Shown here one piece after another: positions 1 to 64,000 of a DNA stretch of 64,000 nt (position 1 is its first letter; every line of letters begins with the position of its first letter). A program made the position numbers and the translations under genes. The notes under the pieces were generated by a model. The model had not been told where the DNA came from. It was given only the letters and a program-made list of their open reading frames with translations, and did not search any database. This DNA is from Fistulifera solaris (Eukaryota): the NCBI GenBank assembly GCA_030295235.1, contig AP026143.1, forward strand, positions 620,001-684,000. The letters run 5' to 3'.

Positions 1-1521
1 AAGCCGGAGCAAGTGGCTCACTGGGAGAAGGGAGAAAAGTCACATACGTACCAGGTACAAGCTACTCAGAGATCCGATCAATCTGGAAGAGCTGAACAAG
101 CTTGACCACGCAATAGCAATTTGGCGAGAAAACGAGACGCTCACGTATGTCGTACCCGATGATTTATATGCATATCCCGACTCTTAGGGAAAGCAACTAT
201 TGATGGTGTCTTTCAACAAGGGCCCTCGCTTCCAAATCATGGGCGAGTCAGAGGATGCCGTTGCACAAACGGCGGCATACTTTATAAATGTGGAAGGGCC
301 GACGGAAGAAAATCACGATCTTTTTATAAGAACTCGCCTCGGTGAATCCCAGTATCGCGACTTTGATTTTCGAGGAGCAGGCACTCAGTGTATAATACAT
401 GCATTGGGTGTATCTCCTTCACGTTGCATTCGCTTTCAGGAAATTTTTTTGAGTGCCGAGCAATCGATCGTCCTGGCGACAAGGGCTCACCCGATACGCT
501 TGAAGCTTGATTGGTGTCTGTTTGACGACAGAGGCACTGCTTTTGTGAATGCGCTCGCCAAGCGACAAACACCGTTTGGTTCGTTAAAATTTCAATACAA
601 GCCGCCAATAGATGAAGGGAATCTAGAACGTCTTTTGCGAGTGGACGTGATCAATGAGTTAAAGTTATCTTTGCTGGGCGATGAAGTCGGAATGTTTCCA
701 TTTTCTGCAAAAGTTGATCATCTCGACTATGATGTTTCCACGACATTGCTCATGAAAACGGATTTTCAATCTCAGAACATTGTGACCGATAAACTCACTG
801 TCACAATCTACAATTCGAATTATAGTGAAAGCGACAATTTTCCAACTGAATCTGTGCTTAATTTCTTTCGGCGCGTGGCTGACTTGGGTCATTCTGTTGA
901 GTTGAGCGTTGCAGTATGTCGTGTCAGTGGGGATGTCCCGAATTGTATCGTACATGAAATCATCCGCGCCGTCATTGCGAATCGCCGTCTACGAACTTTC
1001 GAGCTGTACGCCGGCGACGGTAATCTGGATTGGTCTCCTCATGCGAAGACAATTTTAGATGGTCTGAAAGACCACCAAGGCTTTTAACCTTCAAAACAGA
1101 TATCTTGGATGAAATCTAGGAATCTGATGGGTTTTCCTACATTCGGCAGTTGCTGTCACAGAACAGAAATATCACAGTAATGGATTTAAATGGAGAGATT
1201 TGTTCAGACGGGTCGTCGATTGATGCGCTATACTCCTTAAACCGGTTCTACCGAGGCTCGATGGATCTAGCGGTGAAGCCGTCATCGGAACGACCGTCAT
1301 TTGTAACAAGAGCTATAATGGAAACTGCATCGGGCGATTTTCAGCGCTCCGCTCTCTTGCTCTCAAATCACTCTGATGTTTTACATGAACTTGTTCAGTT
1401 CGCACAGTTAGGTGAACTTCAAGGAGATAACGCTTGTTCGGAATCGGTTCTAGACAGCAATTTGAAACGGAAAACAAGCGTTAAGTCACCAGCTGCGAAG
1501 AAAGCACGTCGAGCCTTTTAG
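1..1521 (+). CDS. Expanded RNI/LRR-like family, copy 1 (5'-truncated by window, frameshifted)
   Basis: ORFs 200-1087 and 1150-1521 plus upstream AIWRENETLTYV share motifs with the other copies (LSAEQSIVLATR.HP, G.AFV.AL..R...FGSL, LYSLNRFYRGS, FQRSALLLS.H). Basic C-tail KRK..KKARR. Frame breaks near 60-185 and 1085-1120. Confidence 0.75.
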
Positions 1522-2779
1522 CATGACGACGAACACCAGCCAACTCTATCGGGTGTCGAAACATTGTAGCATAATAATGCGTTGGCTGTTAGAGCTTGTT
1601 ATTTGGATAATCAATCATATTCTTCAATATAGCTCGCCAGTAACCCCGGTAATCCTATTCGTTCTAGTTTGACACAGTTTATGTAGATGCGGTTACTCCT
1701 GAGGATTGAAGGCTCGCTACAGATCTGAAGTTAGCGGAGTGCTTTCAAAAACTTCTTGTCAGAATCGAAATCTCATTTTGGAGGCTGGGGAACCAAAGAG
1801 CCAAATCCCTTCGGTGGACAGGCAGGTGCAATTGCGAGAGGAATTGAAAGTAGATCAAGATTCAAAGCCACACAGCTCGTAGACGCTAGTTTTTGGGAAC
1901 TTTCTGTGGCGGAAAATCAGTTCTTGCGGAACCCCTGTCTGAGACTGGGATAGAACGGCTGGGGTTTGAAGTGGATAAGTTTATTCTTCCCTTCGCTAAG
2001 GACACAGCTACCTGGTAAGGATACGTGGTACGTGAACGCAAGCAGAAACACAGAGAAAGGACAAGGAAACTAGGAGCTAACTGTAGAAATGTATACTTTG
2101 ATCAGTATAGCAGCCTTATACGCACAATGGCAACGCCGCAGCATAAGGTGACGAATTAAAAACTTTGCTGTGAAATTTTGAGTTTTACGAGCCATTGCAA
2201 TCTCGAAAGCGGTCTACATCATTCTTTTGAAGCTTCCACAAATCCAAGATTCGCGACCCAGCAAAGGGGACACCCAAGGCCAAAGAAATTGAGAAATGCT
2301 GCGTTGAGCAGCTAATTAGGGAACTTCATTGCGGTCTGAAGGCTGGCGAGAAAATCGTTCACTACTGTATTTCGAAAACGAATCATACCCGTAAAAGAAA
2401 CAAGCGTGAGAACAATTTAGCGGAAATGGATGACAACGCTCAAGCCTTATTGGCTCGAACAAAGGTCAGAACCTGAACTTGTCACTCGCTAGTCTTCATA
2501 AGAAGTAGAAGTATTTTCCAACATCTCTTCAGAAGAAGTCACCAATGAAGTTGTTGTTCATCATTCTCTCTGTCTTCCCGTGTGATAGACACGCACATTT
2601 ATCTTACCATGATGTCGCGCTTCTTGAAAATAGACGGCAGACGCTTGTCGTCTTATCCCCCTGCAAGTTTCATGCTATTGTATTCGACTCTCGACAACGA
2701 AGGATCGATAAAAATGCCTTGAATAAAGAGTGGGGCAAACAAATCAATCGGATTCACGAACCAGCCACATATCAAAGAC

Positions 2780-4186
2780 TCACTCAATTTCGATAACATC
2801 TGGCGTGTGTTGTACTACTTGCTGTTTGCACAATAACTTCGGTGTCAATAGACCCTTTTCGGAGCACAAGCCACCTTCGACTCGAACCACCACTATTTCA
2901 TCATCACCTTGTTCACAATCGTCGCCAGAGACCATAGTGGGGCTGTCAAGCGCATCAACGAAGAGTTTGGGGACACCACCTTGCTGAACGGACAAGGTAA
3001 ACATTGCTTCTTTCAAAGTAGAGGTTTCCGTTTTAAAGAATTCAAGGACCTGCTCAACAGTGGAATCGTTCTCCACTTTCGATGAAATCTGTTGTGCCAA
3101 CGTGCCGCGGAAATAAGCACGGGGCAACGCCTGACCATACCATTTGCGCGACTTCTTTTCGAGATCCAACAATTCCATGAGTGCTTCTTTGACTTGCATA
3201 TTTCTTTGGACGCGAGGCTCCAAGGACGCCTTCACACCAGCATTGGCCAGAAGCCAACTCCTAGCATACATATCCGACCGTGACGACCATTCCGACCACG
3301 TGGCCTTTTTGCGTTCCTCGTGTTGGTTTTGCGCGATAATCAATCGTAATCGCTTGGACTCTTGCTTTCGCGTTCGCTCCGAAAGCATCCTCGCTTCGTC
3401 CATTTTTCTCGCCTCTTCTGTTTCTTCGCGATTGCTTATAATATCAAGCATAACATTTTCACACGTGACTTCCGGCAAAGGACACGATCGTGCCAGTTTC
3501 CGGACCGACCACAATATTTCGGAGCGATCGGTGAATCCCATGGCCATCAGTTCTGCCGTGAGCATGTGTTCGCGTGGATTTTGTGGCGTGGAATCATGCT
3601 GCGATGCTACTGCCGCTTGCTGCTGAGGAGTGGCTGACACGGAGCCGTCATCGTCGTTCCTCGGTTCTGACTTGACTTTGACTTTCTTCGGTTTCGGGGG
3701 CGATCTGGAGCGCGAGGATGACTTATTCTTCTTCGAAGACGATGTGGGTGAACGGACCGCGGGGAAAGGATGTGCGGTCATAGTAACTGTATGGGCTTGC
3801 TTTTGGGTGGTTACGGGTGATGAGGCATTGCTTGGGAGGAATCTCACAGCGTCGATAGAAGGTCTCGGTGAGAATACGGCGGGGATCGGACGTTTGCTCG
3901 GAGTCGCTGGTTTCGGAGGCGATTTTTTTGCTGTGGGTGATTTCTTTTTTTGCAACAGAGGGATTCGGAGACGTTGTCGGAGGGCATGGGCGTGTGTTTG
4001 TAGATTTCAATCGATTCTGGATCTGCTGCGCATAGGCCTGCATCATATAGGCGTGGCGGTTGGGGGTGTCGGGTTCTGGGAAGGAGGCAGTGCAACTTGC
4101 GCTGACGCAGCAGCAATATCAGCAGCAGCAGTAGCGACAGTGGGATTAGGTTGCTGCTGTGTTTGCTGTACTACTCGATCTTGCAT
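2780..4186 (-). CDS. Hypothetical protein: Q/P/K-rich N-terminus, UBA-like segment, coiled coil (frameshifted)
   Basis: Pieces MQDRVVQQ (ATG 4186), MMQAYAQQ and ORF 2780-3955 join across two frame breaks. ELMAMGF is a UBA-type MGF motif. Confidence 0.6.
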
Positions 4187-5247
4187 TTGTTCTCGTTGAA
4201 TAAGATACGTTCTAATACCATCCTCTGCATCGCTCCGAATAGATTGACAGCTCGGAAAATCGTCATACAAAATGGTGCAAATCGTCGCAATGTACTGTTC
4301 CTTGCGTTTGTGAAACGATAACTTCAATTGACTTTTGTTTATTTTGCAGTCGTAAACAAACTCCATGCGGTAGAGAGTACTCAATATTTGTTTGAGCTGA
4401 GCGACTGAGAGAAGTGAGACGATGAGATGGAATTGATTACAGTAAAACTTAGAAAAAACATTCCGAATTGAATAAGATCATACACAGCTAAACTTACCTT
4501 GAGGTGTATTAAAGTTTATTATTCGCTTTCCCGTCTCTTCGCCCAGGACTTTATTGAGAAATTGGCGGAGCGTATCAGAAATCTTGGGGTGGTAAGAAAT
4601 GGATTCGCTCATGGTTGCTGCACTTGCTTCGATAACTGCTGGGCTTCCCATAGAGTGATGATGACGCAACTACGAATTATACTGTTTCTTGAATCAATAA
4701 CGAGGTGTCTGGGAAGCTGGTGTCATCAAGGAACGCATATAAGCGGTGATTTTAAAGCATTGCAATGATGAGGACGACGCGAGAGCCTTTCGTCTTTTTC
4801 CTTTTTACTGGAATCATACGACGTGCATCGCATCGTGCATCCGCATCCGCGCGCAAGGAAAAGGCGCGAAAAAGGGGGAAAAAGTCGCATACATTGAATC
4901 CTACACTAAAAACGTAGTATACCTCAGAGTGTACAAAGATCCTCGCAACGAGTACCGGTAAGCGTGTTTTACTATCCACTTTTCTACTGACACCTGCCGC
5001 CGACAGCCGAGCCCGCGCCCCCGCGCCGCCTCCCCCCATCGCGTGTCAGCGTCACATCTCATTACAAAGCATCTTGTATAAAAAAGACCCTGTTTCAATT
5101 AGAAAGCAGACAACTCCTTTGTTGAGTATAATTCTACTTGAGCTTCACCGAAGCAGCACAGCTGTAGAGTGTGAAATTCGTGCACGAAACGGTCAATTAC
5201 CTACTGTCAAATAGCCGATCGATAACAAACAAGAAAATTCGTCTGCC

Positions 5248-6501
5248 ATGAGAATCTCCAGCCTCCACGCCAAAGGCTGCATGACAATGTCGTTGTTGAT
5301 ATTCACGGAAACAGTGACTATGACAAATGCTGTATCATTCTGGAGTAAGTTACATCAACACGGACGTCATCAGGGCTATTATGAAGAAGAGACGCAGGGC
5401 CACAGCAAGATGGCGAGACGCCGGGGAGTCAGTATCTTCGCAGAAGCGCTCGAAATCGGCACTTGTCTGAGTCCTTTCGATCCTTCCTGCTGGAAGCGAC
5501 AGGCGGATTGTTGCAAGGATTGCTCTCATTGTCTTGATACGCGCGCGAAAGAGAGGGTGTGCTCCTTCCCTCGCGGAGGACACATGCACGATCATTCGCA
5601 TGCGCATGATGCTGCATCCGCTCTCATCGCAACTACACCGTTGGGACTTCCCCTCAATTCATGGAAAGTCATCTTTCAAGCTCTACTAACGACAATGAAC
5701 GTATTATGCTGGTTGATTCCGTTGAAAAGCAAAAAGATCTCGCAGAATAAGTTTGCCTTATCCATGGCCAACGCTTTTTCGGGCGGTGTCTTTTTGTCGC
5801 TGGCGTTTGGACATTTGATTCCTGAATGCGTTCACGGATTTGCAAATCTTCCGGAAGAGACACCGTATTTGCTCGTATTAGCCGGGTATCTGTTGATATT
5901 CTTTGTCGAAAAAGTAGCCTTCGACGCACACGAAATCTTGCACGAAATGCAAGGGGAAGGCCACCATCATCATCACCACTCGCACAATCATCAAGTAGTC
6001 AACACAAAGGATAGTAAGCAAGAAGTGACTCCGGCAGGCAGTGGCAGGGGCGCTGTGATTTTGCTAGGTGCACTCGCTGTGCACAGTGTATTGGAGATGA
6101 TGGCCTTGGGTTTGGCCAACAATTTTGGTGACTGCGCGTTGTTAACATTGAGTATTTCACTGCATCAACCAGCCGAATCGATTGCTTTGTTGGTTGCCTT
6201 TTTAAAATCGGGTATGCCCGAGGATCAGGTGCTGAAATACTTGTCCATTTTTAGTTGCATGGGTCCGATCGGAGTGGCGTTGGGTATGGCGGTGAGCGAA
6301 TATGCCGCACCGATTGTGGATTCGATCATGCTGGCCGTTGTGGCGGGTACTTTTGTCTATGTCGGAGCGACCGAAGTCATACCGGAAGAATGGGAAGACG
6401 GACAACACAAATGGGCTAAATTCGCTGCGCTCATGGGAGGAATCGGTAGTATTCTGGTCATTACACAGTATACCGCTTCCTTAGGAGGGCACTCACATTA
6501 A
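5248..6501 (+). CDS. ZIP-family (Zrt/Irt-like) zinc/metal transporter
   Basis: NAFSGGVFLSLAFGHLIPE, His-rich loop HHHHHHSHNH, HSVLE and HQPAES metal-site helices, GTFVYV..TEVIPEE. Confidence 0.93.
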   Translation: MRISSLHAKGCMTMSLLIFTETVTMTNAVSFWSKLHQHGRHQGYYEEETQGHSKMARRRGVSIFAEALEIGTCLSPFDPSCWKRQADCCKDCSHCLDTRAKERVCSFPRGGHMHDHSHAHDAASALIATTPLGLPLNSWKVIFQALLTTMNVLCWLIPLKSKKISQNKFALSMANAFSGGVFLSLAFGHLIPECVHGFANLPEETPYLLVLAGYLLIFFVEKVAFDAHEILHEMQGEGHHHHHHSHNHQVVNTKDSKQEVTPAGSGRGAVILLGALAVHSVLEMMALGLANNFGDCALLTLSISLHQPAESIALLVAFLKSGMPEDQVLKYLSIFSCMGPIGVALGMAVSEYAAPIVDSIMLAVVAGTFVYVGATEVIPEEWEDGQHKWAKFAALMGGIGSILVITQYTASLGGHSH

Positions 6502-7090
6502 CTATGGAATAAATAAGCAATACTATCGAGATAACAATGTAAAGCTGAATTATTGTCAGAATAGTGGCTACAAGTACCCTCAGATGTGTTGTTCCTCGCA
6601 TCAACAATGAGCAGCGCGGGTTCCAAATTGAACCTTAAATGCTTGGATCGCACAATAAGGACGCGTTGTGTCTTTAGAAAGCTAATCTGACATTCTACGG
6701 AGTATGTTTCATAAGATTATACCCTTTACTGAGGACACACGCAACATTCTATTTAAAGGCGGTAATTTCATAGCTATTTCTTTTTTCGGCCCTAGTTTTA
6801 GTACTGGTAAGACGCGACTACTGGTGAAACGGTACTAAATGCTACTTTTGACTGGATAGTCAAGTATTCAAGGACGGTTTAATCGCAACGCGCACCGCAG
6901 CGACGACAACGCAAAAACAGATGAAAAAAATGAATGAAGGTAAATAATAGAAGAGAGGTCATTATCAAAGAAAATCAAGCATCTTGAAGAATAAGCATGC
7001 GGGAACAGCCGCACAACCCCTCACAGCGCCCCGCACTTTTCGGGCTTGGGTGTACAACAAGCATAATCTTTTTGCTTCGAAATAACAGCC

Positions 7091-8248
7091 ATGCATCACG
7101 GACTTTACATCAAGAACTTTCTTCGCTCTTTGCGAGCTACTTTCGCCGAGTTGCCGTCTTACGAAGGAAAAGATACGCACGTTCAAGATACGCCTTGGTG
7201 CGCGGCCTGTCATAGTCGCCCCGTCAAGGGTCTACTCTGTTGCGCGCGTTGTCGTACGGCTTGGTACTGCAACCGCAGTTGTCAGAAGGCTCACTACAAG
7301 GAGCATCAAGATATCTGCCTATGTTTGTCGAAAGATCAAGAGCATGTCGAGAAATTAGCTATACCCCTTCGCAGCCTGCGTCGCGATGATGATGACAGCG
7401 ACGATGAACCGGAGAATGTCTTCGAAATGCAAGTTGGGGCCTTTGGTCAGCAGGAAGTGACACTACCGTACATGAACTCGCTCCGGAGTTTGGTGACATC
7501 CTTTGTCGTTGCCGCCCATGAAGCGGATATCAAGCAAGTTTGGGAAACGACTCTGGCCCACGCTTTGGAGCTGCAGCGTTTGGACGCTATCGGTCCCCAG
7601 GATATACGATGCATGACTCCGTTCATGCTTCTGAATTTAAATCGCGATGATGATGCTTTTGATTTCATGCGCCACTGGATGAAGATCGACGATCATAACT
7701 TCGACGTCCAAACTACGTTGATGATCCGTTATGCAGCCGTTCAGAAAGGCCAGTGGATTTATCCGCGCAAAACGAACTCCCGTTTCTTGGACATTTTTCA
7801 GGAATGCCCCGATGCAAACGATCAGAATGTACCACTGGGTTTCCTGCTTGCCCTTCTTGCTATCAAATGCCGGCTTCTTGCGACGTATGATGTGACGTGT
7901 AAGTCTATTGACTTAGCTTTCGCGACAACCGGCGGGAAGCTCATCCAAGAGGTCCAGAGTGAAGTGACGAAGATGCTGTTTAACGAGACTTTGATGAATA
8001 TCGAGAGTCAGCGAGAGCAGGTCGAACGACTTGTGATTATGATCCATCGAAACAACCCCATCATGCTTCCCGCCCTCCTCAATCCAGAACCGTTGGTAGC
8101 GAAGCAGTACACGTGGCAAGGGAATAGCGACGGCGCTTCTGAGGTGTTTTTCCTCATCTTTCATTGTGCCCGCTGCTTGATTCGTGTTCCAGGAGTCAGA
8201 GCGATGCTTGAAAAACGTTTCGGAAAATGCCCTTCCTATGAATTGTGA
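7091..8248 (+). CDS. MYND zinc-finger protein, paralogue 1
   Basis: CAAC..CARCRTAWYCNRSCQKAHYKEHQDIC MYND finger; helical C-domain LLNLNRDDDAFDFMRHW. Confidence 0.88.
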   Translation: MHHGLYIKNFLRSLRATFAELPSYEGKDTHVQDTPWCAACHSRPVKGLLCCARCRTAWYCNRSCQKAHYKEHQDICLCLSKDQEHVEKLAIPLRSLRRDDDDSDDEPENVFEMQVGAFGQQEVTLPYMNSLRSLVTSFVVAAHEADIKQVWETTLAHALELQRLDAIGPQDIRCMTPFMLLNLNRDDDAFDFMRHWMKIDDHNFDVQTTLMIRYAAVQKGQWIYPRKTNSRFLDIFQECPDANDQNVPLGFLLALLAIKCRLLATYDVTCKSIDLAFATTGGKLIQEVQSEVTKMLFNETLMNIESQREQVERLVIMIHRNNPIMLPALLNPEPLVAKQYTWQGNSDGASEVFFLIFHCARCLIRVPGVRAMLEKRFGKCPSYEL

Positions 8249-9056
8249 TTCGGGCTTAGAGATCTTCACTTTACGTAAAAAAAGATTAGACAAAATCTAC
8301 GAAAGTATCCTCACCTTTCCTGTTGTTGTTGCATTTTGCGTCTTGAATGAGCCAATTTATTGACACTTTTAGGTAGCGCTGCGATCGGTAGACTAGCTAC
8401 CTCGTTCCTATTGGAGATTGGTAAAGCTTTAACTGTAAAACAAGTACCAGTCAATTTTATCGGTTCATCAAGGGGCAGAAGATTGTTGATCGTTATCAGT
8501 TCTCAGTGTCAAATTGCTACAAGTACCGAACTTTCGTTTACTCTGGAAGTATGGTAGAGACTTTAGCCAACACTTGAACTACTTTTAATTCGCGATGGCG
8601 AAAGCCTTTTGCGCTTGCGGATCGTTGCCTTCTACAACTAGTATACATCCAAAGTGAATGCGCACTTATCCACGACTGTATTTCAGTCATGAATCAAACT
8701 ATTCTTTCGGGTCGAACTGTTACCTAAATTCTCTCACCATTTACGTACTTAACATTATTCGCCTTGAAGCTATTGAATAAACAAGTAATGCGATGTGCGC
8801 CCCAATACTTTGCCTACTAGTCTACGTTGCCATGCGACAGAAGTTTTCACGTCAATCCTCACGGACGCCGGCCAGAGGCAACGTACCAAGCATCGCGCAT
8901 TTCGATCGCGATTAATCATCGCGATAACAGAAAAAAACGGCGAAACAGAGGCAACACGCAAAAGCATTGTTCGAGATCTGTGATTATACTATGCAATAAC
9001 GGGAACAACAAACCATCAAACCTTGATAGAATCATCTGAGAGGATACAGAAACACA

Positions 9057-10185
9057 ATGAAAGACGCTTCCATGTGCAACTTCATTCGCGCTATGCGGAA
9101 TTGTTCGATTTCAAACGGCGGGCCGTCTTACGAAGGAAAGGATCCGCGGCTTCAAACAGTGCCTTGGTGCGCTGCGTGTCATAGTCGACCCACCCAGGGC
9201 TTGCTATGCTGTGCACGTTGTCGCACAGCCTGGTACTGCAACGGCACTTGTCAGAAAGCTCACTATAAATCGCACAAAGAGATTTGCTTGCCGGTTGCGC
9301 GAAATCTGGATATTCTCGATGACAAAGCCGGGCTCCTTCATGACGAAGAGGAAGCTTATTTTGAAACGCAAATTGGAGCCTTTGGTCGGCATCATCCAAC
9401 GCTGCTATACATGGGAGCTTTAAAGGATGTAGTGAAGTCGTTGGTTCGGGCCGCTCAAGCGAGCGAAATTCAATGCGTTTTGGGAAAGAGCTTTCGATTA
9501 CACCTTGGAACTGCAGCGATTGGATGTTCTCGCACCGTTGGACTCGCAAGCTTTGACGGCTTTCATCCTTTTGAATCTACATAGAGATGACGATGCTTTT
9601 GATTTCATTCGGTCCTGGATGCAAACCGATCTGACCGGCCATGAAACGGCAAGCGAAGCTAGCAAGGCGACACGATGGTATCAAAAAGGCGAGTGGTTCT
9701 TTCCGCGCGAGAAAAATTCTCGCTACTTGAACATGTTCGAAGTATGCCCGAATGTGGACTATCGATCTGTTCCTGTTGCATTTTTGGTGGTACTCCTCGT
9801 AATCAAATGTCGCCTTGTTGCGGCTTATGATGCGACGTGCAGGTCGATCGATGTAGCGATGGCGACGACAGGCGGGCAACGCATTCAGGAAGTCAAGGAA
9901 CTAGTGACGGACATGTTGATTGATAAAAAGCTGATGAACATAGAGAGTCAACGAAGGCAAGTTGTATGGCTTGTAAATGCGATTCATGGAAACAACGCTA
10001 TCATGCTCCCTGCTATTCTCAACCCGGAACCGCTGCTAGAAAAGTACTCGCGAGAAGGTGCTCAAGGTCAAGCTGCTGAAGCGTTTTTCACACTCTTTTA
10101 TGGAGTTCCGTGCTTGATTCGTATTCCTGGAGTTCAAGCCATGCTCGAGCAACGCTTCGGGAAGAAACCGTTCTACACTTTGTGA
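9057..10185 (+). CDS. MYND zinc-finger protein, paralogue 2 (frameshift near 9480-9505)
   Basis: ORFs 9057-9584 and 9505-10185 are collinear with paralogue 1 along its whole length. Confidence 0.85.
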
Positions 10186-10727
10186 TAATGACACACCGTC
10201 CCTGAATAAGATTTAACTTGAGTCACCAGTGCTTTGGGCGCTGATTTTGTTGGCGATGTTGTTGTTCAACTACTTCCTTCGCTGGCCGGCCGTTGGCTAC
10301 AACAAGGCATAATGAATCTATCTTATAATGAATGAAAAGAAAAAATACGACTCAATATTGTTTCTATGAGGCTCTTAGCACTAATCATTTGTCCGTTTGA
10401 ATCATTATTTTAACAGATTGAAGAAAAACCTTATTGCTGGCATTCCTTGCCTGCGGTTTAACTTTACTTCGTACAAGCGAAAAATCTAGGATTCGCATGA
10501 CTCAAAGATTGCAGTCCCGCGACGCTCGCATCGCGGATATCGCGCATCTCGCGCGCGCGAAAAGGGCTATGTCTGTACATCGACCGTCACGCGAAGAGAT
10601 CCAAAAAAATTCAGCGCATAAATAAAATAACGCAAAACGCTTTCATCGCATCACGCATCAATATAAACCTTTTCATAGTTTTCTCTTACAATTGACTTTC
10701 GATTGTTTCATAGCTTTGTCGTTCACT

Positions 10728-12540
10728 ATGGCTTCTTCAAATGCGGGAATACTAGAGAAACAGCTGCAGCAGGCCCGGCAAGCGGGCACGGCGGCCCCTG
10801 CCGTCGATCGTAAAACGGGGCAGATGATCAATCCACACAACCCCGAATTTTTAACCAAAAAGCCGTGGTATTTGTCAGCTGAGGCCCAAGAGTCTTCTGC
10901 GCCGACATTAGAGCATCAGCAGCAATTAGTAGAAAAGTCGGAACTGACGCTCACTCAGGCGGAGGAGTTGTTAGAACAACAACGACAAAAGAACGCTCGT
11001 CGAGAGATTTTCGCAAAGGAGATTGGGTGGAAGCCTTGAAAAGAATAAGCTGCCTTATCGCATTTGTAAAATCGTTCACGTCAACAAGAAGCGGGGTGAA
11101 TACGATTTGGAGTACGAGGACGGTAGCATTGAGAAAAGCGTCAAACTAAAGAAAGGGGCGGAACGCCCTCGCATTCGACACACGAAAGCTGGCAATCGTT
11201 CCCTCGATACTAGTGCCATGGAAACGTTCGATTCGAAGCGAGATCAATATCACGGTTACGATGCCCAGCGTCATAATGAGGTTGTGACAGCGAAGTTCGA
11301 GAAACGCGAAGAGCTACGAAGACAATTAAGGGAACAGGCTCAAGATGAAAAGAAGGAAACGAAAAAGACAGATTCCGATTTCGATGACTCGGACATAGAA
11401 AGCGATAATGAAGATGACGACGACGATGATGAATTCGCTCAGCGTGATGAAGACGCTAAAGTATTGACGACGAGATTGGCCCGTCAGGGAGGTGTTGGTG
11501 GTGCTCAAATGAAAGTCACTGCGCGAAACCTTCGTATCCGCGAGGATACAGCTAAATATCTGCGCAACCTAGATTTGAACTCTGCATACTATGATCCAAA
11601 AAGTCGATCGATGCGTGATAATCCAAATCCCGAAATCCCAGCTCAAGTCAGTGAATATGCGGGTGATAATTTTGCCAGAGTATCAGGCGATGCCGTAGGC
11701 TTGGCGGAAACGCAATTGTTTGCCTGGGATGCAGCCGAAAAGGGGGTATCGGAGCTTCATCCACAAGCCAATCCTTCGCAAGCAGAGCTTTTGAAGAATC
11801 AGTTTAAATCAAAGGCGGCGAATCTGAAACTAGAACAGAAGAAAGCTGTGTTGGATAAATACGGTGGCTCGGAATACTTGGATGGAACAGACGGTTTGGG
11901 AGCCGTGCAAGAGGATAAGAAACCTGCAGCCGAAGACCGGAAGCTTCGCTTTGGTGTCACTACAAAACCTGTTGAGTATGGACCAGATGGGCGACCTGTG
12001 GGGGAAAAGAAAGTAAAGAGGGTCGCGATTCCCTGCAAGTACGAAGAGGACATTTTTATTAACGGACACACCACGGTGTGGGGCAGTTACTTTCACAAAG
12101 GAGCGTTCCAATGGGGATATAAGGACGATCACTCCCTCATGAAGAACTCGTATTGCACTGGAGAAAATGGCCGCATTGCGAACGATGAAGCGAACGAACA
12201 ACGGTACGGAACCGGCATTGCTGGCACAGCTGAACTGGCGCAAGCTCGAGGTATGCTGAAATCGATGCCCCGCACTGATCGTACCTCGAGCACTCAACAA
12301 AAGTCTAAATTATACGGGGAAGCAGACCTGCATGCTACTTTGGACCAAAAGAAATTGAAAGAGGCGCTTCTGCGTTCTCAAACAGACGAGATCAAGGATG
12401 ACAGAAAGCGCAAATACAATTCCATGAACGCAGAGGTTGAAATTTCGGAAGAAGACATGGAAGCCTATAGGCTGAGAAAAGAGCAGAAGAACGACCCGAT
12501 GGCGAATATAGGTACTGATGAGCTTCTTGATTATAGATGA
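10728..12540 (+). CDS. SLU7: Pre-mRNA splicing factor SLU7 (frameshifts near 11005-11040)
   Basis: INPHNPEFLTKKPWY, FDSKRDQYHGYD, RNLRIREDTAKYLRNLDLNSAYYDPKSRSMRDNP, KYEEDIFINGHTTVWGSY, EEDMEAYR. Confidence 0.95.
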
Positions 12541-12591
12541 ACGACAGCCCCTAAATTAACATTATAAAGTGTCTGAGTTATTACTGCATCT

Positions 12592-13950
12592 CTATTGCAT
12601 CTCTAAGCGTAATTCCTGCATTTGCTTCTTTTCTATTTCTACACTCGACTGCAGCTTGACGGCGACAGTGATTTCTATAACTTTCAGTTCGTCACTAACC
12701 GCCATCAGTCGATTGACCTTCACTTCCACAACGTCACCGGGCTGCAGATCTTCTAGTGCTTCAAACAAGTCAGCTTCTCGATTGATTTTGGTGTTGCCCA
12801 CTTGAATAATAATGTCACCTATTTCAATGAGTCCATTCTCTGTTCGCCGTGTTCCTTTAAGACCCGCCGCAGCCGCTGGACTGCCGGGTGGGACATCCAA
12901 AATCAGGACACCATTCGTGATACCCAAGGATCGCGCTTGTCTTGATTCTAAATATGAAATGCCGATAATGGGGCGCACGACGCGACCATCCCGAATTAAT
13001 GTTTCGACAACAAATTTGATGGTATCGCTCGGTATCGCAAAGCCAATTCCGGAAGATGCCCCGGAAGGTGAGTAGATTGCCGTATTCATGCCGATTAATT
13101 TGCCCGATGAATCCAACAATGGCCCTCCGGAATTTCCTGGGTTGATAGCGGCGTCGGTTTGAATGACGTTACTGATGGGACGCCCAATGGGAGAGCGTAC
13201 TTCTCTTCCTAAGCCACTGACGATGCCTGTAGTGAGAGTATGATCCAATCCAAAAGGATTACCGATGGCCAAGGCTGTTTGTCCAACTTTGAGCCCCTTG
13301 GAAGTGCCCACAGCAATCGGTTGTAAAAGTTCCGGCGGGGCATCGACTTTGAGAACGGCAATATCTTTGCTTGGATCGACACCCACAACTTTCGCTTTAA
13401 AGACAGATCGCGCTATATTCCCATTTCCGAAAGAACTCGAACCTCGCATAGAAGTGTACGGTATCGGACCATCATTCTTACAGGACTGTTGACAGGCGGC
13501 ATCCGTTAAGATGGCAATCTGGGCGGTCAAGGCATTCCGGACGACGTGATAATTTGTAACAATGTGTCCTTCTTTATCCCAGACAAAGCCACTCCCACTT
13601 CCCAATGGAACTTCCATTATGTTGGGCGAAAATTGATCTCGTCGTTCCGTAAATGTGTCCAAGAAAACGACAGACGGCGCCGTCTTTTCGAAAATGGCAA
13701 TTCGTTTCGATTCGCTTTCCGACAAGGCACGCGCGGATTGTGGAACAATTAGGAGCGACGACAGAGCAGGAAGGGATTGTAAGAAGTGTCGACGAGTGTT
13801 GGAGGATGCGTCGCAGCCTTCCTGATCGCCGTTACATGCCGAAGCCCGTCGGCAAAACGAATGAGCTGGTCTTGAACGAAAATTTTCAGTCCATGCGAGT
13901 GAATTGTGGGACAGGAGAAGGATTGCGACCGATGTAGCAATCAAAATCAT
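12592..13950 (-). CDS. DegP/HtrA (Deg1-like) serine protease with PDZ domain, probably plastid lumen
   Basis: GSGSGFVWD, VTNYHV, DIAVL, IQTDAAINPGNSGGPL and C-terminal PDZ. Signal peptide ending SLAW, then twin-Arg TRRHFL. ATG at 13950. Confidence 0.93.
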   Translation of the reverse strand: MILIATSVAILLLSHNSLAWTENFRSRPAHSFCRRASACNGDQEGCDASSNTRRHFLQSLPALSSLLIVPQSARALSESESKRIAIFEKTAPSVVFLDTFTERRDQFSPNIMEVPLGSGSGFVWDKEGHIVTNYHVVRNALTAQIAILTDAACQQSCKNDGPIPYTSMRGSSSFGNGNIARSVFKAKVVGVDPSKDIAVLKVDAPPELLQPIAVGTSKGLKVGQTALAIGNPFGLDHTLTTGIVSGLGREVRSPIGRPISNVIQTDAAINPGNSGGPLLDSSGKLIGMNTAIYSPSGASSGIGFAIPSDTIKFVVETLIRDGRVVRPIIGISYLESRQARSLGITNGVLILDVPPGSPAAAAGLKGTRRTENGLIEIGDIIIQVGNTKINREADLFEALEDLQPGDVVEVKVNRLMAVSDELKVIEITVAVKLQSSVEIEKKQMQELRLEMQ

Positions 13951-14037
13951 GCTTATTCGATCCGTAATCAAGTTTTGATGTTTCCAAATGATGAAGGTGA
14001 GATAATACACTATATAATGGCTTCGTAATTAAAATAA

Positions 14038-14234
14038 CTAGCCGCCTTCGGCGTCTAGCCCCTGCAGGGCTTTTTTCGTTCTCGCCCTTCCCGCAAGCGG
14101 GGGGCTCGATCCCCGGGGATAGCGTCAAATCCGTGATTCAGACACCCGGGACCAGCGTTACGTTACGTTACGTGACACACACACACACGGACACAGCGCG
14201 CTATTATAAATAGATAGATAGATAAATAGATAGA
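14038..14234 (-). mobile_element. Short non-autonomous Helitron-like element (197 bp)
   Basis: Minus strand: A|TCTATCTATTTATC... to ...CGCCGAAGGCG-G-CTAG|T, i.e. 5'-TC, 3' hairpin + CTAG, A/T target, no TSD. Internal (TCTA)n, (GT)n and (AACGT)n microsatellites. Confidence 0.65.
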
Positions 14235-14450
14235 TGTGGAAAAAGTCGCTTATATTTTGACCGCGACGGCGCGACGAACCACGTCACTTCACACCTGGAA
14301 CCCGGAGGAAGAAATACTAAGGCGTCTCTCCCAAGAGCCACTTGATTTAGCCTAAATCTAAAGCATCATACTATTCCTTTACGTGACTACTCACTTAGTT
14401 GACTGAATTCATCCGGATGATCTCAATTTTCATGTCGCAGCACGAGGTTG

Positions 14451-15975
14451 CTAAAGTCTTCGTCTCCGTTTTTGATCGTTGACCCAAAGTGAGTCTGAAG
14501 GAGAAACACTTTCAATAATGTCACTCAACGGTGCGCACTGAAACAATTCACATAATACATCAGTATGATGCGAGAGCAACAGACCAGTGCATGGAAAGTC
14601 ATACATTGCGCTTTGCAAAAGGGCGATGGCCACCAAAGAAGAGCGCTCCGACGATGGGTCAACAAGCAAGTCTGTCGAACCTTGATACAAGCGATTTAAA
14701 AAGTAGAGCCTGTCAATCAGGTAACCATCCGAATAAAGATTTCCGTTCTCATCTGTAACAACGATTTGCCTGTTGTGAGAGAGCAATTCTCGAAGATGAT
14801 AAAAGTCGGGTCCAAAGGCTTCATTGTACACATTTACTTTGACGGATTTCAGACCTGTGTGGTCCGCGACACTTTTGAACAGGGCACCGATGTGCGAATC
14901 CCATTGTAGGTCCTTGTTGTACTTGGTACTCAAATCCAAAACATTGAGACTGCAATTTGCCATTACGGCGCTGATCATTTCTTGTAAGACACAATCGGGT
15001 AAACCAGCATATCTGAAATCGAAATGAAACCTGATCTTCAACTCCACCGAAAGCAGCAATGCGACGGAAGAGCGCAATAAGAAACTCCGTTGGGAAGTCG
15101 AGACCACTGTTGCGTATGACAACATCAAGCTTTTTCGCCACTATGTTCAACGATTGAAAAATGCCCTCCATTATATCCGGATCCGCGTACAGATCATACT
15201 TCAGATGATCGACTGGTGCAGCGAGGGGGAGAATAGAGACCTTACCGTTGTAATCTAAGCAAGGTAAATTCAAGTGCTCTATGCAATTGACTTGGAAAAG
15301 GCGTTCCAGTTCGTCTGAGGCAAGATCAATGTGCCCCTTGAATGTTAAGCTTCCAAAAGATGACGTGCGTTTCTCAAGCGCTTCGACAAAGGCCCAGCCG
15401 CAACCTTCAAACTCGCAATCTTGAAATGTTACATGTAACGGATGAGGTCTTGTCGCCAATAGCGAACACTGAAGCGCACTCAAAGTTAGGTTGCGAAATT
15501 CTATAACACGTAACGGTGTCCTCAAAATTCGTTTCATGCACCTCGCCCGAACACGGCGAAAAAGCATTGTATCCTCCCCATAATCACGTGCGTTTATGAT
15601 CAAACGAGAGCTTGTTTCATACGGCTTCTCCAAGCTCATGAAAAACGCAGCCGTTTTTGCAACTTGATGGTGCGTGATGCCAAAAATTTTAAATGTAAGA
15701 CCCTGGTCATAAAATTTGACCGTCAACGACTCCTCATCTTCAGTTTCTGGATAGTCTCTACTACCATGAGGGGTCACATATGTTAGCGTGTTGTTGTCTC
15801 GCCAAATAGCAACGCTTTCTCCGTACTGATTTAATTCGTTGAGGTCAACAGGTTTGCGGAGTAGCTTGTAAGTGATTCATTTTCCGTATCTCCAATGAGC
15901 CACTTGGTCGTCCTCGCAAAGGTCCGGCGGAATCACTTCCAACAGCGGAATGCTGGCATCGTTTTCTTTTGACAT
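14451..15975 (-). CDS. Expanded RNI/LRR-like family, copy 2 (frameshifted)
   Basis: ATG 15975 MSKENDASIPLLEVIPPDL..QVAHW; ORFs 14821-15777 and 14451-15128; ends KRRRRL. Confidence 0.75.
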
Positions 15976-16084
15976 TTATTCAATTTCGCTAGCAGTGTTG
16001 GTTGCATATCTTCCTTAAATAATAAGCAAGTGCTATGTTGGAGCCGAATAATGCAACCAGTACCAGTAACGGAACGCTGGTACA

Positions 16085-16400
16085 GTCGACGCGTGGAAAC
16101 CACGTAGGCCTCCGTAAGGAAATTTATCGACAGAGGGAAACCCGGATATGGATCAATTTTGAATGCATCCATTTTCGGGTGTCATTGGCAGCGCTAGATC
16201 AATAAATACGCACCCGACAGTGTTATCGCATATCATAAAACTATAATCGTTGTTATTGGAGCAGAAAACATCCAAAAGAGGGAAAATGAAACGGTTGTAA
16301 AATCGACGCCTAGAACCACGTAGGCCTCCGTAAGGAAATTTATCGACAGAGGGGAACCATATGAATGCATCCATTTTCGGGTGTCATTGACAGCGCTATC
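16085..16400 (+). repeat. ~216-bp unit x1.5 carrying the dispersed CACGTAGGCCTCCGTAAGGAAATTTATCGACAGAGGG motif
   Basis: Motif starts at 16101 and 16317; each is followed by gaatgcatccattttcgggtgtcattg. Confidence 0.85.
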
Positions 16401-16719
16401 AATTTCAACACCGTATATATCATTCTTCCATGGTCGCTTTAGTAAAAAATTTGATAGCATATTCACTGTCGCGATAAAATAAGGATGTTGCGGGAATCGT
16501 GACTCGTGACCCTAATGCAGTCGTGACACACTCCCGCCTAATTGAAGGCTTGGAAACGTTTTAGGCCTTGGTTATGACAATTCATGCTCGTTGTTACCGG
16601 GATCACGGATTGCTACATGCACTGCAGGATAAAATTTAGTCAAAGTGTGTTCGCTAAGAAACTAAGTTATAAAGCATACTAAGGTTTTGAATGCAAGTCT
16701 CAAATAAAGTTCCCCTAAA

Positions 16720-18287
16720 CTACGAATGGGCTCCCGACCCTGTTTTGACAGAACCACCATGAGCAGTTTCTCTTTTCCGTTTCCTTCTCTGAATTGCTGG
16801 CGAGGGAGAAGTGCCTTCTTGTTCACTGAGTTCATCTTGTGGAGCAAGTTGAAGTAATTCAAACAATATATCGGCATGATCCGACAGTAGCAGTGCAGAT
16901 CGCTGAAAAGACTTCAAGGCACTCCCTAACAAGGCTTTCGCCACGTAAACCTGCCGCTCTGGCGAAGGATCTGTCGACAAACTCAGTGAGCCCCGATAGA
17001 AGTGATTAAGACGGTAAAGTTTCCGGATGGTCTCATCGCCCCAATAACGTTCTCTATTGTCATTCATCACTTCAATGTATCTGTTATTAGTGAGCAGCTC
17101 TTGAAGATAGGAGTAATCATACTGGTGACGGGGACCAAATGCAGCTTCGTCAACATTCAATATCACGGTACGAAGTCCTTTGTGATTCTTTATCCCATCA
17201 AAAGTGTCTGCACATGACGATCCCACTCCAAGTCGTCGTCATAAATACTTAAATCAAGAACCTTCATATTGGGGTGCGTATTGACAACGCGAATCAGCTC
17301 CTTGACAACACTCTTGGGTATTTTGGAGTCACAGTCAAGAAAATCGAATCTAATTTTGAACTCCACCAAATGATTGAATTCAGCCAGGCGTCGAAGAAAG
17401 GAAAGCACGGGATCCTTTGGAAAGGATTCGATTTCTTCGTCTTCTGTTTCTTCTATCGTCAGATCAAGCTTTTCCGTCACAAGATTCAATGAAGCAGCAT
17501 TCAGAAGGAGGGAAGGGACAATTTGGTAGCGCAGGTGACCAGCTTTTGTGGAAAACGGAAGAAAAGCAATTTTATTCTTCAAATGAGGTAAGCTTAAAAA
17601 CTCTATTGTGTCAATTTGTAAGAAACGCTTGAGGTTTTCGTCGTCGAAAGGTACGCTTTCATCCAAGAATAGCGAACCAAATGATGTCTTCCGGTTCTCG
17701 AGGGTTTCTATGAAGGCAACACCGCCGTCTTCAAACTCACAATATTCAAGCCTCAAAGATATCGGATGAGGTCTGCTCGCGAGTATAGTAGCTTGCTGTA
17801 TACTCAGCCTGATGTTTTCGAGGCGGATGCTCCGTTTTGGCGCCGCCGTGAACAACTGGGTGAAACACATAGAGCTTAGAGCACGAAAATTCAAGGCAGA
17901 TGTACCACGACCTTCTATAGAAAATTCAGAATCGGCTCGCTTCTTCTTCTCCAAACCCAAAAAGAATTCAGCCGTTCGCGCAACGGCATCCTGTAGGAGG
18001 CCAAAAATGTACAATGTAGGTCCATCATCATAGTGCAAAGATAGATGATAATTCTCTGCCAAGTCGTAAGAATTGCGCGGCACGACATAAGTCAGGGTCC
18101 CATTATCACTCCAAACGGCGAAGCAGCGCTTCTGTTTGTTTAATTCTTTCAGATCAAGTGGGTTGCGAAGGAACCTGTAGGTGGACCTTTCACCGGCGTG
18201 GTGCCAGCGAGCCACTTGTTCCGGCGCGAGGAGATCCGATGGAATCTTTTCCATGAGCGGGCTCGTGTCGGTCTTTCTGTCTGCCAT
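16720..18287 (-). CDS. Expanded RNI/LRR-like family, copy 3 (frameshift near 17195)
   Basis: ORFs 17190-18287 and 16720-17226 with family motifs; tail RRKRKRE. Confidence 0.8.
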
Positions 18288-18679
18288 TCTTGTACGTGAA
18301 AGGCAAAAGAAGGATAAAGGACGCTATTTGAGAACGAATGCATGTACTACGTATTTTTTTTTCTCCTACCTGGTAGGTCTACTATAACATTCTGTTGTTC
18401 TCCTTGTTTGTCCTCATCGTCACATCGTCACTCGTCAATTGATGATTAATGATTATTGATGCTGTATGTTGATGCGACATGCGACGCGCAATCATGACTG
18501 AAACGAAACAGTCGTGCTGAAAAAGGTATCGCACAATATGGGCCTATAGTCTTGTAAAGAGAAATTGAATCCACTCCCAAGAGTGAACGTAAGCAACTTA
18601 CGCTTTCTTGACAAGCCTAGTAGCTACCTCACTTAACGGAGCGTTGCCAAACTGGACTTAAACAGCATAATTGATCGGT

Positions 18680-19745
18680 GATTTTGGACCTACAGAGATT
18701 CTGAGCCGATTCCAGAAAATCTGGAATAGTGCTGGGTCATACAGAAATTCTGCGAGTGGTCCAGAATTTCTGGACCATCGGTGTTTGGGTCTTACAGAGG
18801 TTCTTAAATTCTGAAATTGATGTGTCAAGGATTCGATAAGATCTTTGGACGTTCCAAATAATCTGGAATCGTAGATTTGGGTCCTACAGAGATTCTGAGC
18901 CGATTCCAGAAAATCTGGACAAGTTCTGGGTCATACAGAAATTCTGCGAGTGGTCCAGAAATTCTGGACCATCGGTGTTTGGGTGTTACAGAGGTTCTAT
19001 AAGTTCTGAAATTGATGGTTCAAAAGTATTCGATAAGATCTTTGAACGTTCCAAATAATCTTGAATCGTTGATTTTGGTCCTACAGAGATTCTGAGCTGA
19101 TTCCAGAAAATCTGGAATAGTGCTGGGTCATACAGAAATTCTGCGAGTGGTCCAGAAATTCTGGACCATCGGTGTTTGGGTCTTACAGAGGTTCTTAAAA
19201 AATTCTGAAATTGATGTGTCAAGGATTCGATAAGATCTTTGGACGTTCCAAATAATCTGGAATCGTAGATTTGGGTCCTACAGAGATTCTGAGCCGATTC
19301 CAGAAAATCTGGACAAGTTCTGGGTCATACAGAAATTCTGCGAGTGGTCCAGAAATTCTGGACCATCGGTGTTTGGGTGTTACAGAGGTTCTATAAGTTC
19401 TGAAATTGATGGTTCAAAAGTATTCGATAAGATCTTTGAACGTTCCAAATAATCTTGAATCGTTGATTTTGGTCCTACAGAGATTCTGAGCTGATTCCAG
19501 AAAATCTGGAATAGTGCTGGGTCATACAGAAATTCTGCGAGTGGTCCAGAAATTCTGGACCATCGGTGTTTGGGTCTTACAGAGGTTCTTAAAAAATTCT
19601 GAAATTGATGTGTCAAGGATTCGATAAGATCTTTGGACGTTCCAAATACTCCGTAATGTGGAATCGTTGATTTGGGTTCTACAGAGATTCTGAGCCGATT
19701 CCAGAAAATCTGGAATAGTGCTGGGTCATTACAGAGGTTCTGGGT
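18680..19745. repeat. Tandem satellite, ~197-bp monomers alternating A/B (394-bp higher-order unit), ~5.4 monomers
   Basis: TGGTCCAGAAWTTCTGGACCA at 18757, 18951, 19148, 19345, 19542. Identical spurious ORFs are offset by 394 bp. Confidence 0.95.
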
Positions 19746-19899
19746 CGTACAGTCATCGAGCGGGTGATGAGTCTGATTTGACCTTTAAGACAGTTTCGAG
19801 AGCTGCTACTACGAATAATGCTGTTCAGCAATATTTCTTCTACTTTTATCTTACAAGCGTCATTATAACAGTTTCGATTGACATGGCAGACATTCATTT

Positions 19900-20405
19900 T
19901 CTAGTGCGTAGTTTGAGCTCCTCGTTGTAACCCAGATTTTCCAGGCGCTTGAACAAACTAATGATTTTCGTAACAGCGAGAGCTAGCGTTTTGAGCACAA
20001 CGTCACCCGTTTGAAAGTTGGGACCGCACAGTGAGAACGTGAGGATATCGTGATCCAGATGATCGACTCGATGATCGACTTTCTTTGGTGGTAAAGGGTA
20101 GAAGAACGAGATCGTCGCTCAGTAGAGGTAGACCTAAACGTCCAATCGCGTCGAGCTGCAATAGCCGCTTCAAATTGTCATCATTCGACGGTAAAGAATT
20201 GACAAACGCAAGTGTTTTGAAGGACGACCTGTGACTCCTAGCCGCATCGACACAAGCTTTTACTTTCATCAGTTAGAATGTACAGTCCTCCAGAATCAAT
20301 TCTGTAGGACTGTCGCCAGCACAGCGGATTGCGCCGAACTTAGTTTCAAATTTCGAGACTCCAAAGTACGCGACGGGGCAACTTCAAAGATACGCGGCAA
20401 ACACT
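19900..20405 (-). pseudogene. Decayed partial duplicate of family copy 4
   Basis: Near-matches to 21000-21500 (SSFKTLAFVNS..NDDNLKRLLQLD; ttttccaggcgcttgaac) with internal deletions. Confidence 0.75.
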
Positions 20406-20479
20406 GGGGCGGCAATCGCAATGTCCATTTTGTCTCGTAGGCCAAGATACGTATTCTCCTTCGTCGCTAAATGTTGCCT

Positions 20480-21941
20480 CTAGTGTTCGTCTGAGACTGC
20501 TCCCTGAACTAATTCGTTCAAGGCATCAGCATGATGTGATAACAAAATAGCCGAGCGGCAAAAATCGTTCGAGGCTTGTTCCACTAGAGCAGTACCCACC
20601 AGTGACACTCGCTCCAAAGGCGGTTGTATCGCGAGTTCCGCCGAGCCGTGAAAGAAACGATGCATCGCATAGAGCTCATCCACCAAGGAACCATCCGTAT
20701 AAATGTCATCATTTTCATTGGTCACAATGATGTTTGGATTGCGAGCTAATAACTTGCGAAGATGCATGTAATTCGGGCCGAACGCTGCCTGGCATACATT
20801 GAGCTTTATGACACGCAGTCCTGGGTGATCTTTTAGACCGTCGAAAAGTGTTTGTACGTGCATATCCCATTCCAGATCGTCTTCATCGGTGCCCAAATCA
20901 AGTACCTTCAAATTAGGATTCGCCATCACCGCGCTGATCAGTGTGTACGAAACAAACCTAGGTATACCAGCCTCGTTGTCATCGAACTTGAAACGGAGTT
21001 TGAGCTCCTCGAAATGACCCACATTTTCCAGGCGCTTGAACACATCAATGATTTTCGTTTGCATGTACTTATAGTCTTGAAGCATAGTGAGCGCAAGCTT
21101 CTTTGGTACAATGTCCACCGTTTGAAACTCGGGCTCGAACAGTGACAACGTAAGAATATCGTAATCCAGATGATCGATTTTCGCAGCAAAGGGCAGAAGG
21201 GCAAGGTCGTCGCTCAATTGAGGTAGACCTAAACGTTCAATCGTATCGAGTTGCAACAGCCGCTTCAAGTTGTCATCATTTAACGGTGAAGAATTGACAA
21301 ACGCAAGTGTTTTGAACGATGACTTGTGACTCTCGGCCGCATCGACAAAAGCTTTGCCTTCATCACTGAACGTACATTCCTCCAAAATCAATTCTATAGG
21401 ACCAGGTCTTGTCGCCAGCACCGCGGATTGCGCCGCACTCAGTTTCAAATTTCGAAGCTCTAAAGTGCGCGACGGGGCAACTTCAAAGATATGCGGCAAA
21501 CAATCAAAACGGGCGTTACGGAAATCGAAGCCATCAATATAGGCCGTTCCTATCATTAACTAAGAACATTCTGTTGTCGAGTCCTCCAATCCAATAAAGA
21601 AAGAGGCCGTTTCAACAACTGATTTGTCCGTTCGGCCGGCAATGTTAAACATAGGCCCGCCATTAAAAGACACCACGGAAAGCATTTTTTGAAAAGGAAT
21701 GGGTAGGTCATTGCTTCCATGAGGCGTCATGTAGGTGAGCTTGTTATTCTCCCGCCAAATTGCAATGCCGTGCCCGCAATCATTCAATTCCTCCAAGTTG
21801 ACCGGAAATCGTTCGAGCTTGAACGTGGGGGGATTCGCCCCATGATTCCAACGTCCCACTTGCTCAGTGCTCAGGCTTGCGCTGGGCGAATTGAATGGGT
21901 TCAAATAAAACGCCGATATTATGTTGCCTTTTGCTTGTCAT
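20480..21941 (-). CDS. Expanded RNI/LRR-like family, copy 4 (frameshifted)
   Basis: ATG 21941; ORFs 21560-21904 (AIWRENNKLTYMTPHGS) and 20480-21556. Confidence 0.78.
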
Positions 21942-22467
21942 GATTACAAGAAGATAAGTGTTTGTGAAAAAGATATCCAGCAATAATAATAAATGCAACG
22001 TGTCGTGTGTCGTGTATCTTTTTGCGGCGGCCTTCAAAGTGAACTATATCTAATAAGTGTAGGCGTGGCGCGACTCAACAAAGATTGTAGTCCCGGCACT
22101 GGTCGAGATCCGCATTCAATAACTATGTACAACCCAGCAGCACCCCACGTATACTCCATCAATAGCGCTCCTGTCAAATAATGCTACTCTAAACATTAAA
22201 TGAGTATTAGAATGTAATCGGAGCTGCTGTGTTTGATAATGATGTTGAGAAGTCGTCGGATATGGTAAGCCGCCGGTCTTTCCTCGTCTCGAATACAGAC
22301 CATCCGGCACGACCTAACACTTTTGGAAGGTATAAGGGATCCCGGTAAACAACGCAATCAAAACTAGTTCTTACAAACCGCTACTGCTTATCTAAGAGCT
22401 GTCACGCTAGCCTCTACCAACAACATCATACCTGACTTAACTACGGCACCATTCTCCTGTCGTTTGT

Positions 22468-23981
22468 TTACGCTTTTCCTTTGCGTTTGTGCATGTCGCC
22501 TTGAGTAGGGAATGAAGGCGATTCTTCACTGAGTTCGCCGAGCTTTGCAAAGTGAATAAAGTCGTATAGTACATCGATGTGATTTGACAGCAAAAGAGCG
22601 GAACGTTGAAAATCCTTCGAGGCAACTTCCGATAAGGCAGTCCCTACCAGTGAAGACCGCTTCAAAGGAGAGGGAATCATCAGCTCCGATGAGCCTCGAT
22701 AGAAGCCGTTCAATGAATAGAGCTCGTCAATAGTCGATCCATCCGTGCAAATTTTCCCTTCATCATCGATCACTTTAATACTTCTGTTAGTGATAGAAAC
22801 TTTCGAAGAAGGGAGTATTGCGGACCGAAAGCAGAATCCTCCACAGAAAGTGTCAGGGTACGAAGCCCTTTATGTCCTTTCAATCCTTCGAACAATGTAG
22901 CCAGGTGAGGATCCCAAACCAGATCATACTGCCAAGTAGTCAAATCAAGTTCTTCCAAGTTATAGTTTGCAAGTCGGGCCCGTGTCAGTTCTCTTACAAC
23001 ACATTCGGGCACATCGTCATCCTCTTCATGAAACAGGAATCGGATTTTCAGTTTTGTCAAATGTCCTAAATCAGCTATGCGCTTTAAGAAGGCACAAATA
23101 CTCTCAATGGGACACTTTATCTCGTCATGTTCGATACAAAGATCAAGTTTATTTGGGACAATATTTAAAGAGCGAAAATCGGCTTTCATGAACGACTTCG
23201 TGAAGATTTCATACGCGAGAGAATCAACTTTAGCCGAAAAGGGAAGAAGGGAAAGTGCGTCACTTAACTTGTGCAATCCCAAATGCTCTAGCGTGTCGAG
23301 CTGCAAAAGACGTTGCAGTTTGTCATCATTTAGGGTCGGCATGAAGTCCAACGTTAACGACCCAAACTTTGTTCTCCTCTCCTCGAGTGCCATTAGAAAT
23401 AGTTTGCCGTCATCCTCAAATCGACACTCGCACAAGCTTAATTTCGTGGGTTGACGTATTAGGGTGAGAGCAGCCGCTTGGTAGATACTGAGCGTCAAGT
23501 TTTGCAGCTTCAATTCACGTGAAGGAGCCACATCAAATATGTTCATGAGCACCATAGGATCAACATCCCGAAAATCATAGCCAAAGCTACCTCCAAAGCC
23601 TATCAAAAGCGAGGAACTCTCGGGAGTGGGCTGCTCCAATCGCATAAAATACTCCGCCGTTTTCACAACGTCATCGTCATTTTTACCGGTGATTCTCAAT
23701 ATCACACCTTTGTCATTGTAGTACAACGAGAGACAGCGTTGGTCGCGAGATGGAAAATCATCACTTCCGTGGGGCGTCACGTAAGTGAGCGTTTCTTGCT
23801 TCTCCAAATCGCTATACCGTGCTCGAACTGATTCAACTCCTCCAAATGAAAAGGCTTTCGCAGAAAAATGTACGTCGGCGATTTTCTTTTGTGATTCCAG
23901 TGCGCAATTTGTTCCCTCTTGCAAAGGGGGGGAAGGAATGACTGCAAGTAAGACGTTTGTTTCGTTATATTCGTCAGACAT
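22468..23981 (-). CDS. Expanded RNI/LRR-like family, copy 5 (frameshifted)
   Basis: MSDEYNE start at 23981; ORFs 22770-24095 and 22468-22773; tail HKRKGKA. Confidence 0.78.
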
Positions 23982-24255
23982 GTTAGGAAGTACGACGGAG
24001 AGAGTGATGAAAACAAATGACGCAAAAAGAAAATTGCGAAGAAAGCGAAAAATGCGCCGCGACGCGGAATACCGGTTGCATGCTCGCTCGCACACACCTC
24101 ACACGGAATCTGGAACACTCTCAGAAAAATCTATGGCAGCTATGGTACCTTGTACAGGTACATGTTTAACTCAACAAACATACATAACTAAATAATCATA
24201 CAAAGTAATTCACACACTCTACGTGCAAGCCACCATCTTCCTTCGTCTTCTTCAT

Positions 24256-26600
24256 CTAATCGGTGGACGCCATCAGTGCCTTGATCGAAGCAGCCAGTTC
24301 TTCCGCTTGCGGTAATGTCATTTGACGCAACGCAAAAACTTCTTTGCTCGGGTCAACTATTGTTGGGTCGTCCGTGCGGGTAATGCGAACATGATGTGGC
24401 ACTTCGTAAAGCAACTGCGCCAGTTGCCGTTCCTCCGGCACTGTTCCTCGCTCGTATTGAGACATGAGCAACAAATCTCCCTCTGTGTGCATGGCGGCAC
24501 AATACGATTTACCAAGATTGATACAACACGTCGCAGCCAATCGAGCAAAGCTTTTCTCTTGAAGCGATATTTCTGGATGCGCCCACGGCAGCCTCATGAG
24601 AAGCAGGATCATATTTAACCTTTTCGGTGTATCGTCCACTAAACAATATTGATAAGGATGTGTGTGAGAAAAGAACACTCACAATGAAAGTCACAATCTT
24701 TTTTCGAACGTACATGGACCACATCAGCGAATCCAAGATACCTTCGTCCACCAGCACTCGGGCCCTCTGTTTATCCTTAGCCAATATCATTACTTCTTCC
24801 ATGGCTTCAACTCGGTCATCATGTACTGCTTCCGCACTCGCTAACACATCCAACCATGCTCTCGGCTGAAGCACAGGGTTGAGAGCGTGAATCTGCGAGG
24901 CCGTCATTATTCGTCCTGGCGAGGTGAATGCCAAGTTAGTTTAACATTTCATAGAAGCATAATAAATACCTTCTGAACAACTCACCTTCTCGCAAGCATG
25001 CTACCCTGCCATTCTTGTTTTTACTAACTCGCGCGGCGGGGGCAACGGGTGATGTTTGATCGGTTGTTTTGGACCGCGACGCTACTATACTTTCGTCATT
25101 TTCACTCATCACGATTTCCGATTCCGATGTCGGCAGCAGCTCTTTCGTTTCCACATCCATAGTGGCGCAACAACTCTGAATATCCGCTGGAACATGTTCC
25201 GCGATGCCGGAATCTTTGTACGTATTCATACACGATTGTGAGATAGCATCACCCGCACTCATGACAGATTCTTGTGCACTTTTCATCATATTGTTCCGAT
25301 GCTCTTCGGGAATTTGCATCGCACCCGCACCTATACCTACTGCAGCAGCTCCTACCAGCAGTCCTACTGGTCCCAGAACCACACACCCTACAATAGCGGC
25401 CGCCGAAACAATTCCCACCGTCTTTGCGATTGGGGTTTCTAAAGTCTTTCGATAGCTTTCCACATCCTCTTTCTGCATAAACTTGGTGCTTCTCATCTCC
25501 GCCTTGGCAGCATCTACAGCTTCTTTCCGTGCCTTCATTTCCATTTCTTCTCGAGCGAGCCTTTTATGATACGACAAACTTTCTTGACTGTTCGAATCGT
25601 CCACGTCCTCTTCGTCATAGGTCTCCGATCGAGCACTACGACTGCTACTTTGTTGCTGATGAAAGAATGCCGCAACATCCGGTGTAATAGCAGAAGCTGA
25701 TAACTCGGAGCGAGTGGGATTGCGCAGTAACAACATCTGTGGGTCTTCATAGGATCCTTCTTTATTGACTTCGGTATCCGACGAGGAACTCGTCGAAGGC
25801 GTCAAACGAGTAATGCCGTAGGTGACCGGACTCGGATTCCGAAAGACTGCTTTTGATGGTTGTTGATGAGAATGATTTTCTTTCAAAGCAGGTGAAGTGC
25901 CTTTTCGCAGATGCTCCTGCCGTGTAGCTGCCGGGGCCGCACTCACTGACCCATTCGTTCCCACTGGTCGCCAACCAGGATTAATCGCTGCCGAACCGGC
26001 ATCGTTTTCGTCCGTAGCGACAGCGGGCTCTGGATGTATCGGGTGCCGATTCAATCGTTTGCGTCGTGTTCGGTCTTGCGTAAGCTTTTGTCGTCTCGTC
26101 ATCCGAGTGGACGCGGTATTGTGGGAAGCGAAGGCGTCCGTCATGAAGAACGACCGCTCATGATCACTATCATTTCCGTCGTTAACAAATGGGTCCCTTC
26201 TATCAACTGTTGAAATTGATTGTGAATTGAAATTGTGTGTTCTAACACGCTGGGCTTGGCTGGGTTGTTGCAAATTCAAGTCCGGCATATCGCTTGCAGA
26301 CATGTACTTCGCTTGCTCTGCTCTACTTTGAATGAGTTGCGTTGTCGGTGACAAAGCATCTGATTTGGTAGGAAGTTTCACTGTGTGCCTTGGTTTTAAT
26401 GGCTGTTGTGGTCTCGAAGGGTCATTTCGTGCAGCGTTTTCAGTTTGCAGTCGCCGAATTCGATTTTGCGCGGCCTGTGTTGTTGTTGTTCTTTGCGAAG
26501 TCACGGAACTCGTCTCCGATGCAGCTAATTTCTTTCTCCGACTCTCGTACGGTGTGATTTCATTTCGCGCGGCATACTCAATTGCCGCCAGGTTTGTCAT
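24256..26600 (-). CDS. Hypothetical protein: long disordered N-terminus, Gly-rich hydrophobic segment, ARM-like C-terminus; introns 24916-24985 and 24639-24713
   Basis: 554-aa first exon; GT-AG introns visible; AKDKQRARVLVDEGILDSL resembles an ARM repeat; a frame break is likely after the second intron. Confidence 0.65.
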
Positions 26601-26977
26601 TTTTATCTAAAACCGGGTAGAAATTTTAGCGATCAAGACCACCCGTGCAAGTGCTGACAAGGAAGCAAAATGAGGGAAGACACGAAAAAGCGAGTTGTTG
26701 CGTGAAAATCAAGTGTAAATTCTCGTAAACAGGAATTGATTTCTTCAAATGCTGTAGTCTTTTGCCTTTCGAAAGGAGCGCAATGTGATTTGGTTTAATA
26801 CTGGCTGCTGTTTACTCCAGTATTATTTTTTGTTCTTCAAAAGTGCGCGATTTCCACTAGCCGTTCGGGTGAGCGAGCCGGCTCAAGCTTGCATAATAAT
26901 ATTATAGAGGCAGCGGTTAAGCACGTTAAATCTTGCCCCCCTCAGTTTTGTCAGTCGTCCGTTCGGCATTCCGGCGA

Positions 26978-28945
26978 AATGCGAGAGACGCAAAACGGCG
27001 GAACAGTCTTTGTTGTTCGGTTCATGACTAGCTGGTACTGTACAATCCAGTCTCGGCTGGAGTAAACCAACACTCCGTTTCATAGTGGAAATTCAAGGTG
27101 TCAATCCTCGGATTTTCGAGTGAAAATAAAAAGAAACTATTAACACGTAAGTCAGAATCATCATTGTTGCGACTTTATTTACCCGTAATCATAACAACTT
27201 TCGCAGTTGAATGACAATGGAGGGATGCGAGAGACGCAAAACGGAACCCATTGGTTGTTCGGTTCATGACTACTGTACAATCCAGTCCTGGCTGCCGTAA
27301 ACCAACACTCCGCTGAATAGTAAAAATTCAAGGTGTCTATCCTCGGATTTTCGACGTGAAAATAAAAGAAACTCTTAACACGTAAGTCAGAATCATCACT
27401 GTTGCGACTTTATTTACCCGTAATCATAATAAAATTCGCACTTGATTGACAATGGACGGATGCGAGAGACGCAAAACGGAACCCTTTGTTGTTCGGTTCA
27501 TGACTACTGTACAATCGAGTCCTGGCTGCCGTAAACCAACACTCCGCTGCATAGTAAAAATTCAAGGTGTCGATCCTCGGATTTTCGACGTGAAAATAAA
27601 AGAAACTCTTAACACGTAAGTCAGAATCATCATTGTTGCGACTTTATTTACCCGTAATTATAACAACATTCGCACTTGAATGACAATTGACGGATGCGAG
27701 AGACGCAAAACGGAACCCTTTGTTGTTCGGTTCATGACTACTGTACAATCGAGTCCTGGTTGCCGTAAACCAACACTCCGCTGCATAGTAAAAATTCAAG
27801 TTGTCGATCCTCGGATTTTCGACGTGAAAATAAAAGAAACTCTTAACACGTAAGTCAGAATCATCATTGTTGCGACTTTATTTACCCGTAATCATAATAA
27901 AATTCGCACTTGAATGACAATGGACGGATGCGAGAGAGCAAAACGGAACACTCTTGTTGTTCGGTTCATGACTACTGTACAATCCAGTCTCGGCTGCCGT
28001 AAACCAACAATCCGCTGAATAGTAAAAATTCAAGGTGTCGATCCTCGGATTTTCGACGTGAAAATAAAAAGAAACTATTAACACGTAAGTTAGAATCATC
28101 ATTGTTGCGACTTTATTTACCCGTAATCATAACAACATTCGCACTTGAATGACAATTGACGGACGCGAGAGACGCAAAACGGAACACTCTTTGTTGTTCG
28201 GTTCATGACAACTGTACAATCCAGTCTTGGCTGCCGTAAACCAGCACTCCCGGATTTTCGACGTGAAAATAAAAAGAAACTATTAACACGTAAGTCAGAA
28301 TCATCACTGTTGCGACTTTATTTACCCGTAATCATAACAACATTCGCACTTGATTGACAATGGACGGATGCGAGAGACGCAAAACGGAACCCTTTGTTGT
28401 TCGGTTCATGACTACTGTACAATCGAGTCCTGGCTGCCGTAAACCAACACTCCGCTGCATAGTAAAAATTCAAGGTGTCTATCCTCGGATTTTCGACGTG
28501 AAAATAAAAGAAACTCTTAACACGTAAGTCAGAATCATCATTGTTGCGACTTTATTTACCCGTAATCATAACAACATTCGCACTTGATTGACAATGGACG
28601 GATCCGAGAGACGCAAAACGGAACACTCTTTGTTGTTCGGTTCATGACTACTGTACAATCCAGTCCTGGTTGCCGTAAACCAACACTCCGCTGGATAGTA
28701 AAAATTCAAGGTGTCGATCCTCGGATTTTCGACGTGAAAATAAAAGAAACTCTTAACACGTAAGTCAGAATCATCATTGTTGCGACTTTATTTACCCGTA
28801 ATCATAATAAAATTCGCACTTGATTGACAATGGACGGATGCGAGAGACGCAAAACGGAACACTCTTTGTTGTTCGGTTCATGACTACTGTACAATCCAGT
28901 CCTGGTTGCCGTAAACCAACACTCCGCGGCATAATGAAATTGCAA
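26978..28945. repeat. Tandem satellite, ~235-bp unit, ~8.4 copies
   Basis: GATGCGAGAGACGCAAAACGG (or variant) at ~26978, 27224, 27459, 27693, 27927, 28162, 28367, 28601, 28837. One unit is 205 bp. Confidence 0.97.
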
Positions 28946-29221
28946 GGATTCACAAAAAATGGCTATAACCTTAGAATGTCCGCAGGAAGGCCATGACGCC
29001 ATGACCTAAAATGAGGAAACGGAACACAGCACAGACGCTAAATAATCACCACCAATAAACTATACGGAGTAACGCGATAACAAAAATAGATTTTCTTTGA
29101 CAAAAGCACCGGCCTTATTATTCATTGTCTTGTTCGTGACCCTCAAGGTAACAATTCACATCAGAATATCAAAATACCTCAGCGATTCACGTGAACGCCA
29201 GCTATTGTCTAGTACACAAAG

Positions 29222-30112
29222 ATGCCCGCTTCCAGTGACGCTGCATCGCGCCGACGTCTCACGCGGTTGCGCCGTGAATACTTATACCGCAAATCGTTGC
29301 AAGGACCGGAGAAGGCAGCGTACGAACAAAAACGACTCGTTCGTCAAGCACTGGCATCGGGAAAGCCATTGCCGACGGAACTGCGTGCTTCGTATGATCA
29401 CTTGCAGAAAGAAATTACTGCAGAAGACAATCGCACGGAACAAGTTCGCACGCTGGTCGACGACGAGTACGGGGATGCTGGGTTGTTGGAACCACGTGTT
29501 TGTGTTACAACGAGTCGTGATCCTTCGTCCCGTTTGAAACAATTTGCGAAGGAAATGAAACTCTTGGTACCCAATTCCACACGCATCAACCGCGGTAACC
29601 ATCGCGTCGATGAGTTGATGGAACAGTGTCGGCAATCGGAATTTACCGATCTAGTGATTGTTCAAGAGACTCGTGGTGAACCCGATGGACTCGTAGTATG
29701 TCATTTGCCCATGGGTCCGACGGCATTCTTCAGTTTGAGTGGTGCAGTGCTGCGTCACGATTTGGATCCTCCTGCGGCACCCATGTCCGAAGCCTATCCT
29801 CACATTATCTTGAACAACTTTCAAAGTGAAATCGGGAAACGTGTCGGAATTATTCTCAAATGTTTGTTTCCTGTTCCTCGCTCCGACACAAAGCGCTTAG
29901 TGACGTTTTCCAACGACAATGATTTCATTTCCTTTCGACATCACATGTACAGCAAGCCGGCACATGATAAAGTCGAATTGCATGAAGTGGGACCTCGTTT
30001 TGAAATGAGACTGTATCAGATTCGTTTGGGAACGCTGGAACAGAAGGAAGCGGAGAATGAGTACGTGCTGCGGCCTTATCAGAACACGGCGACGAAGCGG
30101 CAAGTGCTGTAA
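29222..30112 (+). CDS. IMP4: U3 snoRNP protein IMP4 (Brix domain)
   Basis: RLRREYLYRKS, VTTSRDPSSRLKQFAKE, MSEAYPHIIL, NDFISFRHH, LHEVGPRFEMRLYQIRLGT. Confidence 0.97.
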   Translation: MPASSDAASRRRLTRLRREYLYRKSLQGPEKAAYEQKRLVRQALASGKPLPTELRASYDHLQKEITAEDNRTEQVRTLVDDEYGDAGLLEPRVCVTTSRDPSSRLKQFAKEMKLLVPNSTRINRGNHRVDELMEQCRQSEFTDLVIVQETRGEPDGLVVCHLPMGPTAFFSLSGAVLRHDLDPPAAPMSEAYPHIILNNFQSEIGKRVGIILKCLFPVPRSDTKRLVTFSNDNDFISFRHHMYSKPAHDKVELHEVGPRFEMRLYQIRLGTLEQKEAENEYVLRPYQNTATKRQVL

Positions 30113-30424
30113 CAATGAAGCATCATTGTATGAAGCTCTTCTACAAGTAGAAATAAGTGATAGAGGTAATGATGTGTTATAACCGGTAAAAATATGACTA
30201 TCGATTGCGTTTAGTGCTATGCAACTCGGATAGTATGAAAACCGGAAGGACGCGTGACTAAAAGATGAGATTTCGCGACTGATGATCCTCGATGGCGCCA
30301 AAAAAAGCCCGCCACATTATTTCATTCTCATTCGTCGGCATTTGCGCTCGTCGAGTGTATTGATTAACAATAAACAATCAACAGCAAGCATTTCGCTCCT
30401 TTTTCCCTCCTTTTCTATACGAAA

Positions 30425-31998
30425 ATGCCAAATGATAGCAGTCAAGACAGTCCTTTACTGGAATTGATTCCGACAGACCTTCGCACTCCGGCACAAGTGC
30501 CCCGCTGGTATAAAGGGAAGAAGTCGGATACGTACAAGCTTCTTCGAGATCCGATGGATCTAGGAGAACTGAATTCCTTTGGGAAATTGATGGCAATATG
30601 GCGTGAAGAAAATGAGACGCTCACGTATGTAACGCCGCGCGGTTTTTGTCACTACCCGGATGTGAAAGAACGAGTGCTCTCTTTGGTGTATCAAGAAAAT
30701 GACGCTCTTGTATTAAGTATCGGCGGGAAGACGGCCAGAGGCATCGCGCAAACGCTCGCGTATTTCATGAGCCTTGAGAAAAAGAAACCAACCCAGGAGA
30801 AGTCGCGTCTCTTGTTTAAAATCTTCAAACCATACTTCAATTTCAGTCTCGTTCCTACGCACTCTTTAACGCAGGCGATTGAGATGGCCCCTTCACGAAT
30901 CCTCAACTTTCAAAATATATACTTGAGTGCCGAACAATCGATTGTTCTGACGACAAGACCCCATTCCATGCACTTGCAATTCGAAGGTACTTGTCGTTTC
31001 GCCGATGACGGAAAGGCTTTTGTCGATGCCCTCGAGGCTCGTTCATTCTCCTTTGGTTCCTTAGCACTGCGTGGGACTGTGCCATTTCATAATATCCATC
31101 TCAAACGCCTCTTTCAAGTCAGTACGATCGATCATTTGGATTTACGTTGCGTGACAATAGATCTGGGGTTCCTGCCCTTTGCCGCAAGAGTGAATCATCT
31201 CGAATATCGAATTGCTTCGTCACTGTTGCTGAAAGCCGATCTGCGCCCTCTGAAGATTGCAGCGAACAAACTCACAATTGTCATTTGCCACGAGACCAAT
31301 ACCTTTCCATCAAAACCTATTGCTGCATTTCTGCGACGTCTGGGTGACTTGGGGCACTTTGTGGAACTGAGAATCAAGTTTCAATTTAACGACAGTACTG
31401 TGGACATACCGGATTATGTGGCGCATGAACTAGTACTTACTGTGCTGGCAAACCGTAAACTACGAATCCTTGATTTGAGTGGTAGAGACAATCGGCTGAA
31501 TTGGGGTCCACGTATGAAGATACTACTCAATGGCGTCAAAACGCACAAGGAACTATGTACGATCAAAGTGGATGTTCGCGAAGGAGCGTTCGGTAAAAAC
31601 TATGTCTATCTTCGAAAATTGCTCAACAACAACCGAAACATCACAGTGACCGATGGAGAAGACAAATTATATTCGAATGGCACGTCGATCGATGAGCTCT
31701 ATTCGCTCAACGTCTTATCGAAGCTATGCGGGATGCATGGTTGATCCGCCACCAGAGCGGCCAGCCCAGTCGCGTTTACAACGAAGTGTATTCTTGCCCT
31801 AGTCAGTGGTACCGTAGCTCTTCTGCAGATTAATCACGTCGGTGTCTTGCATGAATTGGTTCAGTCGATGCAGGCAGATGATATGACTCCAGCTAACTAT
31901 TGTGTGCAATGCTCGAAGCCCGTCGAGAAAAAGCAAAGTTATTCAACGAGGAAGGAAGAAACCATCGAAAGAGAAACTTTAGTAGCTGATTTAGTCTG
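30425..31998 (+). CDS. Expanded RNI/LRR-like family, copy 6 (3' end degenerate)
   Basis: 439-aa ORF 30425-31744 with all family motifs; C-terminal homology (NHVGVLHELVQ) continues out of frame to about 31998. Confidence 0.78.
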
Positions 31999-32371
31999 AA
32001 TCGGTCCAGTTTTTTCGTATTCACGAATCATTTATCGTAGTCTACTCCTAGGAAACATAATACTCCGTACTACGTTAAGAACTGAAAATCTATCCCTATG
32101 ACAGAATCAAAATCCATCACTACGTGTTACATTGACCACGCAGATTGTTAGATCATCACCGGAGCAGTAAACAAGGAGGCTACCATGCGTAGATTTTTTG
32201 TATGACCTATCGAATAGACAGGAACATGGAAGAGCGAACATGGAAGGTTAGGAAATAAGATATGCGAATGCATCCTTTTCCGCCTTTACCAGAATAACAC
32301 ACAGTTTTGGACGCTCGGTAAAATAGACGTTCTTTACAGCTTGTACTTCATACATCTACTTTTATTCAGGA

Positions 32372-33027
32372 ACCGATATATCCAGAATTTCTGGAATTCA
32401 CACAGATTCTTTGTAGGATGAAAACGACGTCCCCTGCCTCTCTGCAACTTGCATAGAAATCATGTGTGATGCATAATACCTTGTCCAGTATTTCTGGAAC
32501 ACCGACGGAATTGCTGTGTGATGAGAAATCACTTGGTCCAGAAATTCTGGACACAGATTCTTTGTAGGATGAATACGGCGTCCCCTGCCTTTCTGCAACT
32601 TGCATAGAAATCATGTGTGATGCATAATACCTTGTCCAGTATTTCTGGAACACCGACGGAATTGCTGTGTGATGAGAAATCACTTGGTCCAGAAATTCTG
32701 GACCATCCGCAGATTTTCTGTATGACCAAACCGATATTTCCAGAATTTCTGGAATTCACACAGATTCTTTGTAGGATGAATACGGCGTCCCCTGCCTTTC
32801 TGCAACTTGCATAGAAATCATGTGTGATGCATAATACCTTGTCCAGTATTTCTGGAACACCGACGGAATTGCTGTGTGATGAGAAATCACTTGGTCCAGA
32901 AATTCTGGACCATCCGCAGATTTTCTGTATGACCAAACCGATATTTCCACAGATTCTTTGTAGGATGAATACGGCGTCCCCTGCCTTTCTGCAAATTGCA
33001 TAGATATCATGTGTGATGCATAATGCC
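32372..33027. repeat. Tandem satellite, 207-bp unit with deleted variants (151/207/189 bp)
   Basis: cacagattctttgtaggatgaa at 32401, 32552, 32759, 32948; contains the same 21-bp palindrome as the 18.7-kb array. Confidence 0.95.
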
Positions 33028-33029
33028 TT

Positions 33030-33225
33030 GGAGTTACCTATATCCGAGATCATACTCCTTGTCTTTAACGTTTTCCATCGATCGTCCGACGTTGACTTTC
33101 AGTGGAAAAACACCCAAAGCGATCGCTCAAACGGCAACTTACTTTTTAAGTTTGAAGAGGTCTCATCTTGACATTGAGGCTGACGGCGATGGGATATTTG
33201 ACTTTCGTACTTTCCGTCTGCGATG
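33030..33225 (+). pseudogene. Fragment of the RNI/LRR-like family between two repeat arrays
   Basis: LSLTFSIDRPTLTFSGKTPKAIAQTATYFLSL..FDFR matches LSIGGKTARGIAQTLAYFMSL of copy 6. Confidence 0.65.
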
Positions 33226-33242
33226 CATAAATGAGCACCGGC

Positions 33243-33488
33243 GTGTCCACATTTTCTGGGTACGTGAAAAGAACACACGCCCACTTTTTCTGGGTACCCG
33301 GTACGTCAAAACAACACGCCCCCACTTTTTCTGGGTACGTGAAAAGAACACTCGCCCACTTTTTCTGGAGACGTCAAAACATCACCCGCCCACTTTTTCT
33401 GGACACGTCAAAACAACACGCGCCCACTTTTTCTGGGTAAGTCAAAGCACGTTCCCACTTTTTCTGGATAAGTCAAAACAACACGCCC
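33243..33488. repeat. Minisatellite, ~33-bp unit (CCCACTTTTTCTGG..ACGTCAAAACAACACG), 7 copies
   Basis: cacwttttctgg core repeated 7 times between 33248 and 33467. Confidence 0.9.
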
Positions 33489-33599
33489 TTAGACCGAGGA
33501 GGTGAAACGTCCGCGGATCTTTTCGTTTATCGCCCATCCCATTATTGTTGTTCCTATTATCATTATCGCACGTTTCGTCTCTCTGTAATATTTTGAAGA

Positions 33600-35054
33600 A
33601 TGTCGGAATCAATGGACGCAGAGATGCAGGTCGGAGAAGAACAGCAGACAGAGGAGACTGCATTGCGGGAGGGAGTAGAACCTGCATTCAAAAAGCGCAA
33701 GCTCGAAGACAGTTCAACGGAATCTCCCAAAGAAAATGAACCTGCGGAGGAACCTGTAACGAAAGACGATGAAGCAACTACCGAGGCTGCTACCGAAATG
33801 CCTTCGCAAAAACAGGAAGAAAACGCAGATGAACAAGAAGAAGAAAACGGCAACAATAAGGAAACTGTTGAAGAATCCTCCATTCCGTCCTCACCGAGAA
33901 AACAAGGAAGCTACGAATACGACAAACTAAAATGGGTGGTTGTTCGCAACGACGGAAAACCCGAATCAATGATTAAATTGATCGGACTTAAATCTCTATT
34001 TGCCAAGCAGCTACCCAAAATGCCACGATCCTACATTGCGCGGTTGGTGTTGGATCGACGCCACACGTCGATCGCGATCTTACAAGACAAGCCGGAACTC
34101 AAAAATACGGACGATGAAATTATAGGTGGTATCTGCTACCGGGCCTTTCCCGAAATGCGACTTGCGGAAATTGCTTTCTGTGCGGTGAATGCGAATCATC
34201 AAGTCAAAGGATACGGCAGCAAGTTGATGAATTTGTTCAAGAATCATGCGGTCCAAGAAGGCATTGAATACTTTATCACTTACGCCGACAATTATGCGAT
34301 CGGTTACTTTAAAAAGCAAGGTTTCTCCAAAACGATTTCGATGCCCAAAGGTCGATATTCGGGATTGATCAAAGAGTACGATGGTGGTACACCGATGGAA
34401 TGTTATGTTCATCCTTCGATTGATTACACACGCATTCCGGAACTAGTACAAGCGCAGAAAGACTTTATCATGAGCCGCATACGCTTAACAGCCCAATCGC
34501 ACATTGTATACGATCCGTTGCCGCCCAATTTCGCTTCCGCCTTTTTTCGACGGAGCGTCCTCATCGTCCTCGCGCGGTAATCACAATGCCGCACGAGCGC
34601 TGCAGGTACCGGGTATGATTGCCGCCGGTTGGACGCTGAATGACTTGCGGCAACGGGCCGAAACGCAACGGGAAATCAAGAGTTTGAAGAGTGACTTGTT
34701 GCAAATGGTGCACCGTATCAAAGAACAGCAATTCGCCTGGCCATTCTTGGAACCTGTCGACACCAAGGACGTGCCGGATTATTTGGATGTCATTACCAAA
34801 CCAATTGACTTGGCGACTATTGAAAAACGAATCCGGAGCGACAATCACTATCGTACGAAAGAAATGTTTTTTGCCGATATACAATTGGTAGGTCTTGCTA
34901 CAAATGTCGTTGGTGTATTTTGACCTCCATCATCCTCACCCATGTCTTCTTTCTCTAGATGGCTGACAATTGCAAAACATACAATGATGATGGAAGCATG
35001 TATGTCCAGTGCGCTAAAAAGTTGGAAAAGTTCCTGAACGACAAGCTGAAATAG
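33600..35054 (+). CDS. GCN5: Histone acetyltransferase GCN5 (GNAT + bromodomain); frameshift near 34545; intron 34888-34958
   Basis: KQLPKMPRSYIARLVLD, EIAFCAV..HQVKGYG, TYADNYAIGYFKKQGF, EYDGGTPMEC; bromodomain AWPFLEPVD..PDYLDVITKPIDL..NCKTYN; stop at 35052-35054. Confidence 0.96.
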
Positions 35055-35215
35055 TTGCTGTCCGCTGTAAAAATCTTTTATCATTTACTCACCTAGCGAT
35101 AAAATTGTCATAGTAAAATAAGTTGCGTTTACCTCGTCGACATGGGCATCACTAAAACAATTCTAGGGATTCATCAACTTGCCTGTAATGTACAAAATTA
35201 GTTCTAAATGTTACT

Positions 35216-36712
35216 CTAAATCGATGACGCGAAAAAGTGGTGTTGAAGAAACTCAAACACACCCAGCTTTTCGGCGCCTTGTTCGATGATCAATGTTGCG
35301 GCGGCTTTCCACATACTGCCAAGTGGTATTTTTCCAAACGGGACCATAGGTTTGGTCACCAGAGGCTTGTCGGATCGATATCGTTCGTTCCAAGCGGCGA
35401 TGGGTGTCAAGATTAAAAACAAGGTACTTGCCCCGAAAATTCCGGCGTATTCCAGCGCTGCAAAGGCATTGCTAGTATCTTCCGACAGCTGTTGAAAGGC
35501 CAAAGGAGGAAGTAGAGCCAACGCAACCATGGCGCATCGTTTCCATGTTTCAGCGGTCGATGCTGCTTCCGATACTGTTGATACGCCTTCTTCATCGCTA
35601 GTGCTCATGAAAGCATTCTCCCATGCAGAGGTTAAACTGGAGGTCAAGCTCAACAAGGAAGTCAATAGCGCTAATGAAGTAAAACATATTGCGGCTGGTG
35701 TATCCAAATTGGCTCCTCCCAACGAGAATGCATTCCAAGTCAGCATCGTGACGAACGGTAGAGTGGTGCCACCCATCACGGCTTGTGTAATTTTCGTCCG
35801 ATCCCCTTCCAGTTGCGCTACCACTGTCGGTACAACACTTTGATAAACCAGGCTCATGAACAAAATCGGCAAGCAATTGAGGACCAACTCGGGATGTTGA
35901 TCCGCCAGTAGAGTATTCACAGAGATCCCTCCCGAAGTGAACGTAGCAACTCCAAAGGTCAGCAACGTGCTCATTAATATGACAGCATTCATCTTTTGCA
36001 ATAGATTCGAACGGAGTCCCACCACCACCGATCCCAGTATTCCGGCTAAAAGAACCGGATCGATGACTTGTTGTTGTTGTGTCAAGTAGTACGCCACGAG
36101 TGCGTACTCGACCGCAAAGAAACTCCCGGCGGCTACGGCATTCCACGGTGTTCCCAAATTGACCAGCTCCAACAAGGAATGCTGTACTTTTCCCGTCTCC
36201 GCCATGCGATTCAAATGCAATTCCGCCAACAACAATCCCGAAATGGTCATATAAATCCACGCGGGGGTCAACGCGACGGCCGACGGTACGAATCCAATCG
36301 AGGAAGTCGCCATCGGAAAAGCCGTAATCCCCGCTCCTAACGCCGTTCCAGCGATCAGTGCGCCCGCCGTCCACACATTGCCCTCTTTTCTGGAGACCAA
36401 AACTTCGCCCTCATGACGTTGATATTGCAACGAACTGTACAGACGCGACACTTGTTGTGATTCGTATTCGGGAAATAAAACACGACGGTCATCGATGGTT
36501 CCCATCTTTTCTTCTAATTTTTGTAAAACACTTTGCCATCGCGATGAATTGTTGTCAATTGCAGTAGGTGATGATTCGCTCGTGTACGGGTCTTCTAACA
36601 ACGAAGCATAATGAAGAGATAGTCGTGAACGAGGTTGTGTCACGAAACCATTCGCGAAAAGTAATTGAGCAATGAAAACGAAACAAGATACTAGCAATTG
36701 TTGATATCTCAT
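35216..36712 (-). CDS. Tyrosine/tryptophan (HAAAP-type) amino-acid permease, probably plastid-targeted
   Basis: LIAGTALGAGITAFP, SGLLLAE, SLVYQSVVP..QLEGD..KI..A...GT.LP; signal peptide ending ANG-FV; likely ATG 36712. Confidence 0.85.
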   Translation of the reverse strand: MRYQQLLVSCFVFIAQLLFANGFVTQPRSRLSLHYASLLEDPYTSESSPTAIDNNSSRWQSVLQKLEEKMGTIDDRRVLFPEYESQQVSRLYSSLQYQRHEGEVLVSRKEGNVWTAGALIAGTALGAGITAFPMATSSIGFVPSAVALTPAWIYMTISGLLLAELHLNRMAETGKVQHSLLELVNLGTPWNAVAAGSFFAVEYALVAYYLTQQQQVIDPVLLAGILGSVVVGLRSNLLQKMNAVILMSTLLTFGVATFTSGGISVNTLLADQHPELVLNCLPILFMSLVYQSVVPTVVAQLEGDRTKITQAVMGGTTLPFVTMLTWNAFSLGGANLDTPAAICFTSLALLTSLLSLTSSLTSAWENAFMSTSDEEGVSTVSEAASTAETWKRCAMVALALLPPLAFQQLSEDTSNAFAALEYAGIFGASTLFLILTPIAAWNERYRSDKPLVTKPMVPFGKIPLGSMWKAAATLIIEQGAEKLGVFEFLQHHFFASSI

Positions 36713-37575
36713 GGCGTTGATTGTCATGTAATGTATATATTGTTTGCCCTTCTTTTCATTGCAATAGGAAGAAGAGGGCGGAGGAAAAAGGTTCATCGTC
36801 GCTGCGATGATGATGTGGTCGTTGTCGTTGTTGGGATTTGGGATTGACGCACGTTGAAGATGTACTTCTGCGTCACTGATTGCGACATTGTAAAATGCCA
36901 CGTCAACTTTCTACTCTTCTTTATAGACTCAGACAAGTTTTGGAGTGAATCTGGGATTCTATGGAATAACCTGTACCTTCCACCATCGACGTGAAACAAG
37001 CGAACATCTGGTTTTCTTTTGACAGCTAGGGTGCCTTTGCTAAGCAAAAGGATAATGTTAATGAGTTAATGAGGTCAGCAGTTATAGACTAGCTCTTTGA
37101 ATGAGGTGACAATTTCAACTCATGATTTAGATTTAAATTCAGTCGTGGTCTCCTGAAACCAACACTTTGGGTCCATAGTAAAATACGCAGATACCGTTTC
37201 GCAAGGACATGCAAGGATCTCCGACGTAAAGTATCAAGCAGTGTAATGCAAACGCTGCTCAAGACTATTGCATTACAACAAAGACAAAGGGAGCTCCAAA
37301 GAATTATGGCGAACGAACGAGATGTGGATTGCAATGTCGCTCGAACGACTATTGATTCATGACTCATGACTGAAGTGCAGTCGTGGATAAGTTGATTTTC
37401 ACACTTTGGACTTCTTTACAGTTTATAGTAGAATCAGTTGTTCTTATTTCGAGGCAGACGGAAATTCTGAGCTGTTGTGTTTTGTTCAATGAGCTACGCT
37501 CCTTTTCTTCGCACTCTAGATATTCGTGCAACACTTGTTACAATGAAAATGATACTTTTGTTAAACTTTACATGC

Positions 37576-40535
37576 TTATACCAATTGTTGCCGATTGTCG
37601 TCTGGTTGTGGTGTTTGGACGGATACGTCAAAGACTCCTCCTCCACCACGACGTGGTCCGGGAGATGGTTTCACTTCGCTGGCTCGGGAGCGGGATCGCG
37701 ACCGTGTCGATCGTTCGGGTTGCACTTGAACTTGCCGTAAGGCAGAATTAGAACGACCTCGGCTGCCTTTCGAACCAGCGGATTTGCTTCTTTGCCTTCG
37801 GCTCGAGGATCGGGTCGATTTGGCCTTCGACCGACGACTAGATACTTCCGGGAGCATGCTTTCGTCGAGTCCCCGACCATTGACCTTTCTACGTTTCTTT
37901 TTGCGCTTGCGAGTCAGGTCGCGGAAGAAGAATGACATGTAACTTTCGTTGCGACGTCTCTTCTTTCGGGCGCGGGCGAGGAATATGGATACGGAAAGTG
38001 TCACCGCCATGAACATAACAAGCATCACCGACACCTGACCCACAGCTCCAAGAGCGTCCCAAGCCACAGCGGATGGTTTGGGTTTGTAACGCTTTCGAAC
38101 GCATTTATCCAAAAAGAAATTGTGTGGGTCATCGCAACCTCCTTTCCATGTAGGGGCCGGAGAATAGGTTGGAGGCATAGAACCTCCGTTGTACTCAACC
38201 CAAGCACCTCCCAAATCGGGTTGGAAGACCTCATACACATCGAGTCGATTCAAAAAGAGCGCCAAGCATCCTCCGTTTTTGCAAAATTTGCTTGTGCCCA
38301 CTGCAACTCCCGACGGATACATGGAACGCCAGTAATCGACATAGTTGTTGCAGCGCGTCAGATACGCAGCGGCCGCTTCTTCATTGGCGAAACGAGGGGA
38401 GTAAGCGAGAGTCATTTGAGGGCAGAAACCACCGGTTCCTGATCCGTCGGGTCCGCAACCATAACTAGCACGATCTCCGGCAGAGTGCATGGCACAATTC
38501 GAATACACGCCGATGCTGTTTTTCGGGGAAGCATAGTTCCAGGTGATACCGAGTTGCTTACACAAGTTGTCGTACAGATAGGCTAGAGCAGATGTTGTGT
38601 CGGCTTCAAACTGCAGTTTGGCATGACCGTCATCATCAATAAAGACAAATGCAGGTTTGATGTAAAGTGTACCGAAATCAATATTCTTCAGAACTTTGAT
38701 CAAATCACCAAGCGCCATTCCGCCCTGTAGCAACACAAATTAGTATCCCGACAATCGTTAGCGTTCCTACAACGTGCATACCCTTTTTACGTACCATATT
38801 CGGATTGGTGGTTCCCGTGTAGAAAATGGGAATGTGCGCCGTATCCTTGTCCACAATAGACCCCACGGCATTTCCCAATTCTTCTCCAATCAACCAACCG
38901 TGATTTGTACCAAAGGACGTGACGTAGGTTCCATTTCGATCTACCAGATACTCAAAATCGAACTGATCTTGAAACGTCGAACTACTCTGCAGCTTGGAAC
39001 CACTGGTTCGAGAAAGTGGAATACCCACGAACGTTTCACCTTCTTGTTTGCAGTTCGGGGGAAGTTCCCATCCGTCCGTCATGTCGTGCTTCGCCGACAT
39101 TTGATTCCATGAATAAGGGTTCCATTCCCAATTTCCTCCGTTGTTGTCGTGTGATCCAGCGTAATTGAAGTTGATACTGGTCACCGACGAGTAGTACGAA
39201 GCCGAATAACCACTCGAGTACAGTGTGGCATATTTTGACTCGGTGCTCGTCAACTCGCGATACGGTGCAAAAGCTTTCGTAATATTCGCGCGATCAAAGA
39301 AGAAGTACAAGTTTCCATATCCTACTTTTTGTTTGGTTCCACCACGCCCCGGAGGAAACGCCGCATAGCCGCTCGATCCGATGGGCACTCCGTTCGGGTA
39401 CATGGCTTGCCACACGGCGACTTCCAAGTTGGCGGCATACGCATACTGCGATTGGTGATATGACGACCAGAATTTAATACCACGAGCCATGGACACGTGT
39501 GGATCTGTGTCATGATCATCCATACAAGGTCCTCCTCCGACGTTGTACATGGCAGTGAACAGATCATCCAAAAACGATTCGTACGCCGAATAGGAATTAT
39601 CATCCTCGTACGTTTCCACCACCGAAACAACAAGAGTAACATCGCCCGAAGGAACACCACCACCATTCTTATCACCGGAATGGTGACCGCCACCTCCTTT
39701 GAGTTTCTCGGGGTAAATACTAAAGGGGGCAAATGAGACCGTGCTCATGGCTTTGTAAACTTGCTCAATCGATGTACCACCGGCATCGGGATCCAAACTA
39801 CCGACTCGAAGCAATTCTGTGTGTGATGAATCGATGTAGCTGCAAAAGCGTAGGACGTGTGAGTCGAATCGTGAAATAGAGATGAGACCGAGAAGCACAC
39901 GACACTTACGGCATTTTTCCAGAGTAATCAAATTGTTTGTAACCTCCACCCACGAGCCAGCCGTCTTCATCCATACTCATAATGTACTCATAATCACGAT
40001 CAATAATATTTTCCATAGGAAACTGATCGCAGAGTTGATACGAATACGGATTGCCGTTGGCCGTATTGACGGAAAACGAAATTCCGATGAAGGACAAGCC
40101 TTTTTGTTCGCAATCTCCGTCTCCACTGTCGTGCGAAGGCGTTTCTCCCGACGAACAGTCGCGTCCGTAGACGTAGCAAAGTTTCGATGCGCTGTATTTT
40201 TGATAATTGTAGCAGCAGCCGGAAAGTTGACTACTCAATTCGCGGTCGTCCTGATTCGTTGTCGACAGGGGCATTTGCCACGGAGCCGGCTTCGAGACGG
40301 CTTTCGGGGAGTTTTTGTTCAGTTTCTTCTTTTGATAATCTTCTAAAACTTGCGCTTCGAGATCTCCTCTCGTGGATCGGTACGCATGCCCTTCCAAGGG
40401 CCTGCCGTTGTCATGATAATGCGATATTTTTCCATTCTCTTGTCGATGTTTCACCAATCGCGATCGATCGGGCATTTTGGCCTGCACAATCGCCGCTATC
40501 CAAGTAGCCGCAGCGGCTAATTTCATTTTCGTCAT
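37576..40535 (-). CDS. Type I membrane protein (~939 aa) with duplicated ectodomain; introns 39840-39909 and 38725-38794
   Basis: Both 70-bp GT-AG introns restore a single frame. Signal peptide, DDRELSS (RXL), two homologous modules, PPTYSPAPT linker, TM helix, R/K/S-rich tail. Confidence 0.85.
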
Positions 40536-41129
40536 TGCCTCTTAATTTCAGTATTTTATGAAGGAATTAACGCTGTACGGTCATGGATTTGCACATCAGA
40601 GAGAGGGATGATGGTTGTTTCGTAATAACAACGCAAGGACAGAGTGAGAAGCGCATTCGTTTTCGAGCCAGCCGACAAAAGCCCGTTGTCTTTCAACTTC
40701 CTAACCGTCTCTACACTCAAATGCAAGCGGGGCACTCCCGTTTGTCGATTACTTAGATGAATTGGATCAAACCCAGAGTACTTTACAAAGTAGGCTCGAG
40801 ATGGGGAGTACTACGTCGTAATTTATTTAATCAGACATTTTTTTGATTTGTACATTCTTTGCCATATTCATTTCCGTTCGAAATGATTTTGTCACTCGTT
40901 TGGCAACTGGCGATCGCTGTCCTATGTCCATATGAGAAGTCCTCTTACCGAGACTGATTGTATAGGTAAAATATCTCCGTTGAACGTTAAATCCGTTGGA
41001 AAAATCCTCGACTGTCCGTGTCGGTGTCGCGGGTCGCGGCCGGCAACCGCCATGGCAAATGCAGGACCTTTCATGGAATTCAAAAGAAAAGACTTTGATC
41101 ATATTTTAAGCCCGTATCTCGCAACCGCA

Positions 41130-41815
41130 GTACTAATGAAAGCGAGTGCTATTGAAGCCGACAACATGCAAAATGAGCGATATTAAAATGCTTGTAATGT
41201 CTTCGCACCCACGTAGGCCTCCGTAAGGAATTATTTATCGACAGAGGGGAACCCGGATAAGGAAGAAATTTGGATGCACCCTTCTTGGGGTTTCATTTTC
41301 ATTGGCTACGTACACATGGGTTCTGGACCTTCCACAGAATTTCTGTCTGATGAGATTTCGATTTCCAGATTTTCTGGAATTTGCACAGAAACGCTGTTTG
41401 ATGAAAATTACCACGTCCAGACTTTCTGGAAACAACACCGAAGATCGGTATGATCCAAAGCAACGGGACCATAGAGTTCCTTGAACGTGCACATGTTTTC
41501 TGTGAAGAATGGATTGGACGATGGAGAAAAACACAATATTCGGGTAACCCTGCAGAGATAAATTTCCCACGGCGGGTACGTAAACAACGCGTAGACATTC
41601 GAAGCGTTGTATCTGCACCCTTGTTGGTGTTTCATTGGCAATGCTAGCAATGATTACACACCCTACAGTGTTGTTACATTTCATAAAACTATAAACGCGT
41701 GCTTTTAAAGCCGAAAGATGCAAGAAGAGCGATAATGGAGCGCTTGTAATGTCTACACGTAGAACCTACGTAGGCCTCCGTAAGGAAATTTACCGACAGA
41801 GGGGAATCCGGGCAT
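41130..41815. repeat. Composite repeat block: two direct and one inverted copy of the dispersed motif plus a satellite-related segment
   Basis: Motif at 41210 and 41767; degenerate inverted copy at ~41538-41608; 41321-41420 resembles the 32.4-kb satellite unit; 41625-41805 is homologous to 16170-16352. Confidence 0.8.
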
Positions 41816-41975
41816 ACTCGCTTTCTGGCACCGCGATCGTCTCGTCCGCCGCATTATTTCCATGTGTTACGGTATAATAACGCAGCAAAGGGGTCGCATG
41901 CAAAGTTACAAAAAACCCATCATACGGCAGGTTGTAGCTCATTGTAAGTTAAAGCAAATAAGATTAGCCTGAAAA

Positions 41976-43871
41976 ATGCCCAAACGAGCCAAACCGGGAG
42001 ATGAGGAAGACGCAACGTCGAAAAAGCGAAAGTCTCTTCGTGAAGACGCAACCGCCGCGAGTGATGAAGTTAGCGCTCCTCCGAAAAAGAAACGAAAAGA
42101 ATCAAATAATAGTAAGAATGAGGAAACGATAGTTTCAAAAAGACGAGATCGACGCCATCCCGTAGTGCGGTCAAACGGAGCCAAGCGGCTCCTTCTCCTG
42201 TCGTGGAAAACGTTGTCCCGACCGATGATTCGGTCACGGTGACCAAGACCATTCGATCGCTTCGCGTCGAAAATCTCAAAATTCCTTCTCATCAAACACC
42301 GGGAAAGCATCCAGTCAAAGCCGTCGATCAATTTATGGAAACGGAAACAAAAATCACCCGACCGCCGCGGATGCGACTCCAGCTCGGTGATGAAAAGACC
42401 GTCGTCGAAGAAACGAAAATAGAAGAGATTCGAACAGAAGAAACCAGGGAAGAAACAACAATGGAAGATAACAAACAGGTTCCGGAGAAGAGAGAAGAAA
42501 CGACCAAGACAGCGGAACCCATTGGGACGAATCATCGCAACTTGTGGATGTGGGGGATGACGGCATTGCACTTGCTTGCGATATATTACTGCGGGCCCAT
42601 TTCGAATTGCACTTTGGCTTTTTACAAGTCGTTGTTAGGCGTGCCATCGAGAGTGACGGTGCGGGAGATTTCCCCTTTAGAAGTGGAGGCTACCGAGCGC
42701 TTAAACACGCAGATACAACTTCTGGAATTTAATATGGCTCGATTGAAGAAAGGACGTGATGCACTATTTGCAGATCTTCCTGGTCATCAGCAATTAGTTG
42801 CTCGACTGTCCGAGCTGACTGAATTGGCCAATGTACCCTGGGCGGATCGTCTTGAAGAGTCCATCCGATCGGTTGAAAACCTCATTGCCGAAGATCCGAC
42901 CTTGTCAACGTCGACGGTTTTTTCGATCCGAGAGCTTTTAGGTGAAGAAGCTTCTGAATACCTGCTGGATTTGAGAAACATCAAGTTGTGGAACATTAGC
43001 ACCAATGTAACTGACTGCGGTAAACGGGAGTCTCTTACTGAAGGTCGTGTCCTGGATGCACAACGACAGCTATTGCTTGACTTGCAAGAAGAGACATCCA
43101 AATTAGTGAACGATGAAAAGGTCGAGAATGCCGTTATTGAATGGATTCTTCAGGATACCGCCGAACGCTTTGCGGGGCCCATCGAAGTTTCAAGCGCTTC
43201 GAACAAACCGCGAGGTTCCAATCTGGATTCGATTCGCAAAGCCATTCAATCGCGTATGGACGTGGTAGCGGCCGACCTTACGGGGAAGGTAGACTATGCA
43301 GCTATTTCTTCTGGTGGAGTTATCATCAAGACAGGGAAATACGCTACAACCTCTTCCATTGTGGACACATTGCCGTACGGCAATCGCTTGTTGCACATGC
43401 TGCGGTTACGGTTCTATGGTTACGGCCCCGAAGCGGCCATCATGCCAACCTATCCATTCGATCCATCCCAAGCTTTGGGAAATTGCTGGGCCTTTGTCGC
43501 AACACCTAGTGAATTAGGGAAATACGCGGTTTTCTCTGTCAGTCTAGCCAATCCGATCTATGCCACGCAAGTCGCCATTGAGCATCCACCCCGTGAGGTG
43601 AATGATCGCGCCAAAGCCGCCATTCGATCCTTTCGAGTGGTTGGCTTTGAAACTGCCGATGCCACTGGGAAAGCCTGGGACATGGGACAGTTTGAATACC
43701 GACTAGGGGATGATTATCTCCAAGTATTTGATTTGGAGGAAGAAATGGGAGATGCTGATATACCGGCGATCCAATCACTTAGCTTGCTAATCGATTCCAA
43801 CTGGGGTTTGGGATACTCTTGTCTGTACCGACTTCGGAGTCCACGGTCACAATGTAGGAAACGAGTCATAA
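41976..43871 (+). CDS. SUN-domain nuclear-envelope protein (frameshifts near 42170-42200 and 43838)
   Basis: Basic NLS-like N-terminus, TM helix, coiled coil, VDYAAISSGG, LGNCWAF, VAIEHPP, SNWG..YSCLYR-LR-VHG (last part in shifted frame, stop 43869-43871). Confidence 0.9.
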
Positions 43872-44322
43872 GAAGTCATGGTTAATGACAAAATATAGAA
43901 GGAAAACTTGAAGTTTGAACAACGTCTCATAGGCCTTCACAGGCGGCGGGATGAAAACGATTTGGTGCCATTTAGAGGTTAGTTTAACACTCTCCTCACG
44001 TCACTTCACAAATCATTTGGTTAAATTTTAAGGATTTGTGGCTATGGATAGAATGTGGTTAAATGTTATATTCCTTATGAAATAGTCTAAGAAAGGATCT
44101 TCACCTTAGCGAAGTACCAGCACCCTTTTTCTCCGTCTGTCCCTCAACCTACTTTGTACACAGAGCTCTGTTAGTATAAGCGTTAGAGTACTTCGTAGTG
44201 CGGTCACGCACGTTTCTGTTGTTGCGAGAAAACAAATTTTTGCCGCGATTTTTCGAGAGGAAGAAAAAGTCCTAAGGATGCACACTTTCATTATAATAAC
44301 AACAAATGTTCACACGGTTACC

Positions 44323-46234
44323 ATGACAATATCATTGATACGGCACGTTTGTCGAAGAGCGTTTGTGAGACCGCCCGTCCGGTTACTTTCATCGGTACCA
44401 TTGCGGCCGCCCGAGGAGCCTCAGCTTCCCATTCAACTCAGTCAACAAGATGTGCAGAAAGAAGAAAGCAATCGCCAGAGACTGCGGGATGTGAGTATCG
44501 GGATGTCGTAGTTCTCTTGTCTTTATGATCACTTCGTCTCATTGAGCTTTTGCAAACAGGTAAAAATAGCGGATGTTTTAAAAGCAAAGCACTCGTACCG
44601 TTGGGTGCACCCGGTGATACCACAGAATGCACCCGTGCAGCAAGCCATTGAAACGGCCATCGAAGGCGGTCTGAGTGCTATGATGGTTCTTCAAGAGGAT
44701 AAACAACACGTGGTGGGTCTCATCACGTCTCGCGATTTGCTTCGTATCCTAGCTAGTGGATTTAAGGAAGGAAGAGACCCAGCCGATCTGTTAGCTTCAC
44801 CCGTCGTAGATTACATGACACCGATCTCGCAAGTGATTTACGCTCGTCCCGAGGAAACAGTAGGAATGTGTCGAACTCTCATGGCTAAATTGGGCATCAA
44901 ATGTTTACCGATTCTGAGTAGTAAAGGTCAAGTTGAAGGCTTGATTACAGCACGAGATATGAGTGATTACGGATTGAGTGCCAAGGAAAAAGGAGGAAAA
45001 GAAGCGTATTTGAAAGACGTCAGCGAACGCGTTGGACTAAGCAGTAACACCAGTATGGCAGAACCACCGGCGTTTATGAGAGCCCACTTGGGCATGGAAC
45101 GGTCACCACTCTTTGTCAACATTGGTTCTGCTACACTGCCCCATCCGTTCAAGGGAGGGAAAGGAGGTAAGTCACGAAGGTATTTCTGTCGCTCAATGCA
45201 ATATCACCAACCGAGTCGCCTGATACATACGCTCTGTTGTAGAACTTTGCAATGATCCGGATCTGTCAGAAGATGCCAGTTTTGTTACAACTGTACGATT
45301 GGCGGATTCCAAAGAAAAGACTCTGCAACGGTTCACGTATTTCGGTGTCGCCGATGGTGTGGGGAGTTGGAGAGAATACGGCGTTGATCCACGACTTTTT
45401 TCACGCAGACTTATGATGGAATGTTCAAACATTTTAGAAGAAGCTTGTCAGAATGGCCGTGAAGAAGCGCTTCAGTTTCGACAAGTTGTATCTCCGGCTA
45501 CCGTTATGGCACAAGCATATGACCGCGTCAAGGCGGATAATATCATCGGATCGAGTACTGCGTGCATCGCATTGTTTGATAGCTTGAGGCACCAGCTACA
45601 TTTCAGTAATTTGGGTGACTGCGGAATAATTGTGCTTCGACATATCGACTCAGATGTAGCCGGAAGTTTAAAGAGGGACAAAACACCACGCGCTGAGCGG
45701 ACTTCTGATTTGCGAGTCGCCTTTGTCAGTCAACAACAGCTGAAATCATTTAACCATCCATATCAATTGGGCTGGACTGGAGAGGCATTGAAGGAAGGCG
45801 AATCGAGTTCCTTCAAGATGCCCAATGAATCTTGCACATCATCCATTCACTTACGCCGCGGTGATATTATAATTATGGCAACAGATGGATTGTTCGATAA
45901 TGTTGAAATTGATGATATTTGCAGCATGGCATTGGAATGGGAGCAAAAACATGGGTTCATGCGGGGTGGTGATATTGCGGCCCGTGAGCGACGTTGGAGT
46001 ATGGGCAATTCACTGGCTCACATTTCCTACGACACAGTACAGGAGCTAGCCGAAGCCCTTTGCACGAGAGCACGTGAGAACTCTCTCCTGAAGCATGTGG
46101 ATAGTCCATTTGCCATTTTGGCGAAGGAAAACGATATAATGTGGAGTGGAGGGATGCCCGACGATTGTGCAGTTCACGTTGTTCATGTCGTCGGTCGTGA
46201 TCCCAATGATATCATGGACGCACCGAACAAATAA
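44323..46234 (+). CDS. CBS-pair + PP2C (PTC7-like) protein phosphatase; introns 44491-44559 and 45167-45242
   Basis: Splicing both GT-AG introns gives one frame. CBS: VVGLITSRD, VEGLITARD. PP2C: LPHP..EDA, GVADGVGSW, NLGDCG, FNHPYQL, MATDGLFDN, GGMPDD. Arg-rich mitochondrial-type N-terminus. Confidence 0.88.
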
Positions 46235-46492
46235 AACGGCCGCGACATCCCCGTAACGATCTGGCCTTCATTTTTGTTTAACTTCTATGTTAATCTCGTC
46301 ATGCTTTACTTCTCGGTTTGACGTGCTAAATCAATGCTTTGTGTCTTCTTGAAGCGTGACATCTCTTTGATTCTATGAAATTACATGCATATACGAAACA
46401 CGAATGTCTGTGCATTGTACTTTGTAAACTAGAGGATGATCAACATTTAATTTTCTAATCTTACGCTTCTCCATAGCCAACAAGAATGGTAA

Positions 46493-47801
46493 TTACCAGA
46501 ACCCACCCTTGCTTTCTCCTTTCTTTTCTCGCAGAGCTCGTAACTCTTCCAGCAGTTTTTCTTCTTCCTTGCTCAAATCCTTGGGTAACTCGACTTCCAT
46601 GGTAACATAGTGATCTCCTCGTACTTCAGGGTTGCCCAACCGGGGAGCGCCGTTGCCCTTCAAGCGCATAACTTGACCCGGTTGTGTTCCTGCTGGCACT
46701 TTAATCGTGACTTCCCCGTCAACGACGGGGCATTTGATGGATGCTCCGAGAATGGCATCAAGGTAGCTGATCTTGGCTTCCGAATAAATTTCGGGGCCTT
46801 CGCGACGGAACACCGGATCATCCTTGACTTTGAGGAAAATGTATAGGTCACCCGCGGGGCCGCCATTCGGTCCAGCATCTCCTTCGCCTCGTACACGTAG
46901 TTTGTTGCCATTTTCGACACCCGGAGGCACCGTGACCTTGATTTGCTTGGTCTTTTGATTCAATCCTTGGCCTCCACAAGAGCCACAGTATTCTTCCACG
47001 CGCTGTCCGGTTCCACGGCAGGTTGGACAAGTTTGCTGAGTTTGAAAGTTACCCAGCGGGGTACGTGTCACTTGCATAGTGACTCCAGAACCGTTGCATG
47101 TGTTGCATGTACTGATTTTGGCACCCGGCTTGACACCATTTCCTCCGCACGTGTCGCACGTTTCCAAGTGTCGGATTTTCACTTTTGTTCTCCACCAAAT
47201 ACAGCCGTCTTAAAGTCAATCTCGAGATCAAAACGCAAGTCATCTCCAATCACGGGACCTCGTTGACGAGCTGTGCGGCGTCCTCCTCCAAAACCAGAAG
47301 CACCGCCGCCACCAAAGAAGGTATCAAAATGTCACCCAAATCCACTTCTTGAGTGAAACCTCCTCCACCAAAAGGAGATCCAGCCGTTGAATCTGAGGCA
47401 GCAGAAGTACCGATTCCTTGTTCTCCAAACATATCATATTTCTGCTTGAGATTGGGATCCGTCAAAACTTCATACGCTCGATTGATTTCTTGAAATTTTT
47501 CCGTAGTGTCTTGACCCGGATTGGCATCGGGATGGTATTGTTTCGCTAACTTACGGTATGCCTGTTTAATCTGTGCAGCATCCGCATTCCGACTAACTCC
47601 CAAAATAGCATAAAAGTCTCGATTGTTTGTTGAGTTGCGATTGCGTGTAGAAAACAAGCGAGTCGTTGAAGTAGTACTTGGAGCATGATGAGTGTACGGT
47701 TCTTGCGGAACGACGCCTTTTCTCAGATGCAAAGGCGTAACGAAAGCGTCACAAGCTATACTACTTGTCAACAGAATCGTCAATGCAAGTTTCGAAAACA
47801 T
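46493..47801 (-). CDS. dnaJ: Type I DnaJ/Hsp40 chaperone, plastid-targeted (frameshifts near 47190-47325)
   Basis: J domain with HPD, G/F region, four CxxCxGxG repeats, C-terminal domain; signal peptide ending CDA-FV. Confidence 0.93.
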
Positions 47802-48217
47802 TCTTATTCTTTAAATAGCAATTGAACGAAGGAATAGGAGCGACGATAAGCGAGAAAGAGAAAGAATGAAGACGACGACGATGATGATGCGAGAGGAGAG
47901 CGATGTTTGCATGGTCGAGAGGAAAGAAATTCCGCTCGCAGAACTGGTACTAATAAGTTGTATACTTACTACGCATGGCGCACCCGGCGTGCCGGCGTGC
48001 TGATGGAAGGACGCGTGGAAGTTACGTCAGCCCTCTATGAAGTCACGAATGGTAGTGACTGATGACTCAGTCGTGCAATGAACAAGGCAATGAACTAACG
48101 CGTTATGCAAAAATATGAAAGACTATTTCTGGGCAATTACTCAATTAAACTCATTTTTTAATCTAGTAAGCCTAAGTGCTGTCAATACTTGTTTATGTAT
48201 TTGGGTAGACGCATTTA

Positions 48218-49517
48218 TCAATCTTCCTGCGCCAGGATATCATCAATGGCTTCCGGAAGTCGCGTCAGAAACGAGATTTTAGCATTCACAAACTCCCTGG
48301 CGGCTTCGTTCATGACGAAACGCTTTTTCAACTCTTCCTTGGTAGTTACTGACCAGGAAGGCTGCTCTTTCGTATCATCGAATCGGTGTCGTGCCGTTTG
48401 GCCGTACTTGTCTGCCAACTCGACCAGAATTGTTTTCGCGCCACACGAAGCCGCACCGCCGACATCATACGCCAAATCATCTCCTACATGAATCCATACT
48501 TTGTTTGGATCTTCATCGGCACCCTTCTTTAAAGCAGCATTCGCCGACGCCAATTCCTGATATTTGTCCAAGGCCGCTTTGTAAATCCATTTCAATTCCG
48601 CATTACCCTCCACATTGGCCAATTCCTTGAAAAATTTGCGTCGCGCTCCCTGATCATCCTCCCAAGATACACAAAAATCGAAATGCTTGGCCAAAGTAAA
48701 CGTCATAAAGGCAGGATTCGCTTTGCCATCGGTCACGGCACCAATAATGACACCCGGGTGTTCCTTTTTAATTTGACTCAATACATCCATCACCTCCTGG
48801 TACAAATGACGTTCCGCCGCATGATGACGTTCCATTTCCCAAGCATTCATGACGGCCTGTACGATGGAAGGAGAGACGGCTTCACTGGCCCATCTGTATT
48901 GTAAAAAAAGAGTGAGAGGCAACGCGCAGGGGTATATTATTAACACAAAATAGTAAGGGGAGTAATGAGAACTGTTCTTCACAGGAACCGTTACACCACA
49001 CACATATATATGATGCACTCACTTTTTCGCATGACTCACTACGACGGGCGAGAGCGACGACACGGGCGTCGCCCAATCGTCCGCCGTATCTTTCAACTTC
49101 TTGTGAAAAATCACATTCTCCATTTCTCGCCGAATCGCTAATAGTCGAATTTCCGTATGACTGAGCGCAGCCGCCGCTTCGGGATTCTCTGCCGTCATTT
49201 CCTCGCGTATTTTTTTTGGATGTCTCGACAATATCTTGGGGCTGAATGCCCGTGAACCCATAATTGTTCATGGCTCGCGCAAATGCGGTGTTGGCTTCTT
49301 GAATGACGGTATCAATCGGATATAAAGTATCGTCTAAATCAAATGTCAGAAGACCGAGTGTTTTGGTTTTCGGAGTCGACGTGCTGCTGGCTTTGGTTTC
49401 CGAGGAACTGGTGGAGGCTTGTAAGGGAGATGCGACTCTCACGCGTCCGGCGGTTCCTGGAGTTTGAAATCCTTCCACGGCGACTAGTAAAGCGAGTACT
49501 ACGGATAGTCTTGTCAT
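48218..49517 (-). CDS. HAD-superfamily hydrolase, probably plastid-targeted; intron 48894-49022; frameshift near 49212
   Basis: Motif I TFDLDDTLY, AVTDG, motif IV HVGDDLAYDVGGA..CG; signal peptide ending VEG-FQ. Confidence 0.88.
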
Positions 49518-49950
49518 GGTTATTGAGTTGTATTAAATTCTGTTGAAATGCAATGATAATGAGAGGTATGTTCGTGTCAACAAGAATCATTCGTTTTTGC
49601 TTGTTGTTGACAGTGATGTCGTTTTTTTCTCTCTGCGCCGCGAAAAAGGACTTCCGGTCTGTGACGTCTATGGTGTCGAAGAACGGACGACTGACGGGCG
49701 GGAAAGTGCAATCGCCAGCTACAGTAAGGTTGAGGTATTGAGAGAATGGAGAAAAAAGTAATCTTCACTTTGGGTGTATAGTAAATACGAAACGAAAACG
49801 ATGCGAAGTAATTTTCAACGCAGACCATTGGGCGTAGGACTTAATTGCTTTTAATAATGGCTTATTAGAACGATGGTGTTATGGGGGTGAGTGTTAAGGA
49901 TGGCATGGGTGCAAAAGAAGGCCGAACACTGACATGGTCAAAATTAACCA

Positions 49951-50230
49951 ATATCCGGGTACCCCCTCTGTCGATAAATTTCCTTACCACGCCTACGTGA
50001 GATGTACGTAGACTTTCGAAGCGTGGCATTTTTCCTCGTTTCTACCTTTTGAAGAGCTACTAAAGATGATTATTACTTTTCTACAAACAAACTTTCAAGC
50101 GTTCGTGAAGGGAAAGTGACGACGGTGCAAAGGCGGGTGGAAAAATCGATAGGACCAAAAGCACAATGTTCGTGTGCATCGATAAAATTCCTACGGCAAC
50201 TACGTGCAATTCACGTAGACATTCAAAGCG
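49951..50230 (-). repeat. Reverse-oriented copies of the dispersed motif (~209-bp spacing)
   Basis: atatccgggtaccccctctgtcgataaatttccttaccacgcctacgtg at 49951-49999; degenerate copy tcgataaaattcctacggcaactacgtg..cgtagacattcaaagcg from 50179. Confidence 0.75.
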
Positions 50231-50566
50231 TTTGCATTTTTCATCCACGTTACGTTTTTGATGGTAAATGTACGACAATTGTCGTCTATACTAACGATGT
50301 TTTTATGTTGGTGTGTGCTATAGTGGCATTGGTGCAAAATACCGAAATTGACAATGTCGAAAGTCGAAACACACCAACGATTCTCCGTGACTGCATTGCA
50401 GTCGTATTATTCAAGACTGAGACAACATTTCAAGCCTATAGTAAAATGTGAAAGACGAAAGACAACGTTTCAGCTTTTTCACAAAACGACATCAACATCA
50501 CGCTCTCTAAAACACTCAAGATCTTCTCATCAAGTTACCTTGCGCCTTTTTTCGACAGAGGACTCA

Positions 50567-51265
50567 ATGACGCTTTCTTTGAGCGCTGGCCTGGCAACGG
50601 CAGCGGCGGTCCGTTCGACGGCGCTACCCGACATCGCTCGACTTGTCGCTCCACCAACGGCAGTGCCGATCATTGCTTTACTAATACACGTTCGTGGTGG
50701 CTCGACAAGGAATCAGAACGCTGCGCCATCAACAACATCTCCGACTACACTCCGACAATCTCTGTTTCGTATTCCGGCTCCGATCCGTTACTTTATCAGC
50801 GGAAGTTGTGCGAATGTGGTCTTTTACTTTCTGGAACGACTTCTTCATCGTGCCTTGTATCATTTTCATTTCTCGAAACAAGAGTTGTTGGGAGATTGGA
50901 CAGAAATGATGTTGCCCTCTTGGGTGAATTCGGCCACCTTCTTTTCGGCGTACATGTTACAAGTGCCCATTCAACACTATTTGCACGCGTTGCTCGTCTA
51001 CGGACTCGAGTCGATCAATACGCCGGCCAAATATTATAGAACACTGGGTGGGATGTTTTCAACACTGGCGGTGGCGGCCTTCGGATCGACGGCGCTGAAT
51101 GCACTTCTCTTAAGTACAACGCAACTCAGCAAAACGGCGGCCTTTGTTGTGACCCTGTGTGCTTTCTCCATTATCAACTATTTTGTCATTGGTTGGATTG
51201 TGAATGCATCGAATAAGAGCAGCACAGTAGAGGTTGTAATCAGCAACCAGAAGAAGGTCGTGTGA
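50567..51265 (+). CDS. Small multi-pass membrane protein (GtrA-like topology possible)
   Basis: Intact ORF with four hydrophobic helices after RYFISG; likely ATG 50567. Confidence 0.6.
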   Translation: MTLSLSAGLATAAAVRSTALPDIARLVAPPTAVPIIALLIHVRGGSTRNQNAAPSTTSPTTLRQSLFRIPAPIRYFISGSCANVVFYFLERLLHRALYHFHFSKQELLGDWTEMMLPSWVNSATFFSAYMLQVPIQHYLHALLVYGLESINTPAKYYRTLGGMFSTLAVAAFGSTALNALLLSTTQLSKTAAFVVTLCAFSIINYFVIGWIVNASNKSSTVEVVISNQKKVV

Positions 51266-51864
51266 GGACAGTGCGTCATTCAAAGAACCGAAGGCTCGAA
51301 GACCCGAGAACAAGATTGGATTCTTTTCTCGTGCTATATATGTTAAACGCAATTGTGAATTTTAGCTAAATAAAAATAAAGTGTTGACGAGCAACAACAA
51401 TCACAAGCATATTATTTTGAGTTGGTAATGTTATGAATTCGATTGTAAACATAAGTTCGAGTCGTCGCATTGTAATGCAAGCGTCTTAAGAAGAATCTTG
51501 CTGTCTAAAGTGAGATAAAATCAACCAAGAGCAACACTTTCTGGAAGTTGCTTTACTGCGAGGAAATGTCGTGTTATATAGTCGACAGAAATGCTGACCA
51601 AGCCTCAACCCGATAAGCACCCGAATGAACGATCAGATCTCCACGTAACAAAGCGTTTTGCTAAATTGTAATCCTCCGTTTTGCGTCACCAAGGCGATGA
51701 CATGCGTGTTCGGACACCAATAAACAGTTGATTGCCGCTGAACGCTAAACTCTTGTTATCACTTGCTGACAAGTCCAAGTATTCGATCGTGTCGTGATGT
51801 CTATTGACATTGTCACAAAAGAACACTCGTGATCACGAATGTAGAGAACAATGTCTAGCACCGG

Positions 51865-53295
51865 TCATCTCACCGCGCCGTCATTCTGGAACCAATCTAG
51901 CACGGCGGACCCATCGTCGCCCCACAGTTTCTTCCAGCTCGGCCGCCATGAGTACAGGTTCTTGTATTAGGTGAACATTATCGACGAGTGTCGATACATT
52001 GGGATGCAACAGAAACCAATTGGGCGCTTTCTCAAAGTCGGGTTCTCGAATGTAACCAGTACCAAAGGTCGCGAGCGCCGGTACTACACTGAAAGTACTA
52101 ATGGGTGATACGATTTGCTGCGCCATTATCATGCGAGCAAACGTCAAGGCAATGGTTTCCTGCGCATCATTCCGTATGCGGATTCGAGCGTGGGGAAAGC
52201 GCTCTTCCAAGTGTTGCACAAATTGTGTGACCACGAGCCGACAGCGATCCGTGTGCAAATCGGTTTGTTCCAAGGGCCGCATTTGTGCTTCTTGGGTATC
52301 AAAGGGTTGTGTCACAATTCCTATAAATCGTGCGTCGGACGAAATATGCCGCGAAAAGGAATGAAACGAAATGAAACCAAAACTTTTGTGATCCGAGTTG
52401 ATGAGATCACCGCAACGAAAATGTAATACGACATCATCCAGCTCGATGTGTGGATACAATGGCTTTGTCAAATCGACGGGCAATTGCATCACCGCTCCAT
52501 CCGGTGGTGCGTCGGAGTAAAAGGAAGTATTGAGACCGGCCATTGTCGCAACATCTTCACCGACCAACGCCAACGCCATGCGTCTCATGTCATACCGCAT
52601 CGCCGGTATTTTGTATCCCAGTGCAATTTGATTGAAATGAGTACACGCTTCTGGAACTGTTGGTCGTTGACGATCTTGTAGCGGCACAACATGTTCCACG
52701 GCCGGAAAGAATCCCGTCAACCACGGCAACACCAAAGCCGTTTGTGTTTCTTCCGCATCCGGACAGTGATAGGAAATGGCAATATTCCCCACCGCATGCG
52801 CGATCATGCGGAGTGCATAAAAGGCGAGAAGAAAATTCCCCGTCCCCATGCCACTGTGATCAAACAAATCTTGACAATTGAATGTGACATTGATGAGTAT
52901 GTTTTGGGTGCGAGAAGAGTCGTCTTCCTCCTTCATCCATTCGGGAGGCAAGACGTGTTTACAAAATTGCCCTTTCATGAGTGTATGCGCCAGTTTCAGC
53001 ATATCTTCGTTGCCGTGAAACTCAATGATTTGATAATACGGATTATTCTCAGCATCATTGAATGTCGTCGTTTCATTCGGAAGAACGACATAAGCTGTTG
53101 CGGGGAAATAAGGGAGTTCACCAGGTGAAGAAGTGGAAGTGCTGTGAATTGTTTCATCATTCGTCGAGACAGAATTAGTGGAATTACTTGTCGAAGAATC
53201 CGAAAGACGTAGGATGAGCGGCACGGAAGGAGTTCTCGACAAAAGACCGTTGCTATCACCACAATGGCCGCCGCTGTCAAAACAAGTGCTCTCAT
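51865..53295 (-). CDS. Type II membrane glycosyltransferase-like protein (fucosyltransferase-type motif); frameshifts at both ends
   Basis: N-terminal anchor MRALVLTAAAIVVIA, GMGTGNFL, VVLHFRCGD (cf. HxRxGD of GT11/GT23), STFS. Confidence 0.65.
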
Positions 53296-53713
53296 AATCT
53301 AAAAGCGGAGGTTTTTGAAGTTCATTGAGGAGCTAACGAAAAGAAAAGACATTAATATTAATAAGCGGAACGAAAAAAGATGGTCACGTTTTTTATATGT
53401 TTTGCGTCTCACGCGGTCATCGCGAAAGTAGAACGATCAGACATCCCGGGACTGAAACTTGATGGAGTCCTTCAAAAAGTAATCGACACTTTGCGATACA
53501 GTGAAAGACGGACCTCTATTTCATTGCATTTGACGCACTTCATCCTCCCTAGACTAACAAAGCTCAAAAAGCATGCATTGGCCAAAATAGTATTTCATAT
53601 TCAAAGGTCAAAGTATTCGCAATGCAGCGCTCTTCAACACTCTAGCACGTGAGTTACTTCCTCGTGACTGAAATTCAGTCGGATAAATTGTCACTTACAC
53701 TCTCTACCTATAG

Positions 53714-54031
53714 TGTTGGAAGATACGATTCCGGATCGAGCTTTAACCGTAGTGAAGATACGAGTTTGAAAACTGACGTAGACAAAAAGGAACACATGGG
53801 CAGAAAAAGTAGTAAAACAGTAACTTGGGCCGACGTTGTTCGTGGTGGTTTCAAGAGCTCATTCTCTTGAAACAATCCAGTTAATAGACGGAAGTTTTAT
53901 TTACTCTCCTTTTATTATCAAGTTATTGTATCAAGTTCGGCCCTGCATACGTTAATTACCGGCGCAGTGATTGTTTTGATTCGCTGAATAAGGTTCGGCG
54001 AGTCGCCGAAGTGGAATTGCTTTTTCTAACA
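53714..54031 (+). repeat. 5' LTR (318 bp)
   Basis: TGTTGGAAG...TTCTAACA; matches 59334-59649. Confidence 0.97.
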
Positions 54032-54045
54032 TTGTTTCAAGAGAA
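54031..54045 (+). promoter_or_regulatory. Primer-binding site complementary to the element's own LTR (53862-53876)
   Basis: ATTGTTTCAAGAGAA is the exact reverse complement of TTCTCTTGAAACAAT; no TGG start. Confidence 0.75.
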
Positions 54046-54476
54046 AATATTATTTTTCTCTACTGTTTCGAAACGGCTTTCGACGTCTCCCTTGTTTCTC
54101 CGGCTAATGCAAGGCGACGACGAAGCGCATCGCTGCCATCATCAAAGAGCTACACAACCTGCGCCTTCGAGAGCGTACTCATTGCACAAGTCGAAGCCAT
54201 CAATAACGCTCGGCGCACGCAAGGAGTTGACGATTCCGGCGATTTCAAGGAGATCCTTGTTTTTGAGATCGGGGGACAGAATGCGCATCGCAAACCAGGT
54301 GAACCGCCCAGCCACTTGGAGGGGGACCCTGGAACGCGCAAACGATCGAACAGTATCGTTGCGGCGTCGTCACGCAAGTGACAAGAACCCGGGTGTATTT
54401 GCGCCAACGAGCTAAACCTCGAAGTGTGCCGCGCCCAACAACCTCTCGCATCGAGCAGCCGAGACCAACCACGACC

Positions 54477-57400
54477 ATGAGTAGCGGCCGAAACCGACCG
54501 CTGAAACGGGTGCTGGACAACCGGCAATGCAGACGGCTGGACGAGGTGGTCGCAACCGCAACCGTGAAGCAAGCAGCGGTCCTCCGATGGAACGGTTTTG
54601 AAGCCGAAGACCCGTGTGCACGCGAAGGCGAGATCCCTGAGATGAACGGTTTTGTTTTTGAGTGTGCAGAAGAGCGACAGCATCGCGCTTCTTCGGCCGG
54701 GTGATGGAAGAACTCCAGCGAATGCGTACGGTCCGAAAGTACCGTATCCCGAGGACCTATCTTCCCTGTTTGGCGACACCATTGCGATGCCAGTCCTCAC
54801 GCCGCCGGAAGCACCAGCAGAGGGAGCACCGCGCGCCGTGCAAGACGACTACAACGATGATCGCAAGCTTTACCCGACAGCATCGCTGATCAGCTTCGTG
54901 GCACCAGCCTTCCCAACCTTTTCAACGACGCCCTACGTCAGTGCACGCCCATGATGAAGGGGGGCGTTTGAAGGCCCTGGACGGTTACAAGACGGCTTCA
55001 CAAACTACAGACTGCGTTTGGCTGTTCACCAGCATTAGAGCCATCATGCTGGAGTTCGACGCCACCAAGAAAGTACAGCTATCCCTCCTTGATGCACGCG
55101 CAAATTTCCTCAACTGCACCCAACAGCCAGGCGACTCTGTAGAGGACTACGTCGAGAACGTGCGTGGTTGGGCTGAGGCCATCGAGTGCTACGGCGGGCA
55201 CATTGCTGAGCACGTTTTCCCGCGACCGGGACGATCTCGATGCGGTCCCCCGACCTGGATGGGTACCACAAGGCTAAGGAAGAGACTCTGGCTTTGGCCA
55301 TCATTCGCAATGCCAATCCTGCCCGCTTTGGAAGCCTACGCAGCGAGCTCGCCAATTCTTTCTTACTCGGCCAGGACAAGTATCCGAAGGATTCCACGGC
55401 TGCGTACAATCTGCTCATTAACTACCGTCCTCCCGTTGCTCCCAGGAACCAGCAGCACGCCAGGAGCGGACAACAGCAACAAGGAGCGAGCAAAGGGAAC
55501 CAGGCGTCGACCTCCAACTCCGCCACGCCAACGGCCCCCACTGAGGTAAACGGGATCACTTTCGGCGCCAAGTCGGTACCGTGGTCCCTGGGACAAATGG
55601 GGAAGCTTTTCCCCACATCACGTGCAGCAAATGCAAGCAGCCCGGTCACTTCGCGAAACCGCTGCCCTAACGGGCGTCTCTGTAGTGTCGGGAACCACTT
55701 TGACGCAGCACGGTTTTGTCCTCGCACATGCAAACTCGAGTGACGGTATTGATCCCAACTGGATACTCCTCGACTCGCAATCGACTGTGTCTGTTTTCCG
55801 GAACGCCTCCATGCTTTCTAACATTCGACCTAGCGACCAGGTGCTCCGAGTGGTCACCAACGGTGGCAGCCAGGTTTCCCGCCTCATCGGCGATTTCCGA
55901 ATCTGGGCCCTGTTTGGTATAACCCCGAATCCATTGCCAACATCCTGTCCCTTGCTGAAGTTCGGCGCGTCTGCCGCGTGACCATGGACACGTCGGAATC
56001 TCCGGCGTTCATTGTGCACCGGCTCGGCTCCGAGATGCGTTCGAGGAAGCCGGACTCTGGTCTATACGTTTTTAGTTCTAACGATAGCACCGCCGTTAAG
56101 ATGTATACTTTGCTTCAAACCGTAGCCGGGCAAAAGAAACTCTTCAACAAGCGCCAAATTGGCGCTGACGAGGCTCGTCGCATTTATCGCATTGCCGGGA
56201 GCCCATCGGAAGAAGACTTGAGTGGTATTTGCGTGAAAACTTTATCCGCGAATTCCCCAATCACGGCAGATGACGCAAAACGCGCGACCGCAATTTATGG
56301 GCCTGATGTCGCAGCACTCAAGGGTAAGACACGTCGCTGACGCACCACGTGCCTTCTTTCAAAGCAATCCCGATACCTGCGCCGATCCTTCTGCATCACC
56401 GTGACGTCACCCTGTGTTCAGATTTTCTGTTTGTGCAGGGCATTCCGTTTTTTCACACCATCTCACGCAACATTGGTTTTCGCACATTGACAGCAGTTCC
56501 CGACCGTTCCAAAAGGACCATCTTACGTGAAACCCGACGTGCTATCAACATATACACCACCAGCGGTTTCATTGTGCACGGCATGCATTGTGACAACGAG
56601 TTCGGCTGCATCAAGGATGACGTCCTTCCGGTCAAACTTGACATCGTCCCAGCTGACAGCCATGTCGGCGAGGGTGGAGCGCTCCATCCGGACAATTCAG
56701 CGAACGCACCAGGGCTGCTGTTCATGGGATGCCCTACAAGCGCCTCCCCAAACTCATGGTTATAGAGTTGGTAAAAGAAGCCGTCCGTTGTCTCAACTTG
56801 TTTCCGCTGACGAGACGGCATCTCGACAACGATGAGCTAATCGATTGTGACTGGTGAAGGTTTCCCTGACTACAACAAGATGACTTTGGAATTTGGCAAA
56901 TATGTGCAGATTTACGAGCCCACGACACCCACCAATACACTTCATTCGCTGCACTTTAGGTGCCATTGCGTTGGGTCCCAGCGGCAACGCCAATGGTGAC
57001 TACGCTTTTATGTCCCTGGCCACCGGTGCTCGTGTTACCCGACATCAGTGACAACGCGTTGATCGTATCCCCGACACTGCCATCGACCGTGTCCACGCTC
57101 TTGCACTTGCCGAAGACCAGCCTCTTATACAGGATTCCGGTCTCGTTTTTGAGTGGGACCCCGACATGCCCATTGACGACGATGAATACGATAAAGATTA
57201 CTTTCCCCCTTCCACCGAAGCGTGCCGGCGATCATGACCTTGACTCCCGCTTCCTACCCGTCGGCGGCCGACGAACTACTTTCCCTCACGTCTCCTGTCA
57301 GTGCCCCATCCGACATCGTCATGGGCCAAGGAGAGCGAGCACGGAGCCGTCAGAAGCGCCAAGCACGGCGCCGTCAGAAGCGCCAACACCGACAATCAAG

Positions 57401-59389
57401 GAGCGGAAGCTCAAGGAGCGGGAAATGGAGATGATGATGACGACGAGAGGCGGACGAGGATTTTTACCCCGACAGGCGTTGAAGGTGACGTCGGCGATCC
57501 ATCGGTTGAAGACCAAGGAGCCAGACTTTATCGCAAACGAAACTAGCAACGAACCGGTTGACAACGGGGACAGCACAACGCACGACCCACCAACTCGCAA
57601 TGTCTTCTGCATGCTCCAGGAAGCTACGAAATCGGTAGAGGAGCACATTATCACGGATTCAGTGCGCCGCGTCATAGTCGCCATCATTCTGACACAAATG
57701 TCCGAGCAGGCAGGTTTGAAGAAACACGGCAAACGTCGCGGAACATGCGCTAATGCAAGAATTCCAGCAATTGGACGACCTTACGGTGTTCATTCCCGAT
57801 ATGCAAGATTAAGCCCGAGGAGAAGAGTGCCGCAGCTCTAAATTTATTGAAAGAGAAAACGCTGACGGGAGCTTAAAGGGCAGAACAGTTGCGGATGGTA
57901 GTAAACAGCGGAGCCTATACGACAAATCCGAAACCGCGTCGCCGACAGTATCCGCAGATGCTCTGATATGCAGTGTAATGATTGACGCCCGTGGAGGGAC
58001 GAGATTCGGGCATTTGCGATGTGGCTGGGGCCTACCTAAAGGCTTTTATGGAGGATTTTGTGATACTTAAGTTCAGCGGGAAAGCTGTCGAGATCCTTTG
58101 CCGAATGAGTAGCAAGTACCTGCCTTACGTGTGCGAGGAAAATGGAAAGAAGGTGATCTACGTCCAGCTTAAAAAGGCCCTATACGGATGCGTGAAGAGT
58201 GCCCTTTTGTGGTACAAGATGTTTTCGGAGACTTTGCAGAACATGGGGTTTGAGCTTAACCCGTACGACCAATGCGTGGCAAACTGTGACTTCAATGGGT
58301 CCCAGTGCACTATAGTATGGTACGTTGATGACATGAAGGTATCACACAAGGACCCCCGAGGTCGTGTCAGCTGTAATTTTGAATATCGAGTCCAATTTCG
58401 GAAAGATGACCGTTAAGCGAGGGAAGGAGCACGAGTTCCTCGGAATGAAAATCGTTTACAACAAGAACAACACCGCGACAATCACCATGCGTTCTTACCT
58501 TGAAGAGGCAATTGCGAATCTGGTCTTAACATCACTAACACAGCCGCCACCCCAGCTCGAAGGTACCTATTCGACGTGAATGAAAAATTGCCACGGCTTG
58601 ATAAAAAGAGAAATGACATTTTCCACAGTGTTTCGGCGAAGCTTTTGTGCGTTGCAACCAGAGCCAGGATGGATATCCTCTTACCGGTTTGTTTCCTGTG
58701 CACGCTGCGGTGTCCAAAGCGACCGAGGGAGGACGAGTTGAAGTTGAAGAGGGTTTTGGAATACGTGAAATGGTACGCTAGACCTGAGCTACACCATCGG
58801 GGCCGATGACTTAGGAAAGATGCAAACATGGGTCGATGCGTCGTATGCTGTGCATCCTGATATGCGAAGTCACACGGGTGGAATCATTTCTTTTGGAAGA
58901 GGAGGTTTGGTTTGCAAGTCTTCCAAACAGAAGTTGAACACGAAAAGCTCCACAGAGGCTGAATTGGTTGGTGCTAGCGATTACTTGCCGAACACACTGT
59001 GGTTGAAGATGTTCCTTGAGGCACAAGGACATAGGATTGTGGAGAATGTTTTGCAGCAGGACAACGAGAGTGCTATAAAATTGGAGAAAAATGGACGCAC
59101 CTCAGCGGGACCGAAGTCGCGACATATCAACATTCGATACTTCTTTATCAAGGACAGGATTAAGGCAGAAGGCATCAAGATCCGGCACTGCCCTACTCTC
59201 AAAATGATAGCTGATTTCTTCACGAAACCGCTACAGGGAAAACTTTTCTTGAAGCTAAGGTCAGTAATCATGGGGTATGATCACATTAGTTCCCTGGATG
59301 ACGATGATGAGGAATCGATCCAGATCGAGAGCGTGTTGGAAGATACGATTCCGGATCGAGCTTTAACCGTAGTGAAGATACGAGTTTGA
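54477..59389 (+). CDS. gag-pol polyprotein (many frameshifts)
   Basis: Zn knuckle CSKCKQPGHF..C (~55625), protease WILLDSQST, integrase LCSDF/HCDNEF/VERSIRT, RT CDVAGAYL, KALYG, WYVDD, RNase H VDASYAVH..SHTG, SSTEAE, QDNES, ADFFTKP. Confidence 0.92.
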
Positions 59390-59649
59390 AAACTGACGTA
59401 GACAAAAAGGAACACATGGGCAGAAAAAGTAGTAAAAACGGTAACTTGGGCCGACGTTGTTCGTGGTGGTTTCAAGAGCTCATTCTCTTGAAACAATCCA
59501 GTTAATAGACGGAAGTTTTATTTACTCTCCTTTTATTATCAAGTTATTGTATCAAGTTCGGCCCTGCATACGTTAATTACCGCGCAGTGATTGTTTTGAT
59601 TCGCGAATAAGGTTCGCGAGTCGCCGAAGTGGAATTGCTTTTTCTAACA
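59334..59649 (+). repeat. 3' LTR (316 bp)
   Basis: Differs from the 5' LTR by only a few single-base changes, mostly indels. Confidence 0.97.
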
Positions 59650-60024
59650 GAACTTTCTGAGTGTGCATAGTGGTGTTAGTTGAACATCCGCTAGATGTCG
59701 GAGCGCAACAGAACGCCCTAATCCGATTTTGTCCGCGAAAAACACAACAGAAAAGCGAACACTGTTCCGAAAGACGAACTGGAATGAGAACACTTATTCG
59801 TCGCCATTTCTTTCTTTGCCAATAACAAAAAGTAAGAACGGGTCGTTGCTCTTTGGCTTCAAGAAAGACATAAAAATCATGAATCATCCTGTCAATGCAG
59901 CAAAGTTCACAATCTACGGAGTATAAATTCGTCATACAACAAAGCTCAAAGAGTCACATAAAGCTATTAATCAGCAGCCGATCAGACAACCTAAAACATC
60001 AGCAGTCCTCAACTTTCCTACAAC

Positions 60025-61471
60025 ATGGCGTATTCCACCAACATCGAACCAACACATCCACCGACAACATCGTCTTCCACAAGTCGCCCTTCTACAGAAG
60101 ACGATGTACCCGTCATAATTGTCGGTGCGGGAATTGTTGGGTTGGTTCTTGCACTAGCATTGCATCAACACTTGGGGATTACACCCGTCCTTTACGAACA
60201 GTGTTCCCAATTTCAACCCGTCGGGGCCGGGATGAGTGTCTATCCCAACGGATTGCGTGTGCTGCGGGATCTGGGTCTGTTACCAACAGTCCAAAACGCG
60301 GGTTTTCCCTATCAAACACGACAATGGGAACGACACGATGGATCGGTCATTATGACGGCACAAGAAGACGTTCTGGGTCGGAATGAAAATGATACCACCC
60401 CATTGCGAACGGTGGGAATCAAACGTTGGAAATTACAAATCATTCTGTTGAGTGCGGTGCAATCCAAAGGGATTCCCATTCATTTTGGGAAGGCCATTCA
60501 GGAAGTCCGAGAAACCAAAAGTAGCAGTGGAACCGTCACTGTGCGATTGAGTGATGGCACACACCGTACCGCTGCGCTCGTCTTGGCGGCCGATGGTACC
60601 AAGTCGGTCGTTCGAAAATACGTTACCGAAATGGAATTGCACAACCATCCACTGAAACACGCTGGGACGACCACATTGATGGGATTGGCCTCCATTCCGC
60701 GAAATGACGATCGCATTTCCATTGTCACCAGCTTGACCAGTCAATGTCATGCCGTTTTTCTTTCCCGTCTCTCCCACCGAACAATGCTTTCAATTCCATT
60801 TTCCAATGAAAGACACCAGCGACGGCGATGATAGCTGGAGTACCATGACGAAAACTATCGAACACGAGCACTGTCAGGAACTAGCACAGCGTTTAACGCA
60901 AGATGGATGGGATGAACAGTATATACGACCATTACGTTCCGTCTCGCAGGCGATTCAAATCCATTCGTGTTTATTGGACCAAAAGCTGGAAACATGGGTG
61001 AGAGGGAATGTGGTATTGCTGGGAGATGCGGCACATCCGCCGGTGCCTTTTATTGGACAAGGGGCGCAGCAAGGGTTGGAAGACGCGGGGACACTGGCGT
61101 TGTTGCTGCGAGCCTTGTGTTGCAGCACCCGGGGCAAATTGGACGTCCAAAATTTGAGTCAGGCGCTCAAACTGTACGAGCAAATACGAATTCCTCGGGC
61201 CAATGAGCTGCTGGATCTATCGCAGTTGACGGGTGATCAGCGAAGAAAGAGATCGCAGAGCGCGAGATATGCAGAAGTACGAGAAGAAATCATTCAACGA
61301 CAGGTGTTTTTTCATGAAACGAGCCCCAACATGCTGCCGGGCGCGACACATGATTACAGGAAAGCGGTTGAAAAGGTTTTGAAAGCATTGCCGCAGCGTA
61401 TGCCTATTTTGATTGAAGACGATGAAGACGAAGAGGAAGCTAGCTCAAAGAATGGGAATTGCACATGCTGA
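60025..61471 (+). CDS. FAD-dependent monooxygenase (salicylate hydroxylase/zeaxanthin epoxidase-like); frameshift near 60760
   Basis: IVGAGIVGL Rossmann motif, AADG..S.VR, LLGDAAH...PFIGQGAQQGLED. Confidence 0.92.
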
Positions 61472-61616
61472 CAATTTTTCGAGGCAGGAACGTTCATTAG
61501 TTCCTGTCCAACCATGGAAGTATTGTTTGTTGTTCTAGTTTATTAAGTGATTCTATCACTAGGCTATACGTCATTTGCCCAATAGATTTTATTGCATTCT
61601 TCAATCGTTCATAGAG

Positions 61617-63899
61617 TTACGACCGACCTCTTTCTCGGAGCACCATATGGCACGAGCCGTCAGGCTGTGAGGCTAAACCATGCAGCTCCTGAATAATAAG
61701 AGACTCTTCGCCATTTCGAAAGTATTCAATGTCCCTGATTGAGTCGTCACCTGGTGGAAATACGACAAGCGCGTTCCGCCCTTCCTGGGTTGGCATTGAT
61801 ATCACGAATGAGCCGAGGGCCAAAGATATTTTGTTTGGTTTTTTCAATAAGCAACTGGTCCGATGGCGCTGGGGCATTAGTCTAGTTGCACACCGCGCTC
61901 GTAACATATGTGCGTCGTCTAATCCGATAGGCTGTATTTGACCGCTCAGTCGCTGTTTGAACAATCCTTGGGCTTTCGGTGGAACGCATTCGGCAAGAAA
62001 CCTTTTATGAACTGCAGGGACGGTGGAAGCAAATCGAACAAAGGATGTCATCGTATACGCGGAAACGAGCCAATTCGTCTCTGCGAGTAAGGAGTAAAAG
62101 GTCTTCGCAAGCTTTTGTAATTGCGTTGAAGGCGTATCCTCCGTTATAGCCTGTCCAAGAACGCCCAGCACTCGAATTCGCTCAAGCTCCAAGGGGGATA
62201 TTTTACCTGTTACCAAACTCTCGCACAGTTCTATGACTCGACACAGTCGCACCACATCGGCCGTGGTTGGACGATTTTCTTTTTCTATGCTTTCACGAAT
62301 TCGCCTCAGGATCAGGACACCCAAATCTGCGCACCGGCGTCCCCTGTGTTCTATTTGACTTCCACGTTGAAGAAAAAGATCGATAAGAGAATGGAGACCG
62401 TTTGTCATCATTGAAGCTCTGATGACCGACTGATGAAACTGATTGGATTCCGCAGGTAACTGGGCATTATTGTCAGGAAGTGTGACAACGAGCCTTGTCA
62501 AAGCTGCGACATCCCCAAATAGTAAAGTTTGATGCGTGTGGTGCTTTGACAGCTTTCTTTTTCGGTGCGTGGACTTGAGTATGGAATTGCGTGCAACCAC
62601 GAGCAAAGACTTGACCTTGTCTCGTATTTGCGATTGAAGTAGACGGCTCAGACAGTTGGATATCCCAGACCTAAGCTCCGTAGATGTTCTTCCGTCCGTC
62701 GAGAGCTTCACAAGGAGGGAAAGAAAGGAGCTACTTTGATCATAGTAGCAGTGTTCGATTGTAAACAATTGAATAATAGTAATCAAGAGTTCTCCTGTGA
62801 ATGGATGCACGTCATTCAAAGACAGCCATCTTATGAGCAAATAGTGGAATGCAGTTCTTTCCATCTGCAAACATAAGTCGCAGACTATCAACCCGTCGAC
62901 GATGGTGGTGATCGATTGTAACAAATGATTTTGAAAGTCGAATGATGCTGCACTCCACTCTCTGGGTAGAAGATCAAACATCAATTCCTCTATGAGCTTC
63001 AAAAAGTGTTCGATGTCTTGCTGGGATCGCTGCGCGTCGTTAGCAATGACTCGTTCCAGGACTTCGAGTATTGTCAGGGATCGCCCTTGAACGAAAGCAA
63101 GATCTAACGATTTGTGAATCTCCAGCGTTGACGTTACCATCAAAAGCTGGAGTACGGAAGCCAAACCGTCCTGCTGCCGCTTTGCCAGCCACGTGGATAC
63201 ACACTTTTCGGTCTTTGTGGTCACTTGGTCCACGCCCTGCTGCAAGGCTTTGTCTCCGATTTGAATCACCGCCATTTTCAATCCTCGTAAAAAATAAATA
63301 GTCTTGAGGAAACGCTCCGATAGCGATTCGTGCAAGTCACCTCCGAGAGTGAGAAGAACACCGAGACGCCCGACCAGAAACGTCAACACTTTAATGAAGA
63401 AGATCTGTTTTGTCACATCGGGTGCTGTTGGTAGCGACATGAATCCATCATTCATGAGATCCAACAAATACTTTGTTGCCATTTGTGACATTTCTGGAGG
63501 TAACGATCCCAGCACCTTCGCCAAATCGCAGATACCTTTCCACACGGGCGATAATAGGAAGGGCTTCCGTGTCACGTAATGGTTCAGGCGCAATAGTGAC
63601 CCGACGGCAAAGAGTGCAAGTTGTTGTTTCTGGTGAATCGCAGTTTCCGCTAAATCGCCATTATACGCAAAATTCACGTCAGAGCAGGCAGTCGCGGGGG
63701 TATTCGCAAGGATGGTTTGCAGAAGCTGGACGATTCGTTGGTTGTTGTCATTTTTCTCGAGCAAATATTGCAGGAAGCGAAAGACTGTAGCGAATCGCGT
63801 CAACATTTCGAGAGTTCCTCCCGACTGACTCAAACTAGGAAGAATATATTCAGTGACTTGTTGATAGGAAACCTCTACTTCTTCATCGGCAAGCATCAT
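61617..63899 (-). CDS. Large helical protein, possibly FIRRM/C1orf112/FLIP-like (may extend past the window)
   Basis: 760-aa ORF; LLAETNWLVSAYTMTSFVRFA and PVWKGI resemble motifs I recall from C1orf112/FLIP; another frame stays open to the window end. Confidence 0.5.
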   Translation of the reverse strand: MMLADEEVEVSYQQVTEYILPSLSQSGGTLEMLTRFATVFRFLQYLLEKNDNNQRIVQLLQTILANTPATACSDVNFAYNGDLAETAIHQKQQLALFAVGSLLRLNHYVTRKPFLLSPVWKGICDLAKVLGSLPPEMSQMATKYLLDLMNDGFMSLPTAPDVTKQIFFIKVLTFLVGRLGVLLTLGGDLHESLSERFLKTIYFLRGLKMAVIQIGDKALQQGVDQVTTKTEKCVSTWLAKRQQDGLASVLQLLMVTSTLEIHKSLDLAFVQGRSLTILEVLERVIANDAQRSQQDIEHFLKLIEELMFDLLPREWSAASFDFQNHLLQSITTIVDGLIVCDLCLQMERTAFHYLLIRWLSLNDVHPFTGELLITIIQLFTIEHCYYDQSSSFLSLLVKLSTDGRTSTELRSGISNCLSRLLQSQIRDKVKSLLVVARNSILKSTHRKRKLSKHHTHQTLLFGDVAALTRLVVTLPDNNAQLPAESNQFHQSVIRASMMTNGLHSLIDLFLQRGSQIEHRGRRCADLGVLILRRIRESIEKENRPTTADVVRLCRVIELCESLVTGKISPLELERIRVLGVLGQAITEDTPSTQLQKLAKTFYSLLAETNWLVSAYTMTSFVRFASTVPAVHKRFLAECVPPKAQGLFKQRLSGQIQPIGLDDAHMLRARCATRLMPQRHRTSCLLKKPNKISLALGSFVISMPTQEGRNALVVFPPGDDSIRDIEYFRNGEESLIIQELHGLASQPDGSCHMVLRERGRS

Positions 63900-64000
63900 C
63901 GCCTTTCGAACTTCCGGACAAGGAACGGCTTTTCGAACGTAAGCATTCCTTTACGGAACGCTTATCGCTCCAGTCTCGACTTAAAGTTTTTATCAACGTC

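Follow-up and report, generated by a model that had tools for sequence, protein, structure and literature searches.

A Ty1/copia LTR retrotransposon within the 64-kb stretch of DNA analyzed here (the window) carries, at the junction of its 5′ LTR with the internal region, a candidate primer-binding site (PBS) that is perfectly complementary over 15 nt to a site inside the same LTR, and in related elements this pairing is conserved at the same position through compensatory changes. We consider it probable that the element uses the 5′ end of its own RNA to prime minus-strand DNA synthesis, in the manner of Tf1, either in cis or between co-packaged RNAs. Self-priming had been proposed in a preliminary description of this DNA, and the conserved, covarying pairing found at the junction supports that reading; from it we infer the transcription start, the cleavage of the RNA and the priming event.

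The element and its candidate primer-binding site

The window contains one such element, which spans positions 53714-59649 and belongs to a Ty1/copia lineage associated with diatoms (Table 1). Its reverse transcriptase (RT) matches Pfam family RVT_2 (PF07727; E = 1.2e-07; score 32 bits, cut-off 31.6), which bears out the earlier assignment to copia, and the same family is present in full-length relatives. Among the atlas clusters nearest to the RNase H piece by features is 'putative Ty1/Copia family ribonuclease HI'; the first-ranked cluster lists Bacillariophyta. The frame that encodes this piece reaches its stop codon 56 nt inside the 3′ LTR. No Pfam match of its own was obtained for the polyprotein piece at 55834-56340, and none to integrase in the broken frames of the element; relatives aligned downstream of the same piece share a conserved stretch ahead of the RT to which no family is assigned.

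Table 1. Coordinates of the Ty1/copia element and of its proposed priming features in the window.
Feature	Position	Strand	Basis or remark
5′ LTR	53714..54031	+	318 nt, TG..CA; LTR-LTR alignment and direct-repeat search
U3 arm	53848..53857	+	identical to PBS positions 54034-54043; can pair with 53864-53873; palindrome across predicted start
Initiator-like TCATT	53859..53863	+	predicted +1 at 53862 (diatom consensus) or 53861 (YYA+1)
Proposed self-primer, first 15 nt of predicted transcript (start of R)	53862..53876	+	complementarity, fold, covariation
Candidate PBS	54031..54045	+	last LTR base and 14 internal bases; reverse complement of 53862-53876
Internal region (gag, protease, integrase, RT, RNase H)	54046..59326	+	frames interrupted by numerous single-base indels in this assembly
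Conserved polyprotein stretch 5′ of RT	55834..56340	+	protease/integrase by position only; query for relatives
Reverse transcriptase, Ty1/copia type	57982..58416	+	Pfam RVT_2, PF07727
C-terminal part of polyprotein (RNase H)	58769..59389	+	frame enters 3′ LTR
Polypurine-tract candidate GAGAGCG	59327..59333	+	short, purine-rich; abuts 3′ LTR; relatives carry GAGGAGCG there
3′ LTR	59334..59649	+	TG..CA; second copy of primer sequence at 59483-59497; LTR alignment

The two LTRs align with 1 substitution and 4 single-base indels between them. We compared the window with contigs from four sequencing runs and found the element, together with diverged copies, in runs X1 and X2, with the contigs breaking at the LTRs. 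A short-read contig from X1 covers 54018-59362; relative to the window it shows 20 substitutions and 85 gaps. Because these gaps greatly outnumber the substitutions and the LTRs also differ mostly by indels, most of the frameshifts seem to stem from mistakes in this assembly and not from decay of the element itself. The window copy lacks a 5-bp target-site duplication (TATAG at 53709-53713 against GAACT at 59650-59654), which could reflect recombination between copies or an assembly error; 5-bp duplications can be read in the relatives L165, L184 and L187/L188, and these confirm the TG..CA ends. Elsewhere in the window, and unrelated to the element, lie three tandem-repeat arrays at 27036-28925, 18674-19696 and 32396-33030, with periods of about 234, 197 and 150-207 nt.

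The LTR sequence TTCTCTTGAAACAAT is the exact reverse complement of the PBS, as the preliminary description had reported, and since the LTR boundary falls at 54031, the complement begins at the final base of the 5′ LTR and extends 14 nt into the internal region. The exact 15-mer occurs three times in the window, at one place in each LTR (53862 and 59483) and at the PBS on the minus strand, so that no other part of the window carries it; with up to 2 mismatches allowed there are 4 matches where 0.38 are expected, a number reached in 0 of 100 shuffles. Directly 3′ of the 5′ LTR the sequence reads TTG, so the internal region offers no TGG for pairing with the CCA end of a tRNA, and here too the earlier account is borne out. 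When the RNA of 53861-54060 is folded, the minimum free energy (MFE) structure is closed by the 15-bp helix (z = -4.7), and 0 of 200 shuffled sequences folded as well. The same fold contains a stem-loop formed by a near-perfect palindrome in U5 (53994-54010, TTCGGCGA G TCGCCGAA), a feature that is not conserved among the aligned relatives.

Conservation and covariation of the pairing among relatives

Relatives of the element were collected with the polyprotein piece at 55834-56340, which gave 242 protein matches at E<=1e-5. The listed matches carry RVT_2 and/or zf-CCHC, or have no Pfam family on record, and the named relatives come from the diatoms Fragilaria crotonensis and Fistulifera solaris. 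An alignment of the query piece with 16 of the protein matches was then used to scan metagenome contigs, yielding 80 loci (L120-L199) with 38-59% identity to the query piece, among which L120/L121, L158/L161, L168/L169 and L187/L188 are near-duplicates from different samples. A collection of viral contigs was also searched: the RNase H piece found no relative there, and the 15-mer gave single matches only among the 80 of 119 stretches listed, which we read as chance matches.

In all 80 loci (403,176 bases) we searched for exact inverted pairs of at least 15 nt separated by 40-450 nt. There are 24 such pairs, each in a different locus (L120, L121, L124, L125, L129, L132, L135, L144, L145, L155, L158, L161, L162, L164, L166, L168, L169, L173, L179, L182, L187, L188, L196 and L199), whereas 20 shuffles gave 0.05 on average and never more than 1; the pairing is thus far beyond chance. 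The layout is the same in all 24: the left arm lies in the LTR with CA just before it and CC just after it, and the right arm opens with the last A of an LTR ending in ..ACA. The gap from arm to arm measures 111-177 nt. Decayed versions of the pairing are found in 6 further loci, with 14 of 15 positions paired in L134 and L185, 13 of 15 in L177, 12 contiguous pairs in L142 and L165, and 9 contiguous pairs in L184.

Among the other 50 loci, 20 have too little sequence on either side. The contig begins at or just after the PBS in L126, L148, L153, L131, L195, L186, L163 and L180, the 5′ LTR is cut off in L175, L172 and L167, and the 3′ LTR alone is present in L128, L176, L183 and L194. We found no locus that has a complete 5′ LTR and junction and is without the pairing, the remaining loci, L159 included, not having each been settled. 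For 8 loci and the window, the junction could be placed from the pair of LTRs, independently of any complementarity, and all 15 positions pair in 6 of these loci and in the window; L165 and L184, whose junctions were located in this way, pair over 12 and 9 nt, respectively.

The perfect duplexes comprise 10 different sequences. Their left arms are TTCTCTTGAAACAAT in the window and L129, TTCTCTTGAAAGAAT in L124, TTATCTCGAAACAAT in L120/L121, TTAAATCGTTTGAAT in L125, TTAAATCGATTGAAT in L132, TTAAATCGAATGAAT in L135, CAATTACGAAACAAT in L179, CTTTCAAGAATTAAT in L144, TTCTTTTTGATTAAT in the 12 loci of the L145 family, and CTCTTTGAAAATAAT in the L155/L158/L161 family, where the helix extends to 17-18 bp. 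The preliminary description had suggested an alignment of relatives as a way of looking for compensatory change between the PBS and the LTR site, and in an alignment of 15 representatives the pairing at the LTR/internal junction is kept throughout these 10 sequences. Lack of conservation or covariation had been named there as a result that would speak against the mechanism, and the opposite is observed. Standard base pairs fill 224 of the 225 cells, and changes are two-sided at 12 of the 15 pairs and one-sided at none; with no one-sided change, G:U pairs are absent. Covariation scores 0.763, compared with 0.175 for shuffled alignments; none of 500 shuffles reached the observed value, and sliding the partner by 1-3 columns lowers the pairing to 39-54% of cells. 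Such covariation proves conserved pairing, not priming.

Structure prediction recovers the same helix. RNAalifold, with no hint supplied, returned a consensus consisting of exactly the LTR-PBS helix; this terminal helix was its only output, with no conserved structure between the two arms. In single-sequence MFE folds the helix is complete (15/15) in 14 of the 15 representatives.

Two further short repeats were noted in the relatives. A TTGAAG-like motif recurs in the U5 of most families (at about columns 136-145 of the alignment) and is diverged in the window copy. In the L145 family, TCCGCTACCTCCA and its complement form a 13-nt inverted pair just 5′ of the 3′ LTR, near the polypurine tract (L166, 5183-5252; L184, 8364-8433), and in L165 the same words form an 11-nt pair across the start of the 3′ LTR (13436-13555).

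A predicted RNA 5′ end as the proposed primer and the alternatives to it

The boundaries of the helix are fixed as well. In each of the 15 representatives the right arm begins at the U5 boundary, the three pairs that close the left arm on its 3′ side (AAU with AUU) are invariant, and a C.C mismatch directly follows them in 15 of 15. On the other side, position -1 of the left arm has no pairing partner in 13 of 15; the helix of the L155/L158/L161 family reaches 2-3 nt upstream of the predicted +1. The bases that precede the left arm are TCA in 13 representatives and CCA in 2, with CA invariant. In the window they belong to the initiator-like TCATT that had been noted at 53859-53863 and is indeed present there. 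A study of diatom promoters describes an initiator-like consensus TCAH+1W, in which +1 is the base after TCA (PMC4686930), which would place the start of the transcript at the first paired base, 53862 in the window. The self-primer site is thereby predicted to be the very 5′ end of the mRNA.

In the mechanism that we propose, transcription would begin right after (T/C)CA in the LTR, and the first 15 nt of the RNA would fold back onto the PBS, or pair with the PBS of a co-packaged copy. The RNase H of the element would cut the RNA on the 3′ side of the duplex, beside the invariant AAU and the CC that follows it, and the freed 3′-OH would then sit exactly opposite the U5 boundary and be extended. 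Since the plus strand would later copy the primer, the PBS would be rewritten from the primer sequence in each cycle, and such rewriting would explain how a perfect Watson-Crick match persists despite sequence drift. A minus-strand primer must have its 3′ end at the U5 boundary. Re-copying of the PBS from the primer in each cycle, which reverse transcription generally entails with tRNA primers, would be expected to give perfect Watson-Crick matching free of wobble.

The same LTR sequence has a second potential partner, the U3 arm (Table 1), which lies a few bases upstream of the predicted start and whose sequence shifts between families together with that of the PBS. The arm of the window element is 10 nt long and was matched by 1 of 2000 shuffles, and in 7 of 13 representatives the arm is rarely matched by shuffles (at most 14 of 2000). 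Its length is 14 nt in L129, 10 nt in L120, L132 and L158, and 8 nt in L145 and L155; weaker arms of 7 nt are found in L124 and L135, and the arm is weak or absent in L134, L179, L144 and L196. Given the predicted start, the U3 arm would be present in the RNA only at its 3′ end (U3-R), unless transcription begins further upstream. A start upstream of the arm would make the primer site internal and weaken the claim that it is the 5′ end. The arm could act as a decoy that prevents the primer sequence at the 3′ end from engaging the PBS, or, alternatively, it could be the footprint of a reverse transcriptase turning back at a 5′ end paired to the PBS. We offer only tentatively the broader reading that self-priming is the rule for the whole diatom Ty1/copia lineage and carries a second, hitherto undescribed layer in which a PBS copy in U3 pairs with the primer sequence.

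The explanation that competes best with self-priming is that the LTR-PBS helix is a structure of the RNA leader, serving packaging, dimerization, masking of the PBS or circularization of the 5′ region, and that another RNA acts as the primer. Covariation shows selected pairing only, and the second partner of the LTR sequence in U3 hints at alternative conformations, both of which would suit a leader structure. We nevertheless consider it unlikely, as the right arm lies in 15 of 15 representatives at the U5 boundary, exactly where the 3′ end of a primer must sit, and there is no other PBS candidate and no TGG. With 12 of its 15 positions variable, the PBS does not suit any conserved host primer, and zero G:U pairs together with zero one-sided changes in 225 cells are more typical of templated copying than of a helix with a solely structural role.

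Priming by a host tRNA, or by an internal fragment of one, with the LTR match being secondary, has precedent in Ty1/copia lineages in the form of half-tRNA priming (PMC6317226). For the elements studied here we regard it as highly improbable, because each of the 10 PBS sequences matches its own LTR perfectly, a diversity that no single host RNA could accommodate. TGG does not open any of the PBS variants, and the 12 of 15 positions that differ between families while each PBS still matches its own LTR mean that a conserved host RNA cannot be the partner. No tRNA-like match was seen in the LTR or the leader: a search of 53600-54300 with Rfam families, tRNA included, gave no match at E<=1. The 64-kb window contains no tRNA genes, and ARAGORN, run on the window and the 80 loci, made a single doubtful SeC call, in two duplicate loci. 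A separate idea, that the LTR site mimics a tRNA anticodon stem-loop with a CTTGAAA loop, was rejected by eye, the flanks not being self-complementary. That the complementarity is a chance match or an assembly artefact of one copy is scarcely credible, for although the window assembly has many indel errors, 24 pairs were observed in 403 kb where 0.05 were expected, and the layout is repeated in independent metagenome assemblies.

Relation to known priming systems and implications

Tf1 and Tf2 of Schizosaccharomyces pombe belong to the Tf1/sushi group of Ty3/gypsy chromoviruses, and self-priming of Tf1 has been shown experimentally. Like Tf1, the window element is without a PBS of the tRNA type, and its PBS adjoins U5 and complements the predicted start of its own transcript; the proposed release of its primer by cleavage of an RNA duplex would be a further likeness. 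Pairing in Tf1 involves the first 11 bases, with RNase H cleaving between bases 11 and 12 (PMC7175516), whereas the duplex described here measures 15 bp and takes in the last base of U5, and most families also have a PBS-like arm in U3. The RT is of copia type (RVT_2), so the window element does not belong to the Tf1/sushi clade, though it would work like Tf1. For the lineage of the window element, self-priming is a prediction from sequence.

Among Ty1/copia elements, self-priming has been predicted for the TAR lineage of plants, and was proposed earlier for its members Houba and Osr-1 (PMC6317226). The PBS of TAR elements is predicted to be primed by a fragment set free from the 5′ LTR transcript (PMC6317226), as we propose here for elements that are likewise Ty1/copia; the hosts of TAR, in contrast to those of the present lineage, are green plants. 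To present the window element as the first case of self-priming in Ty1/copia would therefore be too strong. Priming by internal tRNA fragments, mentioned above, occurs in Drosophila copia and in the plant Bianca and Osser lineages.

Fungal GalEa elements offer another comparison within copia, as a Conserved Hairpin Site replaces their PBS, for which the authors found no complementary sequence in the LTR (PMC5445492). GalEa and the window lineage are alike in having no tRNA PBS and a conserved self-complementary feature at the PBS position, but the feature of GalEa is a local palindrome just after the LTR, whereas the partner in the window lineage lies 111-177 nt upstream, in the LTR. CoDi elements are copia-like elements specific to diatoms (Maumus et al. 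2009, PMC2806351); the window element resembles them in being copia-type and in its ties to diatoms, through the named relatives and the Bacillariophyta cluster. The main text of the CoDi paper makes no mention of primer binding, tRNA or priming, and 'PBS' occurs in it once, as a wash buffer (PMC2806351). The preliminary description noted no account of self-priming in diatom elements, and our full-text searches, with few subscription journals in reach, found none, which does not amount to proof.

The self-priming reading predicts both the transcription start and the primer of these elements. It also bears on the annotation of diatom genomes. If the PBS step of LTRdigest relies on matching tRNAs, diatom pipelines that select elements by it may drop or mis-score those described here. 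The annotation of Cyclotella cryptica kept only LTR candidates with a primer-binding site, found via LTRdigest (PMC7466962).

With ten sequence versions, all perfectly matched, the relatives of the window element provide an unusually clean natural record of co-evolution between primer and PBS. Confirmation of the mechanism would mean that Tf1-type self-priming also occurs in a copia lineage of diatoms, which are a major algal group. Should the broader reading, with self-priming throughout the lineage and a second layer in U3, prove true, then, together with the prediction for TAR, it would mean that self-priming arose repeatedly in Pseudoviridae or is ancestral there.
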